Counted from the stretch's first letter, positions 1-64,000 are shown. The stretch: DNA of 64,000 nt from Basidiobolus meristosporus CBS 931.73 (GCA_002104905.1 MCFE01000444.1:1-64000), one strand, 5' to 3'. A program made the numbers and translations. Notes: generated by a model from the sequence alone, not told the origin.

Positions 1-3000
1 GCTTTTTGGGAGGCTGTGGCGCGCTTTCCTCGTCGTGTCACGTGCTTCATCTCCAACTCAAGCTCATCATCCGAAGCCATCGGCTCAGGGTCGTTCTTAC
101 GAGTGCGCTTGCGACGTCCGGATTTGACCTTTGGGGATTCATCGGCAACCTTACCCTCAGTGGGTTCGACCTTTTCCTCATCAGTGACATCGTGATCGGA
201 GGTTTCACGCTGGCCTCGACTTTCTCCACCGTTCTCTTGCTTCTTTTTGAAGCGCGAGTGATCGGCAGGGGTTCCGGAACAATCTCTGCCTCGGGTTGCT
301 CCTCGTCTTCTTGAGCGACCTTCCTGGATCTCTTTGAGCGGGTTTTGGTCGATCTCGACGAAGGTTCCTCTTCGTTGGACTCCTCGAGAGTACGTTTACC
401 GCGAGTCTTGATCTGGGCTCTTCACTGACATTGGCCTCGACGTGGCTAGGTTCCTCGGGCTTACTTTTCTTGGTCCTGCGTGTGGTCTTCCGTGGTTTGG
501 GGAGAGGCGCCTCCTCTTCTTGCTCCTCCTTCTCTTCTATGGGATCGGATTCCTCGATGGCAGCCTCGGGTTGGGGTGCCTCAACTTCGTGTTGCGGTTT
601 TGATTTCTGACGGGTAGAACGAGGACGGATGGGGGAGTCGACTTCCTCATGTTGGGTATCTTCATCAGGAACGGTATTAGTTCTGGTTGCCCTGGTTGAG
701 CGAGTGCGAGCAGGCTTGGATGTCTCCTGATTCTCGGATTGAGCGACTCGTTTGCTAGCTCTTACGGGGCGAGTCTGGTTAGCGCCATCCGAATTGGATT
801 CTGGATACTGAATAACTCTGTCACCCCTTCGGCGGGATCTAGTGGATCTGGCAAGGGTCACATTGGAGGTGGGCGAGGATTTCATTGGGGTATCATGCTC
901 ACTATGCTCCTCGGTTTCGCTAGAAACTTCTTGTTCGGGTTCCTTGCGCTTAGGGGTGGTTGCAACCTCGGCATCATTCACGTTCGGTTGATCGTCAGCT
1001 TCAGCGATCTCTGTGCCCTCATGGTCACTAGCTTCTGCTTCCTCTGGCAGTGCAACTTCGGAGACTTCTTCCGATTTGTCTTGTGGCTCGACATCCACCT
1101 CGGAATCTGCTTCATTGTCACTAGGTTGCTTTTCACCCACATTGTCCAATCCCATATCATCATGCTCGCTAACCACGGTTTCCTCTGGCTGTTTGAGGTG
1201 GGAGTCTTCAGGCAGTTGGTCTTCTGGCTCAACATTTTCGTTGGTTGCTTCTACATCCGATTCAACTTCTGGTTTAACATGGTCATCCGTGATATCAACT
1301 TCTGGCTGAGCTTCATCACTCTTCGCTTCATCCGACTCCATCTCTTCGTCATCACTGGGTTTCTCGGCACCTGCATTATCTGTAGCCATATCTTCATGAT
1401 CGCTAACCTCAGGTTCCTCAAGCTGTGCGACGTTGAGGCCTTCATCTAGCTTGTCTTCAGATTCGACATTTAGGTCTTCTGACTCAGCGTCAACAACCTT
1501 GGCATCCACGTCCAGGCCGTCCTCTGATTGAGCCTCATCATCCTTGGCATCAACCTCCGCATTGTCCAAAGCAAAATCTTCATGATCGCTAACCTCAAGC
1601 TGTGCAACGTCGGGATCTTCATCTGGCTTATCTTCAGATTCGACATTTCCGTCCTCTGACTTGGCATCGTCAGTGTTGGTATATGCATCCAGTTCGGCCT
1701 CTGACTGGGCCTCGTCGTCCTTAGCATCAACCTCTAGAGTGTCATGTGCCTCGACATCGGCTTCACCACTCAAATTCTCTTCGGGTAAAGCATCATCTGC
1801 TTCGTCGAGTTCATCTTGGTGCACGTTAACAGTGCCGTGTTCCTCGCCATTTTCATCGATTTGCTTATTATCGTCCGTCTCTTCGCCACTTTCGTTGTTG
1901 GGTGCTGTTCCTATCTCTTTCTCGCTCACATCGACAGCAACTTCATTCTGAAGAGTCTCTTCAGTCGCTTCTTGCTCAAATACCAACGTGCTAACATCCT
2001 CCTCCTCCTCCTCCTCCTCCTCCTCCTCATCATCATCATCGTTTGCTTGATTAAGATCGGCATTCTCCGAATCATTGATGACTTCCTCCTGATCTTCCAT
2101 ATCTTCATCTTGATCTTTTTCCTCGACTGCCTTGACATGTTCAACGATTTCGGTTGGGTCCTTGATAGGATCATCAAGAAGAACACCCTCCTCAAGTGGT
2201 TTGCCGGCTTCGACTGAGCCCGAAGGGTCGTTCTCGGGATCGAGGGGACCTGCAATATGCTCTACCTCTGCTTCCACCATTGCTTCATAGCTCACATCTG
2301 GAGTTTCCTCCTCGTTCAGTTCGGCAGCAGTTTCCCCGGACTCCTCTACGGCCAGTGGCTTTTGTTCAGCTTCCTCGTTAGTATTCTCCACCTCGGAATC
2401 GATATCCATCATAGTCTCATCGAGCTCGGAATCCTCTTTGCTGACGGTCACCACTTCTTGATTCGATTCGGAAATGGTGCCAAGCCCCTCCAGGCCTGCA
2501 ATGAAGTCGGAGAAATTAGCATCTTCTATATTAGCCTCGGTGGCTAGCGAGGCTTGGGGGGAGGGTGCGAGAGGAGAGTCTGCTACGCTACTTGTAGGAG
2601 TTACGTTGGAGCTAGGTGTACAAGTCGACTTCGCCGCCAGAGGGGATTCTGGTAGGTGGGCATCACTGCCGGGGGTCGGAGTAGATAGTAGGTTAGCGAT
2701 CGTTTCGCCTTCAATGAAACTTTCAGTATCCATATCCATATGCATGGATGGGGTTTTGCCGGACTGGCCAAGGTCCACCGCTCTTTGGCTAACAACGGAT
2801 TCCGCGTCTACGGTCAATGCGTTGATGGAATCTGGGGTGAAGAATTTCTCCTCGGACGCTTTAGGTGACGGGGTAGCGAAAAGATTGGCTATGGCCTCGC
2901 CTTCCCGGAGACTCTCACAAGTGTCCACAGTGGTGGTAAGCGGCTTGCGAGTTGGAGTGACCACATCGGGGAGTTGAAGAGTCGACGAAGGCGAATCGAC

Positions 3001-5360
3001 GGACATGGGGGAGTGTGGGCTTTCAAGGTTCCTGCTTGGAGGGGTGGCGAAAAGCTCGGCTATTTCCTGGCCTTGTCTGACACTTTCCGATAGGCTTCCG
3101 GAAGTAGGCATGGTTTGAGGAGTGGTGGGTGCGCTATCCTGCTCTACTGATATAGATGTATTCGGCGTTTGATCACCGCTTGCATCATCACCATCTCTGT
3201 CGTCATCTGTATGCGAATCAGATTCATCCTTCTCAACATTAGGAAATGTAGTGACTTCAGAGTCGGAAAGATCACCAGCTGGCGAGGATGGGCTTTCTTC
3301 GGGCTGCAGATTGGCAGCATCGGCGTCGCCATGGCTAGCCGTGACTTCCATTCTGTCGCCTGAGGTGTCAGAAGAGTGAACGGGCGAAACCATTGAGGTG
3401 TCGAAAAGCTCCGCAATAGCAATCCCTTCAGAAATGCTGTCCGAGGTGAATGTCGCCGAGAACGCTGGTGCTCGTTTCTCTGGTGTGGACAATCCATCTG
3501 CAGCTTCTTCGACGAAATCCTCTGACGCTTCGATACTCACGGTGATAAGGCTCTCGGATGAGGTGATTACGTTGCCAGGCTCAGCGGATGACAATTGCTC
3601 GGACCCATTATTACCGGTTAGAATGCTATCCTCGACCGGTTTTTCATCGCCATCCGTATTGGATTCTATCGTCTCTGACTCGTGATTGTCTTGCGATGGA
3701 TCTATGCTGTGCAAGAACTCCTTGGCCTCTTCGGCCAAATCAACACCCTCAGCAAAATCGTCGTTGGAATCCAATGTGATTGGGCTGCTTTCTTTCGCAC
3801 GGAATTGCTTCAGGACGTTCTTTAGCAATGAGGAGGATGGCGTGGTGGGTTTGGCGCAGACGGAGTCTCTCAGAGGGGTCTGCTTGATGGAAGGGGTGAT
3901 TCTACCCTTCTTCAGTGGAGAATTGGGTGGAAGCGCCTTGTCGAATATCTCCGGACTAAGATCTGGCCCGAATGTGACTCGACGTACAGATAAAGGCTCC
4001 GAGGCATCGGAGATCACGTCTCTTAATTTACTGTGTGATAATGCTGGGGTCCCGCTGGGAGTCTTCTTTCCTCGCTTGAGTGGAGAATTTGGAGGCAGAG
4101 TGCGGTCGTAAATCTCCGGGCTCAAGTCGGGCCCGAAAGTGACTTTGCGACGCGGATTCTCTTCCGTGGCATCATTGGTGGTGGTGACCGATGGCTCGGA
4201 ATGATCCTGCTCAGGCTTGATTGCTAGCAAGCTGGTGTGGTCCAGCAGTGAGGATCTCCGTCTTGAGGAACGGCGACCAGGTGAACGAGGTTGCATGAGC
4301 GACGTTGTATCCAATGACTTTCTCTTCTTAGAACTCGCACTGCTCAATAGGAGCAGCGCCTTGGGAAGCTTCGGAGATGCCTCGTTAGCATCAGCAATAT
4401 GGTCTTGCTTAGGCTCCTGGACTTTCTCCGTTGAATCCTCAGTCTTTACCTTCACATCACATGCTTCCATGTTGTTGATTACTGACGGGATTATCTCCAC
4501 GTTCTTGTGATCACTGGCCGCGTGAGCATTGGCGAGGATCTGGCTTGACTGGTTCAACTTGTCACTGATTGTATTCAGCTGACTTTCGCATTTGGCGATT
4601 GCATCCTCGGCTTTGATATGCAGGTCATCCATGTCTGGCTCCTCAGTCTTAAGCATGGAGAACGCAGAGTATTGCGTCTGGTCTTCTTGCTTGATTTGAC
4701 TCTCTCTGTAACTCTGGGCCGTACCCAGGATAGGCCTCACGCTTTTTTTGGATGGCTCGGTGAAAGGGGCCCTGGTGTGTCCCTTGACTTGATTTGTGAG
4801 GGGCGTGGTGGTGCGATTGAATGGTCGTGTGGATGATTTAAGTGGAGTGGCGGAGGCATTCGTTCTGCTGATGGGGCGAAGTGGTTTTGAAACATGTACG
4901 GTTGGCTGTGGCTTGGCCGCGTTCGGAGAGGAATACTCGAAACGGAAGGTTCGGTCGTGGATGGTGATGATATCTTTGTCATTCAGCGCTCTTCGGTCCT
5001 GCTCGCCGAGCTTCTCTCCATTGACCATGGTCCCGTTTTTGCTGAAATTGATAAGGGTAGCCTGCAACGGTGGGGACGATTAGCATCATCAGCCTCATGT
5101 TGTCGTCCAACTCGCCGCTTACCTGACCCTCTTTTTCGAAGGAAATTTTACAGTGGTTGTCGGCGATCTGAGGTAAGTATATACGAACATCGCAGGTGAG
5201 TTGCCTAGAGGTGAATGGTCAACTGCTATGCCCGTTATCAGCCATGAGAAACTTCAAACCATATTTACTTTCCGATAAGAAACTCCTTTTTGTTGATCGG
5301 AAAAGTCTTGAAGTCCCCGCCAACTCTACGGGTGACTATAAAGCTTCCATAATATCCCAT
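1..5360 (-). CDS. MKI67-like: Ki-67/RepoMan-like protein (FHA + two PP1-binding motifs + repeats), >1700 aa, 3' end outside the window
   Basis: Exons 5360-5269, 5204-5123 and 5061 onward, with GT..AG introns, splice to MGYYGSFIVTRRVGGDFKTFPINKKEFLIGKQLTCDVRIYLPQIADNHCKISFEKEGQATLINFSKNGTMVNG...DIITIHDRTFRFE. This aligns by eye with the Ki-67 FHA domain. Two RVTFGPDLSPE(I)xDxxLPPNSPLKxG motifs lie at ~4069-4152 and ~3906-3985. The frame is open to ~414, then two apparent 1-nt deletions (~414, ~207) separate natural-looking continuations that run to position 1. Confidence 0.85.
1388..1735 (-). repeat. Intragenic ~180-nt tandem duplication encoding acidic DAKDDEAQSE...VESEDK.DE...VAQLEVSDHED repeats
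   Basis: tcttcatgatcgctaacctc, cttcagattcgacatt and ctga(t/c)tg(a/g)gcctc(a/g)tc(a/g)tcctt each occur twice about 180 nt apart. Confidence 0.85.
1996..2040 (-). repeat. (CTC)n(ATC)n coding microsatellite giving a poly-Asp/poly-Glu tract
   Basis: Seen directly; translates as DDDDEEEEEEEEEED in the Ki-67-like frame. Confidence 0.95.
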
Positions 5361-5827
5361 GGTTCGAGTTTGTGCAAGTCGAAGGGACAACTAGAGCAGG
5401 ATCGGTTAGGCGGGCCGAATATATATATGTTTGGTGGGGTTGTGGCTAGCCTACCTGAAAACGTGCGGTGCTATGAAAGGAAAGGTTAGTAGAATGTGTT
5501 GAATGAGTCCACCCTCTATTTGCTCTTCAGTGGCTATTCCTTAATGTTCGTAAACTAGCAGTGGGAGATGTAAAGTGTGGCCGGTATCCTCCGCACAAAC
5601 TATTTATTAGCCATCACTCAAGTGTAAACATCCTATCGAGCGTAAACAAATCAGCCATGTTGTCATTGGGTTTTGTCCCTTGTTTTTCCACGCCGAGCCA
5701 ATCAGCCATCTAACCCTCTCTGGTGGACAACACTCATAACAAAAACAATCCGAATTTCCGCCAACTTGGCTATGTTTCTGATTCGATTTATTCAAGATTC
5801 ATCCTCCGAGGTGGCATTAATTTTACA

Positions 5828-6917
5828 TTATCCGTCAGAGTTAATCTCCTCCCACAGATCAAGTTGTCCGAAATAATCTATCACAATGCTAATGAGCATG
5901 TTCAACGATGCTATTTGCTCACCAGTGCCGTTTGTCTGAGATGGAATGGTTTTAGCCAGAGGCCGCGCCTACAACGCCACGGAAACCACTTACCAGGTTT
6001 GTGCGTATGGCGCCCCACTGGCGGCATAGCTCTCGAAGAGTTGATATACTGTCGGAGGTGAGCAATTTGTCGACACGAAGAAGCAGGGCAAATAGCCATT
6101 GCGCCTTGGCATGAATGTTAGCCTTGATCCATTCTTTGGCGGATTTCGAAGCAATGCTTACTTGATTTTTGGTGAGCGAGTCCTCATCTAGCCAGTCGAT
6201 GTGGTACTCCAGCAGGGCCAGCGTTGTTTTCTTGTTGGAAATCGATTAGCGTTTCGCTGGGAAAAGTTACTCCGTATTCAACCTAGTACCTGGTCCATTT
6301 TTAGCACAACGGATGCGTATGGCAGCAATGGTTGAGCTTCTGCGGGAGTCTCAGCCTTTGAGGAATCCCCGTAGAGAAGACCAAGCCACGCTGTTTCATC
6401 TTTTATGCCTGGCAAGCCCTCAATGCGGCTTGACGACTTTATGGTTTTCCTTCTCTCCTCGACAGTCTAAAGTTTAAAGCAACATCAACATCCATTGTCT
6501 ACATGGCGCATACCCAAAAAGTTCCGTTACTTTACGCAGCCGACTAAATCGTAGCTTGAACGCCTCTCGCCATTCTGGTGACGGTACTCGGCTAACCGGT
6601 TGTCCTTTGACCTTTTCCGCTTCTCTAGGGGTTTTTGGTATGGAGGTTGGAATGGAAGTAGACGGCTTGTTTTTGGCGATGAATACACTTGGTCGATTAT
6701 TGGCTTCCATGCTTCAAACAGAGAAAAAAGCTTAATGGGTGGGGATGGGGAGGTTGTTCTAGGCGACCTACCGAACCATCCTCAGGTACTCTTCACCAGT
6801 TGTGGGCGGCCCATCAAGATCCACGTCTGCCGTAGCTACTGGTAAGGCTGATCGGTGATTCCAGTCTTCCTCGTCGTTCCCTTTGACATAAAGTTTGGTC
6901 TTTGAATTGGTCGCCAT
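5828..6917 (-). CDS. GEMIN2: Gemin2 (SIP1/Brr1 family) SMN-complex subunit, 6 exons
   Basis: Spliced product contains PPTTGEEYLRMVRMEANNRPSVFIA, PSPEWREAFKLRFSRLR, LPGIKDETAW, AQWLFALLLRVDKLL...LRELCRQW and SLNMLISIVIDYFGQLDL*. These match the characteristic Gemin2 blocks. Canonical introns include 6771-6712 and 6530-6467. Confidence 0.9.
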
Positions 6918-7561
6918 GAAATCCACTCAACGAAGCTATTTGCATGTTGCAATTGATATGTTCGGGTTGGATGTGATACGCTGTTGATGTATTCCAGAAT
7001 AGATGGCCAGGAATGGTGAGCCCCTCATTCTAGAATATGTCTGAAGCGACAGATACGAAGTATGGCTGCAGTCACATATCTTGCGGAAGACTTCGGAGAT
7101 AACCAATTCCTGAATCGGATTACTAACAATGGGTCATGATGACTGATCTACGTGAATGTTTCAATGAATGTTGTTTCACCCAAACCCAGTCCAAACTCCG
7201 ATACGCTATTGCACCGATGGCAGCACAAAGATAGCTAATGACAGAAGCTTAAGTGCAAGAGCGAGTGCGAATGGGGTATTTGTGGAATTGAAGTAAATAA
7301 GGATGTGTGAATGCTCAGTGGATGATGTATGGGATTCAATCAACCCCCTTCGATGAGGCATGTTTCTGATTCTCCTTTTTCCGATTTTATAAATTTTACC
7401 CAGCTCCTCCCAAGTGTCGCAACCTGGATTTCTCTATTTTTCTCTGTGGCGTTCGTACGTGCCACTTGTGAATATTCCTATACACACCTCGACCTTCCCC
7501 CTGCCCACCTCCCTTCGATTGCGTGCTAGCAGAGTGCTTTAAATATACTATCGTTGAGCCC
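6918..7561. promoter_or_regulatory. Probable bidirectional promoter between divergent GEMIN2 and CASTOR-like genes
   Basis: 644-bp head-to-head spacer with pyrimidine-rich tracts near 7370-7510; inferred from gene arrangement only. Confidence 0.45.
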
Positions 7562-9263
7562 ATGAACATTTCCATTCTTCCCGCGCGTGTGCGCATTCTC
7601 AGCTTCCCTATCAGTTCCCGGCCACTGTGGACACACGCCATCGTGAAAAACACCTTCTTCCCCTCAAGGTTAATACACCATTCAGCTTCGACTATTTCCC
7701 CCGTTTTGTTTTCGTAGTTTTGGTGGGTTCAGTGGAGTTAACCTTTCCTGACCACGGGGTTGTTTGATCAGTGCTTGTTTTGGAACTCGGTTTATCAGTG
7801 AACGTACTATTTGCGGGCCAATTGTTAACCATTTTTCTTTTTTTATCTACACCACCCGCTCGTTGAAACCTGTGCTTACTGCTCCTCCGACTCACCTTTC
7901 ACCTCTTCGTTGCCTCTCGCCTCGCCACTTTTCTCTCGACCGACCTGTTCCCACCGTAGACGGGACAGCTTTTTCAGTTACACCGAGAATGTCTCCGAGA
8001 TCTCCATCATCGCCGACGTCGTTTCCGTGGAGAAGGACTTCTTGCAATCCCCGGCGTTGAAGTCCACTCCCGGGATAAAGATCTGCGAAGACATATTTCG
8101 GGTACTAGAGATTGATAACGCTTACGGAATGGGTATGCGCTTGTTTTCCCGAACCCCATCAACCCTTTCGCTGACCGTATTTCTAGAGCTCAATTCGCGA
8201 CGAATCAACGAACTCACAGGCCCCCTCGCTAGAGCTGGAATCAGTATATTCTATTTGTCGACCTATCAAACCGATTATTTCCTTGTAAGTGGGCTAGGAA
8301 CCGGTTGGTCTCGGTGGGGGTAGAGTACTCACGGAACTTTTCATTTCGCAGATCAAGGAAAAACGGATCCCGTTCGCCGTAGAGACTTTGCAAGCCTGCG
8401 GGTTCGACTTCATCGATCTTGACACGGTGGAGCTAGCCACCCCTCCCGAGTCCCCATTCCCTATGGAGATCCCCGCGGGGAGCTTCAATTTGGAGCAACC
8501 GCCCACCAGCCTGGAGTCGATGGAAAATCTTGGCAACGGCAACTTGCTTGAGCAAGATATCATCGTCCAGGTTCGTCGACAATGTACCAAGATCGTCACG
8601 AAGCACAAGCTTCGACTGGTCGGATTGGACAAGGAGTACCGAGATAATTGGGCCATGACGTTGATCCGCATTCTACTCTACCCCGAGCTTGAGGAGGACT
8701 TCAGGTAATCCCGACGGTTCCCACCACCGCATTTCCGATACTAACCGCCACCCTGCTCCACAGAAGCACCAAGTCTCGATTCGTGTCCTTCACTGCTACC
8801 GAGGATGGGATCTCCCTGATCGTCGAGGAAAGCGTTTTGGCCCAGTTCGAACATTACATGATCAACATGAGCCTGACCAGACTGCCCATGAGGTTGATTC
8901 AGATCGACCTTTCAATTTTCGGTGAGGGTTGGTTTACTCGGCTCTCGGCCTTGCCAAGTGCATCCGGTACTAACGAATGTTTTAGTATGCGACCGGTACG
9001 GAATCGTCCACTCCATGTCCAACCCCCTCAGCGATGCTGGTATCAATCTCATCTACCTAAGTACCACCCAATGCGCCAATGTGCTGGTAAGTGGACGGCC
9101 TCGAGTCAGCTCTCCCAATGTCCCCTAGTAACAATCGCTTTAGGTTGAGGAGGACCACCTGCCCATCGCCCAGCAAATCCTGGAAGCCCTCGACACCCCT
9201 CCGGTAACACCCACTGAGCAGGAGCTAGGGAAGTTTCGTTACGAATCCCACCTAGTCGCTTGA
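7562..9263 (+). CDS. CASTOR: CASTOR/GATS-family four-ACT-domain protein, 7 exons
   Basis: Exons 7562-7668, 7960-8132, 8187-8284, 8352-8704, 8764-8921, 8986-9086 and 9144-9263 splice in frame. Motifs FFSYTENVSEISII, PLARAGISIFYLSTYQTDYFLI, FVSFTATEDGISLI and DRYGIVHSMSNPLSDAGINLIYLST are typical CASTOR ACT blocks. Confidence 0.88.
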
Positions 9264-9744
9264 GCCCACCAATTCCCAACGTGACCGGCAAATGGGGATG
9301 TGTAGGCCCCGTACGCAATCCGCACCCTGAATACTTCCAACCTGGATTTCCCTGTCCCCCCCTCCCCATGGCTTCAGTAGGTTGCATAGAACCCAGCATA
9401 TTAACCCCCCCTCCCGGGTGGTGTGTACTCGTAAATTGTAGATATACTCCGTGACTATGTGGGCCAAAATCAGTCAGCAGTCAATTCTTTCGTGAAACTT
9501 CTTCCAATGATTCCTAACCACCCAGTGCCGCATCCCCCTCTCCTATCATCATCCCATCTTCACCTTCACCTTCACCTCCGCCCCCCTCTTCCCTTCCGTT
9601 CCCTTCTCTTTCAGTGCCCCGGCCCAGGTCGCTTTCCTTTTCCTTAGTAGAGACCCACTATTCTTAAGCACTGCACATGCATCGCGTTCAATAAACCTCG
9701 CTTCTCTCTGGAACCTTCGCCACACCTAGGCTGGATCCGGGTCC

Positions 9745-11065
9745 ATGGTTTGTTGTGACCGCGCGTTTCATGCATGCACCTCCCCCCTGCATCCCGCCTA
9801 CATATCACTGGATGTGCATGGAACTCACGACCAGCCAATCTCCGCCGGTCAGTGCCCGTTGGTAATAAGCAAGGGGAGTGGTCACGGTCAAGTTTCCCCG
9901 ACTGGAACCACTGTTGGGTAGGTTCCCACCGATCCTCCATTGACCATCTTAAGGGACGGCAGGGGGGGGGGCTGGGTGAGGTGCATCCAGACCACCTGCG
10001 TCATCGGGCGTGCTGGAAATCGGAGCAGAAAATCCGCCGGGGGCCAACCTGGGACCTCGGCCATCTGGGTGGATTTGGCCGTGACCACTCATGTCAATCG
10101 AGCATCAACGCCCGGGATCCGAGCCCCATACAGCCATCATTCGGTTGCTGGTAACACCGTGTAAGTTTGTAATGCCTCCTCAGCCATTAGCCACCAACTA
10201 CGAGGCGAGGAGTGCAAGCTAAGCTGACCCCTAACACTTGGTGGGAACGGGGTCCACAGGCTGCCGCTGGGTGATCCCCCCTCCAGTCGCAATGCTTGGC
10301 AGAATGCACCGTGGCTCCTGCGTCACCACCAGAAGGTTCCGCAGTGGCCACATGCACGAGCGCCGGTGGTCGTTTGCGCAACGAACCACGGCCCAAGCAT
10401 CACCCATACAAGTGGCCAGGAGGGAGTTGCATGCGACAGAGCCAAAGCTTTCCCTGAAACCATCCCCCTCCCCCATCCGCCCCTTCCCAAGCCTGGCTTG
10501 TATCACCCTTTACACCAGATTGGCTTGTCCCCTCCCGCTCTCAAACGGGAGCCCTGTTGGAAACATTCTGGAAGATTCAGTCGGCAGATCCGGTGGAACA
10601 TAGGGGTGGGGGAGGGGAATCCGGGACCACTCGGACACCACCGAAGATTTGGGTCGCTTCCATTCCAGGACCTACCGAATCCCCTCGATCCCCACCATGG
10701 TCGATGTTAGGGATGCCACCGATCGGGCCCCGCACCAAGTCACGACGCATGTGGAAGTCGAGTTGGCTCCACGGCTTGCTTCCAAGTCAAGCACACGCTG
10801 ATCTGTCGATTCTGGAAGTGCGAAGGTCACGCTTTGGAGGCCATCGAACACATCACACCATGGTTGGAACTCACTCCGGATGTCTACCATGAGCGGATCC
10901 CAAAATCTCCCTGAGGAGAGCAACCACCAGAATCACTGGTCCCCCAACCGTGCTCTCCCGCAGGCTGGGCGGACCTGCAGAAGGAACGATGGCCTTTTGG
11001 CCCCATCTGCCTGCAAATCAAACACATTGGTGGATCCAATGCTCAAGAGTTTGGGTGGCACCTGA
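9745..11065 (+). pseudogene. Unidentified spliced gene or gene remnant
   Basis: A CT-rich leader (9530-9640) and a canonical intron 10161-10259 (gtaagt, ctaac branch, cag) are present, with CpG-normal, GC-rich, coding-like sequence. No frame gives a recognisable protein, and several frames carry stops. Confidence 0.3.
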
Positions 11066-11089
11066 AGATACCAACCTGCCATTTCCAGC

Positions 11090-11800
11090 TCCAGAGAAAC
11101 CATGTCTATGACATGCTTCCAAGACCATCAAAAAGTGTGAATCCCACTTTTCCATCTAGCCAGTTCTCAAGTGAAATTCAGGGAATCTACTTGTGCTTCC
11201 AATCACTACCAGTTTCTCCAACACTCTCCCAACAGTCTATGGGTCTAGGCCACTGCTCTCCAGCATACCTACCACTGCTACCTGCTGGAATTTCTCCTTT
11301 GTCTGAAAAGTTGATTGGTTGACCTACCAAGTCTCAAATGCTAGAATGAAGAGGCCCTTGATATGTTGTTGTAGGGGGGGGGGAATGTCCTTCTGAAGAT
11401 GTAGGCAAAGCAGCTTTAAAACACCAGAATAAAGAGCCTAATGTCTTCAACTGCCTTAGCCTTGACATCAGACACAAACTGTTTACCATGGCTTAAGAGC
11501 AGGGATGGCAAAGACCTCCTAAAAGGTGCTGAAAGACATCTAGCAGTCATGTTCAGCCACCAAACAATCCCAACCCTGACAAAAACTCTGGGCCACAACA
11601 ATGCTGCAAGGAGACAAAATGAGAAGCCCAATCAACTGAATGATCCTGTTGGTTGATGAGATGAAATCAACTGGAGTGCAAACTGCTGAGAAAGTTCTGA
11701 TGGTTATTCTCATAAATAGTCTGGCAGATGAGTTACAGGGCTATGTATCACCTCTAAAGCCCAGCACAACAGACCTTGTGTTAAGTCACCTATATGAAAG
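11090..11800 (+). mobile_element. Degenerate Ty1/copia (CopB-related): LTR 3' half, PBS and gag remnant
   Basis: aatctacttgtgcttccaatcac...ctctcccaaca + gtctatgggtct matches the CopB LTR end and PBS at 54340-54400. The remnant frame LLVDEMKSTG...ILINSLADELQGYV...LSHLYER matches CopB gag. Confidence 0.7.
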
Positions 11801-11940
11801 GTGTGGTGAATAGTCACAGGGCAGGGGGTAAGGCAAGGGCTCATCAGGAAAGGAGCAAAGTCTGGTCTAACAAGGCAAGCCAGGGTACAAGGTAAACTTC
11901 TTGTTCAAGCCTAGGCTTATCAGATTAACAGGTACCTGAG
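11801..11940 (+). repeat. Orphan LTR-start-like fragment (family F), copy 1
   Basis: Aligns over ~135 bp with 56938-57078 (tgaatag.caca.ggcagg...ggaaagga...caaggcaag.cagg...ttcaag...ttatcaga). Confidence 0.55.
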
Positions 11941-13123
11941 GGGGATGGGACTGCATGGACTACTTGGTAATACTGCAACCAGGAGATGCTTGCTGATGCA
12001 CCCTATGAAAAATCAGTCTGATGACCTTGTCAAAAGACCATCACAAAGTTCAAATCCCATGACCAATAGTTAATGACACCATTAGGACACCATGCAAAAA
12101 CTGTTGGGAAAAATTGCACCTCAGATTTTGCAGAAAACTTGGTCACAATGTTTCATCACAACAGTCCTCAAGTTGCTTCTGATTGGTTCCCTGCCATTTT
12201 TCTCACTTTCTGATACCAGACACTCAATTGTCTTCTGAATGTGTGTACATTGATTGGCATTGCCTTTTTTTGCACCTCTTACTTATTGACTCAACTGATG
12301 CTCTTACTTTTGATGCATTCAAACTGGTTAATTTCTGATGAATCTTTGGGTGTTACTTGATTGTAAACTGGATGGATGTACACAAGTCCCCATACACAAT
12401 GCTGACATTGATCCATACCACATACCTAACAAGTAACTCTACTAAGACCCATCACTCACCATGTGTCTTAGCCTTGACATTCTTTGTGCATATCTTTGGC
12501 AGGAGCCCTGTGGCTTTCCCTATAGTAAGAATCTGTTCCCACAGGTGGATCCACTCCACATCAACCACAAGGGTTTTGCAATGAGGCTGCCCTAATGCCT
12601 GCAGCTTGATATTCTTGACCCTTCTTGTGATCCAATGGTTTGACTGAGACAATATTTTGCTGTTTTTACTGCCAAATATTGTGATAAATGTGACAGTGTT
12701 TTGGCAAGGTTTGCATGCCATTACAGTGATCCTAATGTGGTCTGCATGTATTTGTGCTGACCTAACTGGCCAATGAATGTGGTTGCCTTATATAGTAGAA
12801 GGTTTAACAGTGACTTGGCAACCTTTGTGCAGATCTCTTGTGGCATTGTCATGGCAGTATAATGGCCTACAGCCAGTCCTGTACAATGCTACCATACCAC
12901 TGTACCAAATTGTGTTTCACTTCTCTACCTCCCCTTGTGCCATTCATAGATTCTACTGCAGAATCATGCCTCTTTATTTGCTTACCCACTACTACCACAG
13001 ATATTTCATACTCATATTTTGAGTCAAAAAGTACTGTGGCCTCCTGCTTACTAACCTCTGCATATGCATACACCTGAGGCAATTGATAAACATCTATCAC
13101 CTCAACTTTATAACTCCTAAATA

Positions 13124-16100
13124 TCAATACTTTGGTAATAGGCTAGGCCAATCTGATTCATGCACCAAGTTGAGTTGTGCAACTTGATCTAATCTTGATA
13201 AGGCATCAGCAACCGTGTTGTTTTTTCCAGGACAGTAGACAATCTCCAGGTCAAATTGCTGAATGTATTCACTCCATCTTGTCATTCTTCTAGAGAGTAC
13301 CTTCTGAGTAAATATATACTTGAGGGAGGCATGATCAGTCTTCACAGTGCATTTGACTCCTTCAATATAGCATCTTCATGTCTTCAAACAGTGTACTATA
13401 GCAAGCATCTCCTTCTCATGGACTGGATAGTTTTGTACTGCTGAGTTCAGTTTCTTGGATTCAAAGGCAACAGGGTAGTCCTTTCCCTCATGTTCTTGGC
13501 TCAACACTCCACCAATTGCATAATCTGAAGCATCTGTGTAGAGAGTGAACTCTTTTCTGAAGTCTGGTATTCCTAAGCTTGGCAGCTTAGCAAGTTCATT
13601 CTTGAATGTCTGGAAGGCAGTCTCACAAGCTATGTCCCACTTGTAGGTATTGTCTTTCTTGAGGATATCAGTTAAAGGGGCTGCAATACTTGCAAAAGAC
13701 TTGACAAATCTCCAATAATAGGAAAACATTCCAAGGAATGATCTGAGTTCTGATATGCTATGGGGCTGCTTCAAATTCTTGATAACTTCAACCGTCTTAG
13801 GGTCTAAGGTCACTCCGGTGCTAGTCACTGTGTGTCCCAGGTAGTCAACGTGTTTCTTGAAGAATTTACACTTGGCTAGCTTGCCATATAGCTTGTTCTC
13901 TCTTAGTTTCTTCAAGACCTTTTCAATGTGCACCATGTGATCCTCTTCTGTCTTGCTGTATATCAATATGTCATCCAGATAGATTATCACAAGCTTGTCT
14001 AAGTACTCCTGAAAGATGGTCTGCATCAGCGTCATGAATGTTGCAGGGGCATTAGTGAGGCCAAAACTCATGACCAAGTACTTGTAATGTCCATATCTGG
14101 TCCTGAATGCTGTCTTAGGGATATCTTCTGGTTTCACCCTAATCTGGTTGTATCCTGACATGAGGTCAATCTTGCTGAAAATAGTGGCTCCATTAGGTTG
14201 GTCCAAAAGCTCATCAATCCAAGGTATGGGGTACTTATTCTTGACGGTAACTGAGTTCAGGGCTCTGTAATCAATGCACATCCTAAGTGTTCCATCCTTC
14301 TTTTTCTCAAAAAGCACTGGTGCTCCCCAGGGTGACTTGCTGGGCCTGATGTATCCTTGCTCCAATAGCTGATCAATTTGTCTCTTCATTTCCTCCAATT
14401 CCAATGGGCTCATTCTGCAAGGTGTCTTGCTCACTGGAGGGCTATCTCCAGTGTCAATGGCATGATCCACATCTCTGACTGGTAGTAGGCTTACAAGCTC
14501 ATCTGGAAACACATCTGAGTATTTCTTCAAGAGAGTCTGAACCTGCTGGGGTGCTGGGGTAGAGGAATCCTCCTGTAATACCGCCATGAGGAACATCTCA
14601 GTACCTTTTCTAAGTGCTCTACAGAACTGGGTCATGCTAAGTTCACTTGTCTCACACATACTGGAATTGACCAAGTTGAAATCCAGCCTGGCAGGTAATA
14701 GCTCATAGGTCTTGTTGTTCTTTTGGAGCTGAGTAGCATGGGTTCTCCAGTTGATTGATGGATTACAACAAAATAGCCAGGTTTTCCAAGTACAAGGTCA
14801 AACTTGCAGTTCCCAAATATATAAGCCTGTAGGTCTTCTTCATAGTCATTGATCTTCATTCTTACTGGCTGAGTAATACGGTTGATTATGTGAGAGTTGC
14901 CATCAGTTGTTGAGACTGAAGTTTATTTGGTAGGTTCTGAGTTGATTCCAGCTTTCAGAGCAAATTGCTCTGACATGTACTCATGCAATGCTCCTGAGTC
15001 AATCATGATCTTGGCAGGTACTCCATTGATTACTCCATTCAGGTATAATAGCTTTCCTGAGTTTGAGGTCATGTGGGATAGGTATTCTTCTGTCATATGG
15101 AAGGTGAGTTCTGAGTCTTCTTCAAGCTCATCCTTCATGTTACTATGCTCCATGGCCTCAATACGGTTAAAGGTTCTTGATGGCTGGTGTCCATTTCTTC
15201 TCTGAGGGCAGTACTTTGCAATATGTCCTTGCTGGTAGCAATTGAAGCAAAGTCCTTTCTTCTTACATTCTTCCAAGGCAGGATTCTTCTGCATAGCATC
15301 TATTTCCATTGGTACTGCTTCTGACTGTCTTCTTTCATAATGATTGTAACCTTTCTGATTAGTCACTGTAGGCTTCCCAACTCCAAACATAGCTGAGTCA
15401 TAGTCAATGGCAATCTTGATGGCTTCTTCAATAGTCTGAGGTCTTCAATAATTCACTTCCTTGCAAGTTCTTTCTTTTAACCTATCAATAAAGTATTCAA
15501 CTTGATCCAGGGGGTCCATTCTTTCAATTTGTCCAAGTAGACATCTGTACTCATAGATGTATTCTTGAATCATTCCTTTCTGTCTGAGTGTCTTTAACTT
15601 CCTTCTTAGTAGTGTCTGCTGGTGTGGAGGTTCAAAAGCATCCTGAATTTCCAACACAAACTCATCCCAGGTAGAGATAGTAGAGCATCCCATCATAGTG
15701 GCTGACCTGATCTTGTTGTGGTACCACTGTAAAGCTGCATCTGCCAGGTAAGAAGCTGCATAATGCAACTTGCTTTCTGGAGCAATTCCTTTAGCTTTGA
15801 AAGCTTCTTCAATCTGAAAGAGCCAAGTCCCCAGGTTTTCATTGACTCTGCCATGGTACCAGTTGACCTTCACACTAAAGTTGCTCTTGACAGGGCTTTG
15901 CTGGCTCTGAGCCATGGTAGTCATTCCTTGTTGCTGTTGGCTGAGGATCTGGAGTAAATGTTGCTGTTGGGCCAGGATTTGCTGCATGGCAATCTTCCAT
16001 TCTTGATTGTCCAACATCTTGAGGGTGGTTTCTTCTTTCTTCAGGAGGGAGGTTTCCGGTATTTGCTGCTACCAATGTTACAAGTCTTTGTATAAGAGTT

Positions 16101-16442
16101 GTAGAGGAATAGGGAGTTTAGCTAGTATTGTATTCACTAAAACTTGAACTGATTTTTATTGAGGTTCCAGCAGCTCCTTATATACATTTTGCCAGATCAA
16201 TTGCTGACTAATTGTATTTCCTAATGTAGGTTGTGGCTGATGACTCATTTGACTGCATCATCATCACCCAATAAGATCCTACTTAATATATCTATTTCTG
16301 TCTGATAAGGATCTGCTGATTCATTTGCTGACTAATGCTACTGATTTCATAGATAATACTGATATACTGATAACCTAAACATATACTAATTGATTTGACT
16401 AAAACTGATCTAACTTAAACATTCAAGCGGCAGATCATAATA
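13124..16442 (-). mobile_element. Ty3/gypsy G1 copy 1 (5' LTR, PBS, gag with CCHC, PR, RT, RNase H; integrase and 3' LTR lost)
   Basis: 5' LTR 16076-16442 and PBS TTGGTAGCAGC. Motifs: CFNCYQQGHIAKYC, MIDSGA, IYLDDILIYS, TDASDYAIGGVLSQ, VKTDHASL...NTVADALSR. Several stops and frameshifts. Confidence 0.93.
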
Positions 16443-16444
16443 TC

Positions 16445-17480
16445 CTGTTATCAAGGAATTTAATTACAAAGGTTTTCATAGGTGACACTACAACACTTGG
16501 TGCAGATTGAGAGGGAACTCTCCAAGCAAGCCTCAGAAGCAGCAAAGGAGCTACACACTTACCTTCAAAGAAGTACTCTATGTACCCAGAATAGTGAAGA
16601 ACCTGCCATCTTTCTGCAGGGCCACAGCAGAAGGACTCAGTTTCAGCTTTGATAATTCTGGATGTGGGATGGCAAATCAAGATGATGCTCATATTGTTTT
16701 GGGTATCAGAGATCAGAGTTTAAGCATGTTTACTTATATTCCGGCATATCTGGAAGCCAATTGTAGTAACTTAACCAATGGAATGCCAATGCTTTGGCAT
16801 GGGGATTTGAGCAGATCAAATAAGAATATACATGTAAAATCATCCAAGATCAGCCAATTTCCAGAGTGCCAATAGATTCTGCGGGTAATTTAAATCACTG
16901 CAAGGCCTGCATATAGGGGGAACAGACCAGATATACCACTCAAGAGCTTGGGGCTAATCAAACCAAAAAAAATCAGATCTAATTCACTTGGCACTGTGTG
17001 GATCTTTGCAAAAATGATCCCTTGCAGGATGAAGTATTTAATCACTCTAATTGCCATTTATACAAGATAAATATGGGTCCACTTCCTGGGGAGAAATGAA
17101 GAAGCCCTGCTTAGATCCAGGAGCTTATAGCAATGGTAGAGAGAGAAACTGGTGAAAAAATTAAGAAAATATGTTCGGACATTGGTGAAGAAAATACCTC
17201 AAACTCTTAAGCCACAACTGCAAAATTCATGGGATAAGGCAAGAAACTATAGAGACATATTACCCAAAGTAAGATCAAGTGTTACAATGTGCAAGCTGAG
17301 CAAAAATTGATATGGTAAGATCCATGCTCCATGATCAAAAATCATTCTATGACTTTTGGGGGGTGTCAGTTCCTACAACTGTATATACTAAAAATAGCAG
17401 TTATAGCAGAATAACCCATGATTCTACTGCATTTTAGGAATGGCATGAATATTTCTGCAATGCCAACATATGACTCCCAA
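16445..17480 (+). mobile_element. CopB fragment (protease to integrase), degenerate
   Basis: LTFKEVLYVPRIVKNL...ATAEGLSFSFDNSGC is homologous to 55190-56100. Confidence 0.8.
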
Positions 17481-18713
17481 TGCTTCCAGTGTACTCTAGG
17501 AAGAAGTTGCTACTGTAGGCCACTTGAATAAATACATGTCCACCTTGTGCAGTCCTTGCATTTGTGGCATTGCACATGAGCAAGATTACTGAATGGAGCT
17601 TGTGAGAAATACTTTAGGCAATAGATACTCAGTAATGACTTATTACTTTGCTGATATTTCTCCAGCATTTTAAAGTGCTCATCTAGCTTGAAATGCATCA
17701 TGTACAAATTGGTCATTAGCATAGAGATACTGTTGAAGAGCAAATGCATTGCTCTCAGTGAATAGCTTTTGCTCCTGCTGAATCTCTCTACCTTTTGCAT
17801 CTCAGGTTTTTGATTAATGCCATGTTCTAGTCAATGGCTTATTGCTTGCCAGCTTTAATGCAACTGCATGCTGCATTTTGCATGTTTGCTGCATGGGAAG
17901 ATGAAGTGCTTAGTGTTGGTATTTAGATAATAACAAGGTGTGTGAATTATGGAGTAAATACTCTGGATCTTACACATTTGACAGCAATACCATCCATTAT
18001 GCCCAGAAAAGCCAGTTATCTAGCTGATGGCTGGGATATCTCTAGTGCAGATAATATTATGCACTTTAACATGACAGCTATTCACTGCTATCCTGCCCAA
18101 TAGCATACAAAGCTCATCCAGCAATGCATATAGGTTGCATTTCAGGTTCAACAGTTATTGAGACCCAGATATCATTGAGACTATTAGATCCTTGCTCTGG
18201 TGCCATAAGATTGGCAGCAGATTTGAGGTTGAAGAGAATCATTGGCCAACAGAGTTTACTAACAGAGTAGCTATTCAGTGAGAGCCACAAAGTGCCAAGG
18301 CAAAGGCATAATAGTACATACCTTCAAAGTAGTACTTGCTTCTTGGTTGTTTTTGATGTTTGCCATCAAAAATTTTGGAAATGTGTGCACTTGATTCCAC
18401 TGGCCATGGTACTTTATAGCTCACAGTATCTGTTGGACTGCATGAACTTCCTCAAGCAGGGAGCTACTGGAATATATCTGGAGTGTGAGTAATGTTTTCT
18501 TCCTATGGTGGTGGATCCCTGAGAAGTTGAACTCCTGTATGATGGTTTTCCATTTGTGCTAAGTAAAGGGTAAGATGCATCCTGGAATGATTTTGGTAAG
18601 AAGCAGCAGTAAATTCTCAAAGCCCCTATTACTGATATTAGTGGAAGTACACCACTTCTGTAGCCACAACTTCCAGGCTACCACTCTGCTGGCCACATTC
18701 AGAAGGCTGAGGT

Positions 18714-19062
18714 TGTTGCAATATTCTGAGGAGTATTGGAAGTGATGTGGAGAACTAGAGGATTTACATATTATTCACTTGTAGATTTATTGATCAAAAG
18801 TATGGTATTTATACTTCTGATAGAGTCAAGAAAAGAAACATGCAAAGTTTGCTAAGGAAGGTCACAAGAGTATGTGCGCAAAGTTTGGGGTCTTTTGGAC
18901 AACTTTGAGAAAAATAATAATCTGCATACCTGACAATTTGGTGAAAATATTCTAAGTAAATCCCAACAAGAGATCTGGTCAGGACAGAATGCTAATCACA
19001 GTATAAGATCTATGTTACTAAGTTAGCATTAATATTCAGGTGACAACTCAATAATTACAACA
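18714..19062 (-). mobile_element. Solo LTR, CopB-related subfamily
   Basis: TGTTG...CAACA termini, flanked by the 5-bp TSD GAGGT on both sides; similar to LTR 42466-42813. Confidence 0.88.
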
Positions 19063-19321
19063 GAGGTGAGCTAAGCAGTGTTGCAATTCACCCACATTGG
19101 TCTGTGCAAGGTAACAAGTACAGCTGGGTACTATTATAGCAGTTTTAAGTGGCCAGCAAGATATTGCTGTCACAATAGTGAGTGATGTATGCTCAAATAT
19201 AACTTGTGTGACAAAACGCTGGCCATGCTCCTTGCAGCACATCATATGCTGCCCGCATGCTTCATGGCAGAGAGGCTTGCTACAATAGTCACATGGTGGC
19301 TTTTCCCTTCTCCAATGGAAT

Positions 19322-20400
19322 TGTAGAGGGGTCATAGTGACACCCAGTAGCAGATGTACCAATTCCCATATTTTTTGCTTCCATATTTTTCTAATACCCT
19401 TATTTAGTTTTGTCCCATATGATGAGTAAATCAAATAAGATGGCTAACTATGATATCTGCTTATTTATTGCATAGGTTATGCTACACTTCATATAAGATT
19501 GCTAGATGTAAGTACTTATATAATGAACCAATACCTGTGCCAGGACCTTTGACACATGATCAAACTGTGTTGCCATCCCTACCATTTTTATTCTATGTAT
19601 AGTGTCACTATGTTACACAGGTCTCTGACTACTGAATGCTGATTGATTGGATGTTCTGTGCCTCTAATAACCTTCTAACATCTACATTCCTGGTGCATTT
19701 TGATGCCATCAAGATTCTTACTGACTTCAAGACCTTGTGTAACACCATGATTAGTAATTACTCAGCCAGTGAAAGAAGTATGTGAGGGAGGCAATCCCTC
19801 AGCAGTAAATCATCATCCCGTTTATCAATATACCTACTTGTTGATCAGTGTGTGCAGTGCTACCTGCTGCTATCTGAACCCCCAATTCTAGACTATAGGA
19901 CACTCCCAGGAAACTGTGCTGACATCCAAATGACCTTGGAGGCACTACTTTTGAGGAATACTTACAGTAGTTATCCTTTATTAGACTTGATTCGTTCCAA
20001 AGTTTGTTCTTGCTCAGGCAAAAGTACTCTTCTGGCTTTATAAATATTGACTGCAGTCACATTCATATCAAGTTCCTGCTAGTGTAGTTCACAGTTGTTT
20101 TGACCTGGGAAGCTTCAGTACATTGTCATCCCAAAGGATGCTGAACCCAGCACATACTTTTGTTAGGATGCCAAATAAGTTAGCAACTACAGCTCAATAG
20201 TTCTCCCTTGAAAAGCTTATGGCCTTATGCCCCTTCATACTAGAATAGCAACAGAATCCAAGTGTTCCTAGGAAGCTTTTGCCAGAGGTTATCACATCCA
20301 GTGAGCACACCACACACAAAACACTTGAGAAGTGTTGTACATATTTCTCCCTATAGCTAATACACCACCACAGTGCTAAATCAGAGTAGACTGTCTCACA
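19322..20400 (+). mobile_element. ~1.1-kb solo LTR, family E, copy 1
   Basis: Starts TGTAGAGGGGT and ends TGTCTCACA. Homologous to 41650-42465 and, inverted, to 51543-52648, with the same start boundary in all three. The 52.1-kb copy shows TATATAA followed by AATAAA. Confidence 0.65.
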
Positions 20401-23400
20401 GGGCATAAGAACAGTTGGACAACGCCTTGTTCTAACATCCAGTGCAACAAGTAGTGTTACAATCAACAAAGGCCATGCTGACTGTATTTCCACTCAAGGT
20501 GAGAGCTCAGACTCCTCAAACTCTCTGTTAAGTAGGCAACTAAGAATTGCAATGGTGCTGCAAGCCCATCATAATGTGCAGGCCAATGAGAGTGAAGCAA
20601 ACTTAACACCTCTGGTAGAAGACCAGCAACTGATGGTCATAACATCACCACTACCAGTATCAGCAAGTATGTTGTTAGCTCCTATCAAAGCAAAAATGAG
20701 ACAATTAGCTACAGTGGCTGATAGGCAAGATGGGATGGCCTAGAGAAGTCAGAAAATAGTCCAAAGTCTGGAAGAGCTGCTAATACATGCAGCACAGTCA
20801 ATATCATATGTAGAAAGTGCAATATCTAGGAAGCAAAAATGGAACTCCAATAGCTCAGTTTCTCAGCCAAGAATTGAGCCAATTCACATTTATGCAGTAG
20901 GGGGACACCATACAGTCTTTGCAGCATACCTACAGTGCTCAAAGATAAAGCCCACAGAAAAACCTATAACAGCATTGGAAGGAGAGGCTGTGATCTCTAA
21001 CCCCAGCCTGAAAATCAAAAGACGTTGCAGATTGGTGAAGCTGCTGGGGGCAATGATAAAGAGTAGGCAAATATTCAAGAGGCTGTTGAGAGCCTAGCAC
21101 AACATCATCATAAGGCCATTATGTCATGAGATCATTAAGATCTCAAGGTCAAGTAGAATGCACTTGATATACTCCATGGGCATTTTACTGGACTTAATCA
21201 AGCAAATGGACTTTGGACCAGCAATAGTATACTAAAAGAGCATTTCAAGAATAGCTAAAACTATCAAAGGCAGAATAATAAGGGTGCCACAGTCAAAACC
21301 CAGCAGCTTCCTCAAGAACTTGTCATAGGCATAGCTGAAAGGTCCAAACAAGCAGCAAACAGCATCAGGCAACTAGAGAAGTGCTGGTAAGGGGCATTTG
21401 GGCAGAAAGAGATACATCAGTGCTGCATTTATCAAGGAAAGCACATAGTTCTACACAAGAAGCACTCATTGATAGTAGCAGTGAAGGTCCTGGCAGCAAT
21501 GTAAACCAGCAGCTTACTCAGGAGCCACTCACCAGCAGAGCTGGAGCCTTCAAGCTCAAGAGAAGCAAACACTATCAAAGACAGCAGAACAATGGTGCCA
21601 TGGTTCCAAACCAGTAGCTTGCTTAAGAGCATGTCTCAAGCAGGGCCAAAAATTCCAAACAAGCTGCAGGGAAACCTCAGGCTACCAGGAGAGTGCTTCC
21701 AATAGACAAGCAGACAAAAACAGATGCAACAGCGCAGCATTATTTAAGGAGAAAGCAAAGTACAATACAACAAGCACTCATTCAAAGTAGCGGTGAAAGA
21801 CTTGGCATTTATAATGATAAAGACAAAGGTAAAAAGAAAAAAGTCTACCCAAGCCTCAATCAGGGAAGCATGTGAAAAGAGCTGCTGTTCTCACCAAGGA
21901 ACACTGTTAGCCCAGAATAGGCTGAATCCAATCCTAGCCAAGAAGATTTACCAACAAGACAAATGCTATTTTGTAAAGAGTTGGAAGTGCAGCCAGTTAA
22001 GCTACACTCCAGTGAGGTAGATGTGCTTGCAGAGAAAAGCAGTTCATTTACCATAGCCTCTATATCTTCCATTTTAGACAGAGTGGAGATCTCACTGACA
22101 GACAATGCAATAATGTCAAGAACTCAAAAGACCATCACAATGCCTATAGTGGATTTATGGAACATCAATAGGCACACCAAGAGGTTGTATCATTGCTTCA
22201 AGAGCAGGCCCAATCCAAGCAGTGAGTCCAGAACAGACTGAATCCTATCATTGCCAAGAAAAATTGCCAACAAGAAAACAGTTGTGTTCATAAGAGTTGG
22301 AAGCACAGCCAGTTGCACTACACTCCAGTAAGGTAGTTGAGTCTGTAGAGAAAGGCAGTTTGTCCACCACAGCCTCTTTGTACTTCATTGTTGATAGATT
22401 GGAGATCTGACTGACAGACAAAGTAACAATGTCAAGAACTTAAGAGGTTATTGCAATGCCTTCAGTGGAGTTTTGGAACATTAATAGGCACACCAAGGGG
22501 TTGCAGCACTACTTCAAGAGCAGTGCACAAGAAAACACACATGGATATTGCAAGGATTCATTGCAAAGACTGGCCAATGAGGTGCCACACCTTGTGGCAC
22601 TGGCTGAAGACCAGGGTATATGGGAACCAGCAAATGAACAGTGACATAAAGCCACGGGGTTCCTGCCAAAGTCATAAAAAGGGCATTACAACAGAAATAC
22701 TTATTGAAGGATGGATTTTAATGAATCTAACTATCAAGTGTGGGACTGGGCTTAATGTTAGTGAGAGATATAGGGATTTGCATAGGTCAGTACAATTAGC
22801 AATTGAGGTTCAGCTCAAGTTTTAACAGAAATAATCAATCTTTATGCCTGAAAAGTAAGAGAATTAGTTGAGTCAGGAGGTTAGGAGTATGAAAAAGAGG
22901 CAATAGCAATCAATGCACTCAAACAAAGGAGATGACTGAGTGTCTGGGATCATAAAGTGATGTTATTTGTTGAGGACCAATCAAAAGCCACTTTGCTTAT
23001 TGCAATACAAAAATCTGACCAAGTTTTATGCAAAAACCAAGGTGTAATTATTTTTGTATAGTTATAGCACAGTGTATCTTCACAATCAATACTCTTAGTC
23101 ATGCAACCTTACTTTTGTGACATCCTTTTGACAGCACCGGTATTTCTAAACCAATATTGCACTCATTTCTTTATTTTGCTTTTTGCTATTGTAACACACA
23201 AGTGAAAGATCAAGAATTTCCACTTTGAATGACAAATGCTCCAGACCCTGACAAGCAATCCACCCAAGAATATTATTTCATACAGAACACGTAGTAGCCA
23301 ACGCATGTTTAGAATTACAGCTCATTTGAATCAGTACTTGAGGAGTTTTGACCCAAAGAGTCCAACTATTATATATACTATGCCTTATTGGTAGGATTAC

Positions 23401-23617
23401 TATGGTGACTTGGATTGCATGTAACTTTCAAACCAGCCAATCAAATCACGTGTATATTCTGACTTTGATCAGTACTACATCAGTAAAGAGACTGCAAAGC
23501 TCACAAGAATCCAATCTAAGTTCTACAAGAAACTACCGCTTTTCTGTTGGAAAAGTCCCGTCTAAGAAACCCCTTTGGGTTTAAGGGGAGGTCAGAACTT
23601 CCATATTAGGTAGTATT

Positions 23618-23986
23618 TGTTGCAATTTAAGAAGTGATTTGGATATAAGGAACTTATCAAGAAATAGTGATAATAGTTGAACTGTTGTTTATTCATAAAG
23701 AAGCTCAGTATTTATACCTTTGTAGAAGTAATACAGCTGCAACACTAAGTAGGGAGGGTTTCTCAATATTCAGGGGCATTCTGTAACAGTTTCAGGGTTA
23801 GTACATAATGTTTGGTAATAGTGCTAATTTGATCCTGACTATAGGGGAATAATCATAAGATCATATATCTGGAGAAAGTGGCAAAGTTAAGGCAGTAAAT
23901 GAGTCCTACAGTGACTAAGACTAGCCTAGAATTGTTAAGTAAATTTTTAGCTGCTGAATGATACCAAATAGTCCAATATTTCAACA
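23618..23986 (-). mobile_element. Solo LTR of CopA (369 bp)
   Basis: TGTTG...CAACA with TSD GTATT on both sides; about 5 differences by eye from the LTRs at 34238 and 37996. Confidence 0.95.
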
Positions 23987-24274
23987 GTATTTTCTCAGAA
24001 AGGAAAGTGACTTCCAAATAAGGAAAAGTTAATAAAAAGTAAATAAGCTCATTAGTAAACAGAAGGTCAGAATGCTACTGTAGAAGCAATAAACACTGCC
24101 TATAGTATATTTTGAGCCTAGGTTGAGGAAATTAGTGAAAGTTATATCTTCTATTGGTATATCAAACTCCCAATAAACTATTTCAGTATTAGCATACTGG
24201 AAATTGTTGTATAGTGTTGATTAGCCTCTACATTGTCAAATAAGCCCCAAACTAATCATAATACAACTCAACAC

Positions 24275-26929
24275 ATCAACCTTCTTAGGGTCTAAGGTCA
24301 CTCCTGTGCTAGTCACTATATGTCCCAGGTATTCAATGTGTACCTTGAAGAATTTACACTTGGCTAGCTTGCCATATAGCTTGTTCTCTCTTAGTCTCTT
24401 CAAGACCTTTTCAATGTGCACCATGTGATCCTTTTCTGTCTTGCTGTATGTCAATATGTCATCCAGGTAGATTATCACAAACTTGTCCAAGTACTCCTGA
24501 AAGACAGTCTGCATCAGCGTCATGAATGTTGCAGGGGCATTAGTGAGGCCAAAACTCATGACTAAGTACTTGTAATGTCCATATCTGGTCCTGAATGCTG
24601 TCTTAGGGATATCTTCTGGTTTCACCCTAATCTGGTTGTATCCTGACATGAGGTCAATCTTGCTGAAAATAGTGGCTCCATTAGGTTGGTCCAAAAGCTC
24701 ATCAATCCAAGGTATGGGGTACTTATTCTTGACGGTAACTGAGTTCAGGGCTCTGTAATCAATGCACATCCTAAGTGTTCCATCCTTCTTTTTCACAAAA
24801 AGCACTGGTGCTCCCCAGGGTGACTTGCTGGGCCTGATGTATCCTTGCTCCAATAGCTGATCAATTTGTCTCTTCATTTCCTCCAATTCCAATGGGCTCA
24901 TTCTGTAAGGTGTCTTGCTCACTGGAGGGCTATCACCTGTGTCAATGGCATGATCCACGTCTCTGACTAGTGGTAGGCTTACAAGCTCATCTGGAAACAC
25001 GTCTGAGTATTTCTTCAAGAGAGTCTGGACCTGCTGGGGTGCTGGGGTAGAGGAATCCTCCTGTAATACCACCATGAGGAACATCTGAGTACCTTTTCTA
25101 AGCGCTCTACAGAATTGGGTCTTGCTAAGTTCACTTGTCTCGCACATACTGGAATTGACCAAGTTGAAATCCAGCCTGGCAGGTAATAGCTCATAGGTCT
25201 TGTTGTTCTTTTGGAGCTGAGTAGCATGGGTTCTCCAGTTGATTGATGGATTACAACAAAATAGCCAGGTTTTCCAAGTACAAGGTCAAACTTGCAGTTC
25301 CCAAATATATAAGCCTTTAGGTCTTCTTCATAGTCATTGATCTTCATTCTTACTGGCTGAGTAATACGGTTGATTATGTGAGAGTTCCCATCAGCTGTTG
25401 AGACTGAAGTTGATTTGGTAGGTTCTGAGTTGATCCCAGCTTTCAGAGCAAATTGCTCTGACATGTACTCATGCAATGCTCCTGAGTCAATCATGATCTT
25501 GGCAGGTACTCCATTGATTACTCCATTCAGGTATAATAGCTTTCCTGAGTTTGAGGTCATGTGGGATAGGTATTCTTCTGTCATGTGGAAGGTGAGTTCT
25601 GAGTCTTCTTCAAGTTCATCCTTCATGTTACTATGCTCCATGGCCTCAATACGGTTAAAGGTTCTTGATGTCTGGTGTCCATTTCTTCTCTGAGGGCAGT
25701 ACTTTGCAATATGTCCTTGCTGGTGGCAATTGAAGCAAAGTCCTTTCTTCTTACATTCTTCCAAGGCAGGATTCTTCTGCATAGCATCTATTTCCATTGG
25801 TACTGCTTCCAACTGTCTTCTTTCATAATGATTGTAACCTTTCTGATTAGTCACTGTAGGCTTCCCAACTCCAATATAGCTGAGTCATAGTCAATGGCAA
25901 TCTTGATGGCTTCTTCAATAGTCTGAGGTCTTTGATAATTCACTTCCTTGCAAGTTCTTTCTTTCAACCCATCAATAAAGTATTCAGCTTGATCCAGGGG
26001 GTCCATTCTTTCAATTTGTCCAAGTAGACATCTGTACTCATTTATGTATTCTTGAACCATTCCTTTCTGTCTGAGTGTCTTTAACTTCCTTCTTAGTAGT
26101 GTCTGCTGGTGTGGAGGTTCAAAAGCATCCTGAATTTCTGACACAAACTCATCCCAGGTAGAGATTGTAGAGCATCCCATCATGGTGGCTGATCGGATCT
26201 TGGTGTGTACCACTGTAAGGCTGCATCTGCCAGGTAGGAAGCTGCATAATGCAACTTGCTTTCTGGAGCAATTCCTTTAGCTTTAAAAGCTTCTTCAATC
26301 TGAAAGAGCCAAGTTCCAGGTTTTCATTGACTCTGCCATGGTGCTGGTTGACCTTCACACTAAAGTTGCTCTTGACAGGGCTTTGCTGGCTCTGAGCCAT
26401 GGTAGTCATTCCTTGTTGCTGTTGGCTGAGGATCTGGAGTAACTGTTGCTGTTGGGCCAGGATTTGCTGCATGGCATTCTTCCATTCTTGATTGTCCAAC
26501 ATCTTGAGGGTGGTTTCTTCTTTCTTCAGGAGGGAGGTTTTTGGTTATTGCTGCTACCAATGTTACAAGTCTTGGTATAAGAGTTGTAGAAGAATAGGGA
26601 GTTTAGCCAGTATTGTATTCACTAAAACTTGAACTGATCTTTATTGAGGTTCCAGCAGCTCCTTATATACATTTTGCCAGATCAATTGCTGACTAATTGT
26701 ATTTCCTAATGTAGGTTGTGGCTGATGACTTGTTTGATTGCATCATCATCACCCAATAAGATTCCACTTTATATATCTATTTTTGTCTGATAAGGATCTG
26801 CTGATTCATTTGCTTACTAATGTTACTGATATGATAGATAATACTGATATACTGATAACCTAAACATATAACTAATTGATTTGACTAAAAACTGATCTAA
26901 CTTAAATATTCAGGTGGCAGATCATAACA
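24275..26929 (-). mobile_element. Ty3/gypsy G1 copy 2 (5' LTR, gag, PR, RT; truncated in the RT connection region)
   Basis: LTR 26561-26929 with TGTTA...TAACA, PBS TTGGTAGCAGC, CCHC knuckle, DSGA and YLDD. Closely similar to copy 1. Confidence 0.93.
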
Positions 26930-27493
26930 AAAGCACCAAAATCCAATAAAATCTAGTTGTTCTAACTTCTGTAAGAAGCTCAGACACTGGCAAGAAAATG
27001 AAAGAAGATATAAGCAGATGAAAAAAGAGAGTAGAGCAGGCAAGCCGTATAACTACCAAAGAGCAGTTATTGGTAACTTTACAAGAAATTGCAAGTAACT
27101 CAAGTAGTGAATAATATATTGACCCTGGAGAAGCAGAGCATATTTCCAGTATAAAGGAATGGTTTGCAACAGAAAGACTCTTCCTGTAAGAAAGGTTTAT
27201 CTGGGAGACAACTCCACACTGGAAGCTACAACTAGTGGGTCTATACAGCTAAATGATAGTAATTTCTCAGCGGCAACAACAGCAAAACTGACTGACATAC
27301 TCTATGTACCTGAAATAGCCAAGAACCTGCTCTCAGTTGGTAAATCAACTACTCAGGGACTGATATTTGCTTTTACACAGCCAAGCTGCTCAATAAAGAG
27401 TGAAAATGGACAAAAAAATAGCTTTGGGAATCAGATATTGTAATAAGTACAAGTGACTTTGCAAGATCATTGTACCTGAGTCTGGCAACATTG
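26930..27493 (+). mobile_element. CopA fragment (zinc knuckle to protease)
   Basis: RKVYLGDNSTLEATTSGSIQL...TDILYVPEIAKNLLSV matches CopA. Confidence 0.8.
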
Positions 27494-27920
27494 CTGGGAC
27501 ACATAGAGACTTGCACAGGGTTAACCTTAGATCCCAAGAAAGTGGAAGTTAGCAAGAATCTGAAGCAGCCCCATAGTATTTCAGAGCTCAGATCATTTCT
27601 TGCATTTTCTCCTGTTATTAGAGAGTTGTCAAAACCTTTGCAAGTATTGCAGCCCCATTGACTGCTGTCCTCAATAAAGACAACACCTTGAAGTGGGACA
27701 AAGTCCATGAGACTGCCTTTTAGATGCTCAAGAATGAACATGCAAAGCTACATAATGGATATGGACATCTCAGAGCTCAGGGAATCTATAGACTTTTAAA
27801 AGCTAGACAATGGTGGCCCAGAATGAAACAGCCATAACACTTTAGAACTGATGGAGTCACTGAGCAGCACAATTAATTATTTGAAAAAATACTGACCTAG
27901 TATGCCAATGGTGCTGTCAG
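27494..27920 (+). mobile_element. Older G1-related gypsy fragment (RT connection plus integrase remnants)
   Basis: LGHI...TLDPKKVEV.KNLKQPHSISELRSFL, then HNGYGHL...RQWWPRMK and TDGVTEQHN (integrase-like). Confidence 0.7.
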
Positions 27921-30780
27921 TGTTGCAACTAAAGATGTGATTTGGATATCAGGAACTTATAAAGATATAGTGATAATAGTTGAACTGTTATCTTTTCATA
28001 TAGAAGCTCAGTATTTATACCTTTGTAGAAGTAATACAACTGTAACACTAAGAAAGGGGGGCTTCTCAACATTCCAGAGCAATCTATAACAGTTTCAGGG
28101 TTAATACATAATATTTGGTAAAAGTGCTAATTTGATCTTGATTGTAGGGGAATAATCATAAGATCATAGATCTGCAGAAAGTGGTAAAGTTAGGACTGTA
28201 GGTTAGTCCCACAGTGATCCAGAGTAGTCTAGAATTGATTTGTAAGTTATCAGATCCTAATTTATTCCAAAAAATTCAAATTTTCAACACTCCCCCTCAA
28301 TAAATAATTTCTCAATCCTAATTCCTCTCTGATATTCTCAAATTATGGCCTGGTTAGTGGTATTATCAACATATATACCACCATTTTGTCAATTGGGCAG
28401 TCAACTAGCTCTACTAAGCTGCTTTCCACAGCTTCCCTCACAAAGCAGTGTTGTATACCAATGTGCTTAGTTCTGGCATGACTTGTAGAATTCCCAGCTA
28501 GTGAAATACAACTTTGAGTATCCTTGTCATAACATGTTGGCTCATTTGAATCAAAACCTAAGTCTTTGAATAATTTTTGTAGCTATAAAGCCCTGTCAAT
28601 TGCTTGACAAGCAGCCATATACTCAGCCTCAGTTTTAGATTGGGCTACAGTGGTTTGTTTCTTACAACTACAAGTAATAGCTGCACTTGCATAAAGAAAT
28701 AAATACCCAGTGGTAGAGCATCTGTGAATCTGATCCCTACCCCAATCTATATTGCTATGACTGTCATATTTTGCCAATTAGCTGCTCTAGAGTATTCTAG
28801 TATCATATTTCTGGTACCTTATTGACATTTGAAAAACCGCTTAACTGCTATCATTTGATCTGACCCATAATATTGCAAGAACAAACTGCCTAGTCCAGCT
28901 GCCACTGCAATATCTAGACATGTAAATACCATCAAGTACATCAGACTGCTGACTATTGATTGATTGGGAGAGTTTTGTCCGTAATTCAGCCATTTTCATC
29001 TAAAACTGACTGATATTTGCTCAGCTAAAGTCTAGACCCTGGATCTGGCAATAGCCTTTAGCCATTAATATAGCATTTTACTTACCAATGGTACTATTTG
29101 AGGTAACATCAATCCTATAGATCCATATCTATCCTGTTGGCTTTCTCCCATTTGGTAAATATACCAGTTCCCAATTTTTGCCCTGCTACTTGTGGTACTC
29201 CTCCTGTATGGATTTTTGCTACATAGTAGCATCTAGACTTTGCTTTGCCTGTTCTAGACTCTGAGATTTAGCACATAAGGCAAGATAAGCTTCTTCATGA
29301 TCATTGGACATCTGCCTCCAGGATCCAGGGGCATTTCTTATACTGGCAAGTCTCCTAACTGGGATAATCTGCTCCAATCTCAAATAAAAATAATTATCTT
29401 CCATATCAGGATTTTGCATTAGCGTTGATTGCATCATCAGGTAGCTGGCCAATGGTTGCAGTGGCTTTCTGATCTTAATTCTCCTCAAATACAATGTGCT
29501 GCTCTTCATCAACTTCCAAATTTTGCTATCATTTACTCTATATGCTCCAGTATCCTCAAAATACCCAAGAAAGTTCCCTTATCTACTTGTTGGTTCCACT
29601 TTGAGCATCTTATATATGCTTCAAAGAGTAAAGTCCCAGAGTGCTGTTGTTAGGCATGCATTTGTGATGTATTCTGCAGTAGCAACACATTAGGCCCAAA
29701 ACTTGTAGTCCACTCCCTTATGATATGGTATAAGTCTTCCCACCTCTACTAGTGCCCTATTTGAAACATTCTATTACTTTATTTTGCTGTAGAGTATGTG
29801 TGACAGTGATGTGAGGAAGTATACCAGTAGATGAGCAGTACTCTGCAACCTCCTTTCAGCAGTACTCCCCTCCATTGTTGCTTTGAAGTACATTCAGTTT
29901 ACACACAGTTTGGGGTTCTGTCAAGTTCTTGAAGTACTTACGCATCCCCAAGGCCACATTCTTTTCTGTGAGGAAGTACACTCATGTATATCTTGTGCTG
30001 TCATTAATAAATGTCATAAAGTATCTTTTGGCTCCAAAGGACAGTGTTCTCATGGGGCTGCATATGTCTGCATGCACAATTGCCCATATTTTGGCAGTGT
30101 TCATGCCTCCTGAGCTCCTGAAATGTTACCTAGCTTGTTTGCCATATGAGCAACCCTTACAGACATTTAATTTGATTGGAATTGAGTAATCTGGGCTCAA
30201 AACTAGTGGACTTTCACCAACTGGCTCATTTTGGTTCCTCAATATATCTTAGCCTCCTATGACATGTCTCCAAGCCAGTTTTATTTGTTTCAGCAATATT
30301 GACATATCCAGGTACAATGATCTTGCATTGCAACTTGTATATAGTGCGCTTTCTGATCCCTAAAGCTAACTCTGTCCACTTATTCTTATTATTGAACAGC
30401 TTGGCTTAGTAAAAGCAAATTTCAGTACCTGAGTAATTGCTTTACTGACTGAGAGTAGGTTCCTAGCTTTTCCAGGCACATAGAGGTCATGAGGCAGTAT
30501 TGATGTAGTTACCCCTGAGGTACCAGTCATATGTAGCACTATAGGCCCACTGTTGGTAGCTTCCAGTGAAGTGTTTTCTCCCAGATAAACCTTTCTTGTA
30601 GGAATAGTCATTGCATTGCTGAACCACTCCTTTATGCTTTAAATATGCTGTAATGCTCCAGAGTCAAAATGCCTTTCATTTCTTCAGCTACTTGCACTTT
30701 CTTGTACAGTTACTAAGAACTGTTCATCAGTAGATATATGGATTGCCTGCGCTAGTTTCTGTTTTTAGTCTGCTTATTTC

Positions 30781-33664
30781 TGATGAAATAGCAGAAGTCC
30801 ATCTAATTATTAATAAATTATGAGCTAGCACTTAGTTATTTGACATATATCAGAGTATTAACTTAGAAATTAGTTGGTAAAATATTTGCTAATTATTAGA
30901 AATTAGTGAAGTACAGAATTTTAGCAAGATCTGAAACTTGTCCAAATGCGCTGAGACTTGGCATATCTACTCCTTAGACTCCCTTAATAATGAACAAATA
31001 GTCACAGATATATAGTTCAGCAATAGGTATAAACACTGTGATGCAACTCAATAATTCAACAAGCAAATATCATGTAAATATTCCAAATCTCCATTTTACT
31101 TCCAATATATCTCTCAAATGTTTTGAAATGATGTGAGCCCCAAGCTTGCTATATCTTGGGTGTCTACTTTTCTTCAGTGCTGTGTCTTTATTCTGGAGAA
31201 AAATTGCCTTGTCTACCTGAAGTTACAAAAGATAGAATAGTACTGCCATTGCAAAGAGCTGCTAAGTAGGATATATTACTATGGAAAGAGAGACATTTGC
31301 CTTTAAAGAAGACATTGAGAGAAGAAAGAGGTCATAAGTTGAGGAGACCATGCTAGGCAAATCTCAAATTATCCCTAACTTGCAAACTTTAGAGTGGTAT
31401 GCACAATATGACAGTGGTACTATTTCTTGTGCCAATGATCCTGAAGCTCTGTGAGACATCTGATAGACACATTTTATGTCTACATTAAGTATCAGACACA
31501 GTTGGAGGAAATATATCCAAAAATATCTGAACATGGAATTTCTACCACCATCAACAAAAGTGCTACTGGAGATCCTGACCAAAGTATATGCATAAAAAAT
31601 CCATATATAGTGTGGAGAATATATGAGATACTATTTAGGAATGTACCAGTTGCCCTATACTGGTACATATATCACTTTGGATCTAGTGATTGCTGATCAT
31701 AAATACCAACATGGATCAGATGTTAATCTTGCTATTATGATCCAATCAGTTTACTTGCAGCTCCCAGCTATAGACCACACTTTAGTATGTAATAGCTGCT
31801 ACCAAGATGCTCAGAGCAATGGCTTTTTAAGGCATGTTATATCAGATTTAAGTTGATGGCCAATTTGGATGAAACATCTGAATACAAGTGCTCTGCAGAC
31901 AGGAGGCTTCTGAGCACTCTAGAGGATCTGACAGGCTTTAGATATGCTAACTGCATGATCCAGATCTAGATCAACAAGGAACACTCAGCAAAAAGCATTT
32001 TCACTACCCAATATGGAACAAAAACCTACCTCCATTGGATGTAAGGTTCTAAATGGAGTTAGGTGATACCTAGGCCAGATTTGGACTATCTAGCACACTA
32101 CAAATGATCCAGCAACCTATCACACAAGGATAATCAAATACTGATGTTTGGAAAGCAGAAGAAATGCTCATGAGAAAGTACACCCACAGAGGCAACATAG
32201 ATATTACAGTGAACAACAAAGTCAGCTTCCTTGCAGCTGGAGCTAGAAAAGTAGTACCAAGAGCTAACCTAAGGGTTATAATGGATGCAGAAGAACATGG
32301 GTCTGTCCATTTGCACTGTCAACTGAGCCCAATGCTGGGATATTCTATCAAAAGTACCAGTGGCATACAAGGGCTGTTTTGGTATATTTATGCAATTGGA
32401 AAGTGCCAACTCCAGTTGTATCATTTAAGTGCAATGATATATATGAGAACCTATCTATCCTGCTTAGGATGAAGCCTCTATGAGCTGCTACTAATCTGGC
32501 CGTGGTACTCTGTGATACCAAATTAACCCTATCAAGAAATAAACAGAAGCTCAGAGTATGTAACAGAGACTTTAGTCCCAGAAAGTTATTCCTAGATTAG
32601 GAGGATATATATGATCTATGCAGTCTATTTCATAAGGTGGGAAGCAGTAGAAGACATAGCATCAGTGGGAGTACAATACCCCAGATCAGGAATGAAGAGT
32701 TTGAAGTCCAAATGCCATCGAAAGCACTGGTCCAGCAGAAAAAACATTGAATCAGCTGGTGACAATCCAGGCTACCATAATGCTGGCCAGTTATTGCCTC
32801 TAACACATAATATATGGAATATGCAAGGAAAGTTATTAGTCAGATCCAGTTATAAATATATGGAGAACAGTCTGAGTGAAATAGACTACATACCAGAACT
32901 GTGGATGATCCAGATCCACTGGAAAGAAGCTACATCCTAACTTTGCAAGTTATAGACCTATTAGGGTCATATAAGATGCAGCAGAATACCTGAAAGCACA
33001 GCTACCTACTGGTACAGAGTATGACAGAATATGAAGAGTATCCAAAAGGCTTTACTCCAATCAAGTGGATGGTATTCAGTCATAGATACTTTGTGATAGA
33101 TCAAAGTTCAGACTCAAAGTAGTTTGATCTGAAGTATGTAATTATTAGTATTGGCTTATACTTTGTGATTGCAGATAATAATCAATCCCTAATACATATT
33201 GGAGAATATATTAGTCCAATAGGTTATATGATTTTTAGCAGGATTAGTTTCAACCAGAAGATACACAACACCACAGCAAGTTCATATGCACATAAATACA
33301 TTACTTCAGTGGGAATATTGAAATAATTAGAAGTCCACCTAATTATTAATAAATTTTGAGCTAACACTTAGTTATATGACATATATCAGAGTGTTAACTT
33401 AGAAGTCAGTTGGTAAGGTATATGCTAATTGTTAGAAATTAGTAATGTACAGAATTTTAGGAAAATCTGAAACTTGTCCAAGTGCGCCAAAAATTGGCAC
33501 ATGTATTCCTAAGACTCCCCTAATAATGAGCAAGTAGTTAAATGTATGTAGTTTTGCAATAAGTATATATACTGTGTTTGAACTCAATAAATCAATGAGT
33601 TAATATCATGCAAATCTTCTAATTTTGCATTTCACTTCCAATATATCTTTCTAATGTTTCAACA
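30781..33664 (+). mobile_element. Ty1/copia family C, two LTRs, highly degenerate interior (~2.9 kb)
   Basis: LTRs ~30781-31128 and 33316-33664 are clearly homologous. PBS-like tgatgtgagccc and purine PPT agtgggaa are present. TSD ATTTC at 30776-30780 and 33665-33669. Confidence 0.82.
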
Positions 33665-34237
33665 ATTTCTTGCATTCTCTTGCCCAGTCTCCTGGCTTCT
33701 TACAGTAGTAACAGCAACTAGGTTTCCTTTGGTTTTATTAGCTTTCCCTTGTTTTCTGGGTGCCTCTGTGAGCTGAATACAGCATTGTCTTCAATTGTTT
33801 CTTCTTATTCATTAGAGCTGCGTTCTTCATGGAGCAGTCTTGCTTTGACATAGTCTAATGTCAGATTGTACTCTGTGATTTCAAAAGAAAGTATGGGTGG
33901 CTAATCAGAGTATCTGTTGTTCATCATCAACACCAGCATTAGTACTGCCAAGTTTGTCTGCAAGTGTCTCCATTCTGATAATGAGTTGTAGCATGTCATT
34001 ATCTGGCTCCTTCCTCATGATGAAGAATTTTTGTTTTAAATAAAGCTTGTTTGAAGCTGACTTTGCGCCAAAGTTCTTCTCTAAGGATTCCCATGATGCA
34101 TTGGCAGTACTTGAAAAATGAATTTGTGTAACAAAGGAATCTTGCACATTGATACATATGGCATTAAAGGCCTTTTTCTCCTTCTCTTGAGACTTCTCCA
34201 CTTCTTCAGCCGTTCCTTTGGGCTCAAATTCTTTTCC

Positions 34238-37200
34238 TGTTGCAATTTAAGAAGTGATTTGGATATAAGGAACTTATCAAGAAATAGTGATAATAGTTGA
34301 AGTGTTGTTTATTCATAAAGAAGCTCAGTATTTATACCTTTGTAGAAGTAATACTGCTGCAACACTAAGTAGGGAGGGTTTCTCAATATTCAGGAGCATT
34401 CTGTAACAGTTTCAGGGTTAGTACATAATGTTTGGTAATAGTGCTAATTTGATCCTGACTATAGGGGAATAATCATAAGATCATATATCTGGAGAAAGTG
34501 GCAAAGTTAAGGGAGTAAATGAGTCCTACACTGACTAAGACTAGCCTAGAATTGTTAAGTAAATTTTTAGCTGCTGAATGATACCAAATAGTCCAATATT
34601 TCAACACTCCCCCTCAACTAAATAATTTCTTAATCCCAATCTCTCTCTAAGGATCTCAAACTGTGGCCTAGCTAGTGGTTTTGTCAATATGTCTGCCACC
34701 ATTTTGTCAGTTGGGCAGTAAACCAGCTCTACTAAGTTATTTTCTACAGCTTCCCTCACAAAGTGATGCTGTATATCAATGTGCTTAGTTCTGGCATGAC
34801 TAGTAGGATTTCTAGCTAATGAAATACAACTTTGATTATCCTTGTAAATACATGTTGGTTCACCTGAATTAAAACCTAAGTCTTTGAATAATTTTTGTAG
34901 CCATATAGCCCCCTTAGTTGCTTGACATGCAGCCATATATTCGGCTTCAGTTGTAGATAGTGCCACAGTTAGTTGTTTCTTGCAATTCCAAGTAATAGCT
35001 GCACCAGCATAAAGAAATACATAGCCTGTGGTAGAGCGTCTGTCAATCAAATCCCTACCCCAATCTGAATCACTATAACCATCAAATTTTTGCCCATTAG
35101 CTGCTCCAGAGTATTCCAGTACCATATTTATGGTACCTTGTAGATATCTGAAAATCCGCTTAACTGCTGCAATTTGATCTGATCCAAAATTCTGCATGAA
35201 TTGACCGACTATTCCAACTGCTACTGCAATAACTGGACATGTAGACACCATCAAGTACATTAGGCTACCGACCATTGATTGATAGGGAAAGTTTTGGTCC
35301 ATATTTGAGCTGTTTTCATCTATAACTGGCTGAGATTTGCTTAATTTCAGGTTATTGTCCATAGGGGTTGCTGCAGGCTTGCAATTTTCCATTTTGAAGC
35401 GTCTAAGAGTGTCCCTGATGCACTTAGACTGATTCAGCACAATTTTCTGCGTAGGTATGTCAAATTTGACCTCAATTCCAAGAAAATAGCTCAATTTTCC
35501 AAGATCTTTCATCTCAAACTTGCTGAAGAGATCTGATTTTGTCTGTTTAAGTGCCTCTTGATCACTTGTAGCTATAATTAGGTCATCCACATAAAGAACT
35601 AGGATGATCACACCCTTTTTGAGCTGTTTCACATATATACTGTGATCTGCAGTGCTACAAGAGAACCCAATTTCCTCTAGATATGTGTCAATCTTGTTAT
35701 ACCATGCTCTGGGTGCCTGCTTAAGCCCATACAACGATTTTCTAAGTTTGCACACCTTATGGGGCTTTTTGAAAAAAACCTTCTGGTTGCTCCATATATA
35801 TAGTTTCTTGCAAATCCCCATTTAGAAAGGCTGTTTTGACGTCCATTTGGTGTAGATCTAGACTGTGTACAGCTGCCAGGGCTAGAACTGTCCTAATAGA
35901 GTTAAACTTGGTAACCGGAGCAAATGTTTCCTTAAAGTCTAGTCCCTGGATCTGGGAATAGCCTTTAGCTACCAATCTAGCCTTGTACTTATCAACAGCA
36001 CCATTTGAGGTTATCTTGATCTTGTAGACCCATCTACATCCTATTGGCTTTCTCCCATTTGGTAAATCTACCAGTTCCCACGTTTTTGCCTTGATCAGTG
36101 ATTGGTACTCCTCCTGCATGGCTTGTTGCCACTTATTAGCATCTGGACCTTGCATTGCCTGTTCCAGATTCTGAGGTTTGGCACATAAGGCAAGATAAGC
36201 TTCTTCATGATCATAGGATGTCTGCCACCAGGATCCAAGGGCATTTCTTGTTCTGGTAGATCTCCTAACTGGGATAATCTGTTCTGATCTGGAACTGGTA
36301 GAAGTATCTTCCATCTCTGGCTGGATTTGGTACGTATCTTCTTCATTTGTGTTGATTGCATCATCAGGCAGCTGGCCAATGATTTCTGTGGCTTTCTGAT
36401 CTGAATTCTCCTCAAATACAACGTCCCTGCTCTTGATCAGCTTCTGAATTTCGCCATCATACACTCTATACCCTTTAGTATCTTCACAATACCCAAGAAA
36501 GATCCCTTTTCTACTCTTTGGTTCCAACCTTGAGCGTTTTTTGTCAGGGATGTGATAAAAAACATCACTGCCAAAGATCCTGAGGTGCTGGAGATCTGGT
36601 TTTTTGCCTGTATATGCTTCAAAGGGTGTAGAATCACGTAGTGCTGTTGTTGGGCATCTGTTCTTGATGTATACAGCGGTAGCAACAGATTCCGCCCAAA
36701 ACTTTTAGTCCATTCCCTTATCATGTAGCATAGATCTTCCCATCTCTACTATTGTTCTATTTGCACGTTCTGCTACTCCATTTTGCTGTGGAGTATGAGG
36801 AACTGTGGTCTGTTGAAGTATACCAGTAGACAAGCAGTACTTTGCAAACTGGCTTAGTAAAAACAAATTTCAGTCCCTGTGTAGTTGCTTTACTGACTGA
36901 GAGTAGGTTCTTAGCTATTCCAGGTACATAGAGTACGTCAGTCAGTTTTGCTGTTGTTGCCCCTGAGTTATCACTCATATTTAGTTGTATAGACCCACTG
37001 GCGGTAGCTTCCAATGCAGAGTTATCTCCCAGATAAACCTTTCTTACGGGAATAGTCTTTAAGTTGCTGAACCAATCCTTTATACCACAAATATGCTGTG
37101 ATGCTCCAGAGTCAATATACCATTCATTACTTTCGTTACTTGCACTCTCTTGTACAGTGACAAATAACTGTTCATCAGTAGTTATATGGTTTGCCTGCTC

Positions 37201-38364
37201 TAGTTTCTGTTTTTTGTCTGCTTGTTTCTTCTTGCATTCTCTTGCCCAGTGTCCTGGCTTCTTACAGTAGTTATAGCAGCCAGGTTTTCTTCGGTTTTGT
37301 TGCTTTCCCTTCTTTTCTGTATGCCTTTCTGAACTAAATAAAGCATTATCTTCAATTTTCTCTGCTTGATCATTATGTCTGAGTTCTTCATGGAGAAGTC
37401 TTCCTTTGACATAGTCTAAAGTCAAGTTGTCTTCTCTGCTTTCAAAAGAAAGTATGAGTGGCTCATACTTGTCTGGTAGGCTGCAAAGCAGACAGAGTAT
37501 CTTTTCTTCATCATCTACACCAGCATTAATACTGTAAAGTTCTTCTGCAAGTGTCTCCATTCTGGTAATGAGTTGTAGCATGTCATCATCTGGCTTTTTT
37601 CTCATGTTGAAGAACTTTTGTTTCAAATACAGCTTGCTTGATACTGACTTTGCTCTAAAGATCTTCTCTAAGGATTCCCATGCTGCTTTGGCAGTATTTG
37701 AGGCATGGATTTGTCCAATGAAGGAGTCTTGCACATTGATGCATATTGCATTGAAGGCCTTTCTCTCCTTCTCTTGAAACTTCTCCACATCTTCTGCTGT
37801 TCCTTTGGGCTCAACTTCATTTCCTGTTACTATGTTCCAAAGCTTTCTTTCCTCAAGGTGGATCTGCATCTTGATTCTCCAAAGTCTGTAGTTCTTCCCA
37901 TCAAACCTCTCCTTTATAGGGAAGATGTTGGTATTGCTTTGTTTGCTGGTAGAAGTCATCTTTAGAAAAGATTAAGGCAATCGGGGCTCATAACCTGTTG
38001 CAATTTAAGAAGTGATTTGGATATAAGGAACTTATCAAGAAATAGTGATAATAGTTGAAGTGTTGTTTATTCATAAAGAAGCTCAGTATTTATACCTTTG
38101 TAGAAGTAATACTGCTGCAACACTAAGTAGGGAGGGTTTCTCAATATTCAGGAGCATTCTGTAACAGTTTCAGGGTTAGTACATAATGTTTGGTAATAGT
38201 GCTAATTTGATCCTGACTATAGGGGAATAATCATAAGATCATATATCTGGAGAAAGTGGCAAAGTTAAGGGAGTAAATGAGTCCTACACTGACTAAGACT
38301 AGCCTAGAATTGTTAAGTAAATTTTTAGCTGCTGAATGATACCAAATAGTCCAATATTTCAACA
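34238..38364 (-). mobile_element. Young, non-autonomous Ty1/copia CopA (4127 bp)
   Basis: 369-bp LTRs (34238-34606, 37996-38364) with no difference found by eye; TSD TTTCC; PBS GGTTATGAGCCC; PPT GAGGGGGAG. Motifs: gag CNYCKKPGHWAREC, PR WYIDSGAS, INT QNGVAERANR, RT LYVDDLII, RNase H ADILTK. About 560 bp of integrase is deleted, with one stop and one frameshift. Confidence 0.97.
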
Positions 38365-40453
38365 TTTCCTGTTACTATATTCCAAAGATTTGCTTCCTCA
38401 AGGTGAATCAGCATCTTCATTCTCAAAAGTTTGAGGTTCTGCTCATCAAACCTTTCCATTAAAAGGAAGATGTTTGTATTGTTCTGTTTGTTGGTAGGTG
38501 TCACATTTAGAGTATATCAAGGCATTTGGGGCTCATATCTTATTGCAACTTAAGATGTGATTCAAATATAAGGAACTTATCAAGTGATAGTAATAATATT
38601 TGAACTGTGGTGTATTCATAAAGAAGCTAAATACTTATACCATTGTAGAAGTTATAAGCTGTAACACTAAGAAAGGAGAGCTTCTCAACACTCAGGAGCA
38701 TTCTGTAACAGTTTCAGGGTTAGTACATAATGCTTGGTGAAAGTATTAATTTGCTTTTGACTACAGCAGAGTAGACTTGCTCTGTTGGATAATGTCACAT
38801 TGAGCTGTGAGTGCCAAGTGATGCCATATTGTGCCTAGAAGGCCAAGTTGGTATATACTTGGCCACAGAGTGTCAAACATAGCTCTTCATCTTCATGCTA
38901 AGCAGCCCCTGTGGCCAACTTTATATGACCTATACAGGTCCCTATACTTAACAATAACACTGAGCTGAATCCAAACTGAGCAGGTAAATCCATCAAGATT
39001 CACCATTCAAAAATTATCTCTGCTTTCACACCCTCTGTCCACAACATTGGTGTGAGTTCTATAGCTTTATATCATTGTTTATTCACCAGTTCCCATACAT
39101 CTTGGTCCTCAGCCAGCACTGCAAAGTTGATCACTTCATTTGCCAGTTTTGGCAATAAATCCCTGCAATGTTCAAGTTCATTTTTGTGAGCACTGCTCCT
39201 GAAGAAGTGCTATAGCATGTTGGTGTGCCTACAGATGCTCCAAAATATCACTGTAGTCACTATGATAGTCTTTTGAGCTCTGGACATTGTTGCTTTGTCT
39301 GTTAGTAGGTTAGCCACTCTGTCTACAATGGAGGACATGGAGGCAATGATAGACATATTGCCTTTCTCTACATGCACATCTATTTCACTGCAGTATAGCT
39401 CAACTGGCTTTGCTTCAAACACTTGTGAAACCATTTATTGCCATGTTGGTGATTCTCCTTGGATATGATGAGATTCTGCCTATTCTGGGCTGATGACACT
39501 TGTTGGTGAGAGCTGCAGCTATTTACTCATGATTACCTGTCTCTGGCTTGTGTATACTGTTTTCCCTTTACCTGAGCTTTACCTTTGTTGCTACCAGGTC
39601 TTGAACTAAAACTTTGACCAATACTATTTGTATTGTATCACACTTACTCCTTGATAGACATTGCATGGGTACATCCATCTATGCCTACTTGTTCTTTACC
39701 AGCACTCTCCAAGCAACTTGACATTTCTTTAGCACTCTAGTGGAACTTTCAGCCCAGCTTGTAATGGGCTCCTAAGAAAGCTTCAGGCTTTTATTGCTAT
39801 CAGGTCTGTCACTTTTACCTTATCTGAGTTCCCCTTGCAATGAACTATGATATTCCTTGCCAAACACTGCACTGATGCTTCTACTTCTGCCTGTTTGTTG
39901 CTTGCCAGCACTCTTCTGGCCACATAAAATATCTTTGCTGCTTGTTTTTAAGGCTTTCAACCCTGCTTGTGACAAGCTGTTAAGGAAGCTGCTGATTTTT
40001 AGTCAGGGTGCCCTTGTTATTTGGCATTTAATGTATATAGCTATTCTTGAGATACTTTCCTAGCATACTAATGATTGCCCAAAACCTATTTGCTTGCTTG
40101 AGTCCAGAATAATGCTCATGGAATCCCTTAAAGTCTTGTTGTATAACATTTTTCAAGTGATGCCACACTAGACCTGTTACAGCCTTTTGAATATTAGCCC
40201 ACTGCTAGTCATTGCCATCAACAGCATCACAGATCTTGAATATCTATTGACTTTTAGGCTTGGGAATCATGATAACATTCACCTCTTCCCATGCAGTAAT
40301 ATGTTTTTCTGTGCTCATTATCTCTTGGGACTATGGTAGAGCTTCAAATACTATACAGCTTTCCTCTGCTGTTCCATTGACAAAATGCCCCATTCTTGGT
40401 AGTGACAATTGGCCACTAAAGTTCCTTATATGCAGACTATACAATGTGTTCTC

Positions 40454-40692
40454 TGTTGCAATATTGGACAATTTGGCATCTTTCAGCAGCTAAAATTTAC
40501 TTAGCAGTTCTGGACTAATCTTAGTCACTGTAGGACTAAATTACAGCCCTGGCTTTGCTACTGTCTTTCAGATCAATGATCCCATGATTATTTCTCCACA
40601 GTCAAGATCAAATAAGCAATAAACAACAGTTCAACTATTATTATTACTTCTTGATAGGTTCCTTGTATCTAAAACACTTCTTAAATGCAATA
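40454..40692 (+). mobile_element. Solo CopA LTR with internal deletion
   Basis: tgttgcaatattggac...cacttcttaaatgcaata, flanked by TSD TTCTC on both sides. Confidence 0.85.
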
Positions 40693-40724
40693 TTCTCAAC
40701 CTGAGATATTGATTGCTCTACAAA

Positions 40725-41050
40725 TGTTATAATCTACCACTTGAATATATAAGTCAGATCAGTTTTGGGTCAAATCAATGAGTTTTGTGCTTAGGCTATC
40801 AATGTATGAGGGTTTTCTACTAAATCAGTGGTATTTGTAAGTAGATGAATCAGCAGATCCTTATCAGACAGAAATAGATAGATTAAGCAAGATTTGTTGG
40901 TGATGATGATGCAATCAAATGAGTCATCAGCTACTACCTTTGTTAGGAAATACAATTTGGTAGCAATTGATCTGGCAAAATGCACAAAATGAACTGCTGG
41001 AAGCTGAATAAAAATCAGTTCAGGTTCTAGTAAACACAACACTAGCAAAG
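40725..41050 (+). mobile_element. Degenerate G1 gypsy LTR
   Basis: Starts tgttataatctaccacttgaat; gatgaatcagcagatccttatcagacagaaatagat is the reverse complement of the LTR at 16290-16325. Confidence 0.8.
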
Positions 41051-41649
41051 TTTCCAAGATATAAGGGCTACTTTGTAGGTATGTACAACCCTGCATTTGC
41101 CATGATGCTTCACAAGTTCCCACAGCACTCATACAAAGCCAGCAAATCCTGTAGGTTGAATTTTGTATGTTTCCATAAGGATACTAGAAATAAATGTCAT
41201 ATCAAGGTGCATATTTTTATCTGCATTGCAAACACTCAAGCAATCAGCAAGACAGCTGACTTTCCTAGGGACAATGGATGGTATTGCTGTCAGATGGGCA
41301 AGATTCAGGGGACTTACTTCTTAACTCACATACATAATTTGTATCTACACACCAATACTAAGTGCATCATTTTTATATAGAGAGAATGTACCCAACCCAG
41401 CATGCATTGGTCACAATGCTAGCAAGTAACAAGTCATTGGTCCATATATGCTGTTGATTAAAAACCAGCAATACTGGTGATAGAGGGAAAATGTGGGAGC
41501 AAAACCTGTCACTGGGAGCAATGCATTCATTCCTCAACAATACCCTTAAACTAATTGCCAAGTTGTCCATGAGGCATTTTAAGCTAAATGAGCCCTCTAA
41601 GAAACTGGAAAAATATAAAAGAATTGGTATGATTTTGCCAAGGATTTAC

Positions 41650-42465
41650 TATAGTGGGAATACAATGATATCCACTAAACAATGCACTCATCCCTATATT
41701 TTTTACCACTCCATGTTCTACCACCCTTATGATAGTTGTGTGCCACTTATTTTATTTGATCAGTAGTACTGCATAAGCCAGCTGGCTATCTCACCTGCCT
41801 ATTGCATAGCAATGGTTAACCTTTACTTCCTGTATGAATACTGGGCGTAAGTGCATCTATACTATGCAGGTGCTTGTGCTAGCACCTATGCAACTTGATC
41901 TGACCATGCTACCATCAATACCATTTTCACCCCTTTATGGTATCTATGTTTCAGAGGCTCCACAATACTGATCCCTGATTGGCTGGATGAGAAGCACCTC
42001 TAAGAATTTTCCAGGACCTACCTAGATCATTATATGCTCATTCAGATGCCATCAAGGTGACTAATGGTCTAATGACCCTTCTGTAGCACCTCAATTAGTG
42101 ATCAATTAGCCAATGAAGGACATATACAAAGGAAACACTTCCTCAACAATAAATAATCATACATTTTGTCAGTATATCATCTTATTAATTGGTTTAATTG
42201 GTGCTACCTTCAGCTCCATGCACTTCTAACTGCAGACTGCAGGACACTCCCAGGAAATCATGCACAGAGCCAACTGACCTTGGGGGCACTACTTGTGATG
42301 TATATTGCAGTTAGGTATCTTATACAAAATTTGATTCTTGCCCCAGTTTGTTTTTGTAATAGCAAGGATACTTCTCTGCCTGTAGAACTATTGACCACAG
42401 CTGAATTGTTATTAAGTCCCTGCTAGTGGAGTTTACAGTTATTCTGACTTGGGAAGCTGTAGTAC
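41650..42465 (+). mobile_element. Family E LTR, copy 2 (cut by the CopB insertion)
   Basis: Same start (tatagtggg...) and body as 19322-20130; ends abruptly at the CopB LTR at 42466. Confidence 0.65.
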
Positions 42466-43517
42466 TGTTGCAAGAGTCCTATAGATATTGTAAGTGATAG
42501 TGAGAACAACTAGATTATGTGGTTTCCACAAAATGATTTATTGAATATGATAGTAAATTTATACTCTTACATGATCTTGGCATAACAAACATGTAGAGTA
42601 GGCTTAGGAAGGTCCCAAGAACATGTGTGCAAAGTTTGGGGCTGTTTGAACAACTTTGAGAATTTTCATGTTCTTAGTAACTAATACTTTGGTGAAAGTA
42701 TTCTAAGTAAATTCCAATAAGGATTTTAGTCAGTATTTGCTGAGTTTTATAGGGAATGATCCAAGTGATCAAGTTAGGAGAATATTCAGGTGGAATTACA
42801 AATTTTTATCACACTCCCACTCAACCAAATGCTCTGCTGACTAGCTCTAATTTTGACCTAAGATATTCCATTTTGTCTCTAGCTAATGGTCTGGTAAATA
42901 TGTCTGCAACCATTTCATCTGTAGGACAGTATGCTAAGCTAACTAAGTTATTCTCTATATCTTCACCTATGAAATGATGTCTAATACCTATGTGCTTAGT
43001 ACTAGCATGAAAAACCTGATTTCTGCCTAATTATATATATCCTTAATTAGATCAAATAAAGCAATAGGAGTTTTTTGACACAAGCCTAAATCTTTAAAAA
43101 GCTTCCTATCCACATTGCTTCTTTTCTATCTTCACAGGCTGCCATATACTCTGCCTCTGTGATAGAAAGTGCTATGGTGTGGTTGCTTCCTTAAATTCTA
43201 TGAAATTGCTCCTTTACAGTCAAGGAAGGTTTATCCTGTGGTGATTCTTCTGTCTTCCAAGTCTTGTCCCCAATCCGCATAAGAGTATCCAGCAAGGGCC
43301 TATTCTAAGTCTGTATAAGTTTGACTTGGGCAGATATTAGCAGCTCCCTTTAGGTATCTAAAAATCAGCTAAACTGCTACCAAATGAATAGATACATAGT
43401 TCTGAGTATGCCGGCTGACAACTCCCACTGAATATGAGATATCAAGACATGTTCCAAGCATGATATGCTTCAGACTGCTGGCTATAGATTGATAAGGAAT
43501 TTCACAGCTTTTATATG

Positions 43518-43884
43518 CATTACAAGTCTAGGTATATGAGTTGTAGAGGATAGGGAGTTCAGCTAGAATTGTATTCACTAAAACTTGAACCGATTTTTAT
43601 TGAGGTTCCAGCAGCTCCTTATATACATTTTGCCAAATCAACTGCTGACTAATTGTATTTCTTAATATAGGTTGTGGCTGATGACTCATTTGATTGCATC
43701 ATCATCACCCAACAAGATCCTACTTGATGTATCTATTTCTGTCTGATAAGGATCTGCTGATTCATTTGCTGACTGATGCTACTGATTTGATAGATAATAC
43801 TAATATACTGATAGGCTAAACATATAGCTTATTGATTTGACTTAAAACTGATCTAACTCAAACATTCAAGCAGTGGTTCATAAC
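43518..43884 (-). mobile_element. Solo G1 gypsy LTR
   Basis: Full-length match to 16076-16442 and 26561-26929; TSD not clearly preserved. Confidence 0.88.
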
Positions 43885-43969
43885 CAATGACCCCAAGCTC
43901 TCTAGATTTGATCAAGTTTGACCAAGTTAAGGTTTGTCTTCATTGGGGTAGCTGCCATTTTACAGTCCA

Positions 43970-46900
43970 TGTTGAAATATTGGACTATATGGTATCATTC
44001 AGCAGCTAAAAATGTACTTAGCTATTCTAGACTACTCTTGGTCACTGTAAGACTGATTTGCAGCCCCAACTTTGCCAATTTCTTCACATTTATGATCCTA
44101 TGATTATTCCCCTATAGTGAAGATCAAATTAATTAAATTAATGCTGGTGTAGATGATGAAGAAAAGATGCTCTGTCTGTTTTGCAGCCTACCAGACAAGT
44201 ATGTGCCACTCATACCTTTTTTTGAAGCCAAGAGCACAATTTGACTTTAGACTATGTCCAAGGAAGACTTTGCCATGAAAAACTCAGATGTAATGATCAA
44301 GCAAAGAAAACTGAAGACAATGCTTTATTTAGCTCAGAGAGGAACACAGAAAGGAAGGGAAAGCAGCTAAACCAAATAAAACTGGTTGCTGTAACTACTG
44401 TAAGAAGCTAGGACATTGGTCAAGAGAATGCAAGAAATAAGCAAATAAAAAGCAGAAACTAGTGAAGGCAAACCATACACCAACTGATGAACAGTTATTT
44501 GTAACTTTACAAGGGAGTGCAAGTACCACAGTAATGAATGGTATATTGACTCCAGAGCATCACAGCATATTTGTAATTTAAAGGAGTGGTTCAGCAACTT
44601 AAAGACTATTCCCATCAAAGAGGTTTATCTGAGAGACAACTGTGCACTGAGAACTACCACCTGTGGGTCTATACTGCTAAATATGAGTGATATCTCAGGG
44701 GCTACAACAGCAAAACTGACTGACATAGCCTACATCACTGGACTAGCTAAGAGCCTGTTGTCAGTCAGTAAAGCAACTACTCAGGGACTGAAATTTGTTT
44801 TTACTATGCTGAACTGCTCAATATTGAGTGAAAATGGACAAATAATAGCTTTGGAAATCAGATATGACAATATATACAAGTTGCAATGCAAGAGCATTGT
44901 ACCTGAGTATGCTAACATTGCTGGAACTGATGAAACCTACTGGGAGACATGTCATAGGAGGCTGGGACACATTGGGGTAGAGAAAGAGTGCCAATTGGTG
45001 AAAAATAGCTTGTTTTAGGCCTAAATTACTCAATTACAATCAAATTAAGTGTCTGTAAGGGGTGTTCCTATGGCAAACAAGCTAGATGACATTTCAGGAG
45101 CTCAGATGGCATCAACACTGCCAAAATATTGGCTATTGTGCACTCAGACAAATGTGGGCCCATGAGAACACTGTGCTTTGGAGCCAATAGATACTTTATG
45201 ATGTGTATTGATGACAAGACTGGATGTACATGGGTATACTTCCTTAAAACAAAGGATGAGGCTTTAGATATGTTTAAACACTACAAAAACATGACAAAAA
45301 CACAAACAGGGTGTAAATTGAAGATACTGTAAAGTGACAATGGAGAGGAAAACTGCTCAAAGGAGTTTGCAAAATGCTGTGTATTGACTGGTATAATTTG
45401 GCAGACCACTGTTCCACCTACTCCACAGCAAAATGGAGTGGCAGAATGTGCAAACAGAGCAATAGTAGTGATGGGAAGATCTATGCTACATGATAAGGTA
45501 ATGTAGTATAAGTTTTGGGCTGATTCTGTTGTCACCATGGTATACACCAAGAATGATGCCAACAACAGCACTATATGATGATACGCCCTTTGAAGCATAT
45601 ACAGGCAAAAAACCAGACCTCCAACACCTCAGGATCTTTGGCAGGGATGTCTTTTATCACATCCCTGCCAAAAAATGCTCAAAACTGCAACCAAAGAGTA
45701 GAAAAGAAATCTTTCTTGGATATTGTGATGATACTAAAGGGTGCAGAGTGTATGATGGCAAAATTCAGAAGCTGATTTAGAGCAGGGACATTGTATTTGA
45801 GTAGAATTCTGATCAGAAAGCCACAGAAACTATTGACCAGCTGCCTGATGATGCAATCAACAGTAATAAAGAAGATGGTTACCAAATTCAGCCAGATAGA
45901 GAAGATAATTCTACTAGTTCCAGATCAGAGCAGATTATCCCGGTCAGTAGATCTATTAGAATAAGAAATGTCCCTGGATCCTGGTGGCAGACATTCAATG
46001 ATGATGAAGGAGCTTATCATGCCTTATGTGCCACACCTTAGAATCTGGAACAGGCAATGCAAAGTCCAGATGCTACTATGTTGCAACAAGTCATGCAGGA
46101 AGAGTACCAATCACTGAGCAAAGCAAAAATGTGTGAACTGGTAGATTTACCAATGGGGAGAAAGTCAATAGGTTGTAGATAGGTCTACAAGATCAAGATA
46201 ACCTCAAATGGTACCATTGATAAGTGCAAGGCTAGATTGTTGGCCAAAGGCTATTCCCAGACTCAGGAACTAGACTTTAAGGAAACAATTGCTCTGGTTG
46301 CCAAGTTTAACTCTATTAGGACAGTTCTAGCCCTGGCAGCTGTACACAGTCTAGATCTACACTAAATGGATATCAAATAGCTTTTCTAAATGAGGATTTG
46401 CAAGAAACTATGTATATGGAGCAACCAGAAGGTTTTACCAATCCAAAAGGTCCTCATAAGGTGTGCAGATGCAGGAAACTGTTATATGAGCTTAAGCAGG
46501 CACCTAAAACATGGTACAACAAGATTGACACATATCTAGAGGAGATTGGGTTTATTTGTACCACTGCAGTTCACAGTATATATGAGAAACCGCTCTAAAA
46601 GGGTGTGATAATCCTAGCTCTGTATGTTAACAACCTAATACTAGCTACAAGTGGCCAGGAGGCACGTAAACCCACAAAATCAGATCTCTTCAGCAAGTAT
46701 TAGATGAAGTATCCTGGAAAATTGAGCTATTTTCTTGTAATTGAAGTGAATTTTGACATACCTACACAGTAAATGGTGCTGAATCAGTCTAAGTACATCA
46801 GGGACACTCTTAAACACTTCAGAATGGAAAACTGCCGGTCAGCAGCTACCCTATGGACAATAATCTAAAATTGAGCAAATCTCAGCCTGTTTAGGTGAAA

Positions 46901-47710
46901 GCAGCCCAAATATGGACCAAAACTTTCCCTATCAATCAATGGTTAGTAGCCTAGTGTATTTGATGGTGTCTACACATCCTGATACTGCAGTGGCAGCTGT
47001 AATAGTCAGTCAATATATGCATAATTATGAATCAGATCAAATTGCAGCAGTCAGGTGCTTTTCAGATATCTACAAGGTACTACAAATATGGTACCAAAAT
47101 ACTCTGGAGCAGCTAACAGGCAGAAATTTGACAGTTAGAGCAATTTAGATTGGGGCAGAGATCTGATTGACAGATGCTCTACCACTGGGTATGTATTTCT
47201 TTATGCTGGTGCAGCTATTTCTTGGAATTGCAAAAAATAACCAACTGTGTCCCTATCTACAACAGAGGCTGAATATATGGCTTCTTGTCAAGAGACTAAG
47301 CAGGTTATATGGCTATGGGAATTATTCAAAAACTTAGACTTTAACTCAGATGAACCAACATGTGTTTACAAAGATAATCAAAGTTGTATTTCTTAAGCTA
47401 AGAATCCTACTAATCATGCCAGAACTAAGCACACAAATATACATCACCACTTTGTGAGGGAAGCTGTAGAAAATAACTTAGTAGACTTAGTTTATTGTCC
47501 AACTGACAAAATGGTGGCAAATATATTGACAAAACCACTAGCTAGACCTCAATTTGAGAAACTCAGAGAGGAATTAGGATTAAGAAATTATGTAGTTGAG
47601 CGGGAGTGTTGAAATATTGGACTATTTTGTCACATTCAGCAGCTAAAAATTTTCTTAACAATTCTAGACCAGTTTTGGTCACTGTAAGACATATTTGCAG
47701 CCCCAACTTC
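43970..47710 (+). mobile_element. Degenerate CopA copy retaining the full integrase region
   Basis: Partial 5' LTR is fused to mid-gag at ~44130. PR, HHCC region, VHSDKCGP...IDD, QNGVAE, RT and RNase H follow, then a PPT and a partial 3' LTR from 47607. Many stops. Confidence 0.88.
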
Positions 47711-49299
47711 ATTTTGTTATTGGTATTATGGTACAGTAATCTCTTGCATTATCTGATGAATTTTGCAGAAGTGGATGAAGAGTTTTGAGGTATATTCTCT
47801 ACCATTATCAGAGCATATCTTCTAGGTTTTTCACCAGTTTCTCTCTCCACCGTGGCTTTAAACTCCCTGAACTTATTAAATACTTCATCTCACTTAAGGA
47901 CAAGTTATGCATATGTCCACACATATCTGAGTTAATTGGATATAATTCATTTTTGGTATTGATTAATCTGGAGCTCTGGAATGATTGTCTGGCTTGCTTC
48001 CCATATATACAAGCTCCATAGGGCTCAAAATCAGCATGGGGATCAATTTACCATGAAAATCAGCAGACTATTGAACATTTGCCCAAAAGTCATAATTAAT
48101 CTGTGCAAATCTCCTGTGCCAAAGCATTGATGTTTTTTCATTTAAGTTACTAATATTGGCTTCCAGATATGACGGAATATACATCAACTGATAAAGATTC
48201 TGATCTCTAATATCCATGCAGTAAGACAACATTTTGATCAGTGATCCTGTATTTGGAATTGTGAAAGCTGAAGCTGAGTCCTTCTGTTGTGGCATTACTT
48301 GCAGATAGTAGGTTCTTGACAATTTCTGGCACATACAATACTTCTTTTGAGGTCAGTGTATGGCTTCCTTCACTGCTTCTAAGGTCTACTTGGATAGTTC
48401 CTTCTTTCACTACATCAAGTGTTCTGTTGTCACCCATTTACACCTTCTTGAATGGAATTTCTTGATATTGGGTAAAAAGTTCTTTTTGGTGTGTAGAGTT
48501 TTGAGATGCTCCAAAGTCAATATACCACATCTGAGAATCCTTGTTTGTGGGCATATTTAGTGTAGGTATGAATAGTCTATCTTTGGTTGTTGCAGTAATA
48601 CCATATATAGGCTTTTTCTGCTGACTATCTCTCATTTGAAGCAACGGTCTGATGTGTGTCCTTTCCTTTGGCAGTAATTGCAAATAGATTTCTATTGCCC
48701 ATAACAGGTACTGGGTATCTTCTTTGTGGATTATCATTGCTTATCAAAGCATTTTCTTTTTCCTGCTTATTGGTGCTTGATTTTCTTAATTCTTCATTCA
48801 GGAGCCTACATTATATGTAATATAAGGTCAAATCTTCATTTCTGGACTGCAGGGCTGATATAAAGGCCTGAAACTTGTCTTTCAGGCTATTCAGGATAGA
48901 TACTATTATACCCTCATCAGTAGTTGGTATGCCTTCAAATTCAATCTCATCCACTAGCAGGGTAATTGTTTTAAATAATTTTTACATTTCTTCTCCTAGC
49001 AGCATCCTTACGGTAAAGAATATTAGTCCAAGAAGTATTTTCTTGGCAGATGAACATGACTGGTAGATGTCTTCTGTTACCTTCCAGGCATTCTTTGCTG
49101 CTTTTGGTCTTGGGTATTGAGTTAGCAACTTGTCTCTGACACTAAGGCAAATGCAAATATATAGAGGTTAGTAGGCAGGTGGCTATAGTTTTTTTGTCAA
49201 ACTATAGATGAAATAATACAGAAGTAGTGGGTAGGTGAATAAATTAGGGTGTTCTTACAGTGGAATGTATGCATGGCTCAAATTAAGGTGGTACAACAA

Positions 49300-52200
49300 A
49301 ATAGCAGTTGGTAAATTGGTGCAAGAATTTGTTGGAAGACCTGGGTAGTTTGAATATTTTACTACACAAGCATCAAGAAACCTTACAAGAATAACCATTA
49401 CACCACTCCCAGAGTTAATAGCCACCTTTAAAGGTGCAATTCCAGTAAGATCCTCAGGAGGAAATATCACTGAGTTTCTACAAGAGTTTAGCAACATAGC
49501 TGCAGCGTTTGAGCTATCACACAAGAATACAACCCAGTTGTGTCCTTTTCACTGTGGAGTTGAGATATCAATATTCTTACAAAGTTTAGATCTATTCAAG
49601 ATATCTTTTGGTGCAAACTATAGCTGGGACACTGCTCAACAGGCTATTTCTGCTGAGTACCACAAGAAAGCACAGTTTGTGACAATAAATGAGCTAGAAA
49701 TGCCTTACAACAAGACCTAACCCTTTCAGAAGTACATTTGAAAGTTTGAGTTAAATGCAAGGTATGTTGAAGCAGCTATTGGAATTCCATGATTTTATCA
49801 AAGAAACCATTTTCTGATAAATATTCCTCAAGAGATGTTTAATGCTATTAGCCCCCAAGTTCAGGCGGCAAGCTTCTACCACAATGCTAAACAAATGATG
49901 TTAAACTAGCAATCAGGGAGACAATTCATGGCTCCTATTAACAATCAAATGAAGATTTTCACTCCAACTAAACAAATTCTTCATCATACAAATAACCTAC
50001 ATAGTGATCAGGTTGAATAATAAATAGTTGCATTAGGAAAACTGACACTCAAGTTGGACACTCAAGGTGTATCATTTCAAGCATCAACAAAGCAAGACCA
50101 GAAAGTCCCAAAACAACCAGTAACTATCCACAGCAAACCAAATATATTGTGTACTGTGAATCTGCTGAATGTAGCCTGTATGGTTGCCAAATATTAAGTA
50201 TTGATATTGACAGTCACAAAATTAAGATTGATTGCTACGGGAAGATGTGAGATACTGCTGGGAGCCCTTTACCTATCTAGAGATGGTATCTTAGACTGAT
50301 GTCCTATGTACCTGCTCAAGAAGAAACAAGCAGAAGCACCACAACATCAAATCTCATACAAATCCAAAAGACTGCAGAAATTTCAATCAACAAACATTAC
50401 ATACTCACAATATCAGTCCTGTCTGGGCAGGTCCAAGAATATCTAATAGAAAAAGAGGAAGTAGAGGAATTTATTATCCATTATTGACAAGAGAAAATAT
50501 GTTTCTACAGAGAGCAATTCTAAAAAAGGGCGTACCAACAAAAGAACTCAGCAGGTTGTTGAAATACTGGCACAGCCAGAAGTATCAAAAGTCCCAAAAG
50601 TGCACTTGCAATCTCAATCAAGGTATGACACTGCTGCAATTACACAGAAAGATATCAACAAATGCTGGAAATCTCCATTTCCACAACTTACAAATCAAGA
50701 AAAGGTCACCACTATCAGCAAATCTCAACCAGCTACTGCCTATAATGGTAAAACCCATGCGCAAAGATATCCACCTGCATTATCAAGAACAATCTTCTAC
50801 AACTTTATCAAGTGAGCAGCTATAATTTGGAGTTGAAAAGACATTTTACTCTATTACAACAGAATACTATACTGCTGCAATAATCAATACTGAGGTGGAA
50901 AATGTTTTTGATTCTGGATCAGGAATCAACACCATCACTGCTGTGATGTTTGAAAAAATCAAATAGCCATTGACAGAAGCTGACTGGAATACAAGAACTG
51001 ATATAGGTGCTGCAGATAAGATGCTTGGACTTTGTCACTCTTAGCTAATTAAATCTGGAGTAATCATGGTTACTTCTCCCTTTTTCATTGTTGCCAATGG
51101 ACCAACTTTTGAGGTATTGTTGGGACAACCATATGAGAGAGAATCTCTTCTACAAGCAGATAACAGACTTGACAGAAGCTTATGGCTTACAGTCACATCT
51201 GATAATCACAAAAGAAGGGCAACTTTTTGTGCAGCAGAAGAGATTATTCCCAGAAATGCACACTTAATTGCAGTACAAAATTTTCAAATTCATAGGAGAT
51301 TTTGTTTTATGATCAACACTTCATTCCATTGACAACCAGCAAGACAAACACCAAATATAGGCCAGTTGCACTGAAAACAAAGCCAGCATCTACTTGAATC
51401 TCACCATCTGCCCACAACAATCCCAAAATGGAGCCTAGGCACAAGTATGAAAAATCAGACTCACAGACAAGAAGCCCCTGGAGTTAGCTATAGAGACTAC
51501 TATTACAACTAGGAAGAAAAGTCTCTTTTTGACTATACCACAATGCTAAGACAATGTCTTTGCATTTAATGATGTGCTGTGGTGGTGTATAGGTCCAAGG
51601 GAGAGATATGCCCAACACTTCTCAAGTGTTTTGTTTGTGGGGTGTTCACAGGGTGCAATAACCTCTGGCAAAAGCTTGCTAAGAATACTTGGGTTCTGTC
51701 TCCAATCTAATGTGAAGGGGAATAAAGCCACAAGCTTGTCAAGGGAAGACTATTGAGCTACAATCCCCAACTTAGTTGGCATCTTAACAAAAGTATGTGC
51801 TAGGTTCCGCATCCTTTGAGGTGACAATGTACTAAAGCTACCAAAGTCAAAACAACTGTAAACTCCACCAGCAGGGACTTGATAAGAATGCAGCTGTGGT
51901 CAATAGTTACAAAGATGGAAAAGTATCTTTGCCTGTACAAGAACAAACTTGGGAAAGAATCAAATATAATAAAAGATACCTACTCTGAGTATTCCTCACA
52001 AGTAGTGCCTCCAAGGTTGGTTGGCTGTCAGCGCAGTTTCCTGGGAGTGTCCTGTGGTCTGGGGTTGGAAGTTCAGGTAGCAGCAGGTAGCAGTGATCAC
52101 ACTAATCAACAAGTTGGTATATTGATAAAAGGGATGATGATTTATTGTTGAGGCATAGCCTCCCTTATATACTTTTCTCACTGGCTAAGTGATTACTAAT

Positions 52201-53000
52201 CATGGTATTCTGGAAGGTTCTGGATATCAATAGAAATCTTAATGACATCAGAATGACCTAAGAATGCTCCAAGTAGGTGCTGGCAGGTTCTAAGAGGCAC
52301 AGTACATCCATCCAATCAGGAATCAGGATTCTGAAACCTGTGTAACATAGGGATACCATGTATGGTATGGAAATGGTAGGGATAGTGACATGGGTTCACC
52401 ATGTGTCACGGGTACTGGCACAGGTACTTGCCTAATATAGAAGCACTTATAGCTAGTAATATTACATAAAGTGAGGGGTAACTTATGCAATAAGGTAAGC
52501 AGGTATGATAGTCTACCAGCTTATGGGATAGCACTGGTCAAGTAAGACAAATGGGATAAAACTAAAATAACTGTAGTAGAGATATAGGGAAGTAGAAAAT
52601 AAGGGAATGAGCACATCTGTTAGTGGGTGTCACTGTCACCCCACTACAGCGCAAAGAGGATGCTTATCCACAGAGCTGTTTCCACCAATTAAGAATCATA
52701 CCATTGAACATACACTGTGGGCACTAAGATCATATCCTATTCCCTCAAGATTACTGAACAATGTAATGGTAAGGCTAAAATCAAGATTTAAAAGTGAAGT
52801 CATTGAGTATAGCTATGGACCATATTGGAATCCCTGTTTTACACTCTTAAAGAAAAATGGAAGTCTAAGGTTTATTCAAGGCAAACAGCATTTGAGTAAG
52901 GTCACCATTAAAGATGCTAAGCAACTTCCTGTACCACATGAAAAATTGAGTCATTTACTGGATGTCCTCCAATTACATCATTAGATCTTCATTCAGGATA
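49300..53000 (+). mobile_element. Second Ty3/gypsy family (G2), degenerate gag-PR-RT
   Basis: gag-like GGNITEFLQEFSNI; protease VFDSGSGINTI...FEVLLGQPY; RT N-terminus FPPIKNHTIEH.LWALRSYPIP...GPYWNPCFTLLKKNGSLRF...LDLHSGY. Confidence 0.7.
51543..52648 (-). mobile_element. Family E solo LTR, copy 3, inserted between G2 protease and RT
   Basis: Reverse complement of 19322-20400. The G2 frame reads FDY...AQRG...FPP across the insert. Confidence 0.65.
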
Positions 53001-54036
53001 TTACCAATACTTCTGGGTCTAACTAACCTAACTCAGTGAGCATAAGGTGACAAGTGTGGCCAAATGCCATTCTAGAAGTGCCAAGTGGTCAGATATAGTG
53101 CTGATATGAAAAGTCTATCTTCAGTTGTTGCAACAACTCTATATACATGCTTTTTGTGCTAATTATCTCTAATTTTGAGACACTGGTCTGAAATATGACC
53201 TTTGCTTTTGCATTAATTGGAAAACAGGTTGCTGTGGCCTTTGAAGAGTCTTGAGTATATTTTTTGCTGGTTATCATTGCTTATTACAGCATTCACTCCT
53301 CTCTTCTTATTGGTACTTGATTTTCTTAATTCTTCATCCAGGAGCTTTCCATGTATGTAATTTATGGTCAACTCTTTAGTTTTGGACTCTAGGGCTAATA
53401 CAAGGCCCTAGATCTTCTTTTTCAGGCTATTCAGGATGGTAACTATCATATCCCCATTAGTGGTTGGTATGCCAATAGATTTCATCTTAGCAACTGACAC
53501 GGTATTTTGTTAATAGATTTTTCATTTCTTCTCCTGGTAGTATCTTAATAGTAAAGAGCTTTTGTCTAAATGTATCTTCTTAGTGCAAAATATGACTGGT
53601 AGGTATTTTCTAGAGCCCTTCAGTTATTCATTGCTGTTTTTGTTCTTGAGCATTGAATTAGCAATTTGTCTTTAGTATTATGGCAAATGCAGTTAAAGAC
53701 ACTTTGTTCTTTCTTCTAGTACTTCAATGCTTCCTGTTGCGCATTCTTAGGAGGGCATCCCTCTCCCAGGACAATTTCCCAAAGTCCTCTTTCCTGTAGC
53801 TAATGCTGCATCTTCACCTTCCACACTTGGTAGTTAGATCCATCCAACTTTTCAGCAGAGGGAAAATTCCAGTAATAGCAGTAGTAGACTTTGCAGAGAG
53901 TGACAGCTTGGAGCTCATAACCTGTTGTGAGAGTCTTGGAGATATTTAAAGTGATTTGGAGGACAAGTAGATTATGTGGTTTTCACTTAATGAATTATTG
54001 AATGTGAAAGTAGTATCTATACTTTTACATGATCTT

Positions 54037-57000
54037 TGTTGTAAAAGCTTGTATTTCCACCTAAATATTCACCTAACTTAGTCACTTAGATCATCACCTT
54101 CAAATCCTAGAGAATACTGACCATATTCCTTGTTGGGATTTACTTAGAATATTTTCACCAAAATATCAGGTACCCAGAACATGAGAATTCTCAAAGTTGT
54201 CCATACAGCCCCCAACTTTGTACACATGCTCTTGGGACCTTTCTTAGCCTACTCTATGTGCTTGTTATGCCAAGACCATGTAAAAGTATAATGACTACTT
54301 TTACATTCAATAAATCATTAAGTGAAAACCACATAATCTACTTGTCCACCCCAATCACTTCCAATATCTCCAAGACTCTTACAACAGGCTATGAACCCCA
54401 AGCTGTCACTCCCTGCAATGTCTACTACTGCTATTACTGGAATTTTTCCCTCTGCTGAAATGTTGGATGGATCTAACTACCAAGTGTGGAAGGTGAAGAT
54501 GAAGATGCTGCTACAAGAAAGAGGCCTTTGGGATATTGTCATGGGAGAAGAATGCCCTCCTAAAAATGTGGGAGAGGAAGCCTTAAAGTACCAGAAGAAA
54601 GAACAAAGTGCCTTTAACTGCATTTGCCTTGATGTTGAGGACAAATTGCTAATTCAATGCTCAAGAGCAAAAATGGCAAAGAATGCCTGGAAGGCATTAG
54701 AAGATCCCTACCAGTCATATTCAGTTGCCAAGAAAATGTATCTGAGACAAAAATACTTTAGCACAAAGATGCTGCCAGGAGAAGAAATGAAAATCTAATT
54801 ACCAGAATTACCCTGCTGGTAGATGAGATGGAATCTGTGGGCATACCAACTACTGATGGGGATGTGATAGTTACCATCCTGAATAGCCTAACAGACATGT
54901 TTCAGGGCCTTGTATTGGCCCTAGAGTCCAGAACTGAAGATTTGACCTTAAATTACCTATATGGAAGGCTCCTGGATGAAGAATTAAGAAAATCAAGCGC
55001 TAATAAGAAGGAAGAAGAAAATGCTTTAATAAGCAATGATAACCAACAAAGGAAGTACCCAAGACCCCACAAAGGCAACAGCAACCTATTTTGCAACTAC
55101 TGCAAAAGGAAAGGACACACATCAGACCATTACCTCAAACAGAACAATAATCAGCAAAAGAAGCCTGAATATAGAAATGCTGCTTTTCATGGGTGACAAT
55201 AGAACACTTGATGCAGTGGGAGAAGGAATTATCCAAGTAAACCTCAGAAGCAGTGAAGGAAGCCATATACTGACCTATAAGAAGTACTCTATGTACCAGA
55301 AATAGGCAAGAACCTACTCTCTGTATGCAAGGCCACAGCAGAAGGACTCAGTTTCAGCTTTGACAATTCAGGATGCAAGATCATTGATCAAAATGGTGCC
55401 CATATTGCTTTGGGTATCAGAAATCAGAACCTGTACAAGTTGACTTATATTGCATCATATTTGGAAGCCAATATAAGTAACTTAAATGAAGAAACACCAA
55501 TGCTTTGGCACAGGAGATTTGGCCACATCAATACTCATTATTTGCACAAAATGATCAAAGATCTGCTAATTTCTGGAGTGAAAACTGATCCCCCAGCTAA
55601 TTTGGAGCACTGTGAAGCCTGCATATATGGGAAACAAGCCTGACAACTATTCAAGAGCTCTGGGTTAATCAAAACTAAGAAAAAATTAGATCTAATTCAC
55701 TCAGATCTGTGTGGACCTATGCAAAATTATCCTTAGGCAGGATGAAGTATTTGATCACTTTTATTGATGATTATACAAGATACACATGGGTCTACCTCAT
55801 GGAGAGAAAGGAAGAAGCTCTGTCTAAGCTCAGAGAGTTTAAAGCCATGGTGGAGAGAGAAACTGGTGAAAAAATCAAGAAAAATATGCTTTGAAAATGG
55901 TGGAGAATATATCTCAAAACTCTTTATCCACTTCTGCAAAATTCATGGGATAAAGGAAGAGACTACCGTACCATACTCCCCACAGCAAAATGGAGTAGCA
56001 GAACATGCTAACAGATCAATAATTAATATGGCAAGATCTATGATCCATGATCAAAAATTACCCTATGATTTTTGGGTGGAATCAGTTGCCACTGCTGTAT
56101 ACCTAAAAATCAGAGTTATAACAGAATACTTTGTGATTCCACTACATATGAAGCATGGTATGGATACAGATCAAGTGCAGAACATCTAAGAATATTTGGG
56201 TGTATAGCATATGCCAAGAAACTGCCCGGAAATCAGTCAAAATTTGAGCCAAAAAGTGTAAAATGCATATTTTTGGGCTACTGCAATGAGAGTAAGGCAT
56301 ACAGACTCTGCAATACCAGAGCAAAGAAGCCGATCAAGTCCAGGGATGTGTTGTTTGATGAAAGTTCAAAATTTCACCAAAAATGACATCAGATGATGAC
56401 AAAAATTTGATCTCAAGTCCACCAATTGTCAAGATTGAATCAGAGCAAAACAATGAAAATTTCTCACTACAGAGGACTCTACAACTGTGGTTCAGCCAGA
56501 ATCAGTGCCCAGGAGTATACCAGAAGTGATCATTCCAGTATCAAATGCCTGGAGATCCAATTAGACAAGAAATAACCCAAATTACAATATCAATGAGGGT
56601 ACAAACTTAGCCTATGCCTATTCAGTCCATATTGATGAACCCCAGACTGTAAAAGAGGCCCTAAATAGGCCTCAGACAAAGCTTTGGAGACCTGCAATGA
56701 CTGAAGAATATCAGGCCCTGATGGAAATCAAACTTGGGACTTGGTCAAATTACTGATCAACCAAAAATCATTTGGATGCAGATGGGTCTTCAAGACAAAA
56801 TACAAGGCTGATGGTACAATTGAAAGATACAAAGCAAGACTTGTGGCCAAAGGATACTCTTGAACAAAAGGACTTGACTGCACTGAGACCTTTGCACCAG
56901 TAGCCAAGTTTAATTCCATCAGATTAATATTGGCTATTGTTATGAATAGACACAAGGCAGGAGGAAAAGCTAGGCACGGCTGGAAAGGACTTAGGTGTGG

Positions 57001-58079
57001 ACCATCAAGGCAAGGCAGGATTCAAGGCAAGGCTGTTTATTCAAGACCTGTGTTTATCAGACTGAGGAATACTCAAGGCTGGCAGTCTGATGTATATCAT
57101 GCTTGGAACACATCCAGATATCTCATATTCAGTGGAAGTTGTCAGCCAACATAATCAGAACTATGGATCTGATCATATTGCAGCAGTTAAGCGGATTTTT
57201 AAATACCTAAAAGGAACTGCTGATATCTGCTTAAGATACACTTATAAGGCTTCAGATCAGGATCTTGTGGGATACTCCGATGCTGATTGGGGACAAAATT
57301 TAGAAGACAGAAGATCCACCACAGGATACCCTTTCTTTACTGTCAAGGAGCAATATCATGGAATTCAAGAAAGCAACCAATGGTAGCACTTCCTACCACA
57401 GAGGCAGAGAACATGGCAGCCTGTGAAGCTACAAAAGAAGCAATGTGGCTAAGAAAACTTTTTACAGATTTAGGCCTATGTCAAAAAACACCTATTACTT
57501 TATTTCAACATAATCAAGGATGTATACAATTAGGTAGAAATCCAACCTTTCATGCTAGAACCAAGCACATAGATATTAGACATCATTTCATACATGAAGC
57601 TATAGAGAATAACTTAGTTAGCTTAGTTTACTGTCCTACAGATGAAATGATTGCAGACATATTTACCAAACCATTAGCTAGAGACAAGTTTGAATATCTT
57701 GGGTCAAAATTAGGACTAGTCAGTATGAACATTTAGCTGAGTGGGAGTGTTGTAAAAACTCGTATTTCCACCTAAATATTCACCTAATTTAGTCCCTTAG
57801 ATCATCACCTTCAAATCCTAGAGAATACTGACCAAATTCCTTGTCGGGATTTACTTAGAATATTTACCCAGAACATGAAAATTAGATAAGTTGTCCAAAT
57901 AGCCCCAAACTTTGCACACATGTTCTTGGGACCTTCCTTAACCTATTCTACGTGTTTTTTGTGCCAAGACCATGTAAAAGTATAAAGACTACTTTTACAT
58001 TCAATAAATCATTAAGTGAAAACCACATAATCTACTTGTCCTCCCAATCACTTCCAATATCTCCAAGACTCTTACAACA
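54037..58079 (+). mobile_element. Ty1/copia CopB, two LTRs, defective (4043 bp)
   Basis: LTRs 54037-54386 and 57748-58079 (TGTTG...CAACA; 18-bp indel and several substitutions); TSD ATCTT; PBS ggctatgaacccc; PPT gagtgggag. gag, PR, INT (QNGVAEHANR) and RNase H (ADIFTKPL) are present, but the RT core is deleted at ~56940-57080. Confidence 0.93.
56938..57078 (+). repeat. Orphan LTR-start-like fragment (family F), copy 2
   Basis: Begins TGTTATGAATAG, replaces the CopB RT core and aligns with 11801-11940. Confidence 0.55.
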
Positions 58080-60179
58080 ATCTTAGCATAAAAAACATGT
58101 AGAGTAGGCTTAGGAGGGTCCCAAGACCATGCGTGCAAGGTTTGGGGCTGTTTGAACAACTTTGAGAATTTTCGTGCTCTGGGTATCTGATATTTTGGTG
58201 AAAATAATCCAAGTAAATCCCGACAAGGAATTTGGTCAGTATTCACTAAGATTTGTAGGTAACGATCTAAGTGACTAGGTTAGGTGAAAATTTAGGTGGA
58301 ATTCGGAATTTTTACATTAATGTTAAGAACTATTATATCCGATTTTACTGATCACGTCACTCACCTTCTATCTCTGGGAGGGTAATGGATTGGGGCCAGA
58401 CCTTGGTATTGGAACGGGATTTAGGTTACGCTTTATGGGATGAGTGCCAAGCATTTGTTGGATGGTACCTAATTACCCACATATCGCAACTCTCCACTTG
58501 GCCAATCGATTTGCCGCCATGTGCAACCTTTTGAATACTCCCGAATTATGCAAACGCAGAGGACATATCGTTTCGAAGTCGACTGAGCATTTCCTAGCAC
58601 TTCACACATGTTCCCTGGCCTTCTTCAACACGCAAGCGCCGAAAGTATTGGCACCGCATTTCTACTCGATAGATCCACAAATGAATGCCGCTCTATTCTT
58701 TCCCAAGCATGTCGGAATCCTCTCCAGATCTCAGACATAGTTTGCAAGATATCCAACTGTACACCTACGCCATATACATCGTAAACAGTCACCAATGGGT
58801 TTGGATATATATTTTGGATGACTGTGGAGGGTGGTTCTCGGGTAGAGTGAAAGATGAGGGGTTCAAGGCGAGTTTAACCGGAACATCCAGTTCGGGCTAT
58901 GTAGAACGTTCGCCTACATGTTGAGACAAAGAGTTCATTGAATTATCACCACCATGCTAGTACCTTGCACGAACTCTCCATCCCAATGAGTAAGCACAAT
59001 ACTTGAATAAAGCCCAAGCGTTTTTCCAATGGCGGTCAACTACTGATGGACTCTTGGTCGGCATTGAAGAAAGATATCTACCAAGCAAGATAGAGATTGT
59101 TTGGCTCCTTCAATCCGGTATACCTTAGTCCAGACGCCTGGCATCGATGTTGACAAGGCCACGATTGAGGAGCATTATGGGTATGCTACTCGAGTGGTTG
59201 GAATGCTGCTTAATGAGTGTTGATCAGGCTACAGGGTTGGGGAATTAATGGGTCGCCAGTATTATGGGATATCTCCAGCCAACCATCGCCCACTGGGACC
59301 ATATTCCAAAACCCAATCCGAAAATCACAGTTTGTTCGAGGGTCATGGGATGGGTCGAACCATGTATAGTAATGCGAACATTTCTAGCGAACCCTGCCTC
59401 CATGGTGTTGCATCATGACTTCCTAAACCAGTTCACGACACGATCGCGTGAAACCGGCTGCTTATCTTCACAATAAGAAATCCGGCCATGGTAAATTTCC
59501 CTTCAGACTAAGCCAAATCACCATATCGCATGGTTGTACTGATGATAACCGAAATCCAGCTCCCCTAGCGCCAGAGGGATCCCGCCTTGGCACGAGTTTC
59601 CGATTACCTACATGTTAGCCATATTCTTCCCTGCCCCCACACCCGTCTAAACAACGCGTCGGAGCAGCCAGCCAGCTCCCTGACTTCTGTCCGATCGACT
59701 TGCCCGATTAACCCCCCAACTGGCAATCAGAGAACATGAGGTCCAAGTCACTGGCTTCTAATTGCTCGTCCACACTTGATGACCTGCTCTATAACGGTGC
59801 CAACGTTTTTCTCCACACAATGGCACCAGCCAAGTTTCACTGATGATAGCCAATCTGATCCACGCACTATTGGATCCCACAGGGCGTATCCAGAGTCTCC
59901 TGAAGATCAGGTCATGAGAACAACCGCAACTTTGGATTGCAACCGGATTCCCGCTACAGCGTCGGAATCGTCATGGATCCCGCTTCCCTGCATAACAGAA
60001 TGAGATTCGTTACTTGGTTTTTCATGTGATTAAGCTAATGGATCAGGATTCCAAGAGCGTCTGCTAATTGGGACTGGGATTCGTCCGCCTTGCCATATTC
60101 GGTAGGCGCAATCGATGACCAGCACAACACGTGAGTCCCGCCCTCAAATGGTCGCATTCGACAACAATGCCCTAATTGA

Positions 60180-61245
60180 TATCGATCGGCTGCTGGCAGG
60201 AGTGTTCGATAACAGGCTATTCCTAAATAAGCTTATCAACAGAATTAGGGTTAGGGAGTCGTGATTCTGGCGACCCCGTCCAGCTGGCCATCGGTCCCGG
60301 CGGGTGTGAAACAGATGGAATTCAGGAACCTTAATCGATGGGATCAGTACGGAGACGGATTGCTCAATCATTTCCTCCCTCGTTAGTGGTACTCTAATGA
60401 TGATGATGAGAGTTCGAGGAATCGGTTATCACCGGATCTCTATGCACATTGGCTTATCTTCGCGTACGTTGATAAGTACACATGATTCAATGAATGCGAA
60501 GCTACCTGAGCATGCGAGAGACTCCCTTCACTTTACCAGGAGGCTTGTTGGATAGGGCTCGCACCCCAGACAGGCCGCTTATTCTTACCTTCTATATGGC
60601 ACAGGGACTGGTACTGGCCTTGGCCGTCCAACGACGGAACCTCTGCTGTGAAGATGGTGGTTCGGTCAAATGAGCCGGTGTCCACGGGGGTATGGAAAGG
60701 ACCGGACCAACCTTGAAATATCTCGCTGTACGTATGGTTTCGCAATCATGGTGACCTAATCGAACAGCTTGTGGTTGATGGTTAGTGACCAGGATCCGGA
60801 TCACGTGCGAGGAGCCTTCAGTCAGCTTCGGAGAGCTGACCACATCGCAGGCTCAGAATCGGAAAAAACAGTCGCTTCCATGTTCCCGTTATCTGAAAGT
60901 CCGTTCCCTATCAGCGTTGAAACTCTACCCTTATTCGGCGAGGGTTTTCACGAACAGTCACACGAATTAAGCGACGGATACTTCACCTGGGCTGAATCGC
61001 GAGTCACATGAGGTCTCATCAGGGTAACGCTCCTCAATGAAGCCTACCAAATCCCGATCTACGCTGTCGCCTTAATCTCCTAACTTTCGGAACCCTTCTG
61101 GAGATAAGGTTTTGAGGTTCACAAGGACAATTCCCCCTCGTCTCCGTAGATAATCGTACGAATCTCTATTGGCCCACGCAGTTATGTTACGGGGACGACC
61201 GCATATCCCATGCGGCGTTGTAGCCGTGGATGCCTACTTATAAAA
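60180..61245 (+). promoter_or_regulatory. Ammonium-transporter promoter with clustered GATA sites and a TATA box
   Basis: GATAAG at 60471 and 61103, CTTATC at ~60232 and ~60453, GATAAT at 61149, TATAAAA at 61239-61245, ~60 nt before the ATG. Confidence 0.55.
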
Positions 61246-61305
61246 TCCCCCAAGAGGACAGGGCACAGCAATCAATAACATCATCGCATTCATTCACTGC
61301 ATCAA

Positions 61306-62682
61306 ATGAGCGCCCCTTCTGAGCCCATTCCTACATATTCCTCAGGAGACATCGCTTGGGTCATGGTCTCCACTAGTCTTATCTTTCTTATGATCCCGGG
61401 GGTGGGGTATTTTTACAGTGGACTGGCGCGCTCCAAAAATGCGCTTTCCCTGATCATGTTGAGCTGCTTGTCGGTGGCAGTGGTGGTGGTTCAATGGTTC
61501 ATCTGGGGATACTCCCTTTGCTTTGGGAAAAGCGGCAACCCGTTCATCGGAAACCTGGACCACGCCTTTCTTAGAGATGTCATGGATGGGCCAAGCATCG
61601 GCAGCCCCAAAATCCCTGATCTCGCCTTCATGATTTACCAGTGTATGTTTGCAGCCATCGCCCCTGCTCTAGCCGTCGGGGCCTCAGCTGAGCGGGCTCG
61701 TATTCTGCCCACCATAGTGTTCATCTTCATCTGGTCAACCCTTGTCTACGATCCCATAGTATACTGGACTTGGTCACCTGATGGTTGGTTGATGAAGTTG
61801 GGCAACCTCGATTTCGCGGGTGGGACCCCCATCGAAATCTGTTCCGGGGTTGCTGCCCTGGCGTACGCGGTCAAAGTTGGCAAAAGACAAGGACACGGCA
61901 CCGACGAATTCAAAGCTCACAACATGTCCAACGTTGTCCTGGGCACCGCTTTTCTTTGGTTTGGGTGGTTTGGCTTCAACGGTGGATCCGCTCTTACCGG
62001 ATCCATGAGGGCCGTCATGGCCATTGTAGTGACCAACATCTCAGCCTCGGCCGGAGCATTGTCATGGGTGATCATCGACTACTTTCGTACTGGACGCAAA
62101 TTTTCGGCCTTCGCATTCTGCTCTGGTGCGGTTGCTGGGCTGGTTGCCATCACACCCGCCTCAGGATTTGTGGGGCCAGCTCCCGCATTGTTGATTGGAG
62201 TGTGCGCCGGCACCGCCTGTAACTACGCCCGGCACCTGAACCACCTGTTCAATTTCGATGACGCCTTGGATGTGTTTGCCGTCCACGCTGTCGGAGGCAT
62301 TCTTGGCAACATCCTCACCGGAATCTTTGCCGAGCAGAGAATTGCCGCCTTGGATGGAACGGTTATTGCCGGCGGGTGGTTGAACGGCCACTTCATTCAG
62401 GTTGCCTACCAACTCGCCGCTAGTGCAGCAGGGTTTGCCTGGACATTCGTTGTCACCTACATCATTCTGTGGGTGATGGACAGGATCCCTGGATTGAGTC
62501 TTCGCACCGACGCTGAGAGTGAAAGACTCGGCCTGGATCTCACGGAGTTGGGGGAATCCGCGTACCATCACGTAGAATGCACCATAGCCAGCAATAACCC
62601 CAGTAAGGCCACGGTCACCGAGATCACCGTAGACTCCATCAACAGAGAAAAAGAAACCAACCTGCATTGGAACGCGTCGTAA
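61306..62682 (+). CDS. MEP/amt: Ammonium transporter, Mep/Amt family (intronless, 458 aa)
   Basis: Motifs: LMIPGVGYFYSGL, FMIYQCMFAAI, WSTLVYDPI..W.W..DGWL, DFAGGTP, FLWFGWFGFNGGS, GAVAGLVAITPASG, DDALDVFAVH and the C-terminal ExxGLDxxELGE. Confidence 0.97.
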   Translation: MSAPSEPIPTYSSGDIAWVMVSTSLIFLMIPGVGYFYSGLARSKNALSLIMLSCLSVAVVVVQWFIWGYSLCFGKSGNPFIGNLDHAFLRDVMDGPSIGSPKIPDLAFMIYQCMFAAIAPALAVGASAERARILPTIVFIFIWSTLVYDPIVYWTWSPDGWLMKLGNLDFAGGTPIEICSGVAALAYAVKVGKRQGHGTDEFKAHNMSNVVLGTAFLWFGWFGFNGGSALTGSMRAVMAIVVTNISASAGALSWVIIDYFRTGRKFSAFAFCSGAVAGLVAITPASGFVGPAPALLIGVCAGTACNYARHLNHLFNFDDALDVFAVHAVGGILGNILTGIFAEQRIAALDGTVIAGGWLNGHFIQVAYQLAASAAGFAWTFVVTYIILWVMDRIPGLSLRTDAESERLGLDLTELGESAYHHVECTIASNNPSKATVTEITVDSINREKETNLHWNAS

Positions 62683-64000
62683 TTCAGCATCTCTAGAGCC
62701 ATCCTCCACCTGTATATCCGCCCAGCTTCCTGCAAAACAATCTCTCTGGCAATGGGCCACCCTTCCTTGATCCATTTTCCATACTTGGTAAATGGATGAT
62801 TTACATATCACCTGTACCATACCCAATCATGCGAGCTAGTCCTATCTTAATCGATTCAATAAACAATGTTCCAATGATACATCCCGAGTTCACCCGCGCA
62901 CCATGAGCAACGATTTCGCGGCTGCCCAGCCTTATCGCCTCACATGTTCCAATCAACGTCACACACCATTGTAGCGGTTGTTTCACTCCCGTCAATCATG
63001 CCAAATCGCCGTATATAGAGCATAGATTAAATGCGAACCAGGTTTATTTTGGCTCAATCAGGCTGATTCTATTGTTCAAGCCGATGGAAACCTGTTATCC
63101 CCCGCTATTGGCAGGATCCAGCAACCAGCCGAGAGTATGTCATATGATGGAATGGCATGGATGGGACCATCGGTAAAGTCACATTTGCCTATGCTGATGG
63201 ATTTATGCGGATCTCTCGAGCACCATCCATGCGGCGTCCAACATGTGCCCTTTCGGAGGACTTAGGGATCCGTTCACTGATGGAAGGCCAATTCCATTCT
63301 GGAATCGCGGGAGCGTTAGGAACGGTGTCCGTGGTGAAATCAGCTGTTGCCGCGCTATCTAGGTAAACATCGGGCATCATTGCCACGAAATCTCGAAAAG
63401 ACCATCGTACTCCTGACCACTCTGCGCTCACTCTACCCATGGGTTGAAGTCCGGGGGATGGCCATTGTTATCACCAGTATCAGCGGCATCCGTAGATAAT
63501 GAATCATCGACCTGGTGCCTAATCATCGGCTGGCAGGGCAGATATTTGTTAGAACTCAAACTGCCCCAACTCTATTGGACCGACTAAACTATGGAGAATC
63601 CTGGAAGTGAATGGACGCAGGAATCCATCATATTCCCTGCTGGGTGGGCGACTTCGAGCTTGAGCAATAGGGGGCGGTCGAACCTCATAGCAAACTAATA
63701 ACCAACCCGAACAGGAATTGTGTAATCGGGTAGAAGCAAGCTACCGATGGTTCATGGCTCCGTTGGCGGTGTTGGGCCAAAACGCTCAAGGGCGTTCTTT
63801 CGAATCCGGAAATGGTTCAGATCCACCTCCCCTCCCTTCATATTTCATCGGGATCTGGCTGCTATCTTTAACAGGATTCTAAAAGTATGTACGCAGCACG
63901 TCGCTGTACGTCTGTTGGATTCCATCTGAATGCTCAAATGTACTAGTACGACCTTAACTTGTGTCTATATCGCCTCACAGCACATGTTTCTCCCTGTAAA

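Follow-up and report, generated by a model that had tools for sequence, protein, structure and literature searches.

The closest described relatives of the protein studied here are vertebrate Ki-67, fungal bridgin and RepoMan/CDCA2. Ki-67 is a highly basic protein characterised by an FHA domain, a PP1-binding domain, tandem Ki-67 repeats bearing the Ki-67 motif and a C-terminal LR domain that binds chromatin; it localises to the perichromosomal layer or the nucleolar rim and recruits PP1 in anaphase (Remnant et al. 2021, PMC8354752). The PP1-binding domain is made up of RVxF, PhiPhi and KiR-SLiM elements (Kumar et al. 2016). [quoted passage not shown] 2021, PMC7794384). Bridgins were recognised by an N-terminal FHA, a variable disordered region and a C-terminus of ~300 residues with a pI of about 10 or more, and the resulting homologue table includes a Jimgerdemannia protein and is blank for Basidiobolus meristosporus (Sridhar et al. 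2021, PMC7794384). Fungal Ki-67-like proteins have also been listed in a recent preprint (Haider et al. 2026).

The window (the whole 64,000-nucleotide stretch of DNA that was analysed, from the early-diverging fungus B. meristosporus) contains a minus-strand gene. Sequence reading and a script place its ATG at 5360 and give it two coding introns followed by a large last exon; in the window's own frame it encodes a protein of 1676 aa. The gene features given below are on the minus strand. The coding part of exon 1 (5269-5360, 92 nt, FHA residues 1-31) is followed by intron 1 (5205-5268, 64 nt, GT..AG), exon 2 (5123-5204, 82 nt, FHA residues 31-58, containing CDVRIYLPQIADNHCKI), intron 2 (5062-5122, 61 nt) and exon 3 (1-5061), which ends with a stop at 205-207 in the window's frame. 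Both predicted coding introns are exactly skipped by a spliced cDNA-like contig of sequencing run X3, confirming the gene model. The same contig matches 5455-5540 and resumes at 5390, thereby defining a 5'-UTR exon (5455-5540) and a 64-nt 5'-UTR intron (5391-5454) with ends reading CT..AC on the plus strand and GT..AG on the minus strand; the transcript extends to at least 5540. The nearest relative, a B. ranarum protein named 'Antigen identified by monoclonal antibody Ki-67' (GCA_040143965.1, JASJQH010000392.1), also has coding exons of 92 and 82 nt, with introns at identical positions. The Basidiobolus window gene is real, transcribed and spliced, and its absence from public protein sets makes it an addition of the present analysis.

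The FHA domain begins at residue 1 and extends to residue 103 (4927-5360, split by the two coding introns), and was assigned to the Ki-67 type from PDB matches, bit scores and alignment. When the exon pieces of the window FHA were compared separately with the PDB, human Ki-67 was the best match of each. The complete B. ranarum FHA, which is 82% identical to that of the window, matched human Ki-67 (2AFF/1R21) with an E-value of 3e-14 and the next family, CHFR, with 3e-5, a lead of nine orders of magnitude with this domain as the query; Pfam FHA scored 51 bits on the same homologue. After splicing, the window FHA gave 60-80 bits against family members from fish, tunicate, isopod and fungi; its identity to the FHA of a fish Ki-67 is 43%, and other fungal homologues are equally similar. 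The FHA tree was poorly resolved, its nearest row outside Basidiobolus being Jimgerdemannia. With regard to the pThr pocket, 117 of 128 family members carry the phosphate-binding Arg and 113 of 128 the Ser, whereas the window FHA has Lys31 and Ala45 instead; because of these replacements, its binding of phosphopeptides may be weak or altered.

Downstream of the FHA, Pfam PP1_bind matched two stretches of the window protein (E 1.4e-23), and the RVxF-PhiPhi-KiR-SLiM module of Ki-67 and RepoMan is complete in two tandem copies. The first (residues 363-397, 4045-4149) comprises KVTF, EI and YDRTLPPNSPLKRGKKTP, as judged by Pfam, a local profile (78.6 bits) and the published motif; the second (residues 418-449, 3889-3984) comprises RVTF, EI and FDKALPPNSPLKKGRITP, as judged by the same three sources and by PDB matches. 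The only convincing PDB matches of this segment were the RepoMan (5INB, E 2e-8) and Ki-67 (5J28, E 7e-8) peptides crystallised with PP1. A fourth PDB chain among the matches, Crov588, contained no stretch that passed by itself. The published KiR motif, FDxxLP(P/A)N(T/S)PL(R/K)(R/K)Gx(T/S)P, fits both copies, except for one extra residue ahead of the final TP and an F>Y change in copy 1. In both modules the x of RVxF is Thr, and S/T-P sites lie within each. In human Ki-67 and human RepoMan this Thr is the Aurora B switch position, in RepoMan the S/T-P sites inside the module are the CDK1 switch positions, and the crystal structures of both show such modules binding PP1 one-to-one. It is therefore likely, as far as these motifs can tell, that the window protein binds PP1.

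The rest of the protein is dominated by an acidic block of 945 residues (residues 501-1445, 901-3735) with 30% D+E, presumably disordered as judged by its composition. Residues 521-1420 have a net charge of -230 and a pI of 4.05, and the acidic core (residues 901-1445) alone reaches 38% D+E and a net charge of -182, leaving the whole protein strongly acidic (pI 4.36, net charge -207). Within the block, Tandem Repeats Finder detected 1.8 copies of a 177-nt (59-residue) tandem repeat (residues 1168-1274, 1416-1734), and a (TCC)n run at 1997-2028, at which the Logan contigs break, encodes a stretch of Glu (residues 1070-1080). Pattern counts and profiles identified a motif of ~20 residues, S-x-x-E/Q-G-x-x-I-A-E/N-L-F/L-x-T-P, in four dispersed copies between residues 597 and 857 (2665-3447). 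Their core (IAELFATP type) resembles the Ki-67 motif, which in the human protein terminates in FKELFQTP. None of 5000 shuffles reached four such ELFxTP-type motifs (mean 0.06, maximum 2), and a pattern built from the window's own three instances matched 13 vertebrate-type Ki-67 representatives where 0.007 were expected; profile scores for the motif were weak (4.3 bits or less). The Pfam Ki-67 repeat (K167R) was not found in the window protein at E<=1, nor were tandem repeats of ~120 residues. The protein then turns basic. Composition and motif count delimit the first part of a basic tail (208-900; residues 1446-1676 as read in the window's own frame), which can be aligned to the opening portion of the basic tail, 470 residues long, in the B. 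ranarum homologue. It contains three R[ST]TR motifs (at 1463, 1512 and 1539; 0.04 expected), and residues 1421-1676, an incomplete domain cut by the window edge, have a pI of 10.14. The alternative open frame given by the reads is also K/R-rich here.

Every element named in an earlier note on this DNA is thus present, on the minus strand: the Ki-67-like FHA, the Ki-67/RepoMan PP1-docking motifs, the repeated ELFxTP-type motifs, the huge acidic middle and the basic tail with RSTR-like motifs. The last ~70 residues as read, however, are probably out of frame (see below). The 'full Ki-67 architecture' it proposed goes too far: the FHA and the PP1 module support it, and the HMM searches recovered PP1_bind on the window protein and FHA on the B. 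ranarum homologue, but K167R is missing at the threshold given above, the protein is acidic and its layout equals that of bridgin. Ki-67 homology and a PP1-targeting role are nevertheless well founded, given the subtype of the FHA and the specificity of the module.

Set against vertebrate Ki-67, the window protein shares an N-terminal FHA of the same subtype, the RVxF-PhiPhi-KiR-SLiM module downstream of it, a long disordered body with many S/T-P sites in a single huge exon, a repeated motif with the core hydrophobic-A/K-E/N-L-F-x-T-P and a basic C-terminal region. The overall charge, however, is opposite, the vertebrate protein being highly basic; the proposed Drosophila homologue is negatively charged too (Haider et al. 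2026). In the window protein four dispersed short motifs stand in place of K167R tandem repeats of ~120 residues, the PP1 module is doubled, Lys31/Ala45 take the place of Arg/Ser in the FHA pocket, no similarity to the LR domain was noted, and it is about half as large. Bridgin (Bgi1) of Cryptococcus neoformans, compared by its published description, is likewise fungal and combines an N-terminal FHA and a PP1 site soon after it with a long acidic unstructured domain that has repeats of its own and with a basic domain at the C-terminus, its pI values of 4.65 (USD) and 11.2 (BD) corresponding to 4.05 for the acidic middle and 10.1 for the basic tail of the window protein. Bridgin differs in having a PP1 site reported to be unconventional, where the window protein has two full KiR modules, and in that its repeats are acidic octamers and not ELFxTP-type motifs. 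RepoMan/CDCA2 provides the closest solved match to the PP1 module; like the window protein, it has an RVTF whose Thr occupies the Aurora B position, as well as SP/TP sites within the module. Tetrapod CDCA2 has neither an FHA nor an acidic block, both of which are present here, and a protein of this type was ruled out by the N-terminal FHA, the architecture being that of Ki-67/bridgin. Since an elephant-shark CDCA2-like protein does bear an FHA, the data suggest that CDCA2 derived from the same FHA-bearing ancestor. The B. ranarum homologue shares the two PP1 modules with conserved flanking islands and the ELF-type and RSTR-type motifs, but it is 1430 aa long, basic overall (pI 9.25) and only 29% identical to the window protein over the full length; it may be an orthologue or a paralogue. 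As this homologue has no hyper-acidic block, the block may be dispensable for the conserved function.

An FHA followed by the same KiR module was also found in Cladochytrium, Podila, Haplosporangium, Entomortierella, Coemansia and Jimgerdemannia, and in a sponge, a spider, an isopod, a tunicate and fish Ki-67. The combination thus extends over chytrid, Mortierellomycota, Kickxellales, Endogonales, sponge, arthropod, tunicate and vertebrate lineages, with homologues of this architecture in at least five fungal lineages. The presence, across fungal phyla, of a full KiR module behind the FHA is, as read from these sequences, an addition of the present analysis. The window protein is almost certainly a member of the Ki-67/bridgin family. 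Given an architecture common to fungi and animals, the family, with vertebrate Ki-67 and RepoMan/CDCA2 as kin, probably arose at or before the fungus-animal ancestor and so predates the split, in line with the earlier suggestion of an origin toward the opisthokont ancestor. The novelty then envisaged has to be given up, because fungal Ki-67-like proteins ('bridgin') were published with their Ki-67 homology between 2021 and 2026, and the name Ki-67 is already in use at NCBI for the B. ranarum homologue and for several early-diverging fungi. The protein is a good new member of an already published family, not a new kind of system.

We consider it probable that the window protein serves as a long, mostly disordered, chromatin-associated scaffold. 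The basic tail would bind DNA or chromatin non-specifically, the acidic, S/T-P-rich disordered part would project off the chromatin, the FHA would dock a phosphoprotein partner, and the two KiR modules could supply chromatin with at most two PP1 catalytic subunits as mitotic kinase activity drops. The scaffold may either coat the whole chromosome as Ki-67 does or be concentrated at kinetochores as bridgin is. A purely bridgin-like function, with no coating of the chromosome periphery, is the strongest alternative, although we regard it as rather unlikely. Cryptococcus bridgin is the only fungal member characterised by experiment and works in this fashion; in how its charge is distributed (acidic middle, basic tail, acidic overall) the window protein resembles bridgin and not the basic vertebrate Ki-67, and the features used in the bridgin search are found here, namely the N-terminal FHA, an acidic, repeat-bearing middle (disordered by composition) and a basic C-terminus, the last being incomplete. 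On the other hand, the protein contains two canonical KiR modules and SLiMs resembling the Ki-67 motif. CENP-A and CENP-C homologues are given for B. meristosporus (Sridhar et al. 2021, PMC7794384), so there is no obvious linker loss that needs compensation. Moreover, the nuclear envelope fragments in Basidiobolus mitosis, the nucleolus is very large and the chromosomes are small and numerous, making a perichromosomal role plausible, and one role would not preclude the other. Within the scaffold reading, a doubtful, more speculative version is that of a naturally charge-inverted Ki-67: a chromatin-anchored amphiphile, with a basic tail, a constitutive negative brush of about -230 and two PP1 docks, might individualise many small chromosomes in an envelope-fragmenting mitosis without CDK-driven charge reversal. 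If the charge-inverted version were true, the hydrophobic-A-E/N-L-F-x-T-P 'Ki-67 motif' would be an ancient SLiM with a conserved partner, older than the fungus-animal split.

With regard to the C-terminal end, runs X1, X2 and X3 each carry one G more than the window in two G runs, after 211 and after 414, and the frame of the stretch between these two 1-base differences (211-414, read contigs) is uncertain. In the X1-X3 version the frame stays open past window position 1, to the left of which the X3 cDNA contig continues for 850 nt and the X1 genomic contig for 2129 nt. The stop codon itself is altered in the relative X4, and related organism C has A207>G and no stop. The window stop at 205-207 is therefore doubtful, the earlier reading has probably taken its last ~70 residues from the wrong frame, and the gene continues beyond the window edge; its C-terminus here is incomplete, cut off at that edge, and uncertain in frame. 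Being one G short at both places, the window has two frame shifts and a stop relative to three runs, and two contig records of the read-contig search reveal a paralogue in the same genome; both points could indicate a decaying or truncated allele (pseudogene) instead of a functional gene. We find this improbable, since both differences are changes in G-run length, a pattern typical for assembly errors, the upstream 1607 codons are all open, the open-frame version is carried by the cDNA-like X3 contig, which differs from the locus at only about 5 positions in 3 kb, and organism C does not have the stop.

The idea that the FHA protein is unrelated and its RVxF motifs arose by chance, or that animal DNA contaminated or was transferred into the fungal assembly, could appeal to the frequency of generic RVxF motifs among disordered proteins and to the equal closeness of the window FHA to fish Ki-67 and to other fungal homologues, but it is effectively refuted, as the match spans the whole module of ~30 residues twice, the introns are short, fungal in type and common to B. 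ranarum, homologues of the same architecture occur in other fungi, and the same contig encodes an ammonium transporter of Basidiobolus type, in keeping with the fungal origin that had been suspected and with a genome that is that of Basidiobolus.

On the minus strand, the left edge of the window carries a genuine, well-supported member of the Ki-67/bridgin family in Basidiobolus. A long open frame occupies 205-5067, and translation of its 5' region in all three frames, with scripted junctions, gave a model with the start codon at 5360, exon 1 at 5360-5269, a 64-nt GT..AG intron at 5268-5205, exon 2 at 5204-5123, a 61-nt GT..AG intron at 5122-5062 and exon 3 running down from 5061. The product has 1676 aa when read in the frame of the window. 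When contigs of the four listed sequencing runs (X1 to X4, the last from a more distant relative) were aligned to 1-5600, X3 alone behaved as cDNA. One X3 contig of 3341 nt, extending to 5540, skips 5062-5122 and 5205-5268 exactly, as well as a 64-nt intron in the 5'-UTR (5391-5454, minus strand). It should be underlined that the run behind this splicing evidence is labelled 'DNA?', that its contigs lack the introns and that no RNA run is among those listed for the gene. The nearest relative, a B. ranarum protein named as a Ki-67 antigen at NCBI, likewise has exons of 92 and 82 nt. Together, the skipping of the introns in the X3 contig and the equal exon lengths in B. ranarum confirm the gene model and show a gene that is transcribed and spliced. 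The B. ranarum contig terminates 653 nt upstream of its homologue, and the window terminates within its gene.

The 3' end is affected by two sites at which X1, X2 and X3 have one extra G relative to the window, after 211 and after 414, both in G runs. With these two bases the stop at 205-207 disappears and a K/R/E-rich open frame runs past window position 1; in X4 the stop codon itself is altered (A207>G). The one-G deficits are probably homopolymer assembly errors producing a false frameshift and stop. The final ~70 residues, as read in the frame of the window, probably reflect a misassembly and less likely a truncated allele. Beyond position 1, the cDNA contig continues for 850 nt and a genomic contig for 2129 nt. 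In B. ranarum the basic tail has 470 residues, and the window tail aligns with its initial part; 1676 aa is therefore a minimum length.

The earlier note had recognised an FHA domain of the Ki-67 type, and structure-database comparisons bear this out. Taken alone, the pieces in exon 2 and exon 3 each matched the human Ki-67 FHA (2AFF/1R21) best among solved structures, and the complete B. ranarum FHA (Pfam FHA, 51 bits; 82% identical to that of the window) matched the Ki-67 FHA in the PDB with an E-value of 3e-14, against 3e-5 for CHFR, the next family. The family call rests on this gap and not on the FHA tree (128 rows x 108 columns), in which 64 of the 125 inner branches were open, the fungal clade was not placed and support was limited to the pair formed by the window and B. 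ranarum. For the spliced window FHA, comparisons with fish Ki-67, a tunicate Ki-67-like protein, an isopod 'antigen Ki-67' and fungal proteins gave 60-80 bits; its identity was 43% to a fish Ki-67 FHA and 30-41% to other fungal homologues. On sequence evidence, the FHA fold can be regarded as settled. At two canonical phosphate-binding positions, Arg is found in 117 and Ser in 113 of 128 family members; the window FHA has Lys31 and Ala45, and that of B. ranarum Lys31, Ser45 and Gln48. Since similar departures are scattered across the family, they weaken the case for phosphopeptide binding and leave family membership unaffected.

The PP1-docking motifs of Ki-67 and RepoMan (CDCA2) that had been noticed by eye proved to be two copies of a complete module. 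Pfam PP1_bind matched exon 3 in two stretches (E 1.4e-23), and a comparison of the segment with all PDB sequences gave convincing matches only to RepoMan (5INB and 5IOH, E 2e-8) and Ki-67 (5J28, E 7e-8), the peptides of which were crystallised on PP1-gamma; Crov588 (6NYR) was also listed, with no stretch that passed alone. According to Kumar et al. (2016), the module consists of RVxF, PhiPhi (EL/EV) and the KiR-SLiM FDxxLP(P/A)N(T/S)PL(R/K)(R/K)Gx(T/S)P, in this order, the x of RVxF being an Aurora B phosphorylation site and CDK1 sites being located within the module. Copy 1 (residues 363-397) matches this motif except for a change of F to Y and one additional residue ahead of the final TP, and copy 2 (residues 418-449) except for the additional residue; in both, the Aurora position is still occupied by Thr and the CDK positions by SP/TP. 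A chance RVxF reading was considered and rejected, the match being to a complete module of ~30 residues, found twice. Two equally strong tandem modules were seen in Basidiobolus only among the family proteins profiled. Alligator and emu CDCA2 (P0134 and P0166) have a second, degenerate module of ~20 bits, located ~100 residues N-terminal to the main copy, and tandem duplication is therefore not unique to Basidiobolus.

The modules are flanked by two islands (residues ~286-345 and 462-496; minus-strand DNA ~4201-4380 and 3748-3852) in which the window protein and that of B. ranarum are almost the same. One contains a KKRK stretch and RRSSRRRSSLLDH, the other SSSLLKNVLKxFRAKESSPITLD; they had no matches in other family members, their conservation being limited to Basidiobolus.

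Downstream of the modules, the motif S-x-x-E/Q-G-x-x-I-A-E/N-L-F/L-x-T-P occurs four times in residues 597-857 of the window protein (mean 0.06 in shuffled controls, with four copies in 0 of 5000) and twice in the B. ranarum homologue. The earlier note likened these motifs to Ki-67, where the human motif ends in AGFKELFQTP. This part of the claim stands, as the pattern [ILMV]A[EN][ILM][FL].TP, derived from the window instances only, was found in 13 other family representatives against 0.007 expected, all 13 carrying a fish- or tetrapod-type PP1 string and representing related vertebrates rather than independent events. Pfam K167R, the model of the Ki-67 repeat, gave no match to the window protein. 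A profile of the six Basidiobolus instances was weak (at most 4.3 bits, compared to 1.1 for reversed controls), and the fixed-pattern test is the more informative of the two. In other fungi, a relaxed pattern gave single matches within chance expectation. As judged from sequence, the resemblance to the Ki-67 motif is real; its basis is a short core and a set of related vertebrate sequences.

The acidic middle and basic tail with RSTR-like motifs, also described earlier, are evident from the composition. Residues 101-500 are mildly basic and S/T/P-rich, and 37 of 43 S/T-P sites fall in residues 101-900. Asp and Glu make up 30% of residues 501-1445 and 38% of the acidic core (residues 901-1445; net charge -182), whereas the tail from residue 1421 onward has a pI of 10.1; the whole protein has a pI of 4.36 and a net charge of -207. 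R[ST]TR occurs three times in the window tail against 0.04 expected, and shows a modest excess across the family tails (13 versus 2.3 +/- 1.5). The acidic block contains a 59-residue tandem repeat and a Glu run. It is fast-evolving and may be lineage-specific, because it is indel-rich in X4 and missing from the B. ranarum homologue, which has a pI of 9.25.

When the first 525 residues of the B. ranarum protein were searched exhaustively with HMMER against 1.84 billion representatives, 420 proteins were returned at E<=1e-3. The sole match below 1e-30 was the query itself, with no other near-identical protein among these representatives; the window protein and its in-genome paralogue are therefore absent from that collection. 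Word-index searches recovered B. ranarum and CDCA2 proteins only, and neither the window protein nor the paralogue had a close match in either of the two public protein collections searched. Named animal matches included fish Ki-67, tunicate and sponge 'Ki-67-like' proteins, isopod and spider 'antigen Ki-67' and CDCA2. Those from Coemansia, Podila, Haplosporangium and Entomortierella already bear the NCBI name 'antigen identified by monoclonal antibody Ki-67', and further fungal matches came from Jimgerdemannia and the chytrid Cladochytrium, in both of which Pfam finds FHA and PP1_bind. With a local profile, the complete RVxF-PhiPhi-KiR module was found downstream of the FHA in all named matches. 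One protein with 23 matched stretches (P0071) was discarded as a spurious, unrelated repeat protein. The diverged paralogue lies elsewhere in the genome, on an X1 genomic contig of 15,984 nt and a spliced, cDNA-like X3 contig of 3,055 nt, which match window 5267-5360 (exon 1, 14 differences) and 5118-5149 (part of exon 2). An elephant-shark protein (P0086, Callorhinchus milii, annotated as CDCA2 or uncharacterised) combines an N-terminal family FHA (Pfam 34.7 bits) with a RepoMan-type PP1 module (PP1_bind 65.8 bits), which points to an FHA-bearing, Ki-67-like ancestor of RepoMan/CDCA2, with loss of the FHA in tetrapods.

The proposal that the Ki-67 system dates back toward the opisthokont ancestor is correct but not new, having already been published. 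Sridhar et al. (2021; PMC7794384) described Cryptococcus bridgin as having an FHA, a putative PP1 site, an acidic unstructured domain (USD) and a basic domain (BD) for which the human Ki-67 basic region can substitute, and named Ki-67 as its metazoan homologue; their table spans several fungal phyla, Dictyostelium and vertebrate Ki-67, the entry for B. meristosporus being blank. A 2022 review called bridgin 'a Ki-67-like protein' and proposed a common ancestor. Haider et al. (2026; bioRxiv 10.64898/2026.06.18.733134) reported Ki-67-like proteins in tunicates, sponges, insects, fungi (Malassezia, Mycoemilia, Paramicrosporidium) and non-opisthokonts, using a generic RVxF pattern only and mentioning neither KiR nor RepoMan. 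With Ki-67 outside animals already published, the importance of the window gene is modest; it fills the gap recorded for B. meristosporus in the 2021 survey. The RVxF-PhiPhi-KiR module, which a 2016 report confined to Ki-67 and RepoMan, is discussed for fungi neither by Sridhar et al. (2021) nor by Haider et al. (2026), and follows the FHA as a complete 30-residue unit in several fungal phyla, duplicated in Basidiobolus. Not described in the family literature compared are the duplicated canonical KiR modules, the Ki-67-motif-like SLiM and the hyper-acidic block. The window protein shares its charge layout with bridgin (USD pI 4.65, BD pI 11.2), whereas vertebrate Ki-67 is basic and thus opposite in charge; the bridgin repeats are acidic octamers, unrelated to the ELFxTP-type motif.

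What is established for this gene is its homology, its architecture, its expression and the integrity of a PP1 module whose regulatory positions are conserved. By analogy with bridgin and Ki-67, the basic tail may bind chromatin; PP1 recruitment would be gated by the cell cycle, possibly with two PP1 per protein, and the FHA would engage a phosphoprotein partner. As far as sequence goes, the protein could act at the chromosome periphery or at the kinetochore. Robinow (1963) and Adl et al. (2019) describe the nuclei of Basidiobolus as unusually large, with a large nucleolus at the centre and numerous small chromosomes, and according to Adl et al. (2019) the mitotic nuclear content is bounded by membrane fragments only. 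These features make a Ki-67-like perichromosomal role plausible. With its giant nucleus and envelope-fragmenting mitosis, Basidiobolus might serve as a test organism for whether chromosome coating, as by Ki-67, or kinetochore bridging, as by bridgin, is ancestral.

The fungal character attributed to the sequence is confirmed by an intact, single-exon ammonium transporter on the plus strand at 61306-62682 (Pfam Ammonium_transp, E 9e-120), whose best matches, after the window's own protein, are from B. meristosporus (81% identity) and B. ranarum (79%), with Mucoromycota next. As its best matches are from Basidiobolus, the window derives from a Basidiobolus genome, and contamination by animal DNA was rejected on account of this Basidiobolus-type gene on the same contig and of the short, fungal-type introns that the Ki-67-like gene has in common with B. 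ranarum. Outside these genes the window is rich in gypsy- and copia-type retroelements, and over large parts of it long ORFs are otherwise few. Retrotransposon remnants lie at 13376-14674, 24236-25854 and 34601-37959; two have RVT_1 reverse-transcriptase ORFs, the first of them also RT-RNaseH domains (gypsy-type), and one copia-type element carries gag, Pol_BBD and RVT_2.
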